A stretch of 64,000 bases of DNA from Candidatus Latescibacterota bacterium (GCA_965243025.1 CBDETY010000003.1:6400001-6464000); one strand, 5' to 3'. Counted from the first letter of the stretch, positions 1-64,000 are shown. A program made the numbers and translations. The notes: generated by a model from the sequence alone, not told the origin.

Positions 1-1005
<1,005 letters not shown>

Positions 1006-1229
1006 CTACATTGCCATCGGGATCGCCACTCACCCATCAGGGAACACACACGACATAGACGAACACCGGGAGGATCAAGGGCACTCTTGAAGGGATTCTT
1101 GATGCATGGAGTGGACGGTGTTGAACACCGAGCGCGATTGGCGTCGGGTACCGTGGTGAACGAGCACACCGAAAGGGTGCCGTTTCCAGGGCGGAACATT
1201 GAGCTTGCCTGCGTGGCGGGTGGGCGCCG

Positions 1230-2027
1230 GTGACCATCGGGGCAGGAGAAGTTGTCTACGATATCGGCGAGGCCCCCTGTTACGGGGTTGGCCTGCGATG
1301 GTCGGAGGACCAGTTTGAAGCCGCGATGGACGGTAGGGTTGCAGGCGTGCTATTCGATGATGAGGGCAAGGCGAACATCGAGGGAATCCTTGCGGAAGTG
1401 GCCGAGACGAAATTTGCCCAAGACGGCCTTCGACGCGTGCTGGAGGATCCGGATGCGGTCGAGGACTGGCGGGTCGGCGAAGCGATTGCGGAGGCCTATC
1501 TGATAGACCATCGATCGTGCAGCTTTCCCTGGCCGGCCGGTCGGGACGAGAGAAAAAGCGGGTCCAGCCTGCCGGGCGCCGATCTGGTAGGGTTCGGGAG
1601 TGACGACAACGGCGACTGTCTCGCTTTCGGTGAGGTGAAGACATCGAGCGATCCCCGCTACCCTCCAGGAGCGATGTACGGGCGGACCGGATTGAAGCAG
1701 CAATTGGAAGATCTTCGCGACAGCCAGGCAGTCCGCGACGATCTCCTGAAGTATCTCGGTCACCGGGCCGGGTTGGCGCCATGGCGCGCTCGGTTCGAGC
1801 GTGCGGCAAGCAGGTATCTGCAAAATACGTCCGACGTTCAACTCTACGGATTCCTTGTTCGCGACGTGGAACCCCATCGGGATGACTTGAGGGCGCGGGT
1901 CAGTGGTCTTGCGTTGGGTTCCGGGGAGGGAACGCGTATCGAGCTGCTGGCGCTCTACCTGCCACATGAGAGTCTGGATGGCATTGGGGAGGCGATGGTT
2001 CTGAGGCGTTCAGGAGCGGAACGATGA
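1230..2027 (+). CDS. Putative PD-(D/E)xK nuclease, HamA (Hachiman)-like
   Basis: Motifs GEAIAEAYL...LPGADLVGF...LAFGEVKTS (E...D...ExK); stop overlaps the helicase start (ATGA). Confidence 0.65.
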   Translation: MTIGAGEVVYDIGEAPCYGVGLRWSEDQFEAAMDGRVAGVLFDDEGKANIEGILAEVAETKFAQDGLRRVLEDPDAVEDWRVGEAIAEAYLIDHRSCSFPWPAGRDERKSGSSLPGADLVGFGSDDNGDCLAFGEVKTSSDPRYPPGAMYGRTGLKQQLEDLRDSQAVRDDLLKYLGHRAGLAPWRARFERAASRYLQNTSDVQLYGFLVRDVEPHRDDLRARVSGLALGSGEGTRIELLALYLPHESLDGIGEAMVLRRSGAER

Positions 2028-5000
2028 GCCTGTCTTCTGGAGCATTTGAGGCGCTCAACAAACATTGGGCGGTCGCTGCCCTCGGGACCGACGAGTTGGA
2101 GCGTGCGGGGGAACTTGCCGGCCAGCGGCTGGCACAGAGAGCAGTCGGCAGGCAGATCAGCTTTTCCTTCGCGGAAAGCTCTGACGAGGAGCCGTTCCTG
2201 GTGCGAGTGGCGCTCGCTTTCGAGCTCGCCGCGATCGAAGGCTTGGATGAGCTGAGCCGTCCGGCGGGTGAGAACCTTCCCCTCAGGGACCAGGCAGTGG
2301 CGGCTTCGTTCCGTGCCTTCGACATCCGCCGCCTGCTTCCCGTCCCGGAGGAGACGCTGGATCGCCTGTTCTTTGTGCTTCAGCTCTCCGCCATCGCCTA
2401 TTGCGGCGATCGCTGGTCTGACTTGCGACGCTGGTATCGGGAGCAGGGAGAGGCCCTGAAGGCGCCGAGTGTGGCGGATGCGGAATGGGACCGCAGGCTC
2501 CTTTACAGGCTGTTCGATTGCTGGGTCCGGCTTTTCCGCAAGGAGGGCTGGGACGATCTGGATCGCATCCGCGAGATCATATCCGGCCTTCGTGATGACC
2601 AGAAAATCCATGAAGAACGTCGTCTGCAAAACGGTTCGAAGGCGGTGGACCGGGCAATCGCCCTGCGGTTGGCGGCTCTCTACAACTGGGCGAAAGCTAC
2701 GGAGACACTCGCGAGGTACATGCTCCAAGGCGAACCGGGCGATCCGTTCGGCATACTGGACAAGCACTTCGAGGCGGGAATCAAGGCGGCGGCGGCTTCG
2801 GGGGATGCGCAGCACGAGGTGGTGCTGCGGTGGTTGCACGCGACGGCGCGCATCATGGTGACGAATTCGCTCTGGTGGGCGACCCGGACGGTCAATTCGA
2901 AGACCTCGGACTTCGTGCGCTCGCTGACGAAACGCGAGCATCAGGCGATGTTCGAGCTATTGCCGCCACAGCGCGCCGCGCTGCTCGAACAGGGGCTGCT
3001 GGACCAGGCGAAGACCGCGATCGTGGTCGATTTGCCCACCTCTGGCGGGAAGACGCTGCTCGCGCAGTTCCGCATCCTCCAGGCGCTGAACCAGTTCCAG
3101 GTCGACGGGGGATGGGTCGTCTACGTGGCGCCGACCCGTGCGCTGTCGGCGCAGATCACGCGGCGCCTGCGCACGGACTTCGAGCCGATCGGGCTGCGTG
3201 TTGAGCAGTTGACTGCAGCCGTTGAGGTGGACGCCTTCGAGGAAGAGCTACTGGCCGACAGGAACGAGCCGTTCGACATCCTGGTCGCGACGCCCGAGAA
3301 GCTGTCGCTGGTGATTCGAAACAAGAAGGTAGATCGTCCTCTCGCCTTGGTGGTGATGGACGAAGCCCACAATCTGGAGTCGGAAGGTCGGGGCCTGCGG
3401 ATTGAGCTGTTGCTGGCGACCGTAAAGCGGGATTGCCCGCAGGCAAACTTCCTCCTGCTGATGCCGTACGTGGAGGAAGCGGCGTCAGTGGCGCGCTGGC
3501 TTGCGCAGGACATCGACGCGGGGAACGCGATCAGCCTCGGTACGGTTCCGTGGAAGCCGAACGAGCGTATTATCGGCCTTTACCGGGCCGTTGCCGATGA
3601 CAGCGTGCGCGGGGGTTGGCACCTCGATTTCGAGACGCTGACGGCTAGCGAGAAAGCGATGCCCCTTCACGGAACGCACCGCGTGGGAGGTGTAAAGCCG
3701 ATCGACGTGCCAAAGAGCCAGGTGCTTGCGAAGGGCTCACAGAAGGGGCTTGGACTTCAGACGGCGGCGATTGGTGCGGTGATGTCGGCGCGAGGCACGA
3801 GTGTTGCGGTGGCCAACAACATTCACACGGTCTGGAAGATGGCGGGGGAAGCGGCGCGGAGCCTTCCCGAGATGGAGGAAGTGCCGCCGGACATAAGGCT
3901 GGTTCAGGACTTCCTGCGCACCGAGATCAGCGTCGACTTCAGGTTGGTCGGCATGCTCGAGAAGGGCGTGGGCGTGCACCATGCGGGGCTGTCCGATGAT
4001 GTCCGGGCGCTGATGGAGTGGCTTGCGGAGACGGGCAGCCTGCGAATGCTGTGCGCGACGTCGACGATCGCCCAGGGCATCAACTTTCCGGTGTCGTCGG
4101 TCTTTCTGTCCTCGCGCTATGTGCCGCAGGGGACGAGATCGGTGGAGATTGCGCCGCGGGAGTTCTGGAACCTCGCCGGGCGCGCAGGACGGATCGGTCA
4201 CGACAGCGTCGGTGTAGTCGGGCTGTCCGAGGGGACCGATCGCGATGCCTTGATCCAGTTCGTGAGCCGTAACACCGGTGCGCTCGTCTCACGTCTCGTT
4301 GTGCTTCTGGACGAGCTGGCAGCGCAGGGGTCGTTGGCGCAGCTGTCGGATGTGCTCTGGCAGGATCAGTGGGAGGATTTTCGCTGCTACATCGCACATC
4401 TGTGGGCGGAGAAGAAGAACTTGGATGCGGTCCTTGCGGATTCCGAGCAGCTTCTGAGGCAGACCTACGGATATACCTCGATGCGGAACGATCCCCAGCA
4501 GAGACAGAAGGCGGATGCCCTTCTCGATGCGACGCATAGCTACGCGCGCGAGCTCGCCGAAATGCCTCAGGGCATCCCGGAGCTTGCGGATTCCACCGGG
4601 TTTTCGCCGGAAGGTGTCCAGGCCGCAATGGGTGGCATCCGCAATCTGGAGAGCAGGCTCACCGTGTCGGACTGGGCGCCGGAGAGTTTGTTCGGCAGCG
4701 GCGGGAGAATGGCGGACCTGTTCGGGGTCATGTTGAGGGTGCCGCAGCTAAAGCAGGACTTGGTCGAGTTGGGGGGGCAAGGGTTCGACCGGAGCCGGAT
4801 TTCCGAGATCACCAACGACTGGGTGAACGGAAGGGGCCTGGAAGAGATCGCGAGGGAGTATTTCAGCCGCAAGAACGACGACGAAGTGGGCACAGCCGCC
4901 CTGACGGATGCGTGCAGGGCGATCTATCGCACCATCGTCAACAGCGGAACATGGGGTGTTTCGGCGCTGAGTCGGGTGTCGGGGATTGATTTCGACGCGC

Positions 5001-5302
5001 TTTCCGAAGTCGACAAGCGACGGATCAACGCACTTCCCGCCATGATCTATCACGGCGTAAGCAGCGAAGATGCGGTACTCATGCGGATGAATGCCGCCCC
5101 GCGCAGCGCCGCCGAGGCGTTGGGGAGCCTCTACCGGGATGTCACGGATGAGGATGAGGGGCGGTATTCGGTGGGAGCAGCGCGGCGTTTCCTGCAGGGA
5201 CTGGGCGCCGATGAATGGGACGGGGTGAGACCGGAGGACGCGCCGCTGTCCGGCACCGGATATAAGCGGGTCTGGGAGATTCTCTCCGGAGAGGCGAGCT
5301 GA
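2024..5302 (+). CDS. Ski2-like DEAD/DEAH-box helicase with long helical N-terminal domain, HamB-like
   Basis: Walker A PTSGGKT, APTRAL, TPEK, DEAH, HHAGL, TSTIAQGINFP, NLAGRAGR; 1092 aa. Confidence 0.9.
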   Translation: MSLSSGAFEALNKHWAVAALGTDELERAGELAGQRLAQRAVGRQISFSFAESSDEEPFLVRVALAFELAAIEGLDELSRPAGENLPLRDQAVAASFRAFDIRRLLPVPEETLDRLFFVLQLSAIAYCGDRWSDLRRWYREQGEALKAPSVADAEWDRRLLYRLFDCWVRLFRKEGWDDLDRIREIISGLRDDQKIHEERRLQNGSKAVDRAIALRLAALYNWAKATETLARYMLQGEPGDPFGILDKHFEAGIKAAAASGDAQHEVVLRWLHATARIMVTNSLWWATRTVNSKTSDFVRSLTKREHQAMFELLPPQRAALLEQGLLDQAKTAIVVDLPTSGGKTLLAQFRILQALNQFQVDGGWVVYVAPTRALSAQITRRLRTDFEPIGLRVEQLTAAVEVDAFEEELLADRNEPFDILVATPEKLSLVIRNKKVDRPLALVVMDEAHNLESEGRGLRIELLLATVKRDCPQANFLLLMPYVEEAASVARWLAQDIDAGNAISLGTVPWKPNERIIGLYRAVADDSVRGGWHLDFETLTASEKAMPLHGTHRVGGVKPIDVPKSQVLAKGSQKGLGLQTAAIGAVMSARGTSVAVANNIHTVWKMAGEAARSLPEMEEVPPDIRLVQDFLRTEISVDFRLVGMLEKGVGVHHAGLSDDVRALMEWLAETGSLRMLCATSTIAQGINFPVSSVFLSSRYVPQGTRSVEIAPREFWNLAGRAGRIGHDSVGVVGLSEGTDRDALIQFVSRNTGALVSRLVVLLDELAAQGSLAQLSDVLWQDQWEDFRCYIAHLWAEKKNLDAVLADSEQLLRQTYGYTSMRNDPQQRQKADALLDATHSYARELAEMPQGIPELADSTGFSPEGVQAAMGGIRNLESRLTVSDWAPESLFGSGGRMADLFGVMLRVPQLKQDLVELGGQGFDRSRISEITNDWVNGRGLEEIAREYFSRKNDDEVGTAALTDACRAIYRTIVNSGTWGVSALSRVSGIDFDALSEVDKRRINALPAMIYHGVSSEDAVLMRMNAAPRSAAEALGSLYRDVTDEDEGRYSVGAARRFLQGLGADEWDGVRPEDAPLSGTGYKRVWEILSGEAS

Positions 5303-5312
5303 CGTAACCAAT

Positions 5313-5633
5313 TTGGCATGGAGGTCAATACCCCTGGCTGCCCTTGAAACAACCCTGGTCGATGTCTCCGACCTGGTCCGTTCCGCCCTCCCTGAATTCC
5401 TCGGCGACGGCATAGCCATAGCCGACGCATACTCAGAATTCCTGCCAGGACCTGACGGCGATGACTATATCAGAACTACAGTGGTCCTGGAGGATGATCA
5501 CCCTGAACTCGATGCACGAACCCTGAATAAGTTCTCTCTGCACATCGCGGCGCTCTGCATGCAAGGAGGCTTTGACCGACCGACCATCGCCTACGCCGAC
5601 AGAAGCGAGGTTCCGGGCGAAGGTCCGGTATGA
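5313..5633 (+). CDS. Hypothetical protein, possibly MNT-like antitoxin of a HEPN pair
   Basis: About 100 aa, acidic (GPDGDDYIRTTVVLED); GGAGGT at 5320 suggests a slightly later start; stop overlaps an ATG (5630) that begins a HEPN-like remnant. Confidence 0.45.
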   Translation: MAWRSIPLAALETTLVDVSDLVRSALPEFLGDGIAIADAYSEFLPGPDGDDYIRTTVVLEDDHPELDARTLNKFSLHIAALCMQGGFDRPTIAYADRSEVPGEGPV

Positions 5634-5778
5634 CTGCCAGCAACACCCAACCAGACTTCACCCCCCGGTGTCGTATAGACCGGCAAACCAAGCCGAAGCA
5701 GCAATCACCGGCTTCTTTCAAACTGGCCAAAGCGAACGCGTCGCCATAGCCACACTCACCCTGTTCAGAACACGGTAG
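5630..5778 (+). pseudogene. Remnant of a HEPN-like toxin gene (C-terminal helix only)
   Basis: Coupled ATG at 5630, then out-of-frame AEAAITGFFQTGQSERVAIATLTLFRTR*, resembling C-termini of small HEPN proteins; most of the gene is missing. Confidence 0.35.
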
Positions 5779-5889
5779 ACCCGGAAGCCCCGGGGTGCTG
5801 GAAATCGCGTGACTCCCTCGTTGCCTCACAAGCGCGAAACCAACCATCCGCAGAAATCGGACCACCCCATCACCCGGCATTCTGTTCAC
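5764..5889 (-). pseudogene. hicA: Truncated HicA mRNA interferase toxin
   Basis: GTG overlaps hicB stop; MNRMPGDGVVRFLRMVGFALVRQRGSHAI has the HicA GF..VRQ.GSH motif, then frameshifts and loses similarity after about 40 codons. Confidence 0.75.
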
Positions 5890-6107
5890 AACGATATTCT
5901 TTGAATCCCTACCAGCTCAAGCTGACTCGGGGCGTCTTCGCCCTCACCTCCCTCGACTTCAAGCCAGAGGGCGATCGCCTCCTCCATCCGTTCGATCAGC
6001 TGATCAATTGACGTTCCCTGGGTATGACAGCCCGGTAGACCGGGAACGCTCCCAACGAAAAAACCGTCTTCATCTTTCTCGATTACGACAGTGTATTCAG
6101 AGCTCAT
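5886..6107 (-). CDS. hicB: HicB family antitoxin
   Basis: YTVVIEKDEDGFFVGSVPGLPGCHTQGTSIDQLIERMEEAIALWLE is a classic HicB fold sequence; GGGAG RBS. Confidence 0.92.
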   Translation of the reverse strand: MSSEYTVVIEKDEDGFFVGSVPGLPGCHTQGTSIDQLIERMEEAIALWLEVEGGEGEDAPSQLELVGIQRISL

Positions 6108-6159
6108 CGGAATCTCCCATTAGTACAGAACACGGACAGATCGGGGCGGCCACCACAGG

Positions 6160-7152
6160 TCACTCACCGACCATGGCAGCAGCAAGACGCTCCATGAGCT
6201 CATCGTCCGCCGGCATCAGACCAGAGGCCGGCAAACGCCGCAGCAGGTCGACCCTGCGGTCGTTCTGCGCCTGCGCCCGTTGCAGGTAGGGCACCGCTTC
6301 CTCCTCGCGTCCCTCGGAAACCAGGGTCACACCCACCCAGAACGGAGCCTCGCCCCCCGTTGCCTCATCGGGCACCAGTTCGGCCTTGGCGCGGTAGGCA
6401 TCCATGGCCGCCTCCATGTCCCCCGCGGCCACCAGTTCGTCCCCCTCGTTGAGCTTGTGGTAGGCGCGCGCCAGGCGCACCAGGCGGCGCAGTTCCTTCA
6501 CTGGCTCGGGATGATCCTCCACGCGCAGGTCGAACACGCGGTCCACCCACGGCCGGCCCGTATCCTCGGCGGAGACCACGAGGATGGCCGCCGACTGCCG
6601 GCCGCGCAGGTCGCCTCCCTCGGCCTCTGCGGCTTCCAGGGCCGCGAGCAGCCGCTCGGCCAGATCCCCCTCGGCATTTTCGTAGGCGTTCGCCATGGCC
6701 GGCCACACGCTGTCCCCGTCCATCAGGTTCGCCTGAACGCTGTACTGGGCACCGGCTTGGTGGCCGGCCGCGGCAATGGCGCGCTCCCCCGTGTGAACGG
6801 CCACGTTCCCCTCGGCATCGACCATGGCCACCTGCCGCACCGCAGCGTCGGCATCCCCGGCGAGCAGGGAGGTGAGCGCCTCCTGGGCGGTCTTGCCCAT
6901 GGCCATTAGTTCGAGGCCGAGCGGGCCGTAGGCCGGGTCGACGAGGGACTGGGTAGCCACGGCGCCGACGCCGGGACGGGCCCACGGAACGATGGGACCC
7001 ACGGAAAACCAGTGGGACTGGACGGCCACGCCGAGCTGTCCGCTGAGGGAGTCCCGGGCGACGATGGAATAAGTGGCCACGGGCCGCCGCCAGTCGGGTG
7101 CGTCGGCCGCAGCCAGCTGTGCCGCGGCGAGAATCAGGATGAGTAGGCGCAT
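6160..7152 (-). CDS. DUF1028 (Ntn-hydrolase-like) secreted protein with C-terminal TPR-like region
   Basis: Signal peptide MRLLILILAAAQLAAA; TYSIVARD...GVAVQSH..VG..VPWA.PGVGAVATQS; GGDLRGRQSAA; DLRVEDHPEP. Confidence 0.9.
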   Translation of the reverse strand: MRLLILILAAAQLAAADAPDWRRPVATYSIVARDSLSGQLGVAVQSHWFSVGPIVPWARPGVGAVATQSLVDPAYGPLGLELMAMGKTAQEALTSLLAGDADAAVRQVAMVDAEGNVAVHTGERAIAAAGHQAGAQYSVQANLMDGDSVWPAMANAYENAEGDLAERLLAALEAAEAEGGDLRGRQSAAILVVSAEDTGRPWVDRVFDLRVEDHPEPVKELRRLVRLARAYHKLNEGDELVAAGDMEAAMDAYRAKAELVPDEATGGEAPFWVGVTLVSEGREEEAVPYLQRAQAQNDRRVDLLRRLPASGLMPADDELMERLAAAMVGE

Positions 7153-7258
7153 GGTTCCTCCAATGGATGATTGATAGGCCGTCCGCTCCAGCGATACAGC
7201 GAGACGCAATACTGGCCATGGCTGAGATGCCGGCTTGTGCTCTTAGCAAACCGTATCT

Positions 7259-7302
7259 TTGCACGGGTGTCAGTTAACACCATAATTTTCTGACAATTGT
7301 CA
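7259..7302 (+). promoter_or_regulatory. Sigma70-type promoter with palindromic operators for the AbiE operon
   Basis: TTGCAC (7259) N16 CATAAT (7281); inverted repeat GGTGT-N6-ACACC in the spacer; perfect palindrome TGACAATTGTCA at 7291-7302. Confidence 0.6.
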
Positions 7303-7316
7303 AAAAGGAAAAATCC

Positions 7317-7913
7317 GTGCGAAGCCTTCCATCTCAGATCATGAGCCACGCTGCCGAGTCGCCGGAGGGCACATTGCTGTGCCCAAGTGCGTTGTTGCAT
7401 CTGGGAAGCAGAGCCGCCGTCGACCAGGCGCTGTCCCGTCTTTCCCGCAAGGGAGAACTCATCCGAGTCTGCCAGGGGATTTACGTGCAGCCCATACAGA
7501 CCCGCTTCGGTCCACGTCCGCCTGCCGTCGAAAAAGTGATTGCATCGCTGGCCGAACTCTGGGGCGAGACGATTGTATCTTGCGGCGGCGCAGCGGCCAA
7601 CGCCCTTGGACTGACAACGCAGGTGCCGGTGCGGTCGGTTTACCTGACCTCCGGACGCAGCCGCAAGCTGAGGTTCGGTGAGTTGAGCGTGGAGCTGCGC
7701 CATGCACCCCGCTGGCAGTTGGCAGCGCCTCATCGGCCGGCCGGGGAAGTAGTGCGCGCACTGTCCTGGCTGGGTCCCGATGAGGTGGAGGTTGGCCTGG
7801 AAATGATAGGTAGCAAGCTCTCCGCGGAGGACCTTCAGGAATTGGCTGCATCGCGTGCTGTAATGCCTGCCTGGGTAGCAGGGCCCGTGAGCGCACTGGT
7901 GGCCAATGGCTGA
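7317..7913 (+). CDS. abiEi: Type IV TA antitoxin, AbiEi/DUF6088 family
   Basis: wHTH-like N-terminus AAVDQALSRLSRKGELIRVCQGIY; GAAAANALGLTTQVP..VYLTSG; overlaps the abiEii start. Confidence 0.88.
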   Translation: MRSLPSQIMSHAAESPEGTLLCPSALLHLGSRAAVDQALSRLSRKGELIRVCQGIYVQPIQTRFGPRPPAVEKVIASLAELWGETIVSCGGAAANALGLTTQVPVRSVYLTSGRSRKLRFGELSVELRHAPRWQLAAPHRPAGEVVRALSWLGPDEVEVGLEMIGSKLSAEDLQELAASRAVMPAWVAGPVSALVANG

Positions 7914-7915
7914 CA
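7583..7915 (+). repeat. Direct repeat A, copy 1 (3' 333 bp of abiEi plus ATGGCTGACA)
   Basis: Matches 9132-9464 with about 7 substitutions by manual comparison. Confidence 0.95.
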
Positions 7916-8922
7916 CGTCGTTTCAGTTACTCTCGCTCGAAGACCAACGGGATGCCCTGGGGGTGGCCGCCAGTCGCAGCGGAAGACGAGCACATCTCCT
8001 GGAGAAGGACATATGGGTGGTTCACACCTTGAGTGCTCTTTTGAAGAGCCCTTTTGGTGGGGCCTTGACGTTCAAGGGAGGAACTTCTCTCGCCAAGGCA
8101 TATCAAGTTATTCGTCGATTCTCGGAAGACCTCGACATCACCCATGACATCCGAACCATTGCTCCTGACTTGGTGGATAGAGGCGGGAGAGACGCTTTGC
8201 CATCCACGCGCAGCCAGGAGCAAAACTGGACGCGGGAAATAAGGAAGCGCCTGGCCGAATGGGTAGTAGAACATGCCCGTCCCACCATCGAGACTAACCT
8301 GTCGAAATCGGGCCTGTCGGCACGGGTGCGATCTGACCGGGACCGGATATTCGTTGGATATGAGCCGTTGTTCTCTGACTACGGCTTCGTCAGGCCGGAG
8401 GTAATGCTGGAGTTTGGGGCACGCTCGACAGGAGAGCCCCGCGAGGAGCGTACGATCGAGTGCGATGCGGCACCTTACATATCTGACGTGGCGTTCCCCA
8501 CAGTTCAAGCCCTGGTCATGTTGGCGGAGCGCACGTTCTGGGAGAAAGCTACCGCCATGCACGTCTTCTGTCGCCAGCAACGAGGACGCGGGAGGCGACT
8601 CTCTCGCCACTGGTATGACATGGTTCGACTGGATGACGCCGGCTTTTGCCAGACCGCGCTTGGCGACCGTACGCTGGCCCAAGCGGTAGCGAGGCACAAG
8701 GCGATGTTCTTCCGGGAAAAGGACGCCTCGGGGTGTTGGATCGACTACGAGGCGGCAGTAGCGGGTGGATTGCAGTTGGTGCCCCATGGCTTGGCTTACG
8801 AGGCACTGGCCGACGACTACGCGAGGATGCTCAGGGATGGGATGTTACTCGACGACGAAGAGCAATTCGCCGACTTGATGGAAAGAGTTGGCGAAATCGA
8901 GGGGAGGGCGAATCAAAAGTGA
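7906..8922 (+). CDS. abiEii: Type IV TA toxin, AbiEii/AbiGii nucleotidyltransferase
   Basis: EKD.WV, FKGGTSL.K....I.RFSEDLD, ERTFWEK, SRHWYD motifs all intact. Confidence 0.93.
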   Translation: MADTSFQLLSLEDQRDALGVAASRSGRRAHLLEKDIWVVHTLSALLKSPFGGALTFKGGTSLAKAYQVIRRFSEDLDITHDIRTIAPDLVDRGGRDALPSTRSQEQNWTREIRKRLAEWVVEHARPTIETNLSKSGLSARVRSDRDRIFVGYEPLFSDYGFVRPEVMLEFGARSTGEPREERTIECDAAPYISDVAFPTVQALVMLAERTFWEKATAMHVFCRQQRGRGRRLSRHWYDMVRLDDAGFCQTALGDRTLAQAVARHKAMFFREKDASGCWIDYEAAVAGGLQLVPHGLAYEALADDYARMLRDGMLLDDEEQFADLMERVGEIEGRANQK

Positions 8923-9131
8923 GCATTCCTGACACAAAGACATCTCGGCTCTAAGCATCATCCATGCTCGGGGGAGCAGGTTGCCATACGTCATGGGGTT
9001 GGTGCGCCAGGCCTTTGAGAAGCAAATGGGGAATGTAGTGGTCCAAGAGTTAGCAGTTCCCCATGTGCTTGCGGGACAACCCTATACATAAAACCGCGAG
9101 TCTTCATGCACGATCCTCCGCGGCGCGAGTT

Positions 9132-9464
9132 CGGCGGCGCAGCGGCCAACGCCCTTGGACTGACAACGCAGGTGCCGGTGCGGTCGGTTTACCTGACCTC
9201 CGGACGCAGCCGCAAGCTGAGGCTCGGTGAGTTGAGGGTGGAGCTGCGCCATGCACCTCGCTGGCAGTTGGCAGCGCCTCATCGGCCGGCCGGGGAAGTA
9301 GTGCGCGCACTGTCCTGGCTGGGTCCTGATGAGGTGGAGGTTGGCTTGGAAATGATAGGTGACAAGCTCTCCGCGGAGGACCTTCAGGAATTGGCTGCAT
9401 CGCGTGCTGTAATGCCTGCCTGGGTAGCAGGGCCCGTGAGCGCACTGGTGGCCAATGGCTGACA
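9132..9464 (+). pseudogene. Direct repeat A, copy 2: 5'-truncated duplicate of abiEi
   Basis: Near-identical to 7583-7915 and lacks the N-terminal HTH half; its overlapping ATG (9456) begins the first 64 nt of the VOC gene rather than abiEii. Confidence 0.9.
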
Positions 9465-9519
9465 AGTACCGGCACGGAACCCCGTGCTGGGTTGATCTGG
9501 CGACAACTGATTTGGTTGG
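9406..9519 (+). repeat. Direct repeat B, copy 1 (abiEi 3' end fused to VOC gene 5' end)
   Basis: 114 bp matching 12060-12173 with about 5 substitutions. Confidence 0.93.
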
Positions 9520-9579
9520 CCCCAATATCCCGACTCGAGCTGATTTCACCGCCCGCGGACCGGGGGTGCGCACATCTCT

Positions 9580-9607
9580 TTGAAAATACTTACCCCCTAA
9601 GCATATT
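9580..9607 (+). promoter_or_regulatory. Promoter with overlapping imperfect palindrome, probably leaderless transcript
   Basis: TTGAAA (9580) N16 CATATT (9602); ATACTTA-CCCCC-TAAGCAT inverted repeat at 9586-9604; ATG at 9614 without RBS. Confidence 0.5.
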
Positions 9608-9613
9608 CACAGC

Positions 9614-10054
9614 ATGGACCTGCCCGATGAAGTCAGGAAGGAGTTCCGGCGTTACGGCCGGAAGGGTGGCCTGAAGCGTGCCCGTGCTCTGACCCCTGCC
9701 GCGAAGAAAGCGGTCGCCCGTCGAGCCGCGGTCGCCCGATGGACGCGCGCGCGTTTTGGCGCGTCGAGCTTCGCTGCGCTGGGTCTTCCAGGCGGCGACA
9801 TCGTCGACTCCGGACTGGCGGACCTGGCGGCCGGCGAGACGACGGTGGAGAGCTCGCTGGTGTCGCTGGCGGCACCCCGGCTGCGCCGGGAGGGGGTGCC
9901 GCTGGCAGAGGTGCAACCGGATCCCGAGGACCGCCTCTATGCGCTGCTCTGCGAATCCGCGGGCGATCTGGCTCACGCCCGTTACACGGCCTGCCTGCGC
10001 CAGATCGCGTCGTTCGCAGACGCCTGCCGACGGGCTCGCCGGGGTGGCGGCTGA
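9614..10054 (+). CDS. Hypothetical protein with basic GRKGG...ARRAAVARW N-terminus; putative antitoxin/regulator of the DUF6036 gene
   Basis: Coding-like codon usage, own promoter, ends 2 nt before a nucleotidyltransferase gene. Confidence 0.7.
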   Translation: MDLPDEVRKEFRRYGRKGGLKRARALTPAAKKAVARRAAVARWTRARFGASSFAALGLPGGDIVDSGLADLAAGETTVESSLVSLAAPRLRREGVPLAEVQPDPEDRLYALLCESAGDLAHARYTACLRQIASFADACRRARRGGG

Positions 10055-10056
10055 AC

Positions 10057-10587
10057 GTGCGCACGAGCCTCGACCGCGATGGGCTGCGCGCGCTGATGCA
10101 GGAACTGGCGCGCTCGGCACGCGGTCCGCAGTCCCACCGGGTCTTCCTCGTCGGTGGAGGCACCGCCGTTCTCGAGGGCTGGCGCTCCTCCACCATCGAC
10201 GCCCACCTGCACAGCGATCGGGATGAGGTCTTTCGCGATATCCAGCAGATCAAAGAGCGCCTGCAGCTGAATGTCGAATTCGCCCGGCCGGAGGATTTCG
10301 TGCCGCCATTGGCCGGCAGCGATCAGCGGCACGTATTCATCCAGACGGTCGGCAAGGTCAGCTTCTACCACTACGACCCGTACGCCCAGATGCTGTCAAA
10401 GGTGGTTCGGGGGTTCGCACGAGACATCCAGGACGCGGGGAGCTTCCTGGCCAGCGGCATGGTCGATGCGGACCGCTTCCGATCGCTCGTGCAAGAGATC
10501 CCGAGCGCAGCGTACGCCCGATATCCCGCGTTGTCGCCGGAGGCTGTGCTGGAAGCCGTCGAGGACTTCCTGTCCGGCGCCGGATGA
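10057..10587 (+). CDS. DUF6036-like nucleotidyltransferase (putative toxin), catalytic DxD altered to DxH
   Basis: VFLVGGGTAVLEGWRSSTIDAHL...SKVVRGFARDIQD; GTG start at 10057 (the ORF track extends it upstream). Confidence 0.8.
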   Translation: MRTSLDRDGLRALMQELARSARGPQSHRVFLVGGGTAVLEGWRSSTIDAHLHSDRDEVFRDIQQIKERLQLNVEFARPEDFVPPLAGSDQRHVFIQTVGKVSFYHYDPYAQMLSKVVRGFARDIQDAGSFLASGMVDADRFRSLVQEIPSAAYARYPALSPEAVLEAVEDFLSGAG

Positions 10588-10659
10588 AGAGGGTCGCACT
10601 CAAACTTCCTTTGCATCAAGGCTGATTGGATTGCCGCTTCAAACCGATGGGAATATGGA

Positions 10660-11934
10660 ATGAAAGTCGATCTGGATAGATTCCGCGAAGACGGGTACCT
10701 GATCCTGCGGAACGTCGTTTCTCCCGAGCAGCTGGCGGACCTGCGGCTCTCGATCGAACTCATGGTGGACACCGAAAAGGCGCGTTCCGTGGCAGAGCGA
10801 AGGGCCGGGGACCCCCGCGGGGGAAGGTGGTACGAGGCAGTTGCACCGCGACTGAGCGAGCAATCGATAGACGAGCGCACCGCCGACGCCATCGATTTCT
10901 GTCTCGGTGAAACAGTGTACGGCGTCAGTCACCGACTCTTGAATTCACCGCCAGTAACGGCGATGACGTCCTTCGGGGCGATCTGCAGCGGCTTGATCGA
11001 CTCCGGCTACACCGACTGGCATCGCGACGCCAGCTCGGCGGAGCAGGCTCCGTTGAGCGGCATGCAGCAGGACCTGATGGAGAACGCCCCTGGGTACGTG
11101 CAGTGGAACATCCCCCTTTACGAGGACGGCGTTTTCTGGATTCTGCCGGGCAGCCACAAACAGCCGAGCACCGAGGCCCAGCGCAAACAGCTCCTGCTCG
11201 ATCCGAGATCGCCGCTCGAGGGCGGGATCCCGGCCGAGCTGGGCCCTGGCGATGCGATCGTCTACCCCAATCTCATGATGCACTGGGGCAGCACCTACAC
11301 GAGCCGGCTGCGGCGTACGATCCATCTCGGGTTTCGCTCGTTCGGCGGCGACATCTTCCCCTACGCCCACGAGCTCCGCCTGGCCGAGGACGACCGATTC
11401 CTGCAGTACCTCTCGGCCGAGGCCCGGATCCACTTCGAGCGCGCCGTCGAGGCCTACGCCGGCGAGCGCAACCAGATAGAAGAGACCTTTCGAGCGCTGA
11501 TTGACCACGACGACGGTGCTTTCCGCAGCTGCCTGGATAGACTGCATCCGGGAGCCACCTGCCGCATGGTGAGTGTCGTGCTGTTGTGCCGGATTGCGGC
11601 CAAGGTCGTCAAGCTGCATCAGCCCGGGATGGCCGCCCTGTCGGTGGAGGATAGAAAACCCCTCATCGACGGCTCGCCGCCGGCCTTTTACGCCGAGGAT
11701 ATGGCGCGGCGATTCACGGCAGGACAGGCTGCAGAGCTCGGGATGCGCTTTGCCGAGCTGAATCGACGGTTAGAGGCGGACGCGGAGCGCGTTCACAGTC
11801 ACTACGCCAGGCTCTACGCACAGCTGCGACCGGATGCCGAGGGCCCACCCGATTTCAAGTCGCGCCCGCTCAGAACCTTCAACAGTGAGATGCCGCAGGA
11901 CTTCGACGTCGACGATTTCGCGGCGAGTTGGTAA
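10660..11934 (+). CDS. PhyH-family Fe(II)/2OG dioxygenase with C-terminal extension
   Basis: FREDGYLILRNV, WHRD, LPGSHK, GPGDAIVY....MHWG. Confidence 0.85.
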   Translation: MKVDLDRFREDGYLILRNVVSPEQLADLRLSIELMVDTEKARSVAERRAGDPRGGRWYEAVAPRLSEQSIDERTADAIDFCLGETVYGVSHRLLNSPPVTAMTSFGAICSGLIDSGYTDWHRDASSAEQAPLSGMQQDLMENAPGYVQWNIPLYEDGVFWILPGSHKQPSTEAQRKQLLLDPRSPLEGGIPAELGPGDAIVYPNLMMHWGSTYTSRLRRTIHLGFRSFGGDIFPYAHELRLAEDDRFLQYLSAEARIHFERAVEAYAGERNQIEETFRALIDHDDGAFRSCLDRLHPGATCRMVSVVLLCRIAAKVVKLHQPGMAALSVEDRKPLIDGSPPAFYAEDMARRFTAGQAAELGMRFAELNRRLEADAERVHSHYARLYAQLRPDAEGPPDFKSRPLRTFNSEMPQDFDVDDFAASW

Positions 11935-12059
11935 AACGAAATGAACGGGCCGTTTACTTCTGGTGGGGACCGGCGTCTTCTGCGCCCCGACCTCTTCGCT
12001 CCCCTTTCCGCCGTCTCCTCGCCTTCCAATAATTAAAGTTTCTCGCCGTTCTTACCGAA

Positions 12060-12173
12060 GCTGTAATGCCTGCCTGGGTAGAAGGGCCCGTGAGCGCACT
12101 GGTGGCCAATGGCTGACAAGTACCGACAAGGAACCCCGTGCTGGGTTGATCTGGCGACGACTGATCTGGTTGG
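12060..12173 (+). repeat. Direct repeat B, copy 2
   Basis: Matches 9406-9519; its first about 59 nt also match the abiEi 3' end (7857-7915). Confidence 0.93.
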
Positions 12174-12903
12174 GGCGAAAGCGTTCTACGCCGGGTTGTT
12201 CGGTTGGGAGTATGTGGACGAGGAGATGGGGGAGATGGGCATCGGGGTTTATTCGATGGCGATGTTGGCCGGGTCGGCGGCCGTGGCGATTTATGAATCG
12301 GGCCCCGGGCAGATTCGTCCGGACGGGGCGGCGAAGTGGAACGTTTACGTTTCGGTGGATGACGTCGACGCCGTCCTCGAGCGGGTGACAACGAATGGCG
12401 GGGCCGTGCTGGCTGGTTCACGGGACGTTGATCGCGCCGGCCGGGTGGCGGTGATCGCGGACCCGACTGGTTGTGTGACGACGCTGTGGGAGCCCGGCGA
12501 GTTCGCGGGATGCGGAGTCATGTCGGAGGCGAGGGCGTTTGCCTGGACGGAGCATCTGAGCACGGATCGTGCGGCATCGGTCCGGTTTTTGGAGGAGGTT
12601 ATCGGTGTCGAGACTGCGACGGCGGGCGAGGAACAATCGGCGCCGTATTCGACGTTGTTGGTGGGGGACAAGGAGGTAGGCGGGATAATGCAGATGCCGG
12701 ATCCGATGATCGAAGAGGGGGTCGCGTCCGAGTGGTACGTGTATTTCCGGGTCGGGGATTTCGACGAATCGGCGGCTCATGTGCAGAGGCACGGAGGGCG
12801 GTTGATGGCTGAGCCGGAAGACATCGAAGGGTTCGGACGGATGGTGGTTGCCCGGGATCCGCAAGGTGCCGGCTTCTGTATCGTAGAACCGGATAAGGGG
12901 TAG
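12109..12903 (+). CDS. VOC/glyoxalase family protein (two-domain)
   Basis: GTPCWVDLATTD....KAFYAGLFGW; W.VY.SVDDVD; GR.AVIADPTG; second domain RDPQGAGF. Confidence 0.92.
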   Translation: MADKYRQGTPCWVDLATTDLVGAKAFYAGLFGWEYVDEEMGEMGIGVYSMAMLAGSAAVAIYESGPGQIRPDGAAKWNVYVSVDDVDAVLERVTTNGGAVLAGSRDVDRAGRVAVIADPTGCVTTLWEPGEFAGCGVMSEARAFAWTEHLSTDRAASVRFLEEVIGVETATAGEEQSAPYSTLLVGDKEVGGIMQMPDPMIEEGVASEWYVYFRVGDFDESAAHVQRHGGRLMAEPEDIEGFGRMVVARDPQGAGFCIVEPDKG

Positions 12904-12913
12904 TCGGCCCTCC

Positions 12914-14074
12914 ATGAGTCAACCAACCCGAGTTGCAATTATCGGTCTCGGACAACGTGGACTTCAGCACTTGAACGCCCTGTGGCGGCTTCAGGGCGAA
13001 GGGCTTGTCCGGATTGCAGCGCTGATCGACGCCTTCGAGGACAATCTCGCAGAGGCGAAAATCCGGAGTCATGTGGATGGGTTTCGCATCGAGGGGATCG
13101 ATACCTCGACAGATTTTCGGAAGACTCTCGAGGAACTGCCGCTGGATGCAATCTATTTTGCGCTTCCTCCCGGAGTCCACAACGGCGAAGTCATCCAGGC
13201 GGCGAACGCGGGGGTCCACATCTTTGCCGAGAAGCCGATGAGCCTGTACCTGAACGAGGCCATCGACATGGAACGCGCAATACGGGAAAACGGCGTAATC
13301 TCCACGGCGGGATTCCAGCAGCGCTACGACTCGCGTTATGAAGCCGTCCGGAAATTCCTCGCGGACAAGAAGCCGGTCATGATAACCACTGTAGGGAATG
13401 GCGCCCTCGAAGACCATTCAACCAAGCACACTAAAACCGAAACCTTGGGCGGCCCCGCCAACCGTGTCTGGACGGCAAACTACGAGTGGTCCGGGGCATC
13501 CGTCGTGGAAGGGGGGATTCACCAGACAGACCTGATGAGGTACTGGTTCGGTGACATCTCATGGGTCGAGGCGGATTACATCCACCGCGATGCGTCGGAC
13601 ATCGTCGATGGCGGGGATAATCCGTATGCCTACAGCGTGAGGTACGGATTCGAGTGCGGCTGCATCGCCAATCTCATCCTGTCCCGTCTGCGCCGGACGT
13701 ACTATGGCGACGGCTATGAAAGCATACTCTGGACGCACGGGCATCTGAAGTTCGAGGGAGATGAACCGGTTGCATATTACTACGATGGACCGTATCCGCC
13801 GGAGCGGACACCGCCGCTGGAAGCGGTGCGCCATCCACTTCCGACAGCGCCTCCCGTAGACACGACAGAGCAGATCAGCCGCGCTTTTCTCGGCGCGATC
13901 GAGGCAGGCAACCCGGGCAAGCTTCGGAGTACCTTCGCGAGCAGCATGAACAGCCTCGCTGCGGTCCTGGGCGCGAATGCCTCCGATCAGCTGAAAGGCG
14001 AGCGTATCTATCTCGAGGATTTTTCAGTTGACGAGAGGTACGATCGCTTCCGGCGGAAGCCTGCCGGCAGTTAG
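12914..14074 (+). CDS. Gfo/Idh/MocA family oxidoreductase
   Basis: RVAIIGLGQRG Rossmann motif, HIFAEKPM, GFQQRY, GIHQTDL. Confidence 0.92.
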   Translation: MSQPTRVAIIGLGQRGLQHLNALWRLQGEGLVRIAALIDAFEDNLAEAKIRSHVDGFRIEGIDTSTDFRKTLEELPLDAIYFALPPGVHNGEVIQAANAGVHIFAEKPMSLYLNEAIDMERAIRENGVISTAGFQQRYDSRYEAVRKFLADKKPVMITTVGNGALEDHSTKHTKTETLGGPANRVWTANYEWSGASVVEGGIHQTDLMRYWFGDISWVEADYIHRDASDIVDGGDNPYAYSVRYGFECGCIANLILSRLRRTYYGDGYESILWTHGHLKFEGDEPVAYYYDGPYPPERTPPLEAVRHPLPTAPPVDTTEQISRAFLGAIEAGNPGKLRSTFASSMNSLAAVLGANASDQLKGERIYLEDFSVDERYDRFRRKPAGS

Positions 14075-14189
14075 TTCCGTCCGCCAGGACAGTCAGCGGA
14101 AGGCAGCGGATGCCCCGCGCTCGGGGGGCGAGTCGCATCCGGCCGCCTGCCGCCACAAAGACGCGCTTTAACTGCGCGGCGTGCAGCTC

Positions 14190-15002
14190 TCATCTCGCCG
14201 CGCGATACGGTTCCGCGTCGAATCCCGGGTACCGCGCCGCCATCCCCGCGATGAATCCTTCCGTCCACAGCGGGTCGCCCGGCGGCGGGAAGCCCAGCAG
14301 TTCGCGCTGGCGCGGGGTGGCCTCGGCCATGAAGCGGTTCATGGCGGCACCCTTGGCGCCGCTTTTGTACGTGAAGGTGCGGCCGCCGTCCCAGGGGCGG
14401 TCCTTGCGCGTGAAGCCCACCCACATGACCGGGCGATGCCCCGCTGGCGCGGTGAAATCGGAAGCGGCGTGGCGGGTGAAGACGCTGTACAGGCATACCG
14501 ATCCCCCGGGGACGATCATCGGCACGGCTTCCTCCTCGGAGCCGCCCCTCGGCACCATGCGGATCGGGGCCATGCCTTCCCCGACGTCGTCGAAGCAGTA
14601 GAAACAGACCAGGTTCATGAAATCGTCGGGCTCGATGACCGGCCCCAGCGTGTTGTTGCCGTAGTCGATGTGGAAATTGGTCCCGTGCTCCTCACCGGCG
14701 TATTTCATGCCCAGGTGGCCCTCGCACAGCCGGATCTCGCGCGTGCCCAGGACGCGCTCGGCCGCGTCGATCAGATCGGGATGGACGGTGACGTGATTGA
14801 GGCCGGAATGGTCCCAGGGGAAGAGGACCTGTTGAGGGGTGTCGTTGCGCCGGCCGTTGGCCAGGTACCGGTCGTAAGGGGGAGCGTACCGGGTGAAGAA
14901 GCCGTCGAGCGCAGCTTGCTGCTCGTCCCTGGTCAGGAAATTCTCGACGATCACAAAGCCTTGTTCTTTGTACGTAGCGAGTTGGGCGTCGGTGATGTGC
15001 AT
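14190..15002 (-). CDS. PhyH-family dioxygenase
   Basis: ITDAQLATYKEQGFVIVENFL, FHID, GSVCLYSVFTRHAAS. Confidence 0.88.
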   Translation of the reverse strand: MHITDAQLATYKEQGFVIVENFLTRDEQQAALDGFFTRYAPPYDRYLANGRRNDTPQQVLFPWDHSGLNHVTVHPDLIDAAERVLGTREIRLCEGHLGMKYAGEEHGTNFHIDYGNNTLGPVIEPDDFMNLVCFYCFDDVGEGMAPIRMVPRGGSEEEAVPMIVPGGSVCLYSVFTRHAASDFTAPAGHRPVMWVGFTRKDRPWDGGRTFTYKSGAKGAAMNRFMAEATPRQRELLGFPPPGDPLWTEGFIAGMAARYPGFDAEPYRAAR

Positions 15003-15091
15003 TCAGGGGTCCGCTTTTTCTTGTCGCCGCAAGTTACCACAGCCGGGGGGCGCGCCCCGGCCAGGAAGGAAAGCACCAAACCGCCGCAATA

Positions 15092-15595
15092 CTAACGATG
15101 GCTGGACGGGGCACCGTTGGTCACTTCGGTGAGCGCGGCGTCGAGGCCGTCGGCGTCGTCGGTGCCGATGCGGATAATCTGTTCCCGGCCGAGATCGTCG
15201 CGGTAATGGACCTCGATGGCGTCGAGGCCCCAGACCTCGTAGCACCACCCTCGCCGGTCGGAGAGCAGTCCGTAGATGGCCCCGGGGCCGCCGAGGCCGT
15301 AATACCAGGGGTTGCGGGCTCGCGTGAAAGAGATGATCCCCTCGAGGGGAATCGTCCGCGCCGGTCCGAACGGCCGGAACGCGGCACGAAGGTGCCGGCC
15401 GGTGATTTCGGTGTCCATCGTGCACCAGACGGCGGCTCGCACGGCGACGACCGCACCGAGCGCGAAGGGGGCCGCCGCAATGCGAGGGTCGGCCGGAACC
15501 AGGACGAGCAAGGCGATCACCCAGAAGAAACCGAGGGGGACCAGGATCTTCCTGGTCGAGCGCTGACGATGCCGGTAGCGGTCCACGTTGATCAT
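15092..15595 (-). CDS. Hypothetical membrane protein
   Basis: Two N-terminal hydrophobic helices; YRHRQ, WYYGLG, IRIGTDD..GL..AL pattern. Confidence 0.7.
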   Translation of the reverse strand: MINVDRYRHRQRSTRKILVPLGFFWVIALLVLVPADPRIAAAPFALGAVVAVRAAVWCTMDTEITGRHLRAAFRPFGPARTIPLEGIISFTRARNPWYYGLGGPGAIYGLLSDRRGWCYEVWGLDAIEVHYRDDLGREQIIRIGTDDADGLDAALTEVTNGAPSSHR

Positions 15596-15721
15596 GTCAA
15601 GCTTTCACGGTCGTTCCCCCGGATTGAGCCTGTTTCGTAAAATACATCCTTCTTCATTTCGGCTGAATCCTCAGCGGACGGCACGGCACCGATGCCGGTG
15701 CAGCGACATCAGAGGAGTTTA

Positions 15722-17359
15722 GTGCCAGTGACTGAAACACCTCCGGGACCGAGACCCATCGAGCCCAGGGGCGGCATTCGCCTGCTGTTCGTGGCCGACC
15801 TTTCGAGTCACGCAAGAGAGCCGTTCATCAGCGACCCGGCCGCGCCCGAACAGATCGAAAGGCTCGTCGACCACTTCGCTCTCAGCGGGGCCGACGCCCT
15901 CGGCCAGGAGGTCTTCGGCCAGGGATGGGTCACCTACTTCCGCTCCGACACCTATGAGTTCGACCAGCGTCCCCAGCACCGCCGCTGGATCCCCCTGCTC
16001 GACCGGGGCATCAACCCCCTCGAGATAATCTGCGGGCGCGCCCATGAGCGCGGCATGAAGTTCATCGCCGGCGCCCGCTTCGGCGACGACCACGGGGCCC
16101 CCACCCAGGGCGCCCGGTGGATGTTCGACCACCCGGAGTTCATCCTGAAAGAAGTTCCGCCCGGACCCCTCGCCAATCCGGGCAACGCGATGGACTTCTC
16201 CTTCAAAGAGGTGCGCGACTTCCACTTCGGGGCCATCGAGGAGATCGCCCGCCGCTTCGACGTCGACGGCATCGAGATAACCTTCCGCAGCGACAACCAC
16301 TTCCCGTACCCGCGCTCGGTCTCGCGCGAACGCCGGCACCTGATGACGGAGCTCTTCCGGCGCATCCGCGGCATGCTTGACGACGAGGGGCGGCAGAAGG
16401 GCAGGAAGCTGATCCTGGGCGTGCGCGTGCCGGAGACGATCGACGAGTGCCACGACTGCGGACTCGACATCCCGGCGTGGATCGCCACCGGCGTTATCGA
16501 CTACGTGAGTCCGTCGAACGCCATGTACGCGAACCACAACGCGCAGTGGGAGGAGTTTTCGCGCCTCACGGAGCGAACGTCCTGCCTGCTGCTGCCCGGG
16601 GTCATGCCGTTCTGCTCGGCCGCCGACGCGCGCAGCGACACCGTCCCCTGGGCGCTCCAGCCCGACACCGGCAGGAGCGGCAGCGCCGACCACATGGCCT
16701 TCCAGTCGCGGGTCTACCTCCGCCCGATGGCCGCGAACAACTACCGCGCCCTCGCCAACAACATGTACGGGGCCGGCGCCGACGGCGTTTCGAGCTTCAA
16801 CTACCAGGAGCAGTACACGGGAAACCTCATGGGCGACTTCCCCGGCTCGCTGGCCCTGCTCAGAGAGCTGAAAGACCCCGATGCCCTGAAAGCGGGCCAC
16901 CGCACCTACCTGTTCCGCTCGATGATGGGCGGGGTGGACTACCACGGCGCCATGGGCATGGCCTCCACAGGCGCGATCAAGGACGACAAGATCCTCCTGA
17001 GCCGCGGGACCCCCGGCGTCCGGCAGGAATACCGGCTCCGCCTCTGCGAGCAGTGGGACCGGATCGGCTACGCCTACGCGGCGGTCCGCGCTCAGAATCT
17101 CAGGCCCGGCGACGACCTGGCGCTCGACGTGAACGGCGCGGCCGTCCCGGAAGACAACGTCCGCCGGATGTGGCACGAGGCCGGCCGCTCGACCAACATC
17201 GGCCGTCCGCTTCCCGCCTACTCGACCGTCATCTTCGACCTCGACCCGGACGGCATGATCGACGGAGACAACACTCTCGGCGCAATGCTGACAGAGCAGG
17301 AGGAGGGAACATCCGGCGATATCCTCATCGACGAGATCGACGTTACCGTGATGCCCTGA
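15722..17359 (+). CDS. GHL10-like (family-10-like) glycoside hydrolase TIM barrel
   Basis: RAHERGMKFIAGARFGDDH, MDFSFKEVRD, RFDVDGIEITF, GADGVSSFN; RBS GAGGAG before GTG 15722. Confidence 0.75.
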   Translation: MPVTETPPGPRPIEPRGGIRLLFVADLSSHAREPFISDPAAPEQIERLVDHFALSGADALGQEVFGQGWVTYFRSDTYEFDQRPQHRRWIPLLDRGINPLEIICGRAHERGMKFIAGARFGDDHGAPTQGARWMFDHPEFILKEVPPGPLANPGNAMDFSFKEVRDFHFGAIEEIARRFDVDGIEITFRSDNHFPYPRSVSRERRHLMTELFRRIRGMLDDEGRQKGRKLILGVRVPETIDECHDCGLDIPAWIATGVIDYVSPSNAMYANHNAQWEEFSRLTERTSCLLLPGVMPFCSAADARSDTVPWALQPDTGRSGSADHMAFQSRVYLRPMAANNYRALANNMYGAGADGVSSFNYQEQYTGNLMGDFPGSLALLRELKDPDALKAGHRTYLFRSMMGGVDYHGAMGMASTGAIKDDKILLSRGTPGVRQEYRLRLCEQWDRIGYAYAAVRAQNLRPGDDLALDVNGAAVPEDNVRRMWHEAGRSTNIGRPLPAYSTVIFDLDPDGMIDGDNTLGAMLTEQEEGTSGDILIDEIDVTVMP

Positions 17360-17405
17360 GGCAGGGTGTGAAAGTATCGAAGCCAACACAGGCGAAAGGA
17401 ATCCC

Positions 17406-18476
17406 ATGAAGACATCCGATCCGTTTGAAAAAGGTCTCGCAGCCGGTGAGGCAGCGGCTTCTGCCGCCGCCGGCGCGTCGCAAACAAAGTCGAACGGCGC
17501 GCGCATGTACGTGCGCACCCAGAGTTTCGGGTCGACCGATGCCGAGTTGCGCTTTCTGCAGCGCTGCGGCGTGCGCCACAAGGCGGCCAACTTCCCCTTC
17601 CACCCCGGCCGCGGCTGGGACCTCGACGAACTGGTCCGGGAAAGAGAGCGCCACGAGGCCTTCGGGCTGACCCTGGACATGAGCCTGCTGCCCATATATC
17701 AGGAACTTCCCAACATCATCTACTTCGGCAAAAGTCCGGACCGGGACATGGAAATCGACCTGGTGTGCGAAATGATCCGGACCGCTTCCCGCGCCGGCAT
17801 CGATTCCCTGCGCTACAACACCTGCATCCTGCCCATCGACCGCACCGAACGGGAACAAGGCCGCGGCGGCTTCGTCCACACGGCGTTCCGCCTGGACAAG
17901 GTCCCGGCAGAAGAACAGGCCGGGCTGACCGAAGCCGGACGCGTCACCGCAGAGATGCACTGGGAACGGATCGAGTACCTGCTCGACCGCATGATCCCGG
18001 TGGCGGAAGAATTCAAGGTCCGAATGGGAAATTCCCAGGAAGACCCTGCCACGCCCCCCGGTTACAGGGGCGTCGACAAGGTCCTCAACGACTTCGAGGG
18101 CATGAAGCGGTTCATCGAGATTCAGCGCAGTCCCTACAACGGCTGGAACTTCTGCGTCGGCTCCATCGCGGAAGGGCTCGAAGATCCTGCCAGCGAGATC
18201 TGCCCGATCATCGAATACTTCGGAAGCCGCGACACGATCTTCCTCGTTCACTACCGCAACATTCTCGGGGGGCGCTACAGCTTCCGCGAGGCCCTGCCCG
18301 ATGAAGGTGACATGGACTTCCACCGGGTGTTGAAGGCCCTCAGGGACACGGGCTACTGTTACGGCATCGATCCCGACCACGTCCCGCGCACCGACGACGA
18401 TCCGCAGGGCAACTACCAGTCCCTTGCCTACTGCTTCGGCTACATCAACGCCATGATTCAGGCGGTCTACGGTTGA
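17406..18476 (+). CDS. uxuA: Mannonate dehydratase family protein
   Basis: DLVCEMIRTASRAGI..LRYN, IPVAEEFKVRM....EDP, NFCVGS, VHYRN, PDEGDMD, PDHVP, AYCFGYINAM. Confidence 0.85.
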   Translation: MKTSDPFEKGLAAGEAAASAAAGASQTKSNGARMYVRTQSFGSTDAELRFLQRCGVRHKAANFPFHPGRGWDLDELVRERERHEAFGLTLDMSLLPIYQELPNIIYFGKSPDRDMEIDLVCEMIRTASRAGIDSLRYNTCILPIDRTEREQGRGGFVHTAFRLDKVPAEEQAGLTEAGRVTAEMHWERIEYLLDRMIPVAEEFKVRMGNSQEDPATPPGYRGVDKVLNDFEGMKRFIEIQRSPYNGWNFCVGSIAEGLEDPASEICPIIEYFGSRDTIFLVHYRNILGGRYSFREALPDEGDMDFHRVLKALRDTGYCYGIDPDHVPRTDDDPQGNYQSLAYCFGYINAMIQAVYG

Positions 18477-18531
18477 TCCATATGCAGGTGGGAGACGGCC
18501 GGCGCATCCCCGGTTCCCGGGGGGACCTGGC

Positions 18532-18777
18532 GTGACCCTGTCCGACCTTCGGCGGCGGCCGCCGGAACGCCGGGCGGACTTCGTCAGGGAGATCGCCGAC
18601 GACGTGAGCCGGCGCATCCGCGAGGGACTGGTGTCCGAGGCCGAGGCGCGGGAGCTGGCCGCCGGCCTGCGCTTTCAGGCGGGGCTGCTGCTGCCGGGGC
18701 GCCTGGAGGCATTCGACCGCATCTACGGCTCCCGCTTCGAGCGGCTGATCCGCCAGTTCCTGCGCGGCGAGAGCTGA
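18532..18777 (+). CDS. Small conserved-looking hypothetical protein
   Basis: EARELAAGLRFQA.LL.PG..EAFD.IYG.RF.RLI; GGGGGA RBS; GC3-rich. Confidence 0.6.
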   Translation: MTLSDLRRRPPERRADFVREIADDVSRRIREGLVSEAEARELAAGLRFQAGLLLPGRLEAFDRIYGSRFERLIRQFLRGES

Positions 18778-18909
18778 CCGCGGCGTGCCGGTCCCTTCAC
18801 CGACGGGGCGCTGCAGGCGACCCCCACCTGGGTCTGCGGGTCGGCATGCCGCCTCCCGAGTCCCTGAGCCCAACAGCCGGCGGTCGCGCCGGCCGGAAAG
18901 GAAACTGGT

Positions 18910-19851
18910 TTGACCGTACCTGCAGCCGTCTGGGAGATACCCGAGCCGCTGTCAGTTGACAGCGTGAAGGTGGACGACGACGCCACCATCGTCCTGAGGC
19001 GCCACGGGAATCCGGCGGGGCCCCGGCTCGTCCTGTGCCACGGGAACGGCCTCGCCATCGACCTCTACTACCCGTTCTGGTCGCTGCTGGCGGCCGACTT
19101 CGACCTGGTGATCCATGACCTCAGGAACCACGGCTGGAACGAAGTCGGAGCCCTGGAGAACCACCGTTTCGACGCTTTCTCACGCGACCACGACCGCATC
19201 TTCGCAGCGATCGGAAGGCTCTACGGCGACAAACCCACGGCGGCCGTCTTCCACTCCATTTCCGCCCTGGCCGGCCTGCACCTGCCTTCGAGGGGCGGCA
19301 ACTACTCCGCGATGGTGCTGTTCGCCCCGCCTCTCTGCAACCCGGGCTCGAGGTACGGGGAGTTCGAGCTGATTGCCGTGCGAACCGGCGACATGCTCAT
19401 GAGGAGGGCGCCGTGGTTCCGGACCAGGGAAGAGCTCGCCGAGCTCCATACCAACCTCCATTACTTCGAGCGGGCGGTGCCGGGGGTCTTCGATCTCGTG
19501 GCCAGAACGACCCTCAGGGAGTCGGCGACCGGACAGGGTTACGAGCTCCGGTGCCCGCGCGAGTACGAAGCGCAGATCTGGTATGAAGCCTCGCAACCTG
19601 CGGTGTCGGTGGACTTCGGCTCCCTGCGATGCCCCACCAGGATCGTCCCGTCGGATCCAGCCATGGACCCGAACCGGCCGAAGTTCGATTTCAGCGGGGC
19701 CGCAGGCGTCGAGCACGAGTTCGTGCCGGGGACGACACACTTTCTGCAGCTCGAGAAACCGGAGAAGTGCGCGGCGGTGATGCTGGACTTCCTGAGCCGG
19801 CAGGGCTTTGTCGAGAGTCCGCGATTGGCCGCGGGACGCGCGCCGAGGTGA
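18910..19851 (+). CDS. Alpha/beta hydrolase
   Basis: LVLCHGNG, DLRNHG, nucleophile elbow variant FHSISA, GTTHFLQLEKP. Confidence 0.88.
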   Translation: MTVPAAVWEIPEPLSVDSVKVDDDATIVLRRHGNPAGPRLVLCHGNGLAIDLYYPFWSLLAADFDLVIHDLRNHGWNEVGALENHRFDAFSRDHDRIFAAIGRLYGDKPTAAVFHSISALAGLHLPSRGGNYSAMVLFAPPLCNPGSRYGEFELIAVRTGDMLMRRAPWFRTREELAELHTNLHYFERAVPGVFDLVARTTLRESATGQGYELRCPREYEAQIWYEASQPAVSVDFGSLRCPTRIVPSDPAMDPNRPKFDFSGAAGVEHEFVPGTTHFLQLEKPEKCAAVMLDFLSRQGFVESPRLAAGRAPR

Positions 19852-19884
19852 GGCGCGCGGCGACCGCTCAGGTCGCCCCCGGCT

Positions 19885-21783
19885 TCAGAAATAGACCTGC
19901 ACGCCCCTGGCTTCCAGGGTTGGAATCTGCCGCTCTCTCGCCTTCTCACTGAGAGGGTTGCCCCTTACAGTCACCCAATTCCCACTGCCGAAATCCGTGT
20001 TGGCCACCAGGGCGGACAGATCCTCGATCTGGTTGTCATCCAGCCGTACGCCTTCCAGGCCGGGCAGCGACGCCAGGGGATCGATATCCGTAATCCGGTT
20101 TCCTTCCAGTTTCAGGTAGATCAGTTCGGTCATTTTCCCCAGGGGGCTCAGATCGGCTATCCGGTTGTTGGACAGGGACAGGTCTGCCAGGGCAGTCAAT
20201 CCGGCGAGTGGGCCAATTTCCACGATTTCGTTGTCCGCGAGATTCAATACTCTCATGAGAGTCAGGTTGGCCAGGGGGTCCAGGTCGGCTATTCCGTTAG
20301 CGGACAAATGGAGAAACCGCAGGTTGCTCATTCGGGTCAGTATGCTGAGATCGGTCAACCCCGTGGCCTCCAGGAGCAGACGTTCCAGACCGGTCAGTCC
20401 GGCCAGCGGGGACCAATCCTCTATCCGCCGGTTGTAGGTAAGCCATAGTTCCCTGAGAGCGGTCATTTCAGCCAACGGGCCCAGATCGGCAATTGGATTC
20501 GCCCCTATCAACAACCGTCTCAGGCTGGTCAATCGAGCCAGCGGAGCCGTATCTGCTATCCGGTTGTTGAACAGATTCAGGTCTTCCAATCGGGCCAATC
20601 CGGTCAGTGGGGTCAGATCCGACACCCGGTTGTAGGGCAGCTGCAGGTCTTTCAGGTTGGTCAACTCCCCCAGGGGGCTGACATCGACTATCTGGTTGAC
20701 GGACAGGTTCAGCCTGGCCAGGCTCGTCATCTTCCCCAGGGGCTCGACATCGACTATCCGGTTGTTGGAGAGTTGAAGCTCTCCCAGGGAGGTCAATGCC
20801 ACCAGCGGGCTGACATCGGCAATCTGGTTTCCGGACAGGAACAGCGTCTCCAGGTTGGTCAAATGCACCAGGGGGTTCACGTCGACTATCTCGTTTTCCA
20901 CCACCCACAGGAATTCCAGACCGGTCAGTTGCCAGATCCCGGCCAGACTGTGAATGCCCATCGCCCCGATCACGAGCCTGGTCAGCGAGGCGGCTCTACG
21001 GTGCGAGAAATCGGAGCTCGGCGATCCCCCCAGGGCTTTCGCTACCGCTTCCCGCAGGGCCTGGTCCTCGAAGAGCAGGATATCGAAAGGAAGAAAGAGG
21101 ACCGTCCCTTCCGGCAGGCCCATCCCGCCTTGCAGCAGGCGCACCTGCACGGTCGGCGAGATATCCCCTTGCCGATGGGTATCCTGCAGGTAGGCCACCA
21201 GCTTGCCCAACGAATTCGGCTCCTCCAGCACCACCGCCAGGTTGACGTCGGCACTGAGTTCGAGCCCCACTATCCCGGTTCGCTCCCCCCAGCGCTGGCT
21301 GAGGAAGGTCCCCACGGCCTCCCAACCCGTAAGGCTGGTCTCCTCCGTACCCAATACGGCCTCGGCACTCGAATCGACTCGCCAGTCGATGGGGACCAGG
21401 CCCGGTGGCAGGTCGCCGGGCTCGGCGGCCTTCAGCCTCAGATGCAGGGGGTCACCCGCGGGGCGGGTCCACACCAGGGTCTTCCGGACCACTCCGTCCG
21501 GGTCGGCACAGCGAATTGACACCAGGCTGTCCCGCCGGCCCCGGTATTCGACATGAAGCCCGGGCAGCGGCCTTTCGGCTTCATCGAGCAGGTGCAGCCA
21601 CAGGCCGCGAGGATACTCCGGCGACTCGACCATCACCCGGCCGTCGCCATCGCTTTGCCCCAACGCCCGGCCGCTGCGGTCGACCCCGACGGCATGGAAC
21701 AGTTCGGTCTCCGCCGTCGCCGCCGCAGCCCATGCAGTCGCCAAAGTCAGGAGTACTCTTGCTTGCACCATTACCGGATACAT
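19885..21783 (-). CDS. Secreted internalin-like leucine-rich repeat protein
   Basis: Signal peptide (..VLLTLATAWAAAATA); about 15 LRRs of 22 aa (L..L.L..N.I.D..PL); cap GNPLS...IPTLEARGVQV. Confidence 0.9.
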   Translation of the reverse strand: MYPVMVQARVLLTLATAWAAAATAETELFHAVGVDRSGRALGQSDGDGRVMVESPEYPRGLWLHLLDEAERPLPGLHVEYRGRRDSLVSIRCADPDGVVRKTLVWTRPAGDPLHLRLKAAEPGDLPPGLVPIDWRVDSSAEAVLGTEETSLTGWEAVGTFLSQRWGERTGIVGLELSADVNLAVVLEEPNSLGKLVAYLQDTHRQGDISPTVQVRLLQGGMGLPEGTVLFLPFDILLFEDQALREAVAKALGGSPSSDFSHRRAASLTRLVIGAMGIHSLAGIWQLTGLEFLWVVENEIVDVNPLVHLTNLETLFLSGNQIADVSPLVALTSLGELQLSNNRIVDVEPLGKMTSLARLNLSVNQIVDVSPLGELTNLKDLQLPYNRVSDLTPLTGLARLEDLNLFNNRIADTAPLARLTSLRRLLIGANPIADLGPLAEMTALRELWLTYNRRIEDWSPLAGLTGLERLLLEATGLTDLSILTRMSNLRFLHLSANGIADLDPLANLTLMRVLNLADNEIVEIGPLAGLTALADLSLSNNRIADLSPLGKMTELIYLKLEGNRITDIDPLASLPGLEGVRLDDNQIEDLSALVANTDFGSGNWVTVRGNPLSEKARERQIPTLEARGVQVYF

Positions 21784-21901
21784 GAAGGATCCGCCCGGCA
21801 TGTGGACCCCGGAAATCCGGGGCACCGCGGACCAGAATAGCCGGGGCCGGGGCGCTGCGCGCCAGGATCGGGCAGCAGCTCGGGGGCAGCGGGGAGCGGC
21901 T

Positions 21902-22753
21902 CTACTGAAAATCCTTGCCGGGAATCGTGCCCCAGGGGACCGCTTCCGCATCGCCCTCGTACACCGGCAGGTACGGTTCGGTGATGTGCCGCGTATGTTC
22001 GACCCAGTCAGCCCATTCGGACCTGCTGGTGATGTGATCGCGGATCAACGCCTTGACTTCGCCGGGCATGTCGTCGTAGGCGGGCCAGTACCAGAGAGTG
22101 AGCACTGTGCGCCGCTGGCCGGTTCGGTTGGCGCGGGCGGAATGCAGCAGGCGCGAATCGCCGATGACGACATCGCCGGCGCGAACGGGTACATCGACCT
22201 CACCCTCGACCTGTTGAAAAGCGAGATGATCCATGTCGGTTGCGTTGATCACGTCGTCGTCGTCCCTTGGCCGCATGTCGTGCAGGGGGTGGCGTTTCAG
22301 GTGGGAGCCGGGAATCAGACGCAGGCAGCCGTTGTGCAGGTTCGTGTCGACCAGATAGTACATCAGGAAGTACTGCTGCGGCTGGTTGGTGTAGCTGATC
22401 GGATGGTCCCACAACACGCCGTCGTGGTGCCAGTACAACGGCGGGCTTTGCGGAGGCTTGCTGATCACGAAACCGCTCCAGAATCTGGGGGAATCGAATC
22501 CCAGTTCCGCGAGAGCGGCTATCGCGCCGGGATAAATCAGGAGTTCGGTGAAGGTCGGGTGCGGGCAGGTCCAGTAGGGAATCAGGCAGCCCTGCGAGCG
22601 GTGCTGCTCGAAGTGCTCCTCGTCCTGTTGCGCGATCATCCATTCGCTCATGGCGTTCAGTTTCGCCACCATCTCCGGCGCCAGCACGTTCTCGAAGACG
22701 CAGAAGCCGTCGCGCATGAGTTGATCGCGTTTCTCCCTGGCGGCGATCGGCAT
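21902..22753 (-). CDS. PhyH-family dioxygenase
   Basis: RDGFCVFENVL, WHHD, NGCLRLIPGSH, AGDVVIGDSRLLHSA, RRTVLTLWY. Confidence 0.92.
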   Translation of the reverse strand: MPIAAREKRDQLMRDGFCVFENVLAPEMVAKLNAMSEWMIAQQDEEHFEQHRSQGCLIPYWTCPHPTFTELLIYPGAIAALAELGFDSPRFWSGFVISKPPQSPPLYWHHDGVLWDHPISYTNQPQQYFLMYYLVDTNLHNGCLRLIPGSHLKRHPLHDMRPRDDDDVINATDMDHLAFQQVEGEVDVPVRAGDVVIGDSRLLHSARANRTGQRRTVLTLWYWPAYDDMPGEVKALIRDHITSRSEWADWVEHTRHITEPYLPVYEGDAEAVPWGTIPGKDFQ

Positions 22754-22778
22754 GGGCTCCTTTCCGGTCAGCAGGTTC

Positions 22779-23516
22779 TCACGCCCTCCCGCCCGTCAGA
22801 ATCGACACCACCTGCGGGACGGCCTCTTCCACGCTTTCATCGAACTCGTCCCCTTCCACGGGCGCGGCGTGCGCGCCCAGTTCGATGTTCCTGTAGCCGG
22901 CAACGCCGTCGAAGGTACTCGACCAGGCGCCGGCACCGCCGGGCCTGATTCCGGCTTCCAGCTCCTTCCGGGGATACTCCCACCGCAGGTCCCTGCCGCC
23001 GTAGCGGACCCGGTCCCCCTCCGTCACGCCGCTCATCCTCATCCTGCGGTGCACCCCGAAGTGGATCAGCCTGCGATGCACTGCGTCGGACTGCGGGCCG
23101 GAGTCCTCCCAGCCCTCGACCAGGAAGTTCCCCGTTGCGTGCGACAGGCTGAACCCGTCGCCGTCGCGTGCGACCATCGGGACCCTTCCCGCGGCGGTGA
23201 TGTAGGCGGTCGGTACGCCTCTCAACTCGAACTCGAGCATGTCGTGCAAACTGCACGAACTGGCCCCGCATCAGTCGACGACCCCCATTACAAGCCCGTC
23301 GCACCGGGGAACGATCTCCTCGAGAAGCTTCTTCGAGCAGACGCGGTAGGGAGACGTCTTTTTCCACGGTCCGGCCACACTCGCGCCGTGCTCTGCCGCG
23401 AGCCGCTCCCCGACCGCTTCGAGGACGGCTCCCGCGGTGCGCTTTCCCGGGTCCAGAAGTCCGATCCTGGCACCGTTCAGGCGGGTCAGCCGGGATGCGG
23501 GTTCGATTCCTGGCAC
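22779..23516 (-). CDS. UGSC-family putative selenoprotein (UGA at 23271-23273 read as Sec; motif D-U-C-G-A-S-S-C-S-L-H-D)
   Basis: AAGGAG RBS + GTG 23516; ORFs 23271..23624 and 22779..23249 are in one frame separated only by TGA; family motifs ARIGLLD.GK, DGLVMGVVD*, SCSLHD..EFE.RGVPT flank it; SECIS-like hairpin follows. Confidence 0.82.
23241..23260 (-). promoter_or_regulatory. Putative bacterial SECIS element
   Basis: After UGA: G-(U bulge)-UCGUGCA-GUU-UGCACGA-C, a perfect 7-bp stem with a G-starting loop 19 nt after the UGA. Confidence 0.72.
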
Positions 23517-23536
23517 AGGTATGCTCCTTTCTGCTT

Positions 23537-23950
23537 TTACTCGGCTGTTCCCTCTCGGGTATCGTCCGAATTGTCGGCGTTTTCTTCGCGTTCTATGACT
23601 AAAGTATTGGATGGCTTGTAGCATGTCAGAAGGTACGAAACTTCATTTGGTTCATTCAGCCGAAAGGATTGCATGTCGTCATTACCGGAATCAGTAATAA
23701 TTTTGGACAAGGATTCTCCTTTTTGGTGCAATACAACCATCGCCCCAAGGCAGTCGGAGTATCCGACTTTCCTGATTCTCCTGAATACCGGAAGGTCGAC
23801 CTCGTCGTTGCGGCGAGTTTTTATCATCGTCGAATCACTTGAAACTTCATGACGAATATAACGAGCGGTTACTGCAGCTTCCTCGTGGTCATCATTCGAT
23901 GAGCAACCGGAAGAAATCACGGCAACCACGCACAGTAATTTCCATGACAT
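23537..23950 (-). CDS. Hypothetical lipoprotein, lower GC
   Basis: MSWKLLCVVAVISSGC lipobox-like; AAGGAG RBS; visibly more AT-rich than flanks. Confidence 0.7.
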   Translation of the reverse strand: MSWKLLCVVAVISSGCSSNDDHEEAAVTARYIRHEVSSDSTMIKTRRNDEVDLPVFRRIRKVGYSDCLGAMVVLHQKGESLSKIITDSGNDDMQSFRLNEPNEVSYLLTCYKPSNTLVIEREENADNSDDTREGTAE

Positions 23951-24317
23951 TTATATCTTCTCCTTATGGGACTGGTTTAATCAGAGAAGCATACTTCTTC
24001 TACAAAGGGACGCGAGAGTACCGATCCCGTCCTCCCGCCAATCCCGATTCTAACGGGGACAGCAATCCCCTGTCAACACCCTGCTTCGGGAGCCGGGCCT
24101 CGCCCTGGGTGTCAGTGAGGCAATTGTTGCATGGTTTTCAATCCTGGTATTTTTCGTGAGATTACCGGAGAATCAAAGGACGCAGGCTTCCGCAGGGGGA
24201 GCAACGCTTCGCTGGAGCAAGGGGCGCCAGGCGGCCGCCAGCGAAGGCGGTTTCGAGGGTATCCAGCGCCAGGCAGGGGTTTACTGAGACGATGGCAGTC
24301 CTTCCGGAAGAGTCGCG

Positions 24318-26453
24318 ATGAACCGGGTACCGATGCCCGTCACGACGATCTCCGCAGCGGCGCTCGGGTGCCTGGTCCAGATCGATGCGGCCGCCGCGGA
24401 AGTCGAGCGATGGCAGTTCGGCGGCGACGCCGGCCACCCCTGGGTTGAGTTCACCGATTCGGCGGCGAACGTCCTGATGGACGATTTCACGGTCCCGGGC
24501 GCCCTTCAGCCTCGCGAACTCGACCCCGAGGCGAACTTCCTTACCCGGCTGGGACCCTGGCACGGCGTCAAGTTCCCCAAAAGCGTCCGTTACCGGGACG
24601 GTCAGCCTCGCATCTGGCGGGGAGTCAACCCGTTGGGGAACCCTTCGTTTTTTCCGCTGAAGTACGTCGACGGCGATCCCGGAACCGCCGACGTATTCAA
24701 CGAGGTGATCAGGGTCACCCAGGAGTATTACACCCTGGATCTGGGCGGGCGCATCCCTGCCGAGCGCTTCCGTTTCTATCCGCCCGACGGCATCGATCAC
24801 GTAAGCGACCAGCCTTACCGCCCGTATTACAACCCCTCCGGGTTCGAACTGTCAGCGGGAAACGACGCCGAGTGGGTGGCGGAAGAAGGGGTCCACCTCC
24901 TGCAGAAGCAGTACGCCTGGGCAGTACCCGACATCGAGTACGAACCCCTGGAGGAAGTGCTGTTCACTACGCGGCAGCACTACGAGCCTTCCGGCGTCAT
25001 CGGCATCGATTTTCCGCTGCAGTTCTACCGCTTCTTCCGCCTGCGGGCGTTTCCCGATTCCTGGGACGACTGCGTGGTAGCGAATCCGGCGGTGGTCCGG
25101 ACCGCGGAGTGCTGCGCCGAGAGCATGGGTCCCGGCTGGCGCGACTTCCCCTGTTTCATCCGTTTGGCGTGGGCGGAGATGGAGATCTACGGCCGCGGTT
25201 TCGTGCCCGAGGCGTCCTGGGAATCCCGGGTGGTCGATCTGGGAAGCGAGTTCAACTTCGGCCGGGTCGTGTTTCACGCCAGCAGGTGGCGCCGCGACGG
25301 CGGGCAGCTGGTTCCGGCTCCGGAGGCTGCGGCCCGGGTCGAGATCGCCCTGCGCACCGGTGTCGACGACGACCCGACGGCCTGGTTCGGGTTCGACAAA
25401 CGGGGCGGACACGTACAGGTAACGGCCGAGGAGTACGAATCACTGAGGGTGAACAGACCCGAGGTCGACCCCGAGCTGGTCGGTTGGCGGGGTCCGGTCA
25501 CCCACGACCACGAAAACTGGAGCTTCTGGTCGGCGCCGATGGCGGAATCCGGTTCGCGCCCGCGGGTACGCGCCGGCCGGTTCTTCCAGGTGCGGGTCAG
25601 GCTGCAGACCGACGAACTGTGGGCGTTCGCGCGGCTGGACTCGCTGGCGGTGGAGATCTCGCCCCTGCTGGCCGACCGGATCGTCGCCGAGATCGCCGAT
25701 ACCGGCGATCTGCGCCCGGCGGGCAACCTGACCCGGGTGCGAGCCGGGGAGATGACGGAATTCGTCTACGACGTCCGCGCCGAGTTTGCCGGTGAGGGCA
25801 AGGCCGGCTTCGATGCGGTGCGCCTCATGACTCCATCGCATGCCGGGTTCCGCAGCCTCGAGATGGGCGCTCCCCTGCAGGAGGTCGCCCCCGACGAGGT
25901 CATCGAAGAGGCTGCGGGATTCACCCTGTATTTGCCGCGGCCGGTCGGGGACGGGGAGCCGCCTTTGAGGATCCGCTTCGAGAGCGCCCTGTACGGGGCG
26001 TCGGGTACGTTCGCGGGCGAGGTTTTCCAGCGGGCCGGCGAGCAGTTGCCGCAGGCCATCGAGGCCGGCGACGTCAGCGACGAGATAGGAACGAACCGCC
26101 TGCAGGTCGTGGCGATTCCGTCGTCGCTCACCGAGGTCCTGGGCGCGGTCGAAATCGAGCCGCCGGTCTTCACGCCGCAGGGGGACGGGATCAACGAAAG
26201 GGTGCGGATCGGCTACACCATGCTGCGCGTCCAGGCCGGAACGCGCGTCGAGATCGGCATCTTCGCCCTGTCCGGTGAACGCCTCTGGTCCACGCGCTCC
26301 GACACGCAGGGGGCCGGCGGTCATGTCCTGTGGTGGGACGGACGCGACGACCAGGACGGGCTGGTGCCACCCGGGCTCTACCTGGCGCGGGTGAAAGTGA
26401 CGACGAGCGAAGGGGATTCAGAGCGGCTCCAGCGGCTGGCGGTCGTCTACTGA
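24318..26453 (+). CDS. Secreted protein with C-terminal FlgD Ig-like domain
   Basis: Signal peptide; C-terminal FTPQGDGINE...IFALSGE...WDGRDDQDGLVPPGLYLARV. Confidence 0.85.
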   Translation: MNRVPMPVTTISAAALGCLVQIDAAAAEVERWQFGGDAGHPWVEFTDSAANVLMDDFTVPGALQPRELDPEANFLTRLGPWHGVKFPKSVRYRDGQPRIWRGVNPLGNPSFFPLKYVDGDPGTADVFNEVIRVTQEYYTLDLGGRIPAERFRFYPPDGIDHVSDQPYRPYYNPSGFELSAGNDAEWVAEEGVHLLQKQYAWAVPDIEYEPLEEVLFTTRQHYEPSGVIGIDFPLQFYRFFRLRAFPDSWDDCVVANPAVVRTAECCAESMGPGWRDFPCFIRLAWAEMEIYGRGFVPEASWESRVVDLGSEFNFGRVVFHASRWRRDGGQLVPAPEAAARVEIALRTGVDDDPTAWFGFDKRGGHVQVTAEEYESLRVNRPEVDPELVGWRGPVTHDHENWSFWSAPMAESGSRPRVRAGRFFQVRVRLQTDELWAFARLDSLAVEISPLLADRIVAEIADTGDLRPAGNLTRVRAGEMTEFVYDVRAEFAGEGKAGFDAVRLMTPSHAGFRSLEMGAPLQEVAPDEVIEEAAGFTLYLPRPVGDGEPPLRIRFESALYGASGTFAGEVFQRAGEQLPQAIEAGDVSDEIGTNRLQVVAIPSSLTEVLGAVEIEPPVFTPQGDGINERVRIGYTMLRVQAGTRVEIGIFALSGERLWSTRSDTQGAGGHVLWWDGRDDQDGLVPPGLYLARVKVTTSEGDSERLQRLAVVY

Positions 26454-26568
26454 GCGGGGGCGGCCCGGCCCGGAGCGCACGCCGGCCTCGCTCCTCGCCA
26501 TCCCGACATCCCCGATTCACCACGCTCCCGGTGCGAGCAGTCGATCTTGCCAACGGCGGCGGAGAGAG

Positions 26569-28214
26569 TCACCGCCATTCGTCGACGGACGCGGTGGCCG
26601 CGTGGGGGGCGCCGAAGATGCGCCAGTACCCGTTGGTTTCGCCTCCGACGACGACGACCTGGATCTGGTCCTTCGGCCAGATGCGGATGAGCTCCTCCTC
26701 TTCCGCTTCCAGCATCGCCGCCCAGGGCTCCTCGCCGACGAGCGCCCTCGGCTCGACGTAGTTCTCGATCAGCTGGTAATCCCAGTAGACCCCGGCGCGC
26801 ATGGTGCCGTTCTCGTGGACCCAGTCGACGAGCTGTTCGACGGTGTGGAAACCGCCGCGGTCGACGAACTGGCGGGCGGTGATCGGGTCGAGGACGAAAG
26901 TGGGCGCCTCGTGCGGGTCCATGCCCCGCAGCATCTGGATGACGTGAGTCTGCCAGTGCTTTTCGCGCAGCCCGAGAGTGAAGGCGGTGGAGCGGCAGCC
27001 CGGGAAAACGCTGACGGTGCTGTCTCCTTTGGCGAAGCCCTTCCGGACGTGGAAGGGATCCCACGGACTGCGCTCTTCGTTCTCGGCGTAGCAGATGCTG
27101 CTGAAGGCGTAGCCGTTGCCCTGCGAGCCGAGGTAGGTGTGCAGCGGCAGCGAACCACCCTGGCCGTTCTGGGACAGCAGGCCGTAGGCGCGCCCGATGG
27201 TGGCGTTGGCGTGGTTGTAGGGTCCCATGGCGCCGACGCCGGAGTTCATGCCGATCTCTTCGCGGAAGGGCCCGTTGACGACCGCCATGGCCGCGGCCGA
27301 GCTGGTCGTGCTCGGGCGCGCCGTGACCTGCGTCGATGCCAGCGCGAGAATGGCGGGAAAGTATTCCGGCCGCGCCCCGGCCATGACGGCGTTGACGGCG
27401 ACCTTCTCCACCGTGTACTCCCAGGCCTCGCGCGGGCCCGTGGGCCGCATCTGTCCGACTGTTTCATCCGGGTCCCGGCTCGTGCCCCTGAGCATCGCCT
27501 CGACGCGGGCCTCGGTCGGCAGCACGATCGGCAGCTTGTCGGTCCAGTTCTCGCGCAGGAAGAGCTCGTGGAGGTTGTCCTCCGAGTCCGGCTCGCACAG
27601 CCGCGGGGTGGAGCGGTCGAAGCTGACGACCTCCGTCTCCCCGGCGCTGAGCGGGCGGGTCAGGGCCTCCATCACCTCGGTCATGAACGGACGCCCGGTG
27701 ACGGGATCGGCGCCGTCGACGTAAGCCCGCAGCTCGGCCGGCGACTTGCCCATCACCGGCTGGGGGACGAAGACGAACCGCTGCTTCGGCATGCCCCGCG
27801 CCAGGCCTGGGCCCGCGCCAGGGGTTCGAAGATGTCGGTCTGGACGGAGGCTGTCGGCACTCCGTACTCGGTTTCAACTGTGATGCACTGGTCGGCGACC
27901 GCCGGCGCGCACGTGCTTCAGTGGCCGACGCCGATGACGGCGGCATCTCCCTGCTGTCTGATCTCCTCGTAGAGCGCCTCGTCGCGGGTGGTGTAGACGT
28001 TCGACTTGCGGCGCACCTCCACGTTGATCCCCGGGCGGTGCTCGCCGAACCAGTTACCCATCTGGCGCATGAGGATGTCGCCGTCGTCGAAACGGCAGTC
28101 GACGAGGTAGACGGTGCGGCCTTCGAGCGAATCGGGACGAGGGGCCATGCCCAGTTGCTCCCTCTTCGGCGGGTGCCCCATCGGGTTGAGGACGGTGATC
28201 CTGTTGTCGCCCAT
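26569..28214 (-). CDS. UGSC-family putative selenoprotein (U-S-T-C) fused to a ~370 aa WTDxLPIVxPT domain; one -1 frameshift near 27805
   Basis: 27918..28214 ends ..AAVIGVGH-TGA and continues in frame STCAPAVADQCITVETEYGVPT..FEPLARAQA; restoring one C gives LARGMPKQRFVFVPQPV, joining ORF 26569..27792. Confidence 0.8.
27885..27916 (-). promoter_or_regulatory. Putative bacterial SECIS element
   Basis: After UGA: lower stem GCAC/GUGC and upper stem CGGC-GGUC-GCCG; GGUC loop 17 nt after the UGA, like the E. coli fdhF SECIS loop. Confidence 0.68.
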
Positions 28215-28349
28215 CGGTCTTTCTCCTTAAGTAGTGTGAATTGACTTGGGATTAAGGAAGATCCGCAGGTGCCGCAAAGCGGTGCGGTCGTGGCGCCGGG
28301 TTTCCAGGCGGCCTTTGATGAAGTAGCCTCTCGTCGTGGCCCAGTTGAT

Positions 28350-28442
28350 GTGCCGGCACCGGAGATGGTAGAGAAGTTGAACGCCATGAGCGAATGGATG
28401 ATCGCGCAGCAGGAGGAGGAACACTTCGAGCAGCACCGTTCA
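28350..28442 (+). pseudogene. 93-bp fragment of a PhyH dioxygenase gene, inverted relative to 22595-22687
   Basis: VPAPEMVEKLNAMSEWMIAQQEEEHFEQHRS vs VLAPEMVAKLNAMSEWMIAQQDEEHFEQHRS; most differences at third codon positions. Confidence 0.85.
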
Positions 28443-28581
28443 CCTGGGGCATATGCCCCGGCGGGGATCTGAAGTAGAATCCCTTCGGACGGCGCCTGAA
28501 GATGACCCGCTGCAGAAACAGTGTGACAAGGTCGGCCCTGGTTTCCCCGCGGCCCGTCTGCCCGCGCGCCCACCTGAGAAT

Positions 28582-29562
28582 ATGACCGACGCGCCAGCAC
28601 CCCTGCGGTGGAGGGTTCCCTCGACAGACCCGGTCGTCGCTCCGGGGTTCGGCGGAGCCGTCGATGCCCGCCGCGCCTCGAGTCCGCACGTGCTGCGCTT
28701 CGGCGGCGACTACCACATGTACTACTGGGGCACCGGCGAGGACGGCTTCAACCGCATCTGTCTGGCAGTCGCCCGGGTGGAGGCTCCGCATGAGTGGCGC
28801 TTCGCCGGAACGGTGCTGGAGCGCCAGGCCGGAACCGCCTGCAACGCCGTGGGGCCGAGCTTTCCGTTCGTGGTGCCGCGCGCCGACGGAGCGTGGCTGA
28901 TGTACTACGTTGCCTGGGGTGTGCCCAGGGACGACGGAAAGCTGGCCAACACGACCGGTCTGGCTCTCAGCGACGACCGCGGCCGTACGTGGCGGCACGC
29001 CGGCGACTCGCCGGTGCTGGCGCTGGACCGCCCCTGGGACCACGAGGGCACCGGCAGCGTCTGCGTGCTCGCCGAGGGCGGCGTCTTCCGCATGTACTAC
29101 ACGGCGCTGGGCGACTACTCGCCCAGACCGGCGGGCGTGCGCACCCGTCATGGAGACCTGCTTCCGCACATCGGGGTGGGCTACGCCGAATCGACCGACG
29201 GCATCCGCTGGACCAAGCCCCTGGACCGCCTGATGGTGAGCCCCCGCGGGTTCGCCGTCGAGCCGTTCGAGTACATCGTTTCCAAGCCGTTCGCGCTGCG
29301 CCGCGGCGGCCGCTGGACCCTGTGGGTCAACACCTTCGGCACGGCGTACCGCGTGCGCAGCCTGATCAGCTGCGATGGCCTGAACTGGACCTGGACCGCC
29401 TCGGGACCCGACGGCGACATGGGCGTCGGGCCCGCCGGCAGCTTCGACGATCACCAGCGCTCGTACGCGGTGGTGGTCCCGCACGACGGCGGGCTGCGCT
29501 GCTGGTACACCGGCAACGGCTTCGGGCAGACCGGCATCGGCTACGCCTGTCAGGGACCCTGA
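28582..29562 (+). CDS. Five-bladed beta-propeller glycosidase-like protein (GH32/43/130 clan)
   Basis: Repeated blades: P.V......MYY.G, LALSDDRGRTW, GYAESTDGIRWTK, SCDGLNWT, WYTGNGFGQTGIGYA. Confidence 0.8.
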   Translation: MTDAPAPLRWRVPSTDPVVAPGFGGAVDARRASSPHVLRFGGDYHMYYWGTGEDGFNRICLAVARVEAPHEWRFAGTVLERQAGTACNAVGPSFPFVVPRADGAWLMYYVAWGVPRDDGKLANTTGLALSDDRGRTWRHAGDSPVLALDRPWDHEGTGSVCVLAEGGVFRMYYTALGDYSPRPAGVRTRHGDLLPHIGVGYAESTDGIRWTKPLDRLMVSPRGFAVEPFEYIVSKPFALRRGGRWTLWVNTFGTAYRVRSLISCDGLNWTWTASGPDGDMGVGPAGSFDDHQRSYAVVVPHDGGLRCWYTGNGFGQTGIGYACQGP

Positions 29563-29676
29563 CGGACCTTCGTGCACGTTCACGACGAACCGCAATGAAC
29601 CGATACCGGTGCCCTGTTTTCCCGGTTCAACCGCAACCGCGGAGACGGGGGAGGAGCCGGGGGCCTGGACACTACC

Positions 29677-31950
29677 ATGCCGAACCCCGCTGACGAGCTG
29701 TTCTTCGAGAAGATCTCCCACTACGACCGGCCGCAGGAGCCGGTAACCTTCGGGATACCCTTTTCCCGCGGAACCCTGTCCCGGGTCGAGCAGTTCGCCC
29801 TGTACGACGGCCCGGCGGAAATCTGTTGCCAGAAGTCGGCGACCGGGCGCTGGGACGACGGCAGCATCCGCTGGCTGCTCGTGCACTGCCTGCTGGATCT
29901 GCCCGGGGGCAGCGGCAAGTCGTTCCGCTTCGCCATCGAGGACGGGGCGCGCGAGCAACCTGCTCCTCCAGCGGCCGTGACCGTCGTCGACGCCGGGCGG
30001 GAAGTCGTTTTCAACACAGGTCCGCTGCAACTTGCCCTCGGCAGGCCGGGGACGGACCTCATCAGGTCGGTCACCCTGCACGGCGAGCCGCCGTGGGACG
30101 AGGTTTCCTGGCCCGGGTTCAGCGTGGTCGACGGGCAGGGGACGGCCTTTGCGACGGCCGCGGACGACGCGGCGCAGGTCGAGATCGAGGAGCGGGGGCC
30201 GCTGCGCGCGGAGGTCTGCATTTCCGGCACCCACCGCAGCGGCGCGGACGGCTTCCTGGACTACGTCATCCGCATCCACGCCTGGGCCGGCAAGCCCTGG
30301 GTCGCGCTGCAGTACCAGTTCATCAACCGGGAGGAGCCCCCGCGGGTCGCGGTCCGGGAGGTCCACCTCAAGGGCCGGCTGGCGGGGGCCGGCCCCGTGA
30401 AGCTGACCTCCGGGGAGGGGCACTACCGAACCAACAAGGTGGTCGGCGAACGCGAGGTCGATCTCGGCGTCGACACCGCGAAGATCCTGCGCGATGCGTC
30501 CGAACATCAGGACGAGTGCTTCTTCGGCGACTTCTGGGTCGACTGGAACGGGCCGCGCGGCGGCGCGACCCTCACCATCCGCCAGGCGCAGCAGAACTTC
30601 CCGAAGCGGCTGCGCGCCGCCCCGGACGCGCTGGAGGCGTTCCTGTACCCGCCCGGCGGGGACGACCTGGTCCTGCACCAGGGGGTGGCCAAGACCCACG
30701 AGCTGCTGTTCCACTTCCATCCGGCCGATCTCGGCGTGGAGGAGATCTCCCGCCGCAGCCTGCAGTTCCAGCTCCCCGATCATCCCGCCCTGGCCAGCGA
30801 CTGGTACCGCGATGCCGGCGTCTGGGAGGACGTCTTCTCCGGCCGCCGCTACGGCCGCCTGGAGGCGCTGATCTGCGACGTGATCGACACCCGGCCGGTC
30901 GGGCTGGGCATCCTTTGCTTCGGCGACGAGGGCACCTACGGCTACACCTGGCAGGGCCGCGGCGGCGGCAAGGTGGTGTGGCTCAACGGCGAGTACGACA
31001 TCCCGCACCTGATGTTCCTGCAGTACGCCCGCACCGGCGCCAGGCGCTTCTTCGAGACCGGCCGCGCCACCGCCCAGCACTGGGTGGACGTCGACTTCTG
31101 CCACCACAGCCCCGATCCGCTGCAGCGCGGCGGGCTGAGGATGCACAGCGCCGACCACGTCACCGCCGGCGTCAACGTCTCGCACCAGTGGGTGGAGGGG
31201 TTCTTCGACTACTACCACCTGACCGGAAAGCGCGAAGCCTTTGACGCCGCCATCGCCGTCGGCGAGAACTACCTGCGCCACATCGCGGCCGAGCAGTACC
31301 GGGAGGTGGGCAGGTACCAGGCCCGGGACCTCGGCTGGATGCTCAAGGCGCTGGTGGTCCTGTACCGCGAGACCGGACAGACGCGCTTCCTGGAGGCCGG
31401 CACCGGCATTGTCGAGCGGTTCGGGGAGTGGCAGCGCTCCATGGGCGGCTTCCTGGCTCCCTACACCGACCACGCGCGGATCCGCGTGCCGTTCATGATC
31501 GCCATCGCGGTCAATGCCCTGAAGGCGTACCATCAGGTGACCGGCGACGATTCGGTGAAGGAGCTGATCCTCGACGAGGTCGACGCCCTGCTGGAGCATG
31601 CGCTGCTGGACAACGGGCTGTTCTACTACAAGGAATTCCCGTCGGTCCAGCACCCGATCTTCAACGGCCTGGCGCTGGAGGCGCTGGCGTACGCCTATCG
31701 CCTGAGCGGCGACCGCGGCTACATCCTGAAGGGCATGCGCACGCTGGAGTCGATCCTGATCAACATGAACTTCCAGCTCCTGGTGTCGCCGGGAGGCAGG
31801 AAGACGGTGGCGGACGGGGCGATCTTCAAGGAGGCCCTGCCGGTTCCTCCGGGCGGGCAGAGCTACGGCACCACGATCGGACCGCTGATCCACTTCCTGG
31901 TGGCCGCGGACGAGCTCGACCTGCTGCGGCCGTTCGACTTCGTGTATTGA
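29677..31950 (+). CDS. YetA/exo-rhamnogalacturonan lyase (PcRGLX)-like protein with (alpha/alpha)6 barrel
   Basis: EPVTFGIPF..G, W.DGSIRWLL, EE.GPLRA, NGEYD, HWVDVD, HQWVEGFFDYYHLTG, R.LGWML. Confidence 0.65.
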   Translation: MPNPADELFFEKISHYDRPQEPVTFGIPFSRGTLSRVEQFALYDGPAEICCQKSATGRWDDGSIRWLLVHCLLDLPGGSGKSFRFAIEDGAREQPAPPAAVTVVDAGREVVFNTGPLQLALGRPGTDLIRSVTLHGEPPWDEVSWPGFSVVDGQGTAFATAADDAAQVEIEERGPLRAEVCISGTHRSGADGFLDYVIRIHAWAGKPWVALQYQFINREEPPRVAVREVHLKGRLAGAGPVKLTSGEGHYRTNKVVGEREVDLGVDTAKILRDASEHQDECFFGDFWVDWNGPRGGATLTIRQAQQNFPKRLRAAPDALEAFLYPPGGDDLVLHQGVAKTHELLFHFHPADLGVEEISRRSLQFQLPDHPALASDWYRDAGVWEDVFSGRRYGRLEALICDVIDTRPVGLGILCFGDEGTYGYTWQGRGGGKVVWLNGEYDIPHLMFLQYARTGARRFFETGRATAQHWVDVDFCHHSPDPLQRGGLRMHSADHVTAGVNVSHQWVEGFFDYYHLTGKREAFDAAIAVGENYLRHIAAEQYREVGRYQARDLGWMLKALVVLYRETGQTRFLEAGTGIVERFGEWQRSMGGFLAPYTDHARIRVPFMIAIAVNALKAYHQVTGDDSVKELILDEVDALLEHALLDNGLFYYKEFPSVQHPIFNGLALEALAYAYRLSGDRGYILKGMRTLESILINMNFQLLVSPGGRKTVADGAIFKEALPVPPGGQSYGTTIGPLIHFLVAADELDLLRPFDFVY

Positions 31951-32100
31951 GCCTCGAGGTGGGCATGGAAACCTTCGTGCGCGCCGGGTCCTGCTGACGA
32001 CCCCGACCCCGCTGTTCATCCCGCTCGTGTCGTTCGCTCGTGAAATTCACCCAGGCGAGTGCCGCAAACCCGCGCATCCAACCGCCGAGGAAAGGTTGAG

Positions 32101-33327
32101 ATGAAGATCACCGGCGTATCGTCAACGCTCTACCAGTTCACCCTGGCCCGCCGCATGGGGGACGCCAACTCACCGATGGGGCGCTCACGCGGCAGCGGTT
32201 GCCTCATCGAGCTGCACACCGATACCGAACTGACTGGCATCGCGCCCGGCGGAACCGGCGCTTTGCCGGTCATCGACTCCCTCGTGGAGGGGATCCTCCT
32301 CGGACAGGACCCCCGGCGCGTCACCGGCCTCTGGCAGCGGATGGTCGACAAACAGTTCAAGGGGGGTCACGACGGCATCGCCAACGACGCCATCTCGGCC
32401 CTCGACATCGCCCTCTGGGACCTCAAGGCCAAGTACAACGACGAGCCCCTCTACAAAACCCTCGGCGGCGCCAGGCAACCCGTCAACGCCTACGCCAGCG
32501 GTCTCGACATGCCCCTGTCCGATGACGAGCTCTTCAGCTTCTACCGCGGCATGGCCGAGAAATACGGCTTCAGGGACGGCAAGCTGAAGGTGGGCCTCGA
32601 TCAGGACCGCGACCTGCGGCGCATCGGCATCATGAAGGACGCCCTCAGCATCGACACGGACGAACCGGGACTCATGGTCGACGCCAACGAATACTGGTCG
32701 CCCAAGCAGGCCATCCGCAAAGTTCGGGAGATGGAAGACCGGTTCGACCTCATGTGGATCGAGGAGCCGGCCCGTCGTTGGGACTTTCTCGGCCTTCGCC
32801 GGATCTGCGACGCCGTCCGCACCCCGGTCTGCGCCGGCGAGAACCTCGACACCCTCGGCGACTTCCTCCCCTATTTCCACAACCGGTCCGCGGACATCAT
32901 CCAGGTCGGCTCGGGAATGACCGGCATCACCTGCGCTCTGCAGATCGCCGACGCCGCTTACGGCTTCAACCTCCCGGTAACGCTGGGCGGGTCGGCAGGC
33001 CATCACCACGCCCACCTCGCAACGGTCATCCCCAACTACGCGACCATCGAAGTCGCCAGCGCCGGATCCGAGGACGGCGTCCTGTTCCACGACATCACCT
33101 TCGAGAACGGCAAGGCGATCCTCGGCGACAAACCCGGTCTCGGCATCGAGATCGACCGCGAAGCCCTCGAAAAGGCCAGCGTAACCAGGATCCCGCCGGG
33201 GACCGGACCCAGCCCCCTGGGAAGGAGACCGGGGGCCGGCCTCTGGGAAGTGCCGCCGACCGAGGAAGAAACCGCCGAAGCCGCAAGAGGTACCGCCGGC
33301 CAGTCCGAAGGACGCCACGCTTACTGA
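32101..33327 (+). CDS. Mandelate racemase/MLE (enolase superfamily) enzyme, paralogue 1
   Basis: AISALDIALWDLKAK, KLKVG, MVDANE, WIEEP, AGEN, PGLGIEID. Confidence 0.92.
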   Translation: MKITGVSSTLYQFTLARRMGDANSPMGRSRGSGCLIELHTDTELTGIAPGGTGALPVIDSLVEGILLGQDPRRVTGLWQRMVDKQFKGGHDGIANDAISALDIALWDLKAKYNDEPLYKTLGGARQPVNAYASGLDMPLSDDELFSFYRGMAEKYGFRDGKLKVGLDQDRDLRRIGIMKDALSIDTDEPGLMVDANEYWSPKQAIRKVREMEDRFDLMWIEEPARRWDFLGLRRICDAVRTPVCAGENLDTLGDFLPYFHNRSADIIQVGSGMTGITCALQIADAAYGFNLPVTLGGSAGHHHAHLATVIPNYATIEVASAGSEDGVLFHDITFENGKAILGDKPGLGIEIDREALEKASVTRIPPGTGPSPLGRRPGAGLWEVPPTEEETAEAARGTAGQSEGRHAY

Positions 33328-33371
33328 GCCGCCGCTTCAGCAGCCGCAAAACACCCGAAGGACCTCCTGAA

Positions 33372-34547
33372 ATGAAAATCACCGGATACCGGGTCGAGAC
33401 CTACGAAATGAAGATGGACCGCCCCATCGGCGACGCCAACGGAGTGGTCGGGGACGACATCGCCGGCGGTTCCATCCTCTGGATCGAGACCGACGAGAAC
33501 ATCGCCGGCGTCGCGCCCGGAGGGAACGCTTCGGTCGGACGCCTCTTCCACCTCATCGAAGGGGAAGACCCGCGCGGCGTCATCGGCCTCTGGCAGCGCA
33601 TGGTCGACTTCGTTTTCAAAGGGGGCAACGAAGGGGAGATGAACGATGCCATCAGCGCCGTCGACACGGCGCTCTGGGACCTGAAAGCCAGGATCGCCGA
33701 CGAACCGCTGTGGCAGACATTCGGAGCCCGGGAAGGCCGCACCAAGGCCTACGCCAGCGGCATCGACCTCTGCCTCGGCGACGATGAAATCTTCGCCTTC
33801 TACCGCCGCATGGCGGAGCGGGGCATCGACTCCGGAAAGCTCAAGGTCGGACTCGACATGAAGGCCGACCTCCGGCGCCTCGGCATCATGAAGGAAGCCC
33901 TGAGCATCGCCAGCGACCGCCCGCGCCTGCTGATCGACAGCAACGAATACTGGTCCGCCAGGGAGGCCATCATCCGCATCCGGCGCATCGAGGAGGAATT
34001 CGACATCACATGGGCGGAGGAGCCTGCCCGGCGCTGGGACTTCGACGGTCTCCGCCAGGTCTCCCGGAACGTGAAAGCCGCCGTCGCCACCGGCGAGAAC
34101 CTCAACCACATCGGCGACTTCTACCCGCTCGTTTCCCGGCAGTCCGCAGATGTCGTCAACGTAACCGGCGGACACAGCGGTTTCACCGGCTGCAGGCAGG
34201 TCGCCAACCTCTGCTACGCGTACGAACTGCCCGTCACCATGATGAACTGCCAAGCCAACTACGCCGCCCACCTCGCCGCCGCCCTGCCGAACCACATGAT
34301 GATGGAGGTGGTAGACCCCGGCCGCGAACACTGCATCGACTTCAACCACACGATCGAAGACGGATTCATCCAGCTCTCCGACGAACCGGGCCTGGGAATC
34401 ACCATCGACGAAGAAGCCCTGGCCCGGCTCCAGGCCGATCCCCCCGAACCCGAACGCCCCCGCCGCAACCCCTTTCCCCGCCGCGAAGGGGCCGGCCGTT
34501 TCGTCGTGCCGCCAACCAGGGAAGAAGCGCCCTGGCTGGTGGACTGA
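33372..34547 (+). CDS. Mandelate racemase/MLE (enolase superfamily) enzyme, paralogue 2
   Basis: AISAVDTALWDLKAR, KLKVG, IDSNE, WAEEP, TGEN, PGLGITID; real start ATG 33372. Confidence 0.92.
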   Translation: MKITGYRVETYEMKMDRPIGDANGVVGDDIAGGSILWIETDENIAGVAPGGNASVGRLFHLIEGEDPRGVIGLWQRMVDFVFKGGNEGEMNDAISAVDTALWDLKARIADEPLWQTFGAREGRTKAYASGIDLCLGDDEIFAFYRRMAERGIDSGKLKVGLDMKADLRRLGIMKEALSIASDRPRLLIDSNEYWSAREAIIRIRRIEEEFDITWAEEPARRWDFDGLRQVSRNVKAAVATGENLNHIGDFYPLVSRQSADVVNVTGGHSGFTGCRQVANLCYAYELPVTMMNCQANYAAHLAAALPNHMMMEVVDPGREHCIDFNHTIEDGFIQLSDEPGLGITIDEEALARLQADPPEPERPRRNPFPRREGAGRFVVPPTREEAPWLVD

Positions 34548-34593
34548 TCCGACGGGGCATGCCGGGTCGAGGCCTGACCGCGGGAAAACCCTT

Positions 34594-35520
34594 GTGATTG
34601 CCTCGCCCCATCGCCGCGGTTCGAGCCCCGCTCTAGCGGAGACTTCCATCAGCGGTTCGATCACATTGCGGGGGATGGCCGACACGGACCTGCCGTTCGC
34701 GGACCGCGTCCGCGGCAGCGCCGGCTGGAACCAGTCTCTTCAGGATTGGCGGCGGCTGCTGCAGCACGACCCCGGCGGCTGTTTCGTCGCCGAGTGGAAC
34801 GGCAGGCCGGCCGGCACGGCGACGACCACGATCTACTCGCAGGACCTCGCGTGGATAGGCATGGTTCTCGTCGATCCCGCCATGCGGCGGCGCGGGATCG
34901 GCACGGCCCTGCTCGCGCGCTGTATCGAGCACCTGCGGCGGTCCGGGGTGGGCTGCATCAAGCTGGACGCCACTCCGATGGGCCGGCAGGTCTATGATCA
35001 GCTCGGGTTCGTCGCGGAATGGAGCCTTTCCCGGTGGGAGACAGCGAAGCTCGCATCCTGTCCGCCGCGGAGCGGCGCGTCAGCCGCTCCAACCCCGGGT
35101 CCGCTGGACCCGGGCGGCATCGGCTGCGTCGAGGATCTCGACGCATCGGCGTTCGGCGCTGGCCGCAACCGGATGCTGTCGATGCTGGCTGAGCAGTCGC
35201 GGGCGCGTGTCCTCGCGGACGGGGCCGGGCGGACGGTCGGGTACGGCATGCTGCGGCCCGGCAGGCGCGCGCACTACCTCGGACCGATGGTCGCTGAAGA
35301 CGAGTCGAGCGGCATCGCCCTGGCCGACGACCTGCTGGGCGGCATTCCCGGCCATCCCCTGTACTGGGACATTCCCGACGCGAATCGAGCGGCGATCGGC
35401 GTCGCTCGCGGTCGCGGAATGCATCGCCAGCGCAGCCTGACGCGGATGTATCTCGGCGAGAACACCCGGCCCGGCAGGCCGGCGTCGCTGTGGGCGATCG
35501 CCGCTCCGGAAATCGGCTAG
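34594..35520 (+). CDS. GNAT N-acetyltransferase (YitH-like two-domain)
   Basis: AGWNQ...DW, AWIGMVLVDP..RRRGIGTALL, LDATPMGR..Y..LGF, HYLGP; start uncertain. Confidence 0.88.
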   Translation: MIASPHRRGSSPALAETSISGSITLRGMADTDLPFADRVRGSAGWNQSLQDWRRLLQHDPGGCFVAEWNGRPAGTATTTIYSQDLAWIGMVLVDPAMRRRGIGTALLARCIEHLRRSGVGCIKLDATPMGRQVYDQLGFVAEWSLSRWETAKLASCPPRSGASAAPTPGPLDPGGIGCVEDLDASAFGAGRNRMLSMLAEQSRARVLADGAGRTVGYGMLRPGRRAHYLGPMVAEDESSGIALADDLLGGIPGHPLYWDIPDANRAAIGVARGRGMHRQRSLTRMYLGENTRPGRPASLWAIAAPEIG

Positions 35521-35615
35521 CCCATGCGCGCGAAATCAAGCGTGCGAACGGCAACCCGGCGGGCCGGGATGAAGCGGCGGCCGCATTCGCGCGGAGTTGC
35601 AGGGACCAGATCGCG

Positions 35616-37232
35616 ATGAGCGCACCGTACGACGGCATCATCCTGGGGACGGGCCACAACGCCCTCGTGCTGCAGGCCTACCTGTCGCGCTGCGGGCTCA
35701 GGACCCTGTCTCTCGAACGATGGGACGTGCCCGGCGGCGGGCTGGCGACGATCGAGAACCCGCGCGTCCCCGGAGTGATGCACAATCCGCACTCGTTCTA
35801 CCACCGCGCCCTGAACCGGATGCCGTGGTACGACGACCTGGAGCTGGCCGCCCGCGGCGTCCGCTACATCGAGCCGGAGCTGAACGTGGCGCTGCTGACC
35901 GGCGAGGGGCGCAGCCTCAAGTGGTGGACGGATTTCGAGCGCACCCGGGCGTCGTTCCACGAGTGGTCGCCGGCCGATGGGGACGCGCTCGCGAGACTGG
36001 TCGACGAGTTCCGTCCGATCGTCGAGCACATCCTGGTCCCGGAGTCGCGGTCACCGCCCCTGGAGCCGTCGCTGCGGCGGCGCATTCTGGGGCAGTCGAG
36101 CATGGGCCGCCGCCTGCTGGAGGTGTCCGCCCTTTCTCCCCTGGAATTCGTCACCCGCAACTTCTCGCACAACGTGGTCCGGGCGGGCCTGCTGTTCTTC
36201 AACGGATTGCGGGAGGTCGACCTGCGCATGAAGGGGTTCGGGCATTCGATTCCGGCACTGCTGGCGTCCCCGGGCAAGGCGCAGATGTGCGCCGGGGGAT
36301 CCGCCCGGCTCGCCCGCGGCCTCGTGGAGGACATCGAAGCGCACGGGGGCGAGATCCGCTGCGGCGCGCGTATCCAGCGGATGCTCGTCAGCCACGGCAG
36401 GGTCGGTGAGGTGGAGCTGGATGACGGCGAGCGGCTGCAGGCGGCGCGCTTCGTGGCCTCGGGCCTCAATCCCCAGCAGACGTTCCTGCAACTGCTGGCC
36501 GAAGCGGATGCCGGTCCCGCCCTGAGAAGGAGCGCGCGGGGCTTCCGCTACAACGCGGTCGCGCCGCTGTTCGGCCTGCACCTGGCCCTGTCGGAACCGC
36601 CCTCCTACAGCGCCGCGGCCGCGGACCCGGAGCTGCGAAACGCCTTCATGGTGATTCTCGGCCTGGAGCGTTTCGACCAGTTTCACGACATCGTCGATGC
36701 CCACGTGCGCGGCCGGATTCCGCCGACCGTGGCCTGGGGATCGTGCCACACCCAGTTCGATCCCAGCCAGGCCGGGCAGGGCAGGCACGCGGCGTTCCTG
36801 TGGGAGAAGGTCCCCTACCACCTGGGCGGGGACGCGTCCAACTGGAAGGCGCAACGCGACGCGCACGGCGAACGGCTGCTCCGGTTCTGGCGGGGATACG
36901 CGCCGAACCTCCGTGACGACGCGATCCTCGACCGGTTTGCGCTCAGTCCGTCGGACACCGTCGACCGGCTGCCGAACATGTCGCAGGGGGACCTGCTGGT
37001 CGGCTCGTTCGCCAACAACCAGGTGGGCTACAACCGCCCGTTCCCGGGAGCCGGCTGCTATCGCACCCCGCTGGAGGGTCTGTACCTGTGCGGCGGCTCC
37101 ACGCATCCGGGGGGGAACGTGACCGGGCTGTGCGGCTACAACGCCGCCTCGGTGATCGCCGCGGACCTCGGAGTCGGGCGGTGGTGGAATCCACCGGACC
37201 TTATGGAAGAACTGGCTGGTCTGCGCGGGTAG
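35616..37232 (+). CDS. Phytoene dehydrogenase-like FAD-dependent oxidoreductase
   Basis: YDGIILGTGHNALV..AYL, ER...PGGG, YRTPLEGLYLCGGSTHPGGNVTG..GYNAA. Confidence 0.9.
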   Translation: MSAPYDGIILGTGHNALVLQAYLSRCGLRTLSLERWDVPGGGLATIENPRVPGVMHNPHSFYHRALNRMPWYDDLELAARGVRYIEPELNVALLTGEGRSLKWWTDFERTRASFHEWSPADGDALARLVDEFRPIVEHILVPESRSPPLEPSLRRRILGQSSMGRRLLEVSALSPLEFVTRNFSHNVVRAGLLFFNGLREVDLRMKGFGHSIPALLASPGKAQMCAGGSARLARGLVEDIEAHGGEIRCGARIQRMLVSHGRVGEVELDDGERLQAARFVASGLNPQQTFLQLLAEADAGPALRRSARGFRYNAVAPLFGLHLALSEPPSYSAAAADPELRNAFMVILGLERFDQFHDIVDAHVRGRIPPTVAWGSCHTQFDPSQAGQGRHAAFLWEKVPYHLGGDASNWKAQRDAHGERLLRFWRGYAPNLRDDAILDRFALSPSDTVDRLPNMSQGDLLVGSFANNQVGYNRPFPGAGCYRTPLEGLYLCGGSTHPGGNVTGLCGYNAASVIAADLGVGRWWNPPDLMEELAGLRG

Positions 37233-37273
37233 TGCCCTGCGCTCGTTACCAGGCGTACGAACGAGGGCGCGAA

Positions 37274-37353
37274 GCGCCCGGCTCGCAAGGCGCCTGAGCC
37301 AGTGTCTCGTCGCAGAGATAGATTGGCATAATCGGGATGCCGAGGCGCCCGGC
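37274..37353 (+). repeat. Direct repeat C, left copy (about 71-nt unit, circularly permuted)
   Basis: 37298-37353 matches 39482-39537 (48/56); 37274-37299 matches 39529-39554. Confidence 0.85.
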
Positions 37354-37444
37354 GCGAGCCGCTCCTGGCGCCATGGGCTCTCTGCGCCGCCGCCGATCCG
37401 GTCCTTCATCTGCAAGGGCTGCCGGCGCCCGTCTAACCGGTCGT

Positions 37445-39256
37445 CTACCCGTTGGTCTGGTAATAGCGCGGATCGCCGCTCCGGTCGCCGACCCATTTGA
37501 AGTTCAGGACGCGGAAGTAGTCGTCCCCCTTGCCGCCTTCCCGCCAATCGTTCAATGCTTCCCGGTGTCCGAGCCGTTTCATCATCGCCCATTCGGAGAT
37601 TCGGAACACGCGGGCATAAGTGTCCCACAAGGTGAGGCCGTCACATCCCAGTTCAAACAAAGTCTGCGCGGAGTACAGGGAGGCGGCCGGCGCCTGACGG
37701 CGGGGATAGAGATCCGGGTACAATTTCACTGGTGTGTCCTTGACCAGTTCCACCATGGGTCGAATCCATTCTGCGGCGTTCATCGCAAAAGTCGGGTGGG
37801 GCATCAGGTAGTCTACCAGGCCCTCTCTCACCAGGGTCTCGACATCGACCCCCCATGCCATGTTGCTCTGCATGACCTCGCTGAGATTGTATTTCCCGGC
37901 GCCCCCTGCGACCTCGGGCCTGGAAGCCGGATCGACTCCCGGTGCCCGAAGGGGGCTTTCCATCGTCGAGGTGACGTTGTAGGCGATTTCGAGTTTCACC
38001 CCCCTTTTGCGGCCGACCGCATCGACAGCCGCCCTGAGCTCGCGGGCGAACCGGGTGACAAAGGTGGACAACACCCCCCAGAAACGCGGGTCGTCGTCCG
38101 GGCACTCGCGCGGGTCTTCTCCGTATTCCTCGCGAAACCGCTGAATAACCGGATCCTCGTAAAACACAAAGGGCTGGGAGCGGCAGAAAATCACGTGAAC
38201 CCCGTCAAAGCCGTATTCCAGCGCCTCGCACAGGAGAGAGATCCACAGATGCCGGACTTCGGGGAAAGCGAGGCTGAGATGCGCTATCCCTCTACCCTGC
38301 TTGTCCTTGCAACGAAATTCCGGGTGCTGTTCATGGAAACTCCCTTTCTCCATTTCCAGCGGCAACGCTTTCGGCCCGTTGAAACGGAGACTTGGGAAGA
38401 TGCGTATGCCAAGATCGTGAGCGGCCTGCACAACCTCGGTCATGAAGTCGATGCCCTGTTTCTCCAACTTTCCAAGCGTCCGGTCCCAGCGTTCGTAAGC
38501 GGCAAAGCGGTCAAAGGGATTGTCGCTGTCATTCAGTGTGCGGCCGATACGGCTGCGATAGGTGCAGTTTTCCCCCTTGAAGGTCGCCCACAGCATGATG
38601 TCCACGTCGCTGTCCCGGTACGGCTCGAGCTGCGCCCGGATGTCCTCCTTCGTGCGAAGGTCGGAGAAAATACCGGCATCGTTCATCGCGATCAGGCGCC
38701 TGGTATCCTTCCGGGGCAGCTCCCGGCGGTATTCCTCCACTTCCGCCTCTGAAAGGGGTACGAGACGCAGATGTACCAAGCTGCTGTACATCTTGTCGTA
38801 GCTGCTGTCGCGGCCGCTTTCGTTGAAACGACTGATGACGAGGTCAACCCCGGTGAGGTCGGCAACCTTCCAGAAAGCCTCGGAAACCTGGTAATCCGAG
38901 AACGCCTTTGTCGTGTGGCTCCACCCCAATTCCGGCGGGATGCCGTTGAGGTCCTTCCCGTTCTGCGTCTCTGCTCTCACAAGGGTGTACGCCGGGTCAC
39001 CAGTCAAACGGAGGCGCACGTGAACGTCCCCGAACTGGCCGGGGTAATGGACGCCCACATGAATCGCGTGGAAACCCTCACGGTTCAAGGGCAATGTCAA
39101 CGGTCCTGAATCCATGCCCGGGCCGGAATAAACCATCGTGCCGGGGAATTCTTCGGTCTCGTAGTCGATCAGCCGCCAGGTGCCGTGCCGGTAGTCCCGG
39201 TCGAGACGGTGGGCTGGCTGACACCGACTCAGATCTGAAACAATCACATCTTTCAT
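37445..39256 (-). CDS. GHL10-like glycoside hydrolase with N-terminal beta domain
   Basis: LIAMNDA, AHDLGIRIFPSLRF, EQHPEFRC, HLSLAFPEVR, YGFDGVHVIF.R, DGLTLWD; start ATG 39256. Confidence 0.78.
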   Translation of the reverse strand: MKDVIVSDLSRCQPAHRLDRDYRHGTWRLIDYETEEFPGTMVYSGPGMDSGPLTLPLNREGFHAIHVGVHYPGQFGDVHVRLRLTGDPAYTLVRAETQNGKDLNGIPPELGWSHTTKAFSDYQVSEAFWKVADLTGVDLVISRFNESGRDSSYDKMYSSLVHLRLVPLSEAEVEEYRRELPRKDTRRLIAMNDAGIFSDLRTKEDIRAQLEPYRDSDVDIMLWATFKGENCTYRSRIGRTLNDSDNPFDRFAAYERWDRTLGKLEKQGIDFMTEVVQAAHDLGIRIFPSLRFNGPKALPLEMEKGSFHEQHPEFRCKDKQGRGIAHLSLAFPEVRHLWISLLCEALEYGFDGVHVIFCRSQPFVFYEDPVIQRFREEYGEDPRECPDDDPRFWGVLSTFVTRFARELRAAVDAVGRKRGVKLEIAYNVTSTMESPLRAPGVDPASRPEVAGGAGKYNLSEVMQSNMAWGVDVETLVREGLVDYLMPHPTFAMNAAEWIRPMVELVKDTPVKLYPDLYPRRQAPAASLYSAQTLFELGCDGLTLWDTYARVFRISEWAMMKRLGHREALNDWREGGKGDDYFRVLNFKWVGDRSGDPRYYQTNG

Positions 39257-39481
39257 TTCAGGGTCCTTCTTCTGGAAAGGATGGCAATGAAGGGCGGAAT
39301 CCCTTGACGGTCGAATCGGCAGCTGACTTGTGAAGCCGGATCGTGGCCGACGCCTCGAAGCCGAAGGGAGGCAGCAGCCGGCGGGCCCGTGAAGGCGGAT
39401 TCCGCCGGGAGACCTGCCGTGGACGAGGCGAGGAATTTCCTGGTGTTGAAAGGGGGGAAGGGCGTGCCGCCACCCCCGCTC

Positions 39482-39554
39482 GCCAGTGTCCCGTCGAAGA
39501 GATAGATCGACGAAACCGGGATGCCGGGGCGCCCGGCTCACAAGGCGCCTGAGC
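39482..39554 (+). repeat. Direct repeat C, right copy
   Basis: See 37274-37353; the two copies bracket the GHL10-like gene. Confidence 0.85.
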
Positions 39555-39653
39555 GAGTCCTGTCGGGGGTGAAGCTGTCGGGATCCTCTCCCGGGACTGA
39601 GTGCGAGCCGGCAAGCCTGGGCGCGGTGTCTCCAGTCCTGCCCCCGGCAGGCG

Positions 39654-40553
39654 TCACCCCGCGGCCTCGGCCCTCTCTCCGGCGGCGTCCAGGCGCCGTT
39701 TGGCCTCGGCATAGGTCTCGGGAGAGAGAGGTCCCTTCGAGATGCCGGCGAGGTTTTCTTCGAGGTGATCGACGCGGGTCGTTCCCACGATGTTGGTGTC
39801 GGAGTGAGGGTGGGTGAGGGTGTAGCGCAGCAGGAACGAAGTGCGGCTCTCCTCCTCGACCAGCTCGTCGAGACGGGCGGCCTCGAACAGTTTCCACTTG
39901 TCCGCGCGCCTGCCTTTCGGGGCCGAAACGGGCTCACCCTGGGCAACCCCGCCGCGGATGACGATGCCGGTTCCCGCCTGCGAAGCCCTGGTGATCCACT
40001 CTTCGTGTTCCCGCTCCAGGGCCGAGTAGGGGATCTGGAACACGTCGAACGCCCCCCACTCGAGGAAGGCCGGCAGGTGCGGCAGGGTCGTCGACACGCC
40101 GATCCAGCGCACCTTGCCCTGCTCGCGCATATCCTCCAGCACCCTCACCAGATCGCCGGTCTCGCACTCCTCCACCGAGGGATTGTGGTACTGCATCAGG
40201 TCGACGTAATCCGTGCGCAGCCGTCCCAGGCTTTCGTGCAGCCCCCTGAAGGCGTTTTCCCGCGTCCAGATGTGGTCGCCGCCGCCGGGAGGGCATCCGC
40301 ACTTGGTGGCCAGGTAGAACTCGGAGCGGCGTCCCGAGAGGTGCCTGCCGATCTGCTCTTCGGCCGGCCTCGCCCAGTGCAGGCCGTAGTCGTTGGCGGT
40401 ATCCAGGAAATTGATTCCCGAGTCCAGCACCGTGTTCAGCAGGACGCCCCAGCGGTCGTCGTCGAGGCCGCTTCGCAGCGCGGTGCCGAACCCGAGGCGG
40501 GTGACTTCCAGGCCGGTGCGCCCGAGCTTCGCGGTTGGAATGGGTGGTGCCAT
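39654..40553 (-). CDS. Aldo/keto reductase
   Basis: LGRTGLEVTRLGFG, GINFLDTANDYG, LATKCG, SL.RLRTDYVDL.Q.H, GKVRWIGVS. Confidence 0.95.
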   Translation of the reverse strand: MAPPIPTAKLGRTGLEVTRLGFGTALRSGLDDDRWGVLLNTVLDSGINFLDTANDYGLHWARPAEEQIGRHLSGRRSEFYLATKCGCPPGGGDHIWTRENAFRGLHESLGRLRTDYVDLMQYHNPSVEECETGDLVRVLEDMREQGKVRWIGVSTTLPHLPAFLEWGAFDVFQIPYSALEREHEEWITRASQAGTGIVIRGGVAQGEPVSAPKGRRADKWKLFEAARLDELVEEESRTSFLLRYTLTHPHSDTNIVGTTRVDHLEENLAGISKGPLSPETYAEAKRRLDAAGERAEAAG

Positions 40554-40776
40554 GTCGTCTCCTCTGTCAGCGGGCAGGTTACCGCGTGTGATGAACAGGA
40601 CCGGAGCAGGTCATCTCAGCGGACGGTACGCCACTGACTCGAACTACAGCATGTCGTGCACACGAACCGGCGCCGCATCAGCATGATCCCCTTTCTGCTC
40701 TTGCCTCTCGGGTATCGTCTGAAATGTCGGAGTACAGGGCAAGGCCCGGACCGGGGCGGGCTCGAGCGCTTCGCTT

Positions 40777-40836
40777 TGCGGCCATCGCCCTGGGTGGGCG
40801 GACCTTCGGTGCGGGGACAAGCGATTCATCAGAGGC
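40777..40836 (+). repeat. Direct repeat D, left copy
   Basis: 60 bp, 51/60 identical to 43535-43594. Confidence 0.85.
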
Positions 40837-40904
40837 AGGGACCCCGTTGGTCCTTGCGCATGTTCTGAACGAACTGCAAGGTACCGTTTTCGCTGCCGCC
40901 ACCC

Positions 40905-41696
40905 ATGCGCCTGTACACCTGCCTGCTGAAGCTCCAGCTGCTCAACGCACTGGCCTACCGCTTCGAGTACCTGTCCTCGATCGGACGGAACCTGTTCTTC
41001 CTCCTCGGTTCCGTCTTCCTCTGGCGCACCGCGTATCGCGGGATCGACCAGGTCGCCGGAGTCACCGAGGCGCAGATGGTCACCTATGCCGTCGTCGCCG
41101 TGCTGATGAACGCATGCTTCATCGTCAGCATCGACAACCTGCTCTTCGGCAAGATCCGCGCAGGCGAGATCGCCCTCGACCTGATACGGCCGGTGAACCT
41201 CGTCTGGTACTGGTTGACCGAAGATGTGGGGCGTTCGCTGGCGGCGGTCACGCAGTTCGCCCTGCCCCTGCTGGCCGTCTCCCTCCTCTTCGTTGCTCCG
41301 CCCCTGCCGGCAGGGGTTGGGGCTTGGGTGCTGTTCCTGCCGAGCTGTGCGCTGAGCTTCCTGCTGCTGTGGCAGTTGAGCGTCCTGGTGGGAATGACGG
41401 CTTTCTGGGTCACCGACTTCGGGGACGTGAGCGCGGTGAAGACCAGCCTCGTCTTCGCCCTGTCGGGCCGGCTGGTGCCGATGTGGCTGTTCCCCGACTT
41501 CATCGCCGATGCATCGCGGTGGCTGCCCTTCCAGTACATGTTCCAGGTGCCCCTGGAGATCTACATCGGCCGCGTCTCCGGCCAGGAGGTCGTCCACATC
41601 CTCTCCGCGCAGGCCGTCTGGGTCGCGGTCTTCGCCCTGCTCACAGGGTTCGTCTGGAGGCGCGCCCAGCGGCGGGTCTTCGTGCAGGGAGGATAG
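40905..41696 (+). CDS. ABC-2 family transporter permease
   Basis: LAYRFEY, IRAGEIALDLIRP, LSGRLVP..LFP, LPFQY...P..IY.G, VQGG terminus. Confidence 0.92.
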   Translation: MRLYTCLLKLQLLNALAYRFEYLSSIGRNLFFLLGSVFLWRTAYRGIDQVAGVTEAQMVTYAVVAVLMNACFIVSIDNLLFGKIRAGEIALDLIRPVNLVWYWLTEDVGRSLAAVTQFALPLLAVSLLFVAPPLPAGVGAWVLFLPSCALSFLLLWQLSVLVGMTAFWVTDFGDVSAVKTSLVFALSGRLVPMWLFPDFIADASRWLPFQYMFQVPLEIYIGRVSGQEVVHILSAQAVWVAVFALLTGFVWRRAQRRVFVQGG

Positions 41697-41703
41697 GCAG
41701 CCG

Positions 41704-42519
41704 GTGATCGCCGACGTGCGCCATCACTTGTCCGTTGCCGCCCTGTACGGCCGCCTGTCGATGCAGCGGTCGCTGGAGTATCCGTTCTCGCTGCTGAGCA
41801 TCTGCCTCGGACTGGGGTTCAACTACGTCTGGATCGGCGTCGCCCTGAAGGTGCTGGTCGACCGGTTCCAGCCGCTGTCGGGATGGACCTTCTCGCAGCT
41901 CGCTTTCCTGTACGGGCTGAGCCTGATGAGCCGCGGCGTCATGTCCATCCTGTCGTTCCAGTCGCGGCAGATCGACCGCTTTGTCACCCGCGGCGAGTTC
42001 GACCTGATGCTTCTCAGACCCCTGGAGATCACCTTCCACTTCTCCTGCAACCGGATCAACTTGGTCGGCCTCGTGCATCTCGGCATCGGCGCCGGCTACT
42101 TCCTCTACGGGGCCCGGCTGTCCGGCTTTGTCTGGACGCCGCTGCACGTCGCCGAGGTGCTCCTCGTCATCGCCGGCGGGACCTTGATCTACTGGTCTTT
42201 CCTAACCCTCGTCAGCTCCATCGCGTTCTGGACCATGCGCAGCCAGCCCCTCGTCGACGCCAGCATGGAACTGATGGCGCGCGGCACGTTCTACCCGCTG
42301 ACCGTGTACCCCTGGCCCCTGCAGGCGCTGCTGACCTTCGTGCTTCCCCTCGGCTTCATCGGGTTCTACCCCGCCTGCCACTTCCTCGGCCAGAGCGCCA
42401 ACACTTCACTGCCCCTCGACGTGGCCCTGTGGACCCCCGCCGTGGGTGCCGCCATGCTCGTACTGGCCCTGGCCGTCTTTGCCGCCGGGCTTCGCCGCTA
42501 CGAAAGCGCCGGGTCGTAG
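41704..42519 (+). CDS. ABC-2 family transporter permease
   Basis: SLEYPFS, GWTFSQLAFLYG, GEFDLMLLRP, YPLTVYP, GLRRYESAGS terminus. Confidence 0.92.
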   Translation: MIADVRHHLSVAALYGRLSMQRSLEYPFSLLSICLGLGFNYVWIGVALKVLVDRFQPLSGWTFSQLAFLYGLSLMSRGVMSILSFQSRQIDRFVTRGEFDLMLLRPLEITFHFSCNRINLVGLVHLGIGAGYFLYGARLSGFVWTPLHVAEVLLVIAGGTLIYWSFLTLVSSIAFWTMRSQPLVDASMELMARGTFYPLTVYPWPLQALLTFVLPLGFIGFYPACHFLGQSANTSLPLDVALWTPAVGAAMLVLALAVFAAGLRRYESAGS

Positions 42520-42522
42520 GCA

Positions 42523-43521
42523 ATGGCACACATAGAGCTGGAGAGGGTTTGCAAGACCTTCCGCGTGACCCGGAAGCAGAAGGGGCTGGCCGGCGCGGTG
42601 AAGGGCCTGTTCCGGCCCGACCGGCGTGAAGTGCACGCGGTGCGCGACGTGAGCTTTGCGATCGAGCCGGGCGAGCTGGTCGGCTTCATCGGTCCCAACG
42701 GCGCTGGGAAGTCGACGACGATCAAGATGCTCTCCGGCATCCTCTATCCCACCTCCGGGCGCGTCTCCGTCGTCGGCCTCTCGCCCCAGCAGAAGCGGCG
42801 GGCGGTCGTTCAACGCATCGGCGCCGTGTTCGGCCAGCGCAGCCAGCTGAACTGGGACCTGCGCCTGGGGGAGTCCTACGAGCTGTTCAAGCGGATCTAC
42901 CGCATTGCCGACGACGACTTCGAGCGGAGCCTGGCCGAGCTCTGCGAAGTCCTCGGAATCGCCGACCTTCTCGACACACCGGTGCGGCAGATGTCCCTCG
43001 GGCAACGCATGCGCGGGGAACTGGCAGGCGCCATGCTGCACGAGCCGGACATCCTGTTTCTCGACGAGCCCACGATGGGCATGGACATCGAGGTGAAAGC
43101 GGCGATCCGCACATTCATCCGCGACATCAACGAGCGCCGGGGCACCACCGTGCTGCTCACCACGCACGACCTGGACGACGTGGAGGAGCTCTGCGAGCGG
43201 CTGATCATCATCAACCAGGGACGCATCATCGAAGACGGCCCCCTGGCGGCGCTCGTCGACTCGATCACCCCGCACCGCTACCTGATCGTCGAGTGCGAAC
43301 CCGGCGCCGGAGAGCCGCTGGCCGGCTTCGCCCACGACCACGCGGAGATCCTCGAACGGCGGGACAGTGTCGTCCGCATCCGCTTTGCGAGGAGCCACGT
43401 GTCGGCGTCGGCGCTGATCTCGGAGCTGTCGGCCCGCTACCCGGTGCGCGACGTGTCCGTCCAGGAGCCCGACATCGAGGACGTGATTCGCACGGTCTAC
43501 GGGCGCGAGGTGGAGGGTTAG
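42523..43521 (+). CDS. ABC transporter ATP-binding protein
   Basis: GPNGAGKST, MSLGQRMR, LFLDEPT, TTHDL. Confidence 0.96.
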   Translation: MAHIELERVCKTFRVTRKQKGLAGAVKGLFRPDRREVHAVRDVSFAIEPGELVGFIGPNGAGKSTTIKMLSGILYPTSGRVSVVGLSPQQKRRAVVQRIGAVFGQRSQLNWDLRLGESYELFKRIYRIADDDFERSLAELCEVLGIADLLDTPVRQMSLGQRMRGELAGAMLHEPDILFLDEPTMGMDIEVKAAIRTFIRDINERRGTTVLLTTHDLDDVEELCERLIIINQGRIIEDGPLAALVDSITPHRYLIVECEPGAGEPLAGFAHDHAEILERRDSVVRIRFARSHVSASALISELSARYPVRDVSVQEPDIEDVIRTVYGREVEG

Positions 43522-43534
43522 ACGGGGTCAGGCC

Positions 43535-43594
43535 TGCGGCCGTCGCCTGGGGTGGGCGACCCTTCGGTGGGAGGCCAAGCGATTCATCAGGGGC
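43535..43594 (+). repeat. Direct repeat D, right copy
   Basis: Matches 40777-40836; the pair brackets the ABC operon. Confidence 0.85.
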
Positions 43595-43744
43595 CTCTGT
43601 AGAACCTTTGCTTACGTTTTTTGGGGACGGCCTGACCGATATCAGTGCCTGATTTACCCGGGACAATCCGCCCGGTGATTCCGGGCCCTGAGGGTGAGGG
43701 GGCACGGGTAGAAACACCCAAATTATTGTCCGAAGAGATGAGCC

Positions 43745-44230
43745 ATGTCTGAACCACCATTCGATCTCGACAGCGCTGACCGCTGGTTCGGCATCGAGCT
43801 GAACAATCGCACCATGGACGCACTGGAGGCCGGACGGGTGACGCCGGAGACCGGCGAGCCGTTCATCCACGCCGCTCACGCCAGCTGCCACCACTGGATG
43901 CAGGTCGGGACCGTCGCCAACCACGGCCGGGGGGAGTTCGCCGTGGCCAGCGTCTATGCCGCGGCCGGACTGGGAGAGGCGGCCCTGCGCCACGCCCGGC
44001 GCTGCCTGGAGCTGGTGGAAGCCCACCCCGGGGAGATGGCGGACTGGGACCTGGCTTTCGCATACGACGCCCTGGCGAGAGCCTACGCCGCCGCCGGAGA
44101 GGTCGATGCGGCGCGTCGGACCAGGGAGCAGGCGAAGGCCGCTGGCGAAGCCATTTCCGAGGAGGAGGACCGCGTCTATTTCATGCGCTGGTTCGAAGGG
44201 GGGAACTGGCACGGGCTGCAGGAAGGATAG
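43745..44230 (+). CDS. Helical (TPR-like) hypothetical protein
   Basis: IHAAHASCHHW...N..RGE, DWDLAFAYDALARAYAAAG; GC3-rich coding pattern. Confidence 0.75.
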   Translation: MSEPPFDLDSADRWFGIELNNRTMDALEAGRVTPETGEPFIHAAHASCHHWMQVGTVANHGRGEFAVASVYAAAGLGEAALRHARRCLELVEAHPGEMADWDLAFAYDALARAYAAAGEVDAARRTREQAKAAGEAISEEEDRVYFMRWFEGGNWHGLQEG

Positions 44231-44332
44231 CCTGTCCCCTCGCGTTTCAGCTCCTGTTCGCATTTGACCCGGCCCCTATCGGCCGGGAAAGAGAAAACTC
44301 CACCCCTACCTCACCATTCAGGCCCCTCCTCC

Positions 44333-46132
44333 ATGCTGCGCGTTCTTGTAGTCCTGCTCCTCAGCCTGACTGCCTGCTCGCGGGATCGACCCGCGACGAC
44401 GGGCTTCCTCGACGTGGACCTGTCCGCCGATCCCCGGCAGGTTCAGGACCTGCCGGGTTCTCAATTGAGGGATCCGAATGCAGCCGCGCCCAAAACCCGG
44501 AGCTCTTCGGTCTGGCTGGAGCCGTCGCCGTCTTCGTTTTCTTTCAATGAAGACGATTCGGCCTGGAGGACTATTACGGTCCGCACCTCTTCCGATCTGG
44601 ACAGTGTTCTTGTCGTCGTCAATCCGACCGGAAAGGACAAGGCGTTGGAAGTGGCCGGGGGACGTTCACCGCCGTCGCGGAATTTCTGTCCCGCGGAGAA
44701 CAACGACAGCCCTGCAAGAGCGCGGCGCAACGGGTGGTCATTGCATTTATCCGCCTGTGAGGCCGGCGAGACGGAGATCGTCATATTCGATTACAATCAG
44801 ACAGAACTGGCTCGGTATGCCGTCCAGGTCGCTGAATCCAGCAACAGGACCGGCTCTTCGGTCTGGCTGGAGCCGCCGCCGTCTTCGGTTTCTTTCAGCG
44901 AAGACGATTCGGCCTGGAGGACTTTTACGGTCCGCACTTCTTCCGATCTGGACAGTGTTCTTGTCGTCGTCAATCCGACCGGAAAGGACAAGGCGTTGGA
45001 AGTGGCCGGGGGACGTTCACCGCCGTCGCGGAATTACTGTCCCGCCGAAGCCAACGACAGTCCTTCAAGAGCGCGGAGAAACTGGTGGTCATTGCATTTG
45101 TCCGCCTGTGAGGCTGGCGAGACGGAGATCGCCGTCTATGATTTCGAGGGCGTTGAACTGGCCCGCTATACGATTGAAGTTGCCGACCAGTTTGAGCCCA
45201 AGCCGGATTATCCCGAGCGCTGGATGGACGATCTGCCCGATCATTCGGTCTTCGATATCGAACTGGTATTCCTCGACGACTTTGCCCAGTGGCAAAAGGA
45301 CGAGATGCGGTGGGCGGCTGACCTCTGGGAACTGGCATTTACCGACGAGCTTCCCGATGCAGATATCGATCATTTGCAGGCCTGGCTTCCGTTTAATGAT
45401 ATCGCCTTCTCCTGCGGTAATCATTTCATAGAGGAACCAGGCGGAGTCATCGACGACGTCAAGGTTTACGTAGCAAAGCACGAGAAATCCTGGTTTCTGG
45501 CTGTTGGCGGCCCTCAATTGGCTCGAGCAGGACTGAATCGGACGACCGTGTTGGGATGTATAGAGATAAGGGACGAGCAATACCTCAATTTCGACCAGGT
45601 TTTTGCCCACGAGCTGGGGCATGTTCTTGGAATTGGAACCAGCGGTTTCGTACACGACCCAAACAGCGAGCACCGCGTCATTGCCAGCAACACTCTTTAT
45701 TATGAATATCCTCCCGGAACCGCTGAAAGCGATAAACGGAATACACACACATACCTCATAGCACCGGAAGCTCAGCGCGCGTTCAGGGAAATGGGAAATT
45801 GGCCGACTGAAGAGATTCCACTTGCCGGGGGGCATTGGGCGCAATACCCGCTCGGCAACTCGGTCATGACCCTCGGAAACAGGACTGTTTTCGAACCTAG
45901 GATTACTGAAGTCGACCTCGGTCTCCTGTCGCATCTCGGCTATCCCGTCGGCAGTTCGCCGACCAAGCCTGTCCATTTCATACGGGCTGTTCCCTTTGCT
46001 GACGGAGAGTACGAGCTCGAAGGCTGGAACCTGGAAGTGCCGCATCCCCGGCTGCAGAGGATTTATGGCAAGCCTGTAGCTGGTCCGGATGTATGGTGCG
46101 GCGTCGGGCACAATCTGCAGCAGCCAAGGTGA
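44333..46132 (+). CDS. Lipoprotein with tandem 117-aa repeat and C-terminal zincin metalloprotease domain
   Basis: MLRVLVVLLLSLTAC lipobox; two near-identical repeats; FAHELGHVLGIG, GGHW, SVMT (leishmanolysin-like spacing). Confidence 0.82.
   Translation: MLRVLVVLLLSLTACSRDRPATTGFLDVDLSADPRQVQDLPGSQLRDPNAAAPKTRSSSVWLEPSPSSFSFNEDDSAWRTITVRTSSDLDSVLVVVNPTGKDKALEVAGGRSPPSRNFCPAENNDSPARARRNGWSLHLSACEAGETEIVIFDYNQTELARYAVQVAESSNRTGSSVWLEPPPSSVSFSEDDSAWRTFTVRTSSDLDSVLVVVNPTGKDKALEVAGGRSPPSRNYCPAEANDSPSRARRNWWSLHLSACEAGETEIAVYDFEGVELARYTIEVADQFEPKPDYPERWMDDLPDHSVFDIELVFLDDFAQWQKDEMRWAADLWELAFTDELPDADIDHLQAWLPFNDIAFSCGNHFIEEPGGVIDDVKVYVAKHEKSWFLAVGGPQLARAGLNRTTVLGCIEIRDEQYLNFDQVFAHELGHVLGIGTSGFVHDPNSEHRVIASNTLYYEYPPGTAESDKRNTHTYLIAPEAQRAFREMGNWPTEEIPLAGGHWAQYPLGNSVMTLGNRTVFEPRITEVDLGLLSHLGYPVGSSPTKPVHFIRAVPFADGEYELEGWNLEVPHPRLQRIYGKPVAGPDVWCGVGHNLQQPR
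44502..45186 (+). repeat. Intragenic tandem repeat, period 351 bp
   Basis: GCTCTTCGGTCTGGCTGGAGCCG at 44502 and 44853; long identical stretches. Confidence 0.95.
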
Positions 46133-46150
46133 AACACCCACAAGTACATC

Positions 46151-46246
46151 ATGACCTGCCGCGTCGAGGTCGGGCGGCAGTTCGTCGTCATCGCGACGGG
46201 CACTGGATCGGACGCCGGGCTCGTCGCCTTCGCGCGACCGAAGTAG
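46151..46246 (+). pseudogene. C-terminal remnant of a PQQ-dependent dehydrogenase gene
   Basis: MTCRVEVGRQFVVIATGTGSDAGLVAFARPK* matches the PMTY...GRQYVVIA.G...LVAF.LP terminus of quinoprotein dehydrogenases. Confidence 0.65.
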
Positions 46247-46262
46247 CCAACAGGAGGTTTTA

Positions 46263-47000
46263 ATGCTGACTGACGAACAGATGCGGCAGTTTAGAGAAGA
46301 TGGCTATCTCGTTTTTGCAGCCCTGATACAAGGCGAGCGATTGGCCTACTACAAGCAGGTGTTTGATGAATTGGTCGCAGAGGGGTGCAAATTGACCGAG
46401 GAGGCACCACACTGGACGCTCGAGTTGGACGAGCGCGGTGAACCCCGGGCGGGTTTGTTGCACAAAATTCAGGGGGTTTGCGTGGTCGATGCCCGCGTGT
46501 TGGAACTGGCGCGTGAACCGGCGATTTTAGACCGCGTGGCTGTATTGATCGGTGAAAATGTCGATGTGTTTGGCACCAAGTTTTTTCCGAAGTTGCCCAA
46601 TGGCGGCACTTCAACGGGCTGGCACCAGGACAATTTTTATTTTGGCACCGATACGGATCGCATTATCAGTTGCGGGATTTATCTTGAAGATTCAGATGTG
46701 GAGAATGGGTGTTTGCGGGTGGTGCCTGGCAGTCACCGGATGGGCGAGATTGTCGAGCACCGCCCAAATCCAAGCAGCCATGGCAGTTGGACACAGGTCG
46801 ATGAATCGCGGGCTGTGGATCTGGTTATTCCCGCTGGTACGGTTGTTTTGTTTTCCGCCAATCTGCTGCACGGCTCTTATGATAACCACAGCAATCGCAC
46901 GCGCTATAGTACGGCATGGCATTATCTGCCCGAAGAACTCAATTCAGAAAAGTTTCCAAAGGGCATTTACGAAGATCGACATGTGGCGTGTAAGCATTGA
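46263..47000 (+). CDS. PhyH-family dioxygenase (lower GC)
   Basis: LTDEQMRQFREDGY, WHQD, ENGCLRVVPGSH, AGTVVLFSANLLHGS.DN.S.R.R; AGGAGG RBS. Confidence 0.93.
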   Translation: MLTDEQMRQFREDGYLVFAALIQGERLAYYKQVFDELVAEGCKLTEEAPHWTLELDERGEPRAGLLHKIQGVCVVDARVLELAREPAILDRVAVLIGENVDVFGTKFFPKLPNGGTSTGWHQDNFYFGTDTDRIISCGIYLEDSDVENGCLRVVPGSHRMGEIVEHRPNPSSHGSWTQVDESRAVDLVIPAGTVVLFSANLLHGSYDNHSNRTRYSTAWHYLPEELNSEKFPKGIYEDRHVACKH

Positions 47001-47116
47001 GAAGCGGAGGCTGGTGTACCCTCAAGTACTAGCTTGACCCTGAAACGCGCCACCCGGCCGGCAGCGGCAGTTGAGCCTCAGCTGACTGGCGGTCCGTGAC
47101 TGCAGGCACACCGGGG

Positions 47117-47931
47117 CTACCTGGTCGCGGTCAACTCGAAGGTCAGCGGCAGGAAGTCCCCGTCGAACGGCAGACGCCAGAGGCCGTCGCCCCCCCGGGT
47201 CATGCCGGGAAACTGCTTGTACAGGGTTGCCGGGTGCTCCGCGAAAGACGTGAGGCGAAGGCCCGAGCCGAGCAAGGCGGTGAGAATCTCCCCGATGCTG
47301 TGCTGCCACTCGTGGCAGGGGGACTCGATCGGCTCGTCCCCTGCATAGGAGGGCCCGCCGCCTGGAAAGGACATGCCCTCAGGGTCCGGAAAGTAGCCGT
47401 ACCGGACGTTGAGATCCCCTGGCGAATCGAGCCGTGTCTCGTCGTAGACCTGGCTCGCGGGATGAATCTCCAGCAGGTAGAAGAGCCCGCCGGGCTTCAG
47501 GTACCGCGCCGCCACCTCCCCCCAGGCGGAAGGTCCGGGAGCCAGGCGAGAACCCCCATGGCCGTGTAGACGATGTCGAACCCGGCATCGAGGACCCGCG
47601 GCAGGTCGTAGATGTCGGAACGCACGAACCTGGCGTCCAGCCCGGCCTCGTCGTTGAGTTTCCGCGCAAGGTCAATGGCAGCCTCGGAGAGGTCCACGCC
47701 TGTGGCTTTTGCGCCGAGCCGCGCCCAGGACAGGGTGTCCAGGCCGAAATGGCATTGCAGGTGCAGGAGCGACTTGCCGCGGATGTCGCCGACCCCGGCG
47801 CGTTCGAACTGGCTCAGGGTGATCCGTCCGTCCTTGAAGCCCGCCACGTCGTAGAAGTCGGATCCGGCGTGCACTCCCGTGCGTTCGTTCCAGTTCGCGC
47901 GGTTCAGCGCGATTCGCGGGTCACTGGTCAT
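47117..47931 (-). pseudogene. Class I SAM-dependent methyltransferase split by a -1 frameshift near 47527 (possibly a sequencing error)
   Basis: 5' part LLHLQCHFGLDTLSWARLGA..TGVDLS..GVLAWLPDL; 3' part VAARYLKPGG.FYL.E.HP...EWQHS; one added base restores LPAWGEVAARY. Confidence 0.85.
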
Positions 47932-48019
47932 GGTGAGGGGGAAGTTGGTTTGGTGTCGCCGAAAGCGACGGTTTTCTTGAATTCCGCAAGTTCGCAGGAA
48001 GCCAATACTTCAGACTCCA

Positions 48020-49273
48020 CTATTGCTCGAGCCGGCGCACGGTCCTGCCGCCCTGCACGGCCTCATGGAGTTCCCTGAACGCATCGCTGCCGTCGTCGGG
48101 AACCGCTTCCAGGGTCGATCCCTCCTCGCAGGTCGGCATGGCGTCCTTCGGATAGACCGAGTGGAGCTCCTGCTTGGTGCAACCGTAGTAGGTGGCTTCT
48201 CCGCTGGCGCGGCCATAGCGGTAGACATGGCGGGGCAGGTCCACGAATGAGTAGTCCACCTCGTATCTCTGCATGGCTTCCCGATCGACTTCCACACCGA
48301 TACCCGGTTTTTCAGGCACACGGTAGAAACCGCCGCGCAGCTCGATCGGTTCTGAAATGAGCTGGCTTTCCCAGATATTCATGCAGGTAATCGCCGGCCA
48401 CCTGGCTTGAGCGCATACGGCGCCGAGGTGGGCGGCCCATGTCGTGGTGATCCCGGTGCCGACGAGTTGCAGCCAGAAAGGCTTGTTCGCTTCCTCGCAA
48501 ACGGTCGCCTGTTTCAGCAGGCTGTGGGCGCCGGCGCAGAGAACGAAGCCGTCCGCCACGTCTTCGTGCAGCGCGGTCAGGATGGGCGGCGAACCGAAGT
48601 GCATGGCCACAGGCCGGTTGATGCGCTGGCGGATCTGCTTGTTGCCGGCGACGTCATCCTGCGGAATCGGGGTTTCGATCATGGCGACCTGCCCGTACTG
48701 TTCGAGGGTCTTGAGGAACTCGACGGCATTGGCCGCGTTCGCGAGGGTTCCGTTGAAGTCCAGGTCCAGCTTGAACTGCGGGGGCACGTCCTGAATGATG
48801 GCCTCGATGGCTTCATGCAGATCATACCAGGTCCGCGCCTTGAGTTTGGAGGACATGTAACCCTGCCCGACGGCATCGACGCATTGTTGGGCCCAGTCTT
48901 TCGGAGGCATGTCCATCGCCCACCAGGAGAGCGGACACCATTCCCGGATTTTCGTCCCCAGAAGCCGGTATGCAGGAGTGTTCAAGGCTTTGCCCACGGC
49001 GTCGAAGAGCGCAATCTGGACGCCGGCGCCCAGACCGTCCTCCCACAACAGATCGCCGGCTTCGCGCCCGACAATCTGTTCCTCGATATCGCCGGGCACC
49101 CCGGCCCAGGTGTAGTTGGGAATGGTTTCGCCCCAGCCGGTCACACCGTTGTCGAGGGTGATTCTGCAGACCTGGACAATGCGCCAGTGCGGCAGCCAGT
49201 ACTGCATGTGTTCGTTGGTGTGAGGGGTGAAAGGAACGTCCAGGTAAGTGAGTTCGACGTCGGCGATTTTCAT
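48020..49273 (-). CDS. Enolase-superfamily enzyme (MR/MLE-like)
   Basis: GWGET, IALFDAVGKAL..P.YRLLG, KLKAR, LDFN, IETP, PGIGVEVD. Confidence 0.88.
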   Translation of the reverse strand: MKIADVELTYLDVPFTPHTNEHMQYWLPHWRIVQVCRITLDNGVTGWGETIPNYTWAGVPGDIEEQIVGREAGDLLWEDGLGAGVQIALFDAVGKALNTPAYRLLGTKIREWCPLSWWAMDMPPKDWAQQCVDAVGQGYMSSKLKARTWYDLHEAIEAIIQDVPPQFKLDLDFNGTLANAANAVEFLKTLEQYGQVAMIETPIPQDDVAGNKQIRQRINRPVAMHFGSPPILTALHEDVADGFVLCAGAHSLLKQATVCEEANKPFWLQLVGTGITTTWAAHLGAVCAQARWPAITCMNIWESQLISEPIELRGGFYRVPEKPGIGVEVDREAMQRYEVDYSFVDLPRHVYRYGRASGEATYYGCTKQELHSVYPKDAMPTCEEGSTLEAVPDDGSDAFRELHEAVQGGRTVRRLEQ

Positions 49274-49331
49274 GGCTGTTTCCTTCCTTTATTTGACCGA
49301 GTTGCCACTTCAATATGAAAAGGAGCGGTAA

Positions 49332-51110
49332 ATGTCCATGACCTCGCGCCCCAACATCGTCTTCGTCCTCACCGACGACCAGGGGTACGGCGACCTCGGC
49401 TGCCACGGCAACGACGCCATCCGAACGCCCTGCCTCGACCGCTTCCACCGGGACGCAGTGCGCTTCACCGACTACCACGTCGGCTCCACCTGCGCCCCAA
49501 CCCGCGCCGGCCTCCTCACCGGCCATTTCTGCAACAGCGCCGGCGTCTGGCACACCATCGGCGGCCGCTCGCTGCTGCGCGCCGACGAGTGGACCCTCGC
49601 CGACGCGCTCGCCGGCGCCGGCTACCGCACCGGGCACTTCGGCAAGTGGCACCTCGGCGACAGCCCGCCCTACCGGCCGCACGAGCGCGGCTTCGCCGAG
49701 TCCGTCTACCACGCCGGCGGCGGCATCGGCAACACCGGGGACCCCTGGGGCAACGACTACTTCGACGACACCTATTTCAAAAACGGCGTCCCCACGCAGT
49801 ACGAGGGGTACTGCACGGACGTGTTCTTCCGCGAGGGCCGGCGCTTCATCGCAGAGAACGCCGGCGGGCCCTTCTTCTGCTACATCGCCGCCAACGCGCC
49901 GCACGGACCGCTCAACGTCGAGCCTCACTACGTCGAGCCGTACCGCGGCGCCGCCCCGCACGAAGAGCGCGCCCGTTTCTACGGCATGATCGCCAACATC
50001 GACGAGAACTTCGGCCGCCTGCAGGCCGCGCTCGACGAGGCGGGTATCGCCGGCAACACCATCCTCGTCTTCATGACCGACAACGGCACCGCCACCGGGG
50101 TCGACCTCGACGCCGGCCAGTTCCCCCTGGAAGGGCAGGGAAGCTGCAACGCCGGAATGCGCGGCAGGAAAGGCTCTCCGTACGAGGGCGGCCACCGCGT
50201 GCCGTTCTTCATCCGCTACCCGGACGGGGGCATCGCCGGCGGCAGGGACATCGACGCGCTGACCAGCTACGTCGATTTCATGCCGACCCTGCTCGACTTG
50301 TGCGGAGTCGAAGTCCCGGCTGGCCGCACCTTCCACGGCAGGAGCCTGGTTCCGCTGCTGCGAGGCGCGGACGACGCAGCCTGGGCCGGGCGCGTCAACG
50401 TCTGCGACACGCAGCGCGTGGCCGATCCGGTCAAATGGCGCAAGAGCGCGGTGATGAAGGACAAGTGGCGGCTCATCGACGGCCGCGAGCTCTACGACCT
50501 CGGGGCGGACCCCGGCCAGCGGCAGGACATCGCACCTGAAAACCCGAAAGTCGTCGCCGACCTGCGCGCCGCGTACGACGACTGGTGGGAGCTCGTGTCG
50601 GAGCAGTTCGACCGCGACGAGCCGATGGCCCTCGGGGGGAACGATCAGCAGGTCAAGCTCACCACCCACGACATCCGCAACGAGGCCTGCAGCGCCGTCT
50701 GGAACCAGCGCCAGGTCCGCACCGGGCAGATCACGAGCGGCTACTGGGCCGTCGACGTAAAAGAGGCGGGCCGCTACCGGATCGAGCTGCGGCGCTGGCC
50801 CGAGGAGACCGGCTATGCCCTTGCCGCCGGGATCGAGGGGGACGACAGCGGCTGGTACCGCGACGGCATCCAGCCGCAAGAGGCTCCGGCCTACGAGGGC
50901 GGGGTAGCCCTATCCCTCGGCTGGGCGCAGCTGTCCATCGGCGGACTGAATTACCAGCAGGAAGTCGATCCTGCCGCGGCGAGCGCCTGCTTCGAACTCG
51001 ATCTGGGCGCGGGACCCGACCGGCTATACGCCTCGTTCTACGACCACGCGGAGCGGACCATCGCCCCTTACTACGTGTACGTGCGGAAGGTCAAGGAGCT
51101 CGCCGGTTGA
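49332..51110 (+). CDS. Arylsulfatase (Cys-type FGly sulfatase)
   Basis: RPNIVFVLTDDQGYGD, CAPTRAGLLTG, GKWHLG, DNG, KGSPYEGGHRVP. Confidence 0.96.
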   Translation: MSMTSRPNIVFVLTDDQGYGDLGCHGNDAIRTPCLDRFHRDAVRFTDYHVGSTCAPTRAGLLTGHFCNSAGVWHTIGGRSLLRADEWTLADALAGAGYRTGHFGKWHLGDSPPYRPHERGFAESVYHAGGGIGNTGDPWGNDYFDDTYFKNGVPTQYEGYCTDVFFREGRRFIAENAGGPFFCYIAANAPHGPLNVEPHYVEPYRGAAPHEERARFYGMIANIDENFGRLQAALDEAGIAGNTILVFMTDNGTATGVDLDAGQFPLEGQGSCNAGMRGRKGSPYEGGHRVPFFIRYPDGGIAGGRDIDALTSYVDFMPTLLDLCGVEVPAGRTFHGRSLVPLLRGADDAAWAGRVNVCDTQRVADPVKWRKSAVMKDKWRLIDGRELYDLGADPGQRQDIAPENPKVVADLRAAYDDWWELVSEQFDRDEPMALGGNDQQVKLTTHDIRNEACSAVWNQRQVRTGQITSGYWAVDVKEAGRYRIELRRWPEETGYALAAGIEGDDSGWYRDGIQPQEAPAYEGGVALSLGWAQLSIGGLNYQQEVDPAAASACFELDLGAGPDRLYASFYDHAERTIAPYYVYVRKVKELAG

Positions 51111-52047
51111 CGGCGGCCCGGTCTACGTCGCGGAAACTCGATTTGATGTAGGCCCACGAACTGTTCTCGACCAAGGTTCCCGAGGCCCCACTGCAGTCCT
51201 CTACGAAACAGGGGATCAACTCCGCATCCCCGAACGCGTCGGCTTGAACGACAACGAGCTCCCACTCCGTAAGGAAGTAATGAGCTGCGGGAGGCTCCTC
51301 ATCCATGTCTTGGATCCAAAGCTGGAACCCTATGACCTTGCCGCCGAAGAGCTCGCTTCGTTCGCTCGATTCCGGACCCTCCCAGCTGAGACGGTCCCAG
51401 GCAGTAAGAGCGACCTCCACGCCGGATATGTGAGGAGACTCACCGCCTGCGAACCCGCCGCTTTCCCCCCACGGACTCTCCGTTGCCCATTCCCGATCAA
51501 AACCGTCTACCGTAAAGATTTCACCATCCGGCGAGGTAGGAATTGCGGAGTACAATTGCGCTTGGGAAGCGGTGTTCAATCTCTGTTCCTCTTCATCCAG
51601 TTCAGCGAAATAATTGAAAATCCCGCCGCTATGATCTCCGTCAATTCCGATCAATACTTCATCTCCAGCTCCGGTGGCAACGTATTCTACCCCACGAACT
51701 GTATAGGTAAATTCGTCGATGTACTCGTCATCCACTCTTCCGAGGGCAACCAGAATACGTTGGCTGCGGTAGTGCCACGCGAGAAAAACCCGGAACGTGA
51801 AATCCTTCGGATCGATCTCCGCGGGAAATGACAGCTTTCCTCCACTCAGTGAGTGAAAATCGGTCATGAGCAGCGACTCGGGGACAACGTCAAGCCAGTC
51901 GCTGATGGTGCCGTCGTCAAAACTCGGCAGAGCGGAGGTGGGAATCTCCATTATCCCGAACACCCTGTCGCCGGTGTGCGCAAAAGTGTCCTGGCAGCTG
52001 CCGGCCGCAACGAGCCCGAAAACGATTACTGCGAGCAAGGTCCTCAA
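51091..52047 (-). CDS. Secreted acidic protein, CBM9/DOMON-like, with C-terminal ..VEN.SW..IK tail
   Basis: Signal peptide; DGTISDW, VFLAWH, IDGDHSGG, GKVIGFQLWIQDMD; TLVENSSWAYIKSSF. Confidence 0.7.
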   Translation of the reverse strand: MRTLLAVIVFGLVAAGSCQDTFAHTGDRVFGIMEIPTSALPSFDDGTISDWLDVVPESLLMTDFHSLSGGKLSFPAEIDPKDFTFRVFLAWHYRSQRILVALGRVDDEYIDEFTYTVRGVEYVATGAGDEVLIGIDGDHSGGIFNYFAELDEEEQRLNTASQAQLYSAIPTSPDGEIFTVDGFDREWATESPWGESGGFAGGESPHISGVEVALTAWDRLSWEGPESSERSELFGGKVIGFQLWIQDMDEEPPAAHYFLTEWELVVVQADAFGDAELIPCFVEDCSGASGTLVENSSWAYIKSSFRDVDRAAVNRRAP

Positions 52048-52085
52048 GCTTCACCTCCTTGGTGTTCCCTTACAAATTGGGCGAG

Positions 52086-53537
52086 CTAAAGCTCGGGAAA
52101 GACGTTGCATCCATCCGGAGCCGTCCAGAGATCGGGCACCCGCTCCGAGGAGATGCGTGCATTCCTGCCGAATTCCTCGAGCACCCGATAGTCGTTCCGA
52201 GTGGTTTCGAGCGTTCGGAGAACCGTCTCACCGGACCAACCGGCCCTGACTTCCGCGAGCAGTTCATCCCGGATGCCTGAACAAGCGGTGTCATCCGCGA
52301 GGTCGTTCCACTCACCGGGATCGTTGTCGAGATCGAACAGCTGCGGTCGGTCATACCCGTGATAGCAGTTCAGTTTCCACTGCCCGCGGCGGATCATCCT
52401 GGCGGGGGCATCCCCCCGGACTCCGCCCAGCTCCGCGAACGCCGTGTCGGGCCAGTCGGGAACCTTTCCATCGCCGGCAAGGAATCCTTTCAGACTGCGA
52501 CCGCGTGCCCCGGACATCGGTTCCCCCCCTGCGAGGTCGACGAGCGTCGGCCCGAGATCTTGAAGGCTGGTGACCTCGGAGATCGTCCGGCCCTCGGCAA
52601 ACTGTCCGGGGGAGGAGAAGATGAGTGGAACGCCGACGGAGTCCTGGTAGAAACTGGACTTCCACCACATCCGGTGCACCCCTGCCATTTCACCGTGGTC
52701 GGACGTGTAGACGATCAGTGTGTTTTCCCCGAAGCGGGTATCCCTCAGGGTCGACAGGATCTTTCCGATCTGTTCATCCATGAATGTTACCAGACCGTAG
52801 TACGCGGCGCGTGCAGTTCGCACCTGCTCGTCCGTCAGTTCATCGACCTGCCGGTTTTGCCGCCACGCTTTCAGGAACGGGTGCAGCGAACCTCGGTACC
52901 CTTCGGGAAGTTGCGGCACGTCGATCTTCTCGAAGTACTCGTCGAAAAGCGGTTTCGGCGCGATGAAAGGACAGTGCGGAAGGATTAATCCAACTGTCAT
53001 GAAGAAGGGGCGGTCCCCCGGGTTCACGTCCGACGATTCGAGGAACCGGCAGCAGGCCTGCGTTACATCTTCGTCGTAGCGGCCGTAGGCGGTGCGCCCC
53101 GGACCTGCGACCTTGACCCCGGCCGCGGTCTGGCCGGCGGTGGAGATGGGGATGGGTTCCAGTTGCGGGCTGCTGATATCCCCGATGATCCGTCGTTCGA
53201 AACCGTGCCGCTGGTCGGGGCCGTTGAAGTGCATACGGCCGCACAGAATGGTTTCGTATCCGGCGTTGACGAGGTGATGGACGAAGGTGGGTATGTCGGA
53301 CTGGAGGCGGCAGGCATTGGTCCAGACACGGATATCCGAGCTGTGGCGGCTCGTCAGGAACGTCATCCGCGAAGGAACGCAGAGGGGATTGGCACAGTGA
53401 TTGGCGGCAAAGCGAACCCCGCTGGCGGCAAGATGGTCGAGCGTCGGGGTCCGCACCACGTCGTCCCCGGCACACCCGAGGACGTTCGGGCTGTGCTGAT
53501 CCGACATGATCAGCAGTATGTTCGGACGGTTTGTCAT
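52086..53537 (-). CDS. Sulfatase (choline-sulfatase-like)
   Basis: RPNILLIMSDQH, CVPSR, GRMHF, PHCPF, SDHGEMAG, LFDL.NDPGE. Confidence 0.95.
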   Translation of the reverse strand: MTNRPNILLIMSDQHSPNVLGCAGDDVVRTPTLDHLAASGVRFAANHCANPLCVPSRMTFLTSRHSSDIRVWTNACRLQSDIPTFVHHLVNAGYETILCGRMHFNGPDQRHGFERRIIGDISSPQLEPIPISTAGQTAAGVKVAGPGRTAYGRYDEDVTQACCRFLESSDVNPGDRPFFMTVGLILPHCPFIAPKPLFDEYFEKIDVPQLPEGYRGSLHPFLKAWRQNRQVDELTDEQVRTARAAYYGLVTFMDEQIGKILSTLRDTRFGENTLIVYTSDHGEMAGVHRMWWKSSFYQDSVGVPLIFSSPGQFAEGRTISEVTSLQDLGPTLVDLAGGEPMSGARGRSLKGFLAGDGKVPDWPDTAFAELGGVRGDAPARMIRRGQWKLNCYHGYDRPQLFDLDNDPGEWNDLADDTACSGIRDELLAEVRAGWSGETVLRTLETTRNDYRVLEEFGRNARISSERVPDLWTAPDGCNVFPEL

Positions 53538-53568
53538 CGCTGCCGCGATCCACACATCGTTCGTTCAC
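53538..53568 (-). pseudogene. vapC: VapC (PIN) toxin scar
   Basis: GTG overlapping the antitoxin stop, then only ACG AAC GAT GTG TGG ATC GCG GCA GCG = TNDVWIAAA (PIN motif P.ND.WIAA), fused in frame to the sulfatase ATG. Confidence 0.7.
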
Positions 53569-53810
53569 CGCCAGTACCGTTCATCGACGACTCGCTGCGC
53601 ATGCAGCGCATCGGTAAACTCCGAGAGGTCGTCGGCCGTCCACGTGACGTATCGGCGCAGGCGGTCGCGGCGCGCATCCAGCCCGACCGCGTCTTTCAGG
53701 AGGCGCAGCACGGTGCTGTTCAGGCTCTCACCGCGTTCGGCGCTGACAGCGCGAAGCCGCCGCGAGAGTTCGGGATCGACATTGCGCAGGGTAATCTGAG
53801 TAGCAGGCAT
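53565..53810 (-). CDS. Ribbon-helix-helix antitoxin (FitA/VapB-like)
   Basis: QITLRNVDPELSRRLR..S...G.SLN..VL.LL...WT..D..EF......QR.VDE..WR. Confidence 0.85.
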   Translation of the reverse strand: MPATQITLRNVDPELSRRLRAVSAERGESLNSTVLRLLKDAVGLDARRDRLRRYVTWTADDLSEFTDALHAQRVVDERYWR

Positions 53811-53836
53811 GACATCGAATCTACTGTCATGCCTGC
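53803..53836 (-). promoter_or_regulatory. Antitoxin operator: perfect 12-bp inverted repeat spanning -10 box and start codon
   Basis: GCAGGCATGACA-N10-TGTCATGCCTGC; TAGATT on the minus strand in the spacer; ATG within the arm (leaderless). Confidence 0.75.
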
Positions 53837-54178
53837 ACGCGTCCATTCCGACCCGCGGCGCGGGACCAGCGCGGCGCGCTTCTCGATCAAATGCAACGGC
53901 GAAAAGAACCGGGTTCGTGGTTCGGTCGGAACGCCGGGTCTGAATGCTTATTATTCAGCGGCACGGTGTTCGTGATGTGCGAACACCGAGACCCTGCCAT
54001 CGCCGAACCGGGCAGCTGTTGCCGAGGTCGACGAAAGCTATTTGGTGACATTGAGCTCTACCCCGGGACTCGCCCTTTTTCCGCGCCCCCATTCGGCGGC
54101 CAATTCCTCAGGAGCAGTCATCTCTTTCATAACCGAAATGGTTTTTCTCCCGGGCACCGGGCACGTGAGTCGCCTCGG

Positions 54179-55207
54179 ATGAAGACTCTTCCCCGCCGCT
54201 TCCTCGTGTTTTCGCTGCTTCTGCCGGTTGCCATGCTCGCCTGCGGTGACGGCGGCAAGGACAGGGTCACCGACAGCGGCGGGCAGTCTCTCCCGGAGCA
54301 ACTGACCATAAAAGAGGTACTGTACCAGAAAGACGGATCGGCGGTCGTCGTTCTGCTGCGGCCGGACGGCCGCGTGGTGCAGCTTCCGATCGCCGAATGC
54401 GCCAGCGATGTCGTTTACGACAAGATCCACGACATCCCCTTTCCCCGACCCCTGACACACGATCTTTTCAAGGAAGTCGCCGATGAGCTCGGACTCGCCG
54501 TCCCGCGGGTCACGATCGACGTGGTCGGAGATTCGGCCGTCGCCCACGTCTCGGTGGCGCGCGGGAGCACCGTCGTCGACCTGGAGGCCTCCCCCGGGGA
54601 CGCGTTGGCGGTCGCACAACTGACTTTCGCCGATATCGTGGGAACGGCGGCTCTGCTCGAGCAACTGACGGTGGGACTGGAGGACGGGTCGGAATCGACT
54701 GCCCCCGCGGAAAAAACGGCCCTCGGCGGGCAGCCGGCGCCTGCGGCGCGGCAGTCCCAGTGGCAACCGGTAGCGCTGAGTTTCCTGGCCTTCTCCCGGA
54801 ATCCGGCCCGGGGCGGTGTGGGGCTGTTGTTCATCGACGCGGATTCGACCTCCGTCTTCACCATGATTGTCGGCTTCTGCCAGGGCATGGCATTCTACCA
54901 GGCTTTGCAGAATGTGCAGCTCGGCCCCTTTCCCGCTCACCGGCTTCTCTACAATCTCGTGGAAGCGGGGAACGGGACCATCACGCACGCCGGGGTGATC
55001 GCCATTGAGGACCATACATTCATTGGGGAGCTGGGGATCCGCGGTGACGGCGGGGATGCCGCGATCGACGCGCGGCCGAGCGACGCGGTCACGCTGGCCA
55101 CCCTGGCGGGAGCGCCGGTCCTGATCGACGCGGACCTCCTGGCAGAGCACCGGGAAGACGCAGCTCCTTACCTGCGACAACTGGAGGATCAGGGCGGCGG
55201 CGGGTAA
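54179..55207 (+). CDS. Putative lipoprotein with two DUF151 (bifunctional nuclease) domains
   Basis: MKTLPRRFLVFSLLLPVAMLAC; domain 1 LPI..C...RPLTHDLF...ASPGDALAVA; domain 2 ...IDARPSDAVTLA...GAPVLI. Confidence 0.8.
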   Translation: MKTLPRRFLVFSLLLPVAMLACGDGGKDRVTDSGGQSLPEQLTIKEVLYQKDGSAVVVLLRPDGRVVQLPIAECASDVVYDKIHDIPFPRPLTHDLFKEVADELGLAVPRVTIDVVGDSAVAHVSVARGSTVVDLEASPGDALAVAQLTFADIVGTAALLEQLTVGLEDGSESTAPAEKTALGGQPAPAARQSQWQPVALSFLAFSRNPARGGVGLLFIDADSTSVFTMIVGFCQGMAFYQALQNVQLGPFPAHRLLYNLVEAGNGTITHAGVIAIEDHTFIGELGIRGDGGDAAIDARPSDAVTLATLAGAPVLIDADLLAEHREDAAPYLRQLEDQGGGG

Positions 55208-55270
55208 CGGCCGCCAGCCCCGGCAGATCACCGGCTGTTATCGGCGGCTCCGAGGGGACCGGGTTATTCC

Positions 55271-56059
55271 ATGTTGACAGATCGGCAAATCAGCCATTTC
55301 CAGGCGTTCGGCCTGTTGATCCTTCGCGGCGCTTTCTCCAGGGCCGAAACCGGGGAGCTCATCGATGAGACGGAGAGGTTGTACCGCCGCATCCTCGGGC
55401 GCGAACCGCGGGAGGACGAGGTGATCTGGGAACCCGAGTTCGTCGAACGCAGCGAGCAGTTGACGGGGCTGATCGATGACGAGCGCATCCACGAGGCTGC
55501 CCGCGACCTGATCGGAGACCGCTTTCTGTGGGTCGGTTCGGAAGGCATGCGGGGGGTGGACCGGAACGGACCGGTCCATCACTGGCATACCGACGGGGAC
55601 GAATCCCGGGTGAAGCTGACCTCCCGGCGTCTGAAGATCATGCTCTACCTCGACCCGCTGACCCGGGACAATGGTGCAATTCGCGTTATTCCGGGGTCGC
55701 ACCGGCCGCCCCTGTTCGACACCCTGCTGCCTTTCCAGAAGGAGCATACGAGGGAAAGCCCCCGCTTTTTCGGGCTGCAGGGCCAGGACATACCCGGGTG
55801 CGCGGTGGAGACGGCTCCAGGCGACATCGTGATCCTGAACCCCTGGATATTTCACTCCGTGTACGGCAAGGTGGGGAGGCGGAGAACCATCGTCCTGAAG
55901 TTGGCCGGGCGGCCCCGGACCGCCGGCGAACTGGCAGAGCTGGGAAAGTCTCCGGGCATCTTCCGCCCTCATCGAGCCCTGCTGGAAAGCAGGAACCCCC
56001 GGATCAGGGGGATGTTCGATGACCTGGCCGCGCTCGAAAAGAAGGTGGCCGCGGTATGA
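55271..56059 (+). CDS. PhyH-family dioxygenase
   Basis: LTDRQISHFQAFG, WHTD, YLDPL..DNGAIRVIPGSH, PGDIVI....FHS. Confidence 0.9.
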   Translation: MLTDRQISHFQAFGLLILRGAFSRAETGELIDETERLYRRILGREPREDEVIWEPEFVERSEQLTGLIDDERIHEAARDLIGDRFLWVGSEGMRGVDRNGPVHHWHTDGDESRVKLTSRRLKIMLYLDPLTRDNGAIRVIPGSHRPPLFDTLLPFQKEHTRESPRFFGLQGQDIPGCAVETAPGDIVILNPWIFHSVYGKVGRRRTIVLKLAGRPRTAGELAELGKSPGIFRPHRALLESRNPRIRGMFDDLAALEKKVAAV

Positions 56060-56105
56060 CCGCCTCAACCGGCATGCACCGCAGCTCTCAAGAGAGGAGG
56101 ATACT

Positions 56106-57149
56106 GTGAAAGGGGTGATATTCACGGGAGACCGGAAAGCCGAAATCAGGGAGTTTCCCACCCCGGAACCCGGCCCCGGAGAGGTGCGGGTGCGCATGAA
56201 GACCTCCTCGATCTGCGGCACGGACATGCACTTCTACCGCAAGAGCTGGGAAGACCTGGTGGCCTTCCGGGAGGTGCTGGGGGGATCCCCGGACACGATC
56301 ACGGGGCATGAGCCCTGCGGCGTCGTCGAGGAGACCGGAGCGGGCGTGAGGTCGTTCCGGCCCGGCGACCGGGTCTCGGTCTATCCGCACATCGGCTGCG
56401 GCACCTGCCGCTACTGCCGTCTGGGGGACGTCATGTTCTGCCCCGACCGCGGCAGCTACGGAACGAAGTACGACGGTTCGGCGGCGGACTGCGTGATCGC
56501 TCCGGAGCGCAACTGCCTCTCCCTGTCCGATGCCATCGATTTCGAGAAGGCCGCGGTGCTCGCCTGTGTCGGGAGCACGGCCTACCAGTCGATCGAGAGG
56601 GTGGATGCCTCCGGAGAGGACACCATGGGGATCTTCGGCCTCGGCCCGGTCGGCCTCTGCGCGGTGGCGTTCGCCGCGGCGCGCGGCGCGCGCGTGATCG
56701 GGGTCGACCTCGTCCCCGAGCGTCTCGAGCTGGCGCAGCAGTTGGGGGCGTGGCAGGTCATCGACGCTTCAGGGGGAGATCCGGCCGAGACGGCGCTGGA
56801 TCTCACCGACGGCAAGGGGATCAGCGCCGGCGCCGACTACTCCGGCCACCACCGGGCGCAGGAGGCGATGATGGCGTGCGCCGGGAAATACGCCCGCCTG
56901 GCGATCGTCGGGGTGGGTGAGAAGTTTCAGGTGGACACCTTCCAGGGCATGATCATGAAGCAGATGACGTTGACCGGTTCGTGGCTCTACAACATCGGCC
57001 TGTACGAGGAGGTGGTCGATTTCGTGCTGGAAAAGGAGCTGCCCCTCGAACGGCTCGTCACCCACCGGTTTCGCCTCGACCAGGCGATCGAGGCTTTCGA
57101 GCTGTTCGACAGCGGCAGGTGCGGAAAGGTTCTCTTCACATGGGACTGA
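56106..57149 (+). CDS. Zn-dependent alcohol dehydrogenase (MDR family)
   Basis: ICGTD.H, GHEPCG, CGTCRYC......C, GLGPVG; GAGGAGG RBS before GTG 56106. Confidence 0.95.
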   Translation: MKGVIFTGDRKAEIREFPTPEPGPGEVRVRMKTSSICGTDMHFYRKSWEDLVAFREVLGGSPDTITGHEPCGVVEETGAGVRSFRPGDRVSVYPHIGCGTCRYCRLGDVMFCPDRGSYGTKYDGSAADCVIAPERNCLSLSDAIDFEKAAVLACVGSTAYQSIERVDASGEDTMGIFGLGPVGLCAVAFAAARGARVIGVDLVPERLELAQQLGAWQVIDASGGDPAETALDLTDGKGISAGADYSGHHRAQEAMMACAGKYARLAIVGVGEKFQVDTFQGMIMKQMTLTGSWLYNIGLYEEVVDFVLEKELPLERLVTHRFRLDQAIEAFELFDSGRCGKVLFTWD

Positions 57150-57219
57150 CCTTCCCGCGCGGACGCGACCGCGAACGGAGCCGGATGGCTCCCGGATTTT
57201 CAACTATGGAGTTCAGAAC

Positions 57220-58194
57220 TTGAAAAAACCAGAAACTGACGGCCCCTGGCCGGACATGCTGCTGTCGCCGGCCCAACTGGAGGAGTTCAAGGCGGAGGGG
57301 ACGCTCCTGATTCCGGGATTGGTGCCTCCCGACGTGCTCGAGGGGTGGCGGGACCAGATACGCGCCGCCTGCTCGAAGGACGGGGTCGACATCGACGACC
57401 CCGGCACCTGGCCTTCCGGGCGCTACGCACCCGAGGGGGGCTGGCCCGGGTTCAGCCCCTGCCTGTACGACCTGCCGAACCTGCAGTCCGTGGTGGAGCA
57501 GATCGGCGGCGGGGCTTTCGCCCCTTCACACCCGGCGGGTGAGCCGTGGTCTCCGCAGATTCCAATGACCCGGGTGATCCTTCCGAGCCCTCCCGGCACC
57601 GAGTGGGAACCTCCTGCCGACGGTCACCTCGATGGCTACGCGACCGGCTGGGGCGGTGGGTTCATGGCCTTCCTCGCGGTGCTGCTCTGGGACGTCAGCA
57701 GCCCGAGGGGCGGGGGCACGGCCTGGTGGCCGCGGTCGCACCTGGCGAACCACCGGTATTTCCTGGAGCATCCCGGGCAGTTCGACGGCTCCTACCTCTT
57801 CTCGGAGCCGGTGCGCAGCGGCGGGCACCGGGCAATCCTGGAGGGAGACCCGGATGTGGGCGAGATGGTGTGCATGACGGGGCGGGCCGGCGACGCCATG
57901 CTGATCCACGGCCTCACCACCCACATCGGCTCGCAGAACGCGGCGGGGTCGCGGCAACCGCGGGTGGCGCAGTTCGCGCGCTACTCCCACAGGGAGATGC
58001 GCCAGCAGGCGCCGATGGTCATGTTCCCCGACAAGGACGGCACGCCGTGGTCGCCGCCGGCGCCGGCGGCGTCCGAGGATGACGACAACACCCCGACGGG
58101 ATTTCTGCCGCCGGATCACCCGGGCCGGAAGCTCATCCGGTACGACGTGCCTGAGAACCTCTGGAAATACTGGGGCCCTGCTCTCAACAGCTGA
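57220..58194 (+). CDS. PhyH-family dioxygenase
   Basis: LSPAQLEEFKAEG, GHLD, GGGT..WPRSH, AGDAMLIH..T.H..S.N, R.AQF. Confidence 0.85.
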   Translation: MKKPETDGPWPDMLLSPAQLEEFKAEGTLLIPGLVPPDVLEGWRDQIRAACSKDGVDIDDPGTWPSGRYAPEGGWPGFSPCLYDLPNLQSVVEQIGGGAFAPSHPAGEPWSPQIPMTRVILPSPPGTEWEPPADGHLDGYATGWGGGFMAFLAVLLWDVSSPRGGGTAWWPRSHLANHRYFLEHPGQFDGSYLFSEPVRSGGHRAILEGDPDVGEMVCMTGRAGDAMLIHGLTTHIGSQNAAGSRQPRVAQFARYSHREMRQQAPMVMFPDKDGTPWSPPAPAASEDDDNTPTGFLPPDHPGRKLIRYDVPENLWKYWGPALNS

Positions 58195-58254
58195 TTCCCC
58201 CCCGGGGGTTCTACCGCAGTCCCATATGGAATTTGAGGTCCCGGATTTTCAGGC

Positions 58255-58920
58255 ATGACGATTCGGTGTGCCCGGCCGGAATCGGTGATTTTCGATTTCG
58301 ACTTCACTCTGGCCGATTCTTCGACCGGAACCTGTGAATGCGTGAACCATGCGTTTTCCCGCATGAACCTCGAGCCGGTTTCGACAGTGGAGGTTTCCAA
58401 TACTATCGGAATGTCCCTTGAAAAAACCTTTCGGGCGTTGGCACCCGAGACGGAATGGAACCGCGCCCATGAGTTTTCCGCATTGTTCGTGGAACAGGCG
58501 GACCGGGTCATGGCGGAGATGACTTCGGTTTTTCCTTCGGTTCCGCCCGTTCTCGAGGAGTTGTCCGGCCGCGGTCTGTCTCTGGGAATTGTTTCGACGA
58601 AGTTCCGCTACCGTATACAGGGGATTCTGCAGCGCGAAGGGCTGGAGCGTTTCTTTCAGGTGATCGTCGGCGGCGAGGACGTTTCCACTCACAAGCCCGA
58701 CCCTTCCGGATTGCTTGCCGCCGTGCGTGCGCTGGGCGGTTCCTGTTCCGGCAGCCTGTATGTGGGCGACAGCTCGACAGACGCGGAAACAGCGAAAGCG
58801 GCGGGCGTTCCGTTCGTGGCCGTTCTGTCGGGAACGACCCCGAGAGAGGAATTCCGTGATTCAGGTGCGGTGGGTATCCTGGATGATCTGGGAAAATTGC
58901 CGCGAGTGCTTGGGGATTGA
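58255..58920 (+). CDS. HAD-family hydrolase (phosphoglycolate phosphatase-like)
   Basis: FDFDFTLADS, IVSTK, KPDP, YVGDS..D. Confidence 0.93.
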   Translation: MTIRCARPESVIFDFDFTLADSSTGTCECVNHAFSRMNLEPVSTVEVSNTIGMSLEKTFRALAPETEWNRAHEFSALFVEQADRVMAEMTSVFPSVPPVLEELSGRGLSLGIVSTKFRYRIQGILQREGLERFFQVIVGGEDVSTHKPDPSGLLAAVRALGGSCSGSLYVGDSSTDAETAKAAGVPFVAVLSGTTPREEFRDSGAVGILDDLGKLPRVLGD

Positions 58921-59083
58921 GTCAAACCGAAGAAAGGCAAACAAGCTCTGGTCGCTTAATGCAGAGACTCGACTTCAGCCGGCCGTGGTACCATGGTTCT
59001 CAGCAACCGCTGACAAGACCTTCGCGGAGTGATCTGTATTCAGTAGCGCCAGACAGGTGGAGGAGACCTCTGCACGCCTGAAC

Positions 59084-61720
59084 TCAGCGCTCAGCCAGCT
59101 TCGTCAACGCCGCCAACACCTGAATCCGCGCCCGGTCCGCAAGCCTGCGGTCCACTTTCTCGTTCAGCCAGTGAAAGCCGCCCAGGGGCTGGCCCGAGTC
59201 AATTTCGCCGCCGTGTCCCGCCGCGTCGCAGACTCTCGCCGGCAGGCTCTCCAGCAACCGGCGGGCCTCCTCCAACGCCGGACCCGTCCTCCCCCGGTCC
59301 GACGCCTTCCGGATGGCCCGGTCCAGCATCGCGAAATACTCGTAGTCCTGCACCCCTTCCCGCGCCGCCTCGAGGTGTTTCCCGGCTGTCACCGAGTCCT
59401 CGTCAATGAAGATCGGCGAGTACGCATCCTTGATGGTGAGATACTCGTTCCACGATGAGGCTCCGCCCGTATCGGTCAGCGACCACATGTAGATGGCAGT
59501 CGCTCCATAACGCCAGCTCGTCCACGCCATGAGGCGGGCGGCGTACGGATCGAAGACGCGGCCCGTCAACGCCGTGTAGAACTCCAGCCCGGTCCCCTGA
59601 TCCCGCTTCTTCAGGTAGTAGTCGCGGTACTCCTGGCCCTGTACCAGGAAGGACACGTAGTTCGGGCACAGGACGTGGCAGGCATCGATCATCGCCTGAT
59701 TCGCCCGGTCCATGTCCCGGTGGGTGGTATCCTCCCAGATGCGGATTCCCGTGTCCGCCTCGCGGATGGGCTTCGCCCACGCCAGGATGCGCTCGTCCAT
59801 CCACGGCTCGTCGGGCTCGTCCACCAGGAGCAGCCCGAACTGTTCCGGCTGCAATCCCTTCGCCTTCATGTGCTCCGCCCAGAACGTCACCCACGCTTTC
59901 ACCGCAGTGTCGAACTCCGGCGTGCCCATGGGCCACGAATCGAAGCGATCGCCCACTTTCGCGAACACGAGGTACTGCGCCGCATCGGGCCACAACCGGA
60001 TCCAGGCATCGAAGTAGCCGGTGGCGGGCCGCGCCGTCATCGCCCCCTGCGCATCATGGGTGCCCCGCGGCAGCGCCAGCTTGAGAGCCCACGGCGAGTC
60101 GACGAGGTGTTCGCGCAGGTGCTCGACGATCGCGGGCCGGTTCTGCTCCGTCAGAAAGGGGAAGTGGCCGACCCGGTCCGTGTAGTCCCATCCGCCAAAG
60201 TGAAGCGACTGCTGCTCCGGGAAATCCAGCGGATACAGGTGCATGCGCAACGGAAACCGCTTGCCTCCGGGCACGGACTCGACGACGACCTCCCCTTCAT
60301 GCGAGCCCGGTTCAATGTCGACCGGATGGAAGGTCAGCCACACCTGCCGCGTCATCCCCGAGGGCACGTTCACCCTGTACAGATTGTCCTCGGCAGCAAC
60401 CTCGGGCAGGGCCGCGGCCACCGGCACCCCGCTCCGGGTGTCGGTCCAGGCCACCTCGTGAACGGTCACATACTCCGGATTGTCGCCTCCGGGAAGCCCG
60501 CTCAGGCGGAAGGTGACCTCCATCGGTTCATCACTGCTGTTGCTGACGTTGAAGGCGGCCGCGCGGTACTCCCTGCGCATCAGGTGTACCTCGACGGCCA
60601 GCTCCGCCGCCCTGTCCGGCATGCCGACGAGGGGGAGGGGATCCCACAGGTTCGAACGCCAGAACGCCAGCGGCTCCAGGCCCCCGGCGCGCCACAGCCA
60701 TGCCTGCGTGCGCAACACCCGTTCGTGCCACGCGTTCAGGGGCAGAACGGCCCGAAAGTCGTCCCCGAAGGCGGTGGCCGTCCCCGACTCCGCTTCCACG
60801 GCGGCCAACTCGCCGAGCACGGCACTCCTCGTCCGGGCCGGGACACCTTCTTCTTCCGCCGCCTCTCTCAGGGCCCGGATGTCGCGGACAAGACGCGTCC
60901 GAATCCCTTTCTGGATGGCGATCCGGTTCGCATAGGTCTCCACATCTGCGATGCCGGGCCCCGGCAGCGGCTCGTTCACCCACTCCGGGTCGCCGGCGTA
61001 TACCTCGATCTCGTCGACGAAAGTGTAAGGCTCGTTCCACACCACCAGGCTGACATAGCGTCCCTGCGTCCGCAACCGGTCCGTCCAGTACCGATAGGTC
61101 CCGTACCCGGCAGCGCGCTGTTCGTGGAGATCGCGGATGATTCTCTCGCGCAGTTCGGGCGTGACCTGGTCCTGCGAGTACCGGTCCCGGTGCCGGTCGA
61201 AGTGGTCATGTATCTCCGCCTCGGTGAAACGCATCCCTTCACGGGCCCACATGGCATCGCTCGCCTTCTCCGGTACGGGCGGGCCGTGCTGCTGCGCGCT
61301 CAACTCCACCAGGTCCCCGATCTCGTGGAACTCCCTGTCTTCACCCGCGGTGAGGATGCGGATCGTCAGCGGCCACCTCACGTCCGCGAACCCCGCCGCC
61401 GTGCTGAAAGAGACTCCCCGTATCGGCTTGACGGTACCCAGGTCCAGCGTCAGGATCGAAGGCGTCCTCTCCTGCCACCCCACCGTCGACAGCTGCGTCC
61501 AGAAATAGCCGTCCGTGTACACGCCGTCCGTCAGTTGCCCGGTGTCGCCGGGGTCGGTGCACAGACCGTAGTTCGGCCCCGGCTCCAGCGTGCAGGTCGC
61601 CCCGAGCGCGATGTTCTCGCCCGGACGGTCGGCCAGGCGCGCCCCGGGTTGCCCTGGGGCTGCCGCCGTGCCCCTGGCCAACGCCAGTGCCAACGCTGCC
61701 GCTGCCAACGTCCATTTCAT
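59084..61720 (-). CDS. Large secreted protein: discoidin-like N-terminal domain plus DUF4091/GH123-like region
   Basis: Signal peptide; NIALG..QLTDG...LDLG..KPI; FVDEIEVY; LVDEP; AAREGVQDYEY..ML. Confidence 0.72.
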   Translation of the reverse strand: MKWTLAAAALALALARGTAAAPGQPGARLADRPGENIALGATCTLEPGPNYGLCTDPGDTGQLTDGVYTDGYFWTQLSTVGWQERTPSILTLDLGTVKPIRGVSFSTAAGFADVRWPLTIRILTAGEDREFHEIGDLVELSAQQHGPPVPEKASDAMWAREGMRFTEAEIHDHFDRHRDRYSQDQVTPELRERIIRDLHEQRAAGYGTYRYWTDRLRTQGRYVSLVVWNEPYTFVDEIEVYAGDPEWVNEPLPGPGIADVETYANRIAIQKGIRTRLVRDIRALREAAEEEGVPARTRSAVLGELAAVEAESGTATAFGDDFRAVLPLNAWHERVLRTQAWLWRAGGLEPLAFWRSNLWDPLPLVGMPDRAAELAVEVHLMRREYRAAAFNVSNSSDEPMEVTFRLSGLPGGDNPEYVTVHEVAWTDTRSGVPVAAALPEVAAEDNLYRVNVPSGMTRQVWLTFHPVDIEPGSHEGEVVVESVPGGKRFPLRMHLYPLDFPEQQSLHFGGWDYTDRVGHFPFLTEQNRPAIVEHLREHLVDSPWALKLALPRGTHDAQGAMTARPATGYFDAWIRLWPDAAQYLVFAKVGDRFDSWPMGTPEFDTAVKAWVTFWAEHMKAKGLQPEQFGLLLVDEPDEPWMDERILAWAKPIREADTGIRIWEDTTHRDMDRANQAMIDACHVLCPNYVSFLVQGQEYRDYYLKKRDQGTGLEFYTALTGRVFDPYAARLMAWTSWRYGATAIYMWSLTDTGGASSWNEYLTIKDAYSPIFIDEDSVTAGKHLEAAREGVQDYEYFAMLDRAIRKASDRGRTGPALEEARRLLESLPARVCDAAGHGGEIDSGQPLGGFHWLNEKVDRRLADRARIQVLAALTKLAER

Positions 61721-61894
61721 TCGCTTGTCTCTCGTGGCCTGATTATCGCCCTGAAAAAAAGGGCTGGAAGGTTATCCTGACCGCAATGCTTTGGGAGGCA
61801 TTTTCAGCAAGGAGAACAGCGAAGGGCCCGGATCCCCTGCTCCGGTTTTCCGGCCCTCTGAATCAGCTGCCTTCGTCCGCCCCCGCCTTCTTCG

Positions 61895-63211
61895 CTACAG
61901 GGACACCCCGAACGTCACCGCCATCAAGGTGGCCAGCCCCAGGAAGCTGAGGAACCCCAGCACGTCCGTGACCGTCGTCAGCACGATGGAAGCGGACTGG
62001 GCCGGATCCTTGCCAAGGACCGTGAGAACCACGGGGATGAGCGCCCCGGTCAGGCCCGCCATCGCCATGGAAAAGACCATGGCCGTGCCGATCACCAGCG
62101 GCAACCCCAACGTTCCCGACCAGAGGTAGGCCGCCAGGGAGGTGGTCACCGCCACCGCCACCCCGTTGACCAGCCCGGCCAGCAGCTCCTTGCGGGCGAC
62201 CCGGAACCATGCGCGCGGCCTGAACTCGCGCAGGGCGAGCCCGCGCATGGCCACCGCCAGGGACTGGGCCCCGGTGTTGCCAGCCTGGCCGGCCACCACC
62301 GGGAGAAAGACCGCCAGGGCCGTGAACCGGGCTATGGTGCCCTCGAACAGGGCGACCACCGAGGCGGCGAGAAAGGCGGTGGCGAGGTTGACCTGCAGCC
62401 AGGGCAGCCGCTTGCGCACCGCCAGCCATGGGGGCGAAAGGGCCTGCTCGTCGGCGCCGGCCCCGACCATGGTCTGCAGGTTTTCGGTCGCATCCTGCTG
62501 CACGGCCTCCACCAGGGCGTCGTGGCGGATGATCCCACGCGGCCGGCCCTCGAACCCGACCACCGGCAGGGAGGCCAGCTTGTGGGTCTCGAGCAGCTCG
62601 ACCACTTCCTCCCGGGAGGACATCGCCTGCACGCAGACCGGCGCTCCCCTGGCCAGTGCCCCCAGCCGGTCCCCTGGCTGGGCGACGGCCACTTCCTGCA
62701 GGGGCAGCACCGCGGTCAGCAGCCCGTCGGAGTCGGCGACGCAGAGATCGTGAACGCGCCGCTCCGGGAATGAGCGGATGCGGTCGAGCGCCTCCCCGGC
62801 GGTTTCTTCGGCGCTGAAGACGGTCACCGCGGTGTCCATGAGCCCGCCCGCGGATTCGGCGGGGTAGCTCATCAGCTCCTCCATTTCCCGGGCAAGCCCC
62901 TCAGGCAGGGCGGCGAGGCGGCCGGCGCGGGTTTCCTCCTCCAGCCGCGAAAGGAGGGCGGAGCCGACTCCCGGATCCATCCCCCGCCACAGCCGCCGGA
63001 ACAGGTCGTCCTCCATTCCCTCGACGAGCTCGACCGCCCGGTCCGGGTCGACCCGCTCGAAGACCTGGGGCGCAGCGGCATCTGTCCCGGCTTCGAGCAG
63101 CCGCAGGGCCTCGGGGACGGGAGTGGCGGCCAGGGCCCGGGCCGCCTCGCCGGGGTGGAGGCGGAAGAACTCCTCGATGAGGGCCTGGGATGCCGCGGTT
63201 TCACTGTTCAT
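61895..63211 (-). CDS. mgtE: Magnesium transporter MgtE
   Basis: YPAESAGGLM, CBS pair, RKRLPWL, GQAGNTGAQS, DPAQSASIVLTTVTDVLG. Confidence 0.96.
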   Translation of the reverse strand: MNSETAASQALIEEFFRLHPGEAARALAATPVPEALRLLEAGTDAAAPQVFERVDPDRAVELVEGMEDDLFRRLWRGMDPGVGSALLSRLEEETRAGRLAALPEGLAREMEELMSYPAESAGGLMDTAVTVFSAEETAGEALDRIRSFPERRVHDLCVADSDGLLTAVLPLQEVAVAQPGDRLGALARGAPVCVQAMSSREEVVELLETHKLASLPVVGFEGRPRGIIRHDALVEAVQQDATENLQTMVGAGADEQALSPPWLAVRKRLPWLQVNLATAFLAASVVALFEGTIARFTALAVFLPVVAGQAGNTGAQSLAVAMRGLALREFRPRAWFRVARKELLAGLVNGVAVAVTTSLAAYLWSGTLGLPLVIGTAMVFSMAMAGLTGALIPVVLTVLGKDPAQSASIVLTTVTDVLGFLSFLGLATLMAVTFGVSL

Positions 63212-63289
63212 CCTTACCTCTCTCCTCGGATCGAACCGTTGTGTACAATTGATGGCCTTAAATCAGACCGACACCGGGGAAAATGTCCC

Positions 63290-64000
63290 ATGGAGAAACA
63301 GCCGATCAAGCAGGGTTTCCCAACCTACTACCTGGGGGGTCTGCTGGTCAGGATGAGCGGGAACCACCTCTTCCTGTTGGCCGGCGGCCTCGCCTTCGCC
63401 ACCCTGATTACCCTGGTCCCCCTGGTCTTCCTCGTCTTCCTGGTGCTCGGACTGGTCCTGGACCAGGCTTCCATGGCCCGCCTGATCGACGTGACCCTGC
63501 AGGTGTTCATCCCGTACGAGGAAGAGGCCGCGTTCCTGAAAAAAGTCCTGTTCTCGCGCATCCCCGGCGTCGTCGAGTTCAAGGAGGCGTACGGGGTTTC
63601 CGGCCTGGCGATCCTGCTGTTCAGCGCCAGCGGCCTGTTCAGCAGCATGCGGACCGTGCTCAATGCCGTCTTCCAGGCCTCGGGGAAGGAGGGCAACCTG
63701 CCGGCGAGGCTGTCGGGAAAGGGGACCCCGGAGACTGGTGAGCCGGAGGAGACGGGAGAGGAAACTCCAGAGCGCCGGTTCGGCATCCTGCTCATGGCCC
63801 TTCCCGCCGCGGTGGGCAAGGCGAAGGATATCGCCCTGGTGCTGCTGGCCCTGGGCGCGTTCCTGCTGTCGGTCCTTTCCCTTCCCATTCTCGCCGCGGT
63901 CCTCAACACCGTCCTGTCCCCCCTGCACTCGTACATCGGCTACTTCTACGGCCTCGCCTCCCTGGGCCTGATTTTCGGGGTCTTCCTCGGCCTCTACTGG
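63290..64000 (+). CDS. YihY/virulence factor BrkB family membrane protein (runs off window end)
   Basis: Manual translation from ATG 63290: ..HLFLLAGGLAFATLITLVPLV...LLFSASGLFSSMRTVLNAVF. Confidence 0.88.
   Translation, partial: MEKQPIKQGFPTYYLGGLLVRMSGNHLFLLAGGLAFATLITLVPLVFLVFLVLGLVLDQASMARLIDVTLQVFIPYEEEAAFLKKVLFSRIPGVVEFKEAYGVSGLAILLFSASGLFSSMRTVLNAVFQASGKEGNLPARLSGKGTPETGEPEETGEETPERRFGILLMALPAAVGKAKDIALVLLALGAFLLSVLSLPILAAVLNTVLSPLHSYIGYFYGLASLGLIFGVFLGLYW

Follow-up and report, generated by a model that had tools for sequence, protein, structure and literature searches.

We have identified, in a 64,000-nt stretch of the genome of a Candidatus Latescibacterota bacterium (hereafter the window), what is very probably a real, unannotated selenoprotein gene: an OCT-bearing U-C form of the known UGSC family. 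By sequence, it is placed in a rare, unnamed UGSC-related subfamily with an inserted Obg-C-terminal-like (OCT) domain. We infer that its single in-frame UGA, codon 82, is decoded as selenocysteine (Sec) by the genome's own SelA, SelB, SelD and tRNA-Sec. UGSC is described as ranking among the most abundant selenoprotein families of the environment and has no known function (PMC2398784; PMC13188914). The offshoot alters two things, in that the motif U-x-x-C has become U-C...C and an OCT-like domain has been gained with no partner gene nearby, and it is thereby a natural experiment on the needs of the UGSC Sec centre. It also reveals a systematic annotation gap, as all database entries of the clade are pieces cut off at the UGA, on one side of it or the other. 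The explanation as a whole, namely a Sec-decoded, divergent UGSC offshoot with an OCT domain and a putative redox mechanism, is considered highly probable.

The features of the locus are collected in Table 1. From the sequence alone, a preliminary description of this DNA had read two ORFs as a single frame split by one TGA, with a ribosome-binding site and a GTG at 23516; the 245-codon frame and the AAGGAG were both recovered here. Translation across codon 82 gives a peptide that includes ...LVMGVVD-U-C-G-A-S-S-C-S-L-H-D-MLEFELRGVPTA.... The position of the start codon is common to the orthologues (11 loci), with GTG or ATG at that place, and a full-length model built across the TGA forms one compact fold (pLDDT 93.9, pTM 0.90). 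We are very confident that positions 22779..23516 of the minus strand constitute one Sec-decoded gene.

Table 1. Features of the selenoprotein locus and its neighbours (window coordinates)
Feature	Position	Strand	Basis or remark
UGSC-related putative selenoprotein gene with inserted OCT-like domain, 245 residues	22779..23516	-	GTG start; terminal TGA 22781-22779
Shine-Dalgarno-like AAGGAG	23524..23529	-	7 nt before GTG 23516-23514
In-frame TGA, codon 82, putatively read as selenocysteine	23271..23273	-	single internal TGA in the 245-codon frame
TGC, Cys83, partner of Sec in the U-C dyad	23268..23270	-	codon directly after the TGA
TGC, Cys88, +6 from Sec, candidate alternative resolving or ligand Cys	23253..23255	-	translated frame; subfamily alignment
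SECIS-like hairpin UCGUGCA-GUU-UGCACGA, 7-bp stem	23242..23258	-	folding; match to published rules
Inserted Obg-C-terminal-like (OCT) domain, residues ~109-215	22872..23192	-	sub-threshold DUF1967/TIGR03595, profile, Foldseek
PhyH-family Fe(II)/2OG dioxygenase gene, ATG 22753	21902..22753	-	PF05721, 89.8 bits; 25 nt downstream
137-aa lipobox-bearing ORF, low-G+C stretch	23537..23950	-	begins ...ISSGC; 47% G+C
Sigma-70-like promoter match TTGACA-18-TAGAAT	24047..24076	-	consensus match only; upstream of all three genes

When 168 genomes of the phylum were searched in six frames, 22 were found to have the orthologue, the source genome included: six genomes of the window's own family, 15 of the 22 genomes of a second and one of two in a third. 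These 22 genomes hold 24 orthologous places that cover codon 82, and each has exactly one TGA, at that codon. All 11 loci of the species-representative genomes (81-91% identity) have the TGA and a Cys codon at the same place; this collection overlaps with that of the 168 genomes, and genome counts are taken from the 168-genome phylum search only. A pattern scan found VVDUCGASSCSLHD (once MVD...) in 33 of 34 loci, and the 34th (L052), which is 58% identical and lies at a contig edge, reads VDUCGSSSCSLRD and keeps the U-C, as does a 67%-identical paralogue. The motif D-U-C-G-A-S-S-C-S-L-H-D with its U-C dyad, to which the preliminary description had drawn attention, is thus real and conserved. 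Codon 83 specifies Cys in 33 of 33 loci, as TGC in 30 and TGT in three; since the codon varies, it is the amino acid that is conserved. Within the Sec clade, Cys83 and Cys88 are both invariant. Five pairwise comparisons gave dN of 0.03-0.08 against dS of 0.15-0.68 on both sides of the TGA, and both halves of the gene are by this measure under purifying selection.

More remote homologues were obtained by a HMMER search of 1.84 billion representatives, which returned 173 matches at E ≤ 0.001. At the Sec column, Cys is present in all 12 insertion-type representatives and in 33 of the 34 canonical ones (two Sec sequences of the alignment are stored with C at this column), and the Cys-form relatives are single chains of 212-254 aa. 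Homologues had been proposed as a check on the TGA column, and they have TGA in the orthologues and Cys in the more distant relatives. A sequencing error at the TGA or the following TGC had also been raised, and none was found. Contigs of runs X1, X4 and X7 (two studies) are letter-identical across the TGA site, although X1 and X4 may be the source sample itself; a contig of X5 over 23025-23466 has three differences, of which only the one at 23419 is located, and its identity at the TGA is not established. Together with the many agreeing independent assemblies, the X1, X4 and X7 contigs rule out an assembly error at the TGA. Reassignment of TGA to an amino acid is ruled out as well, because TGA is also the terminal codon of the gene and of 10 out of 11 orthologues. 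No RNA run containing the locus was present among the sequencing runs listed.

The genome encodes the machinery that Sec decoding would require. Matches to selB (320 bits), selA (534 bits) and selD (362 bits) all exceed the curated cut-offs, the selD gene itself holds one TGA, and a tRNA-SeC with the anticodon tca is present, so that a search for selA, selB, selC and selD, suggested at the outset, found all four. The perfect hairpin that had been reported 3' of the TGA was likewise confirmed, although the bulged U described below it is absent from the minimum free energy folds. According to the published bSECIS model, a bacterial element has a loop of 3-9 nt with a G in the first two loop positions and a stem of 4-16 bp (PMC13188914, Fig. 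2 legend), a UGA-to-loop spacing of 16-37 nt and a minimum free energy of -7.5 or below (PMC13188914). The hairpin agrees with all four of these bacterial rules: its GUU loop of 3 nt lies 19 nt past the TGA, and its 7 bp fold with -8.2 kcal/mol. SelB would be recruited by this hairpin, which begins 12 nt past the UGA.

Folded alone, the 17-nt hairpin was equalled in stability by 2 of 200 shuffled sequences; wider folds are unexceptional, with 26 of 200 shuffles matching the 39-nt stretch and 52 of 200 the 76-nt stretch. Most relatives have, around the hairpin, a lower stem of 5 bp (CCAGU/GCUGG) that is weaker in the window. Of 33 loci, 32 share the 17-mer letter for letter, and one has a U>C change in the loop, which reads GUC in the paralogue L061. 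In L052 an A>G change converts a U-A pair to U-G, so that pairing is kept. This invariance is confounded by the invariant peptide SSCSLHD for which the hairpin codes, and codons 15-21 form a run of synonymously invariant codons as long as the one at the hairpin. Among the related loci, no doubly compensated pair was seen in the hairpin. When 22500-24000 was scanned with Rfam at E ≤ 10, three matches of chance level came up, none at the hairpin. Conservation of the hairpin supports a functional RNA structure without proving it.

If the TGA were a true stop, the locus would be a pseudogene or two small genes of 81 and 156 aa, the second of which could open at a TTG at 23249. Public gene calls treat the TGA in this way: none of the 32 near-length matches in the protein collection spans the TGA column, all of them being fragments of 138-196 aa. 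That pattern indicates that gene callers stop at TGA. The second ORF would moreover begin in the middle of helix 83-98 of one confident fold, and a stop is difficult to reconcile with a TGA kept at the same codon in all 24 places, with purifying selection on both sides of it in one frame, with Cys-form homologues that are uninterrupted chains and with the Sec machinery in the same genome. We give a true stop almost no credence and favor a single gene read through the TGA with Sec.

The relationship to UGSC proposed in the preliminary description is borne out by Pfam PF24696, which scores 88.2 bits against a gathering threshold of 25. Residues 6-108 align in two stretches to profile positions 17-119, so that the N-terminal 108 residues correspond to UGSC, and the Sec falls in the column where the family invariantly has Cys or Sec, past the beta-strand ...G-x-x-D. 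The NCBIfam equivalog NF041046 would not rescue the gene in annotation, because the score of 62.3 bits is under its cut-off of 125; the relatives P0034 (66.5) and P0040 (62.8) fall under it too. The gene also lacks the U/C-G-S-C motif with its Cys at +3, and reads U-C-G-A. An alignment of 54 representatives was examined, comprising 34 canonical sequences and 20 with an insertion of ~95 residues, of which 12 include the motif column (Table 2). The canonical pattern in the 34 representatives is D-C-G-S-C-[ST]-[ST]-[WC]...D, in agreement with the consensus D-U-G-S-C-x-S-C/W-x-x-H-D of the preliminary description. At +10, 31 of the 34 canonical sequences have D, which the window gene keeps, and at -10 Cys is present in 22 of the 34 and in 6 of the 12 insertion-type ones.

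Table 2. Residues after the Sec/Cys column in canonical and insertion-type representatives
Position	Canonical (34)	Insertion type (12)
+1	G 31, C 0	C 3, G 4, A 3
+3	C 31	C 1
+6	W 16, C 8	C 8

Among the 12 insertion-type and 34 canonical sequences, a +1 Cys is confined to the Sec clade (P0001, P0182) and P0034. Outside the clade, the subfamily also has Sec-type members, present as the fragments P0045, P0047, P0055-57, P0078 and P0081; single-protein scans of metagenome contigs revealed no relatives of P0045 or P0055. As to whether homologues keep the +1 Cys, the Sec clade and P0034 do, and most insertion-type and all 34 canonical sequences do not. P0034, the closest full-length relative (46% identity), is a Cys form that reads D-C-C-A-C-S-A-C-C, with five Cys in eight residues (C-C-A-C-S-A-C-C); P0050, P0051, P0052 and P0043 have one Cys only at the motif site. 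Taken as a whole, the subfamily has lost the +3 (CxxC-type) Cys, and most of its members have one at +6. Given that +3 is lost subfamily-wide and that 8 of 12 sequences have the +6 Cys, the proposal that the resolving Cys had moved from +3 to +1 is not established. In a maximum-likelihood tree that took in, fragments excluded, 10 of the 12 insertion-type sequences and, from the 34 canonical ones, the first 12 (22 rows), a 100/99 branch set the insertion type apart from the canonical type, and P0001 and P0034 came out as sisters (94/92). The relatives are named 'hypothetical protein' in their sources and once 'Obg family GTPase CgtA-like protein', the subfamily clusters are mostly singletons from metagenomes, and an ESM Atlas search with P0034 returned UGSC clusters only. 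A full-text literature search and Table 1 of PMC13188914 yielded no account of an OCT-bearing subfamily or of a U-C variant of UGSC.

The long insertion noticed after RGVPT is real and comprises ~95 residues after RGVPTA, past the fourth strand, relative to the 34 canonical representatives. Three lines of evidence identify it as an OCT-like domain. Sub-threshold DUF1967/TIGR03595 matches fall on the same ~35 residues of P0001, P0034, P0040 and P0049; the PF09269 scores of 14.1 (P0001), 19.5 (P0034), 23.3 (P0049) and 26.8 (P0040) are below the gathering score of 27, and P0039 has no PF09269 match. A profile of the subfamily matches residues 344-411 of the GTP-binding protein Obg (PDB 1udx_A) with an E-value of 1.1e-5. 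Modelled alone (pLDDT 80.7), the insertion has 1udx as its top Foldseek match (E 0.015, probability 1.00, TMq 0.48, 85 columns, rmsd 4.3), about 70-fold better in E-value than the runner-up at E 1.0. Taken alone, the evidence from the modelled fold for an OCT identity is modest, with a TMq of only 0.48. As PF09269 was absent at E ≤ 0.001 from the genome and 12 relatives searched, the insertion was not recently copied from the host's Obg. The modelled core is a flavodoxin-like three-layer alpha/beta fold with the OCT-like domain inserted before the last helix. Strand 74-80 is followed by helix 83-98, with Sec82 at the helix N-cap, Cys83 as the first helical residue and Cys88 1.5 turns into the helix. 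Foldseek of the whole model against the PDB returned nothing at E ≤ 0.001, and VIA-align gave generic flavodoxin-like and Rossmann-like matches (best 8s7v_H, Z 11.3, rmsd 3.2, 130 aligned; many further core matches at Z 8-10), with no functional lead.

The preliminary description had placed the gene in an apparent operon with a lipoprotein gene and a PhyH dioxygenase gene. In the window, the three genes do lie on one strand with 20 and 25 nt between them; this arrangement is local, as the lipobox ORF has no Pfam or NCBIfam match and no homologue in 33 related loci, and appears to be a neighbor unique to the source genome among them. The 6.8-Mb genome has at least 152 PhyH matches, and adjacency to PhyH consequently carries little weight. 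Orthologues of the selenoprotein gene are flanked by three different PhyH paralogues. A 245-aa PhyH lies divergently upstream in 8 of 11 loci with 6-kb flanks and 11 of 20 with 1.5-kb flanks; the 283-aa type of the window is also downstream in L032, at the same position in a segment of 84% orthologous identity, with an additional PhyH upstream; and in L024/L038 a 289-aa PhyH on the same strand lies upstream. PhyH was not found in the flanks of L023/L036, L025/L041, L040, L043, L048 and L061. Among the part of the loci that was scanned, a glyoxalase/VOC gene is convergent downstream in L027, L023/L036, L034, L040 and L043. The link to dioxygenases is a weak lead.

A second, canonical-type UGSC copy with the motif G-H-U-S-T-C lies 4.3 kb away in the window, and the 407-aa 'GWTDGLP' partner gene of the window belongs to that copy. 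With tblastn, this partner was found near none of the orthologues of the selenoprotein gene in 11 loci with 6-kb flanks. The selenoprotein gene is 84-91% identical between different families of the phylum, against 49-60% for SelA of the same genomes; its orthologue was not found with this query in the two genomes of the same genus, and its flanks differ between genomes. The identity gap, the same-genus absence and the differing flanks fit recent horizontal spread, which they suggest for this gene.

In the proposed mechanism, Sec82 would act as a reactive selenol at the N-terminus of a helix after a strand, in the family's invariant Cys/Sec column. It would attack a substrate, a nearby Cys would capture the product as a selenenylsulfide, and an external thiol system would reduce it. 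On helix geometry, by which it should be within reach of Sec82, we favor the adjacent Cys83 as the resolving residue, at somewhat less than even probability. The Cys-Sec tail of thioredoxin reductase forms an eight-membered selenenylsulfide ring of this kind. The OCT-like domain would probably take over partner or substrate recognition, because the subfamily is not encoded beside the ~400-residue partner of canonical UGSC.

It is possible, although clearly less likely, that a redox-active Sec82 is resolved by Cys88, with Cys83 as a clade-specific extra such as a second shuttle thiol. The +6 Cys is the more widespread of the two in the subfamily (8 of 12 insertion-type sequences, against 3 of 12 for +1), and its invariance in the Sec clade equals that of Cys83; six positions into the helix, it is expected from helix geometry to be too far from the Sec unless the helix unwinds. 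Most of the probability beyond Cys83 and Cys88 goes to a metal-ligand role, in which U-C-x4-C, possibly with Cys72, would bind a metal, metalloid or Fe-S cluster and would not be a redox couple. The vicinal CU/UC motifs in Table 1 of PMC13188914 are largely from metal-related families, the C-C-A-C-S-A-C-C of P0034 resembles a metal site more than it does a redox pair, and Cys at -10 is common in both types of sequence. Against this, the single-Cys relatives (P0050, P0051, P0052, P0043) indicate that a multi-Cys set is not a subfamily trait, and the family's canonical UxxC is a redox-type motif at a helix N-terminus. We regard a ligand set as a serious rival, although less likely than a redox couple. 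A redox-active Sec82 paired with Cys83 is the reading that we prefer. A bolder extension, to which we attach little probability, is that the U-C dyad is a built-in selenenylsulfide switch at the helix N-cap, to our knowledge a geometry undescribed for any selenoprotein, and that the OCT domain replaces the UGSC partner enzyme. The two would then form a selenium redox module, complete in itself and mobile by horizontal transfer, at the service of neighboring non-haem-iron/VOC-type dioxygenases (PhyH, glyoxalase family), for example as a dedicated reductant or repair factor.

Several known systems resemble the gene in part. Vicinal Cys and Sec are found in animal thioredoxin reductase, which has a C-terminal Gly-Cys-Sec-Gly whose adjacent Cys and Sec form the eight-membered ring. 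Here the order is U-C and not C-U, and the dyad is placed at a helix N-cap in a globular domain and not in a flexible tail. The vicinal Sec-Cys had been called unusual, and U-C does appear to be new within UGSC; the dipeptide as such is already on record in bacteria, since Table 1 of PMC13188914 catalogues several 'CU' families and, with 'GxUC', a CopZ-like 2Fe-2S protein. Among the catalogued CU/UC families are the CopZ-like 2Fe-2S protein, MerB-like SaoL, HgcA and the metal-binding double selenoprotein MbdU (PMC13188914). They and thioredoxin reductase share with the window gene the adjacency of Sec and Cys in the chain, but have no sequence relationship to it, and the catalogued bacterial cases are mostly metal-related. 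GrdB and PrdB of glycine and D-proline reductase (UxxC) are similarly non-thioredoxin alpha/beta proteins whose redox motif starts with Sec. They work with partner subunits (PMC13188914), whereas no proprotein or partner gene lies beside the window gene, and Pfam gave no PF07355 match in the window protein at E ≤ 1. With the OCT domain of Obg GTPases (PF09269/DUF1967, TIGR03595, 1udx), the insertion shares a profile and fold match; in Obg this domain stands at the end of the GTPase, and here it is inside a redox-type domain. The closest system is UGSC itself. The UGSC-containing protein, with its UxxC motif, is described as an abundant selenoprotein family that has not been characterised functionally (PMC2398784), is listed with the motif 'UGSC' in Table 1 of PMC13188914, and is reported to occur in a UGSC/Unknown_1 fusion (Figure S1 of PMC2398784). 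Both have the Sec at the invariant Cys/Sec column after G-x-x-D, the D at +10, and the same N-terminal alpha/beta core and C-terminal helix. Unlike canonical UGSC, the window gene lacks the +3 Cys and has a +1 Cys seen in none of the 34 canonical representatives, and it carries the OCT-like insertion with no partner gene near. As judged from these comparisons, the gene descends from UGSC and would work like it, yet departs from it in the U-G-S-C motif, the NCBIfam cut-off and the adjacency to a partner.

The PhyH family (PF05721) is massively expanded in the genome from which the window was taken, with at least 152 matches above the Pfam cut-off in 6.8 Mb and none in any of the 14 control genomes. 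Besides the PhyH gene that lies downstream of the UGSC-related selenoprotein gene, the window holds an orthologue of a 245-aa PhyH gene that, in other genomes, adjoins the selenoprotein gene in divergent orientation. The end of the downstream PhyH gene overlaps a leucine-rich-repeat ORF by 50 nt, and the 5' part of its coding sequence (approximately codons 23-53) is duplicated on the other strand, just upstream of a second UGSC gene. The resulting inverted repeat may have been left behind when the loci of the two UGSC genes underwent a rearrangement with each other. On the upstream side of the selenoprotein gene, a low-G+C island, possibly recently acquired DNA, contains a strong promoter-like site together with the lipobox ORF that is unique to this genome.

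Features of the window, of its genome (G000) and of a relative's genome (G059); C1 and C3 are contigs, and positions are those of the window unless a genome is named
Feature	Position	Strand	Details
Leucine-rich-repeat protein ORF, 688 aa	19885-21951	-	LRR_4, 195 bits
Inverted repeat, 92 nt	22596-22687 and 28350-28441	opposite strands	89% complementary
Low-G+C island	23520-24100		47-50% G+C vs ~65%
407-aa ORF	26569-27792	-	start overlapped by second UGSC gene
Second UGSC selenoprotein gene, canonical type	27757-28214	-	TGA 27920-27918, motif G-H-U-S-T-C, own hairpin
Orthologue of 245-aa PhyH gene	46263-46997	+	88% identity; 23 kb from selenoprotein gene
selD	G000:C3:31883-32806		
Partial selenoprotein-gene copy L062	G059:C1:955455-955736		C-terminal residues 152-245, 84% identity
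Partial selenoprotein-gene copy	G059:C1:2294901-2295098		C-terminal residues 176-242, 64% identity

The selD gene of the same genome contains one in-frame TGA, so that SelD is itself predicted to be a selenoprotein. Extra copies of the selenoprotein gene were found in relatives: three full copies are present in one genome (G058), and both of the partial, C-terminal copies are in another (G059).

The second UGSC gene and the 407-aa ORF differ in arrangement among public sequencing runs. One contig of run X5 has an extra base behind 27803, which would place the two in a single frame, whereas contigs of runs X1, X4 and X7 match the window sequence at this junction. Judged from these contigs, one strain apparently carries the pair as a fusion, and the strain of the window as two separate ORFs. 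The 407-aa ORF has no family match in Pfam or NCBIfam; it resembles the C-terminal parts of two database UGSC fusion proteins, P0145 (570 aa; 41% identity) and P0149 (574 aa; 35% identity), and the similarity includes the NWTDKLP motif.
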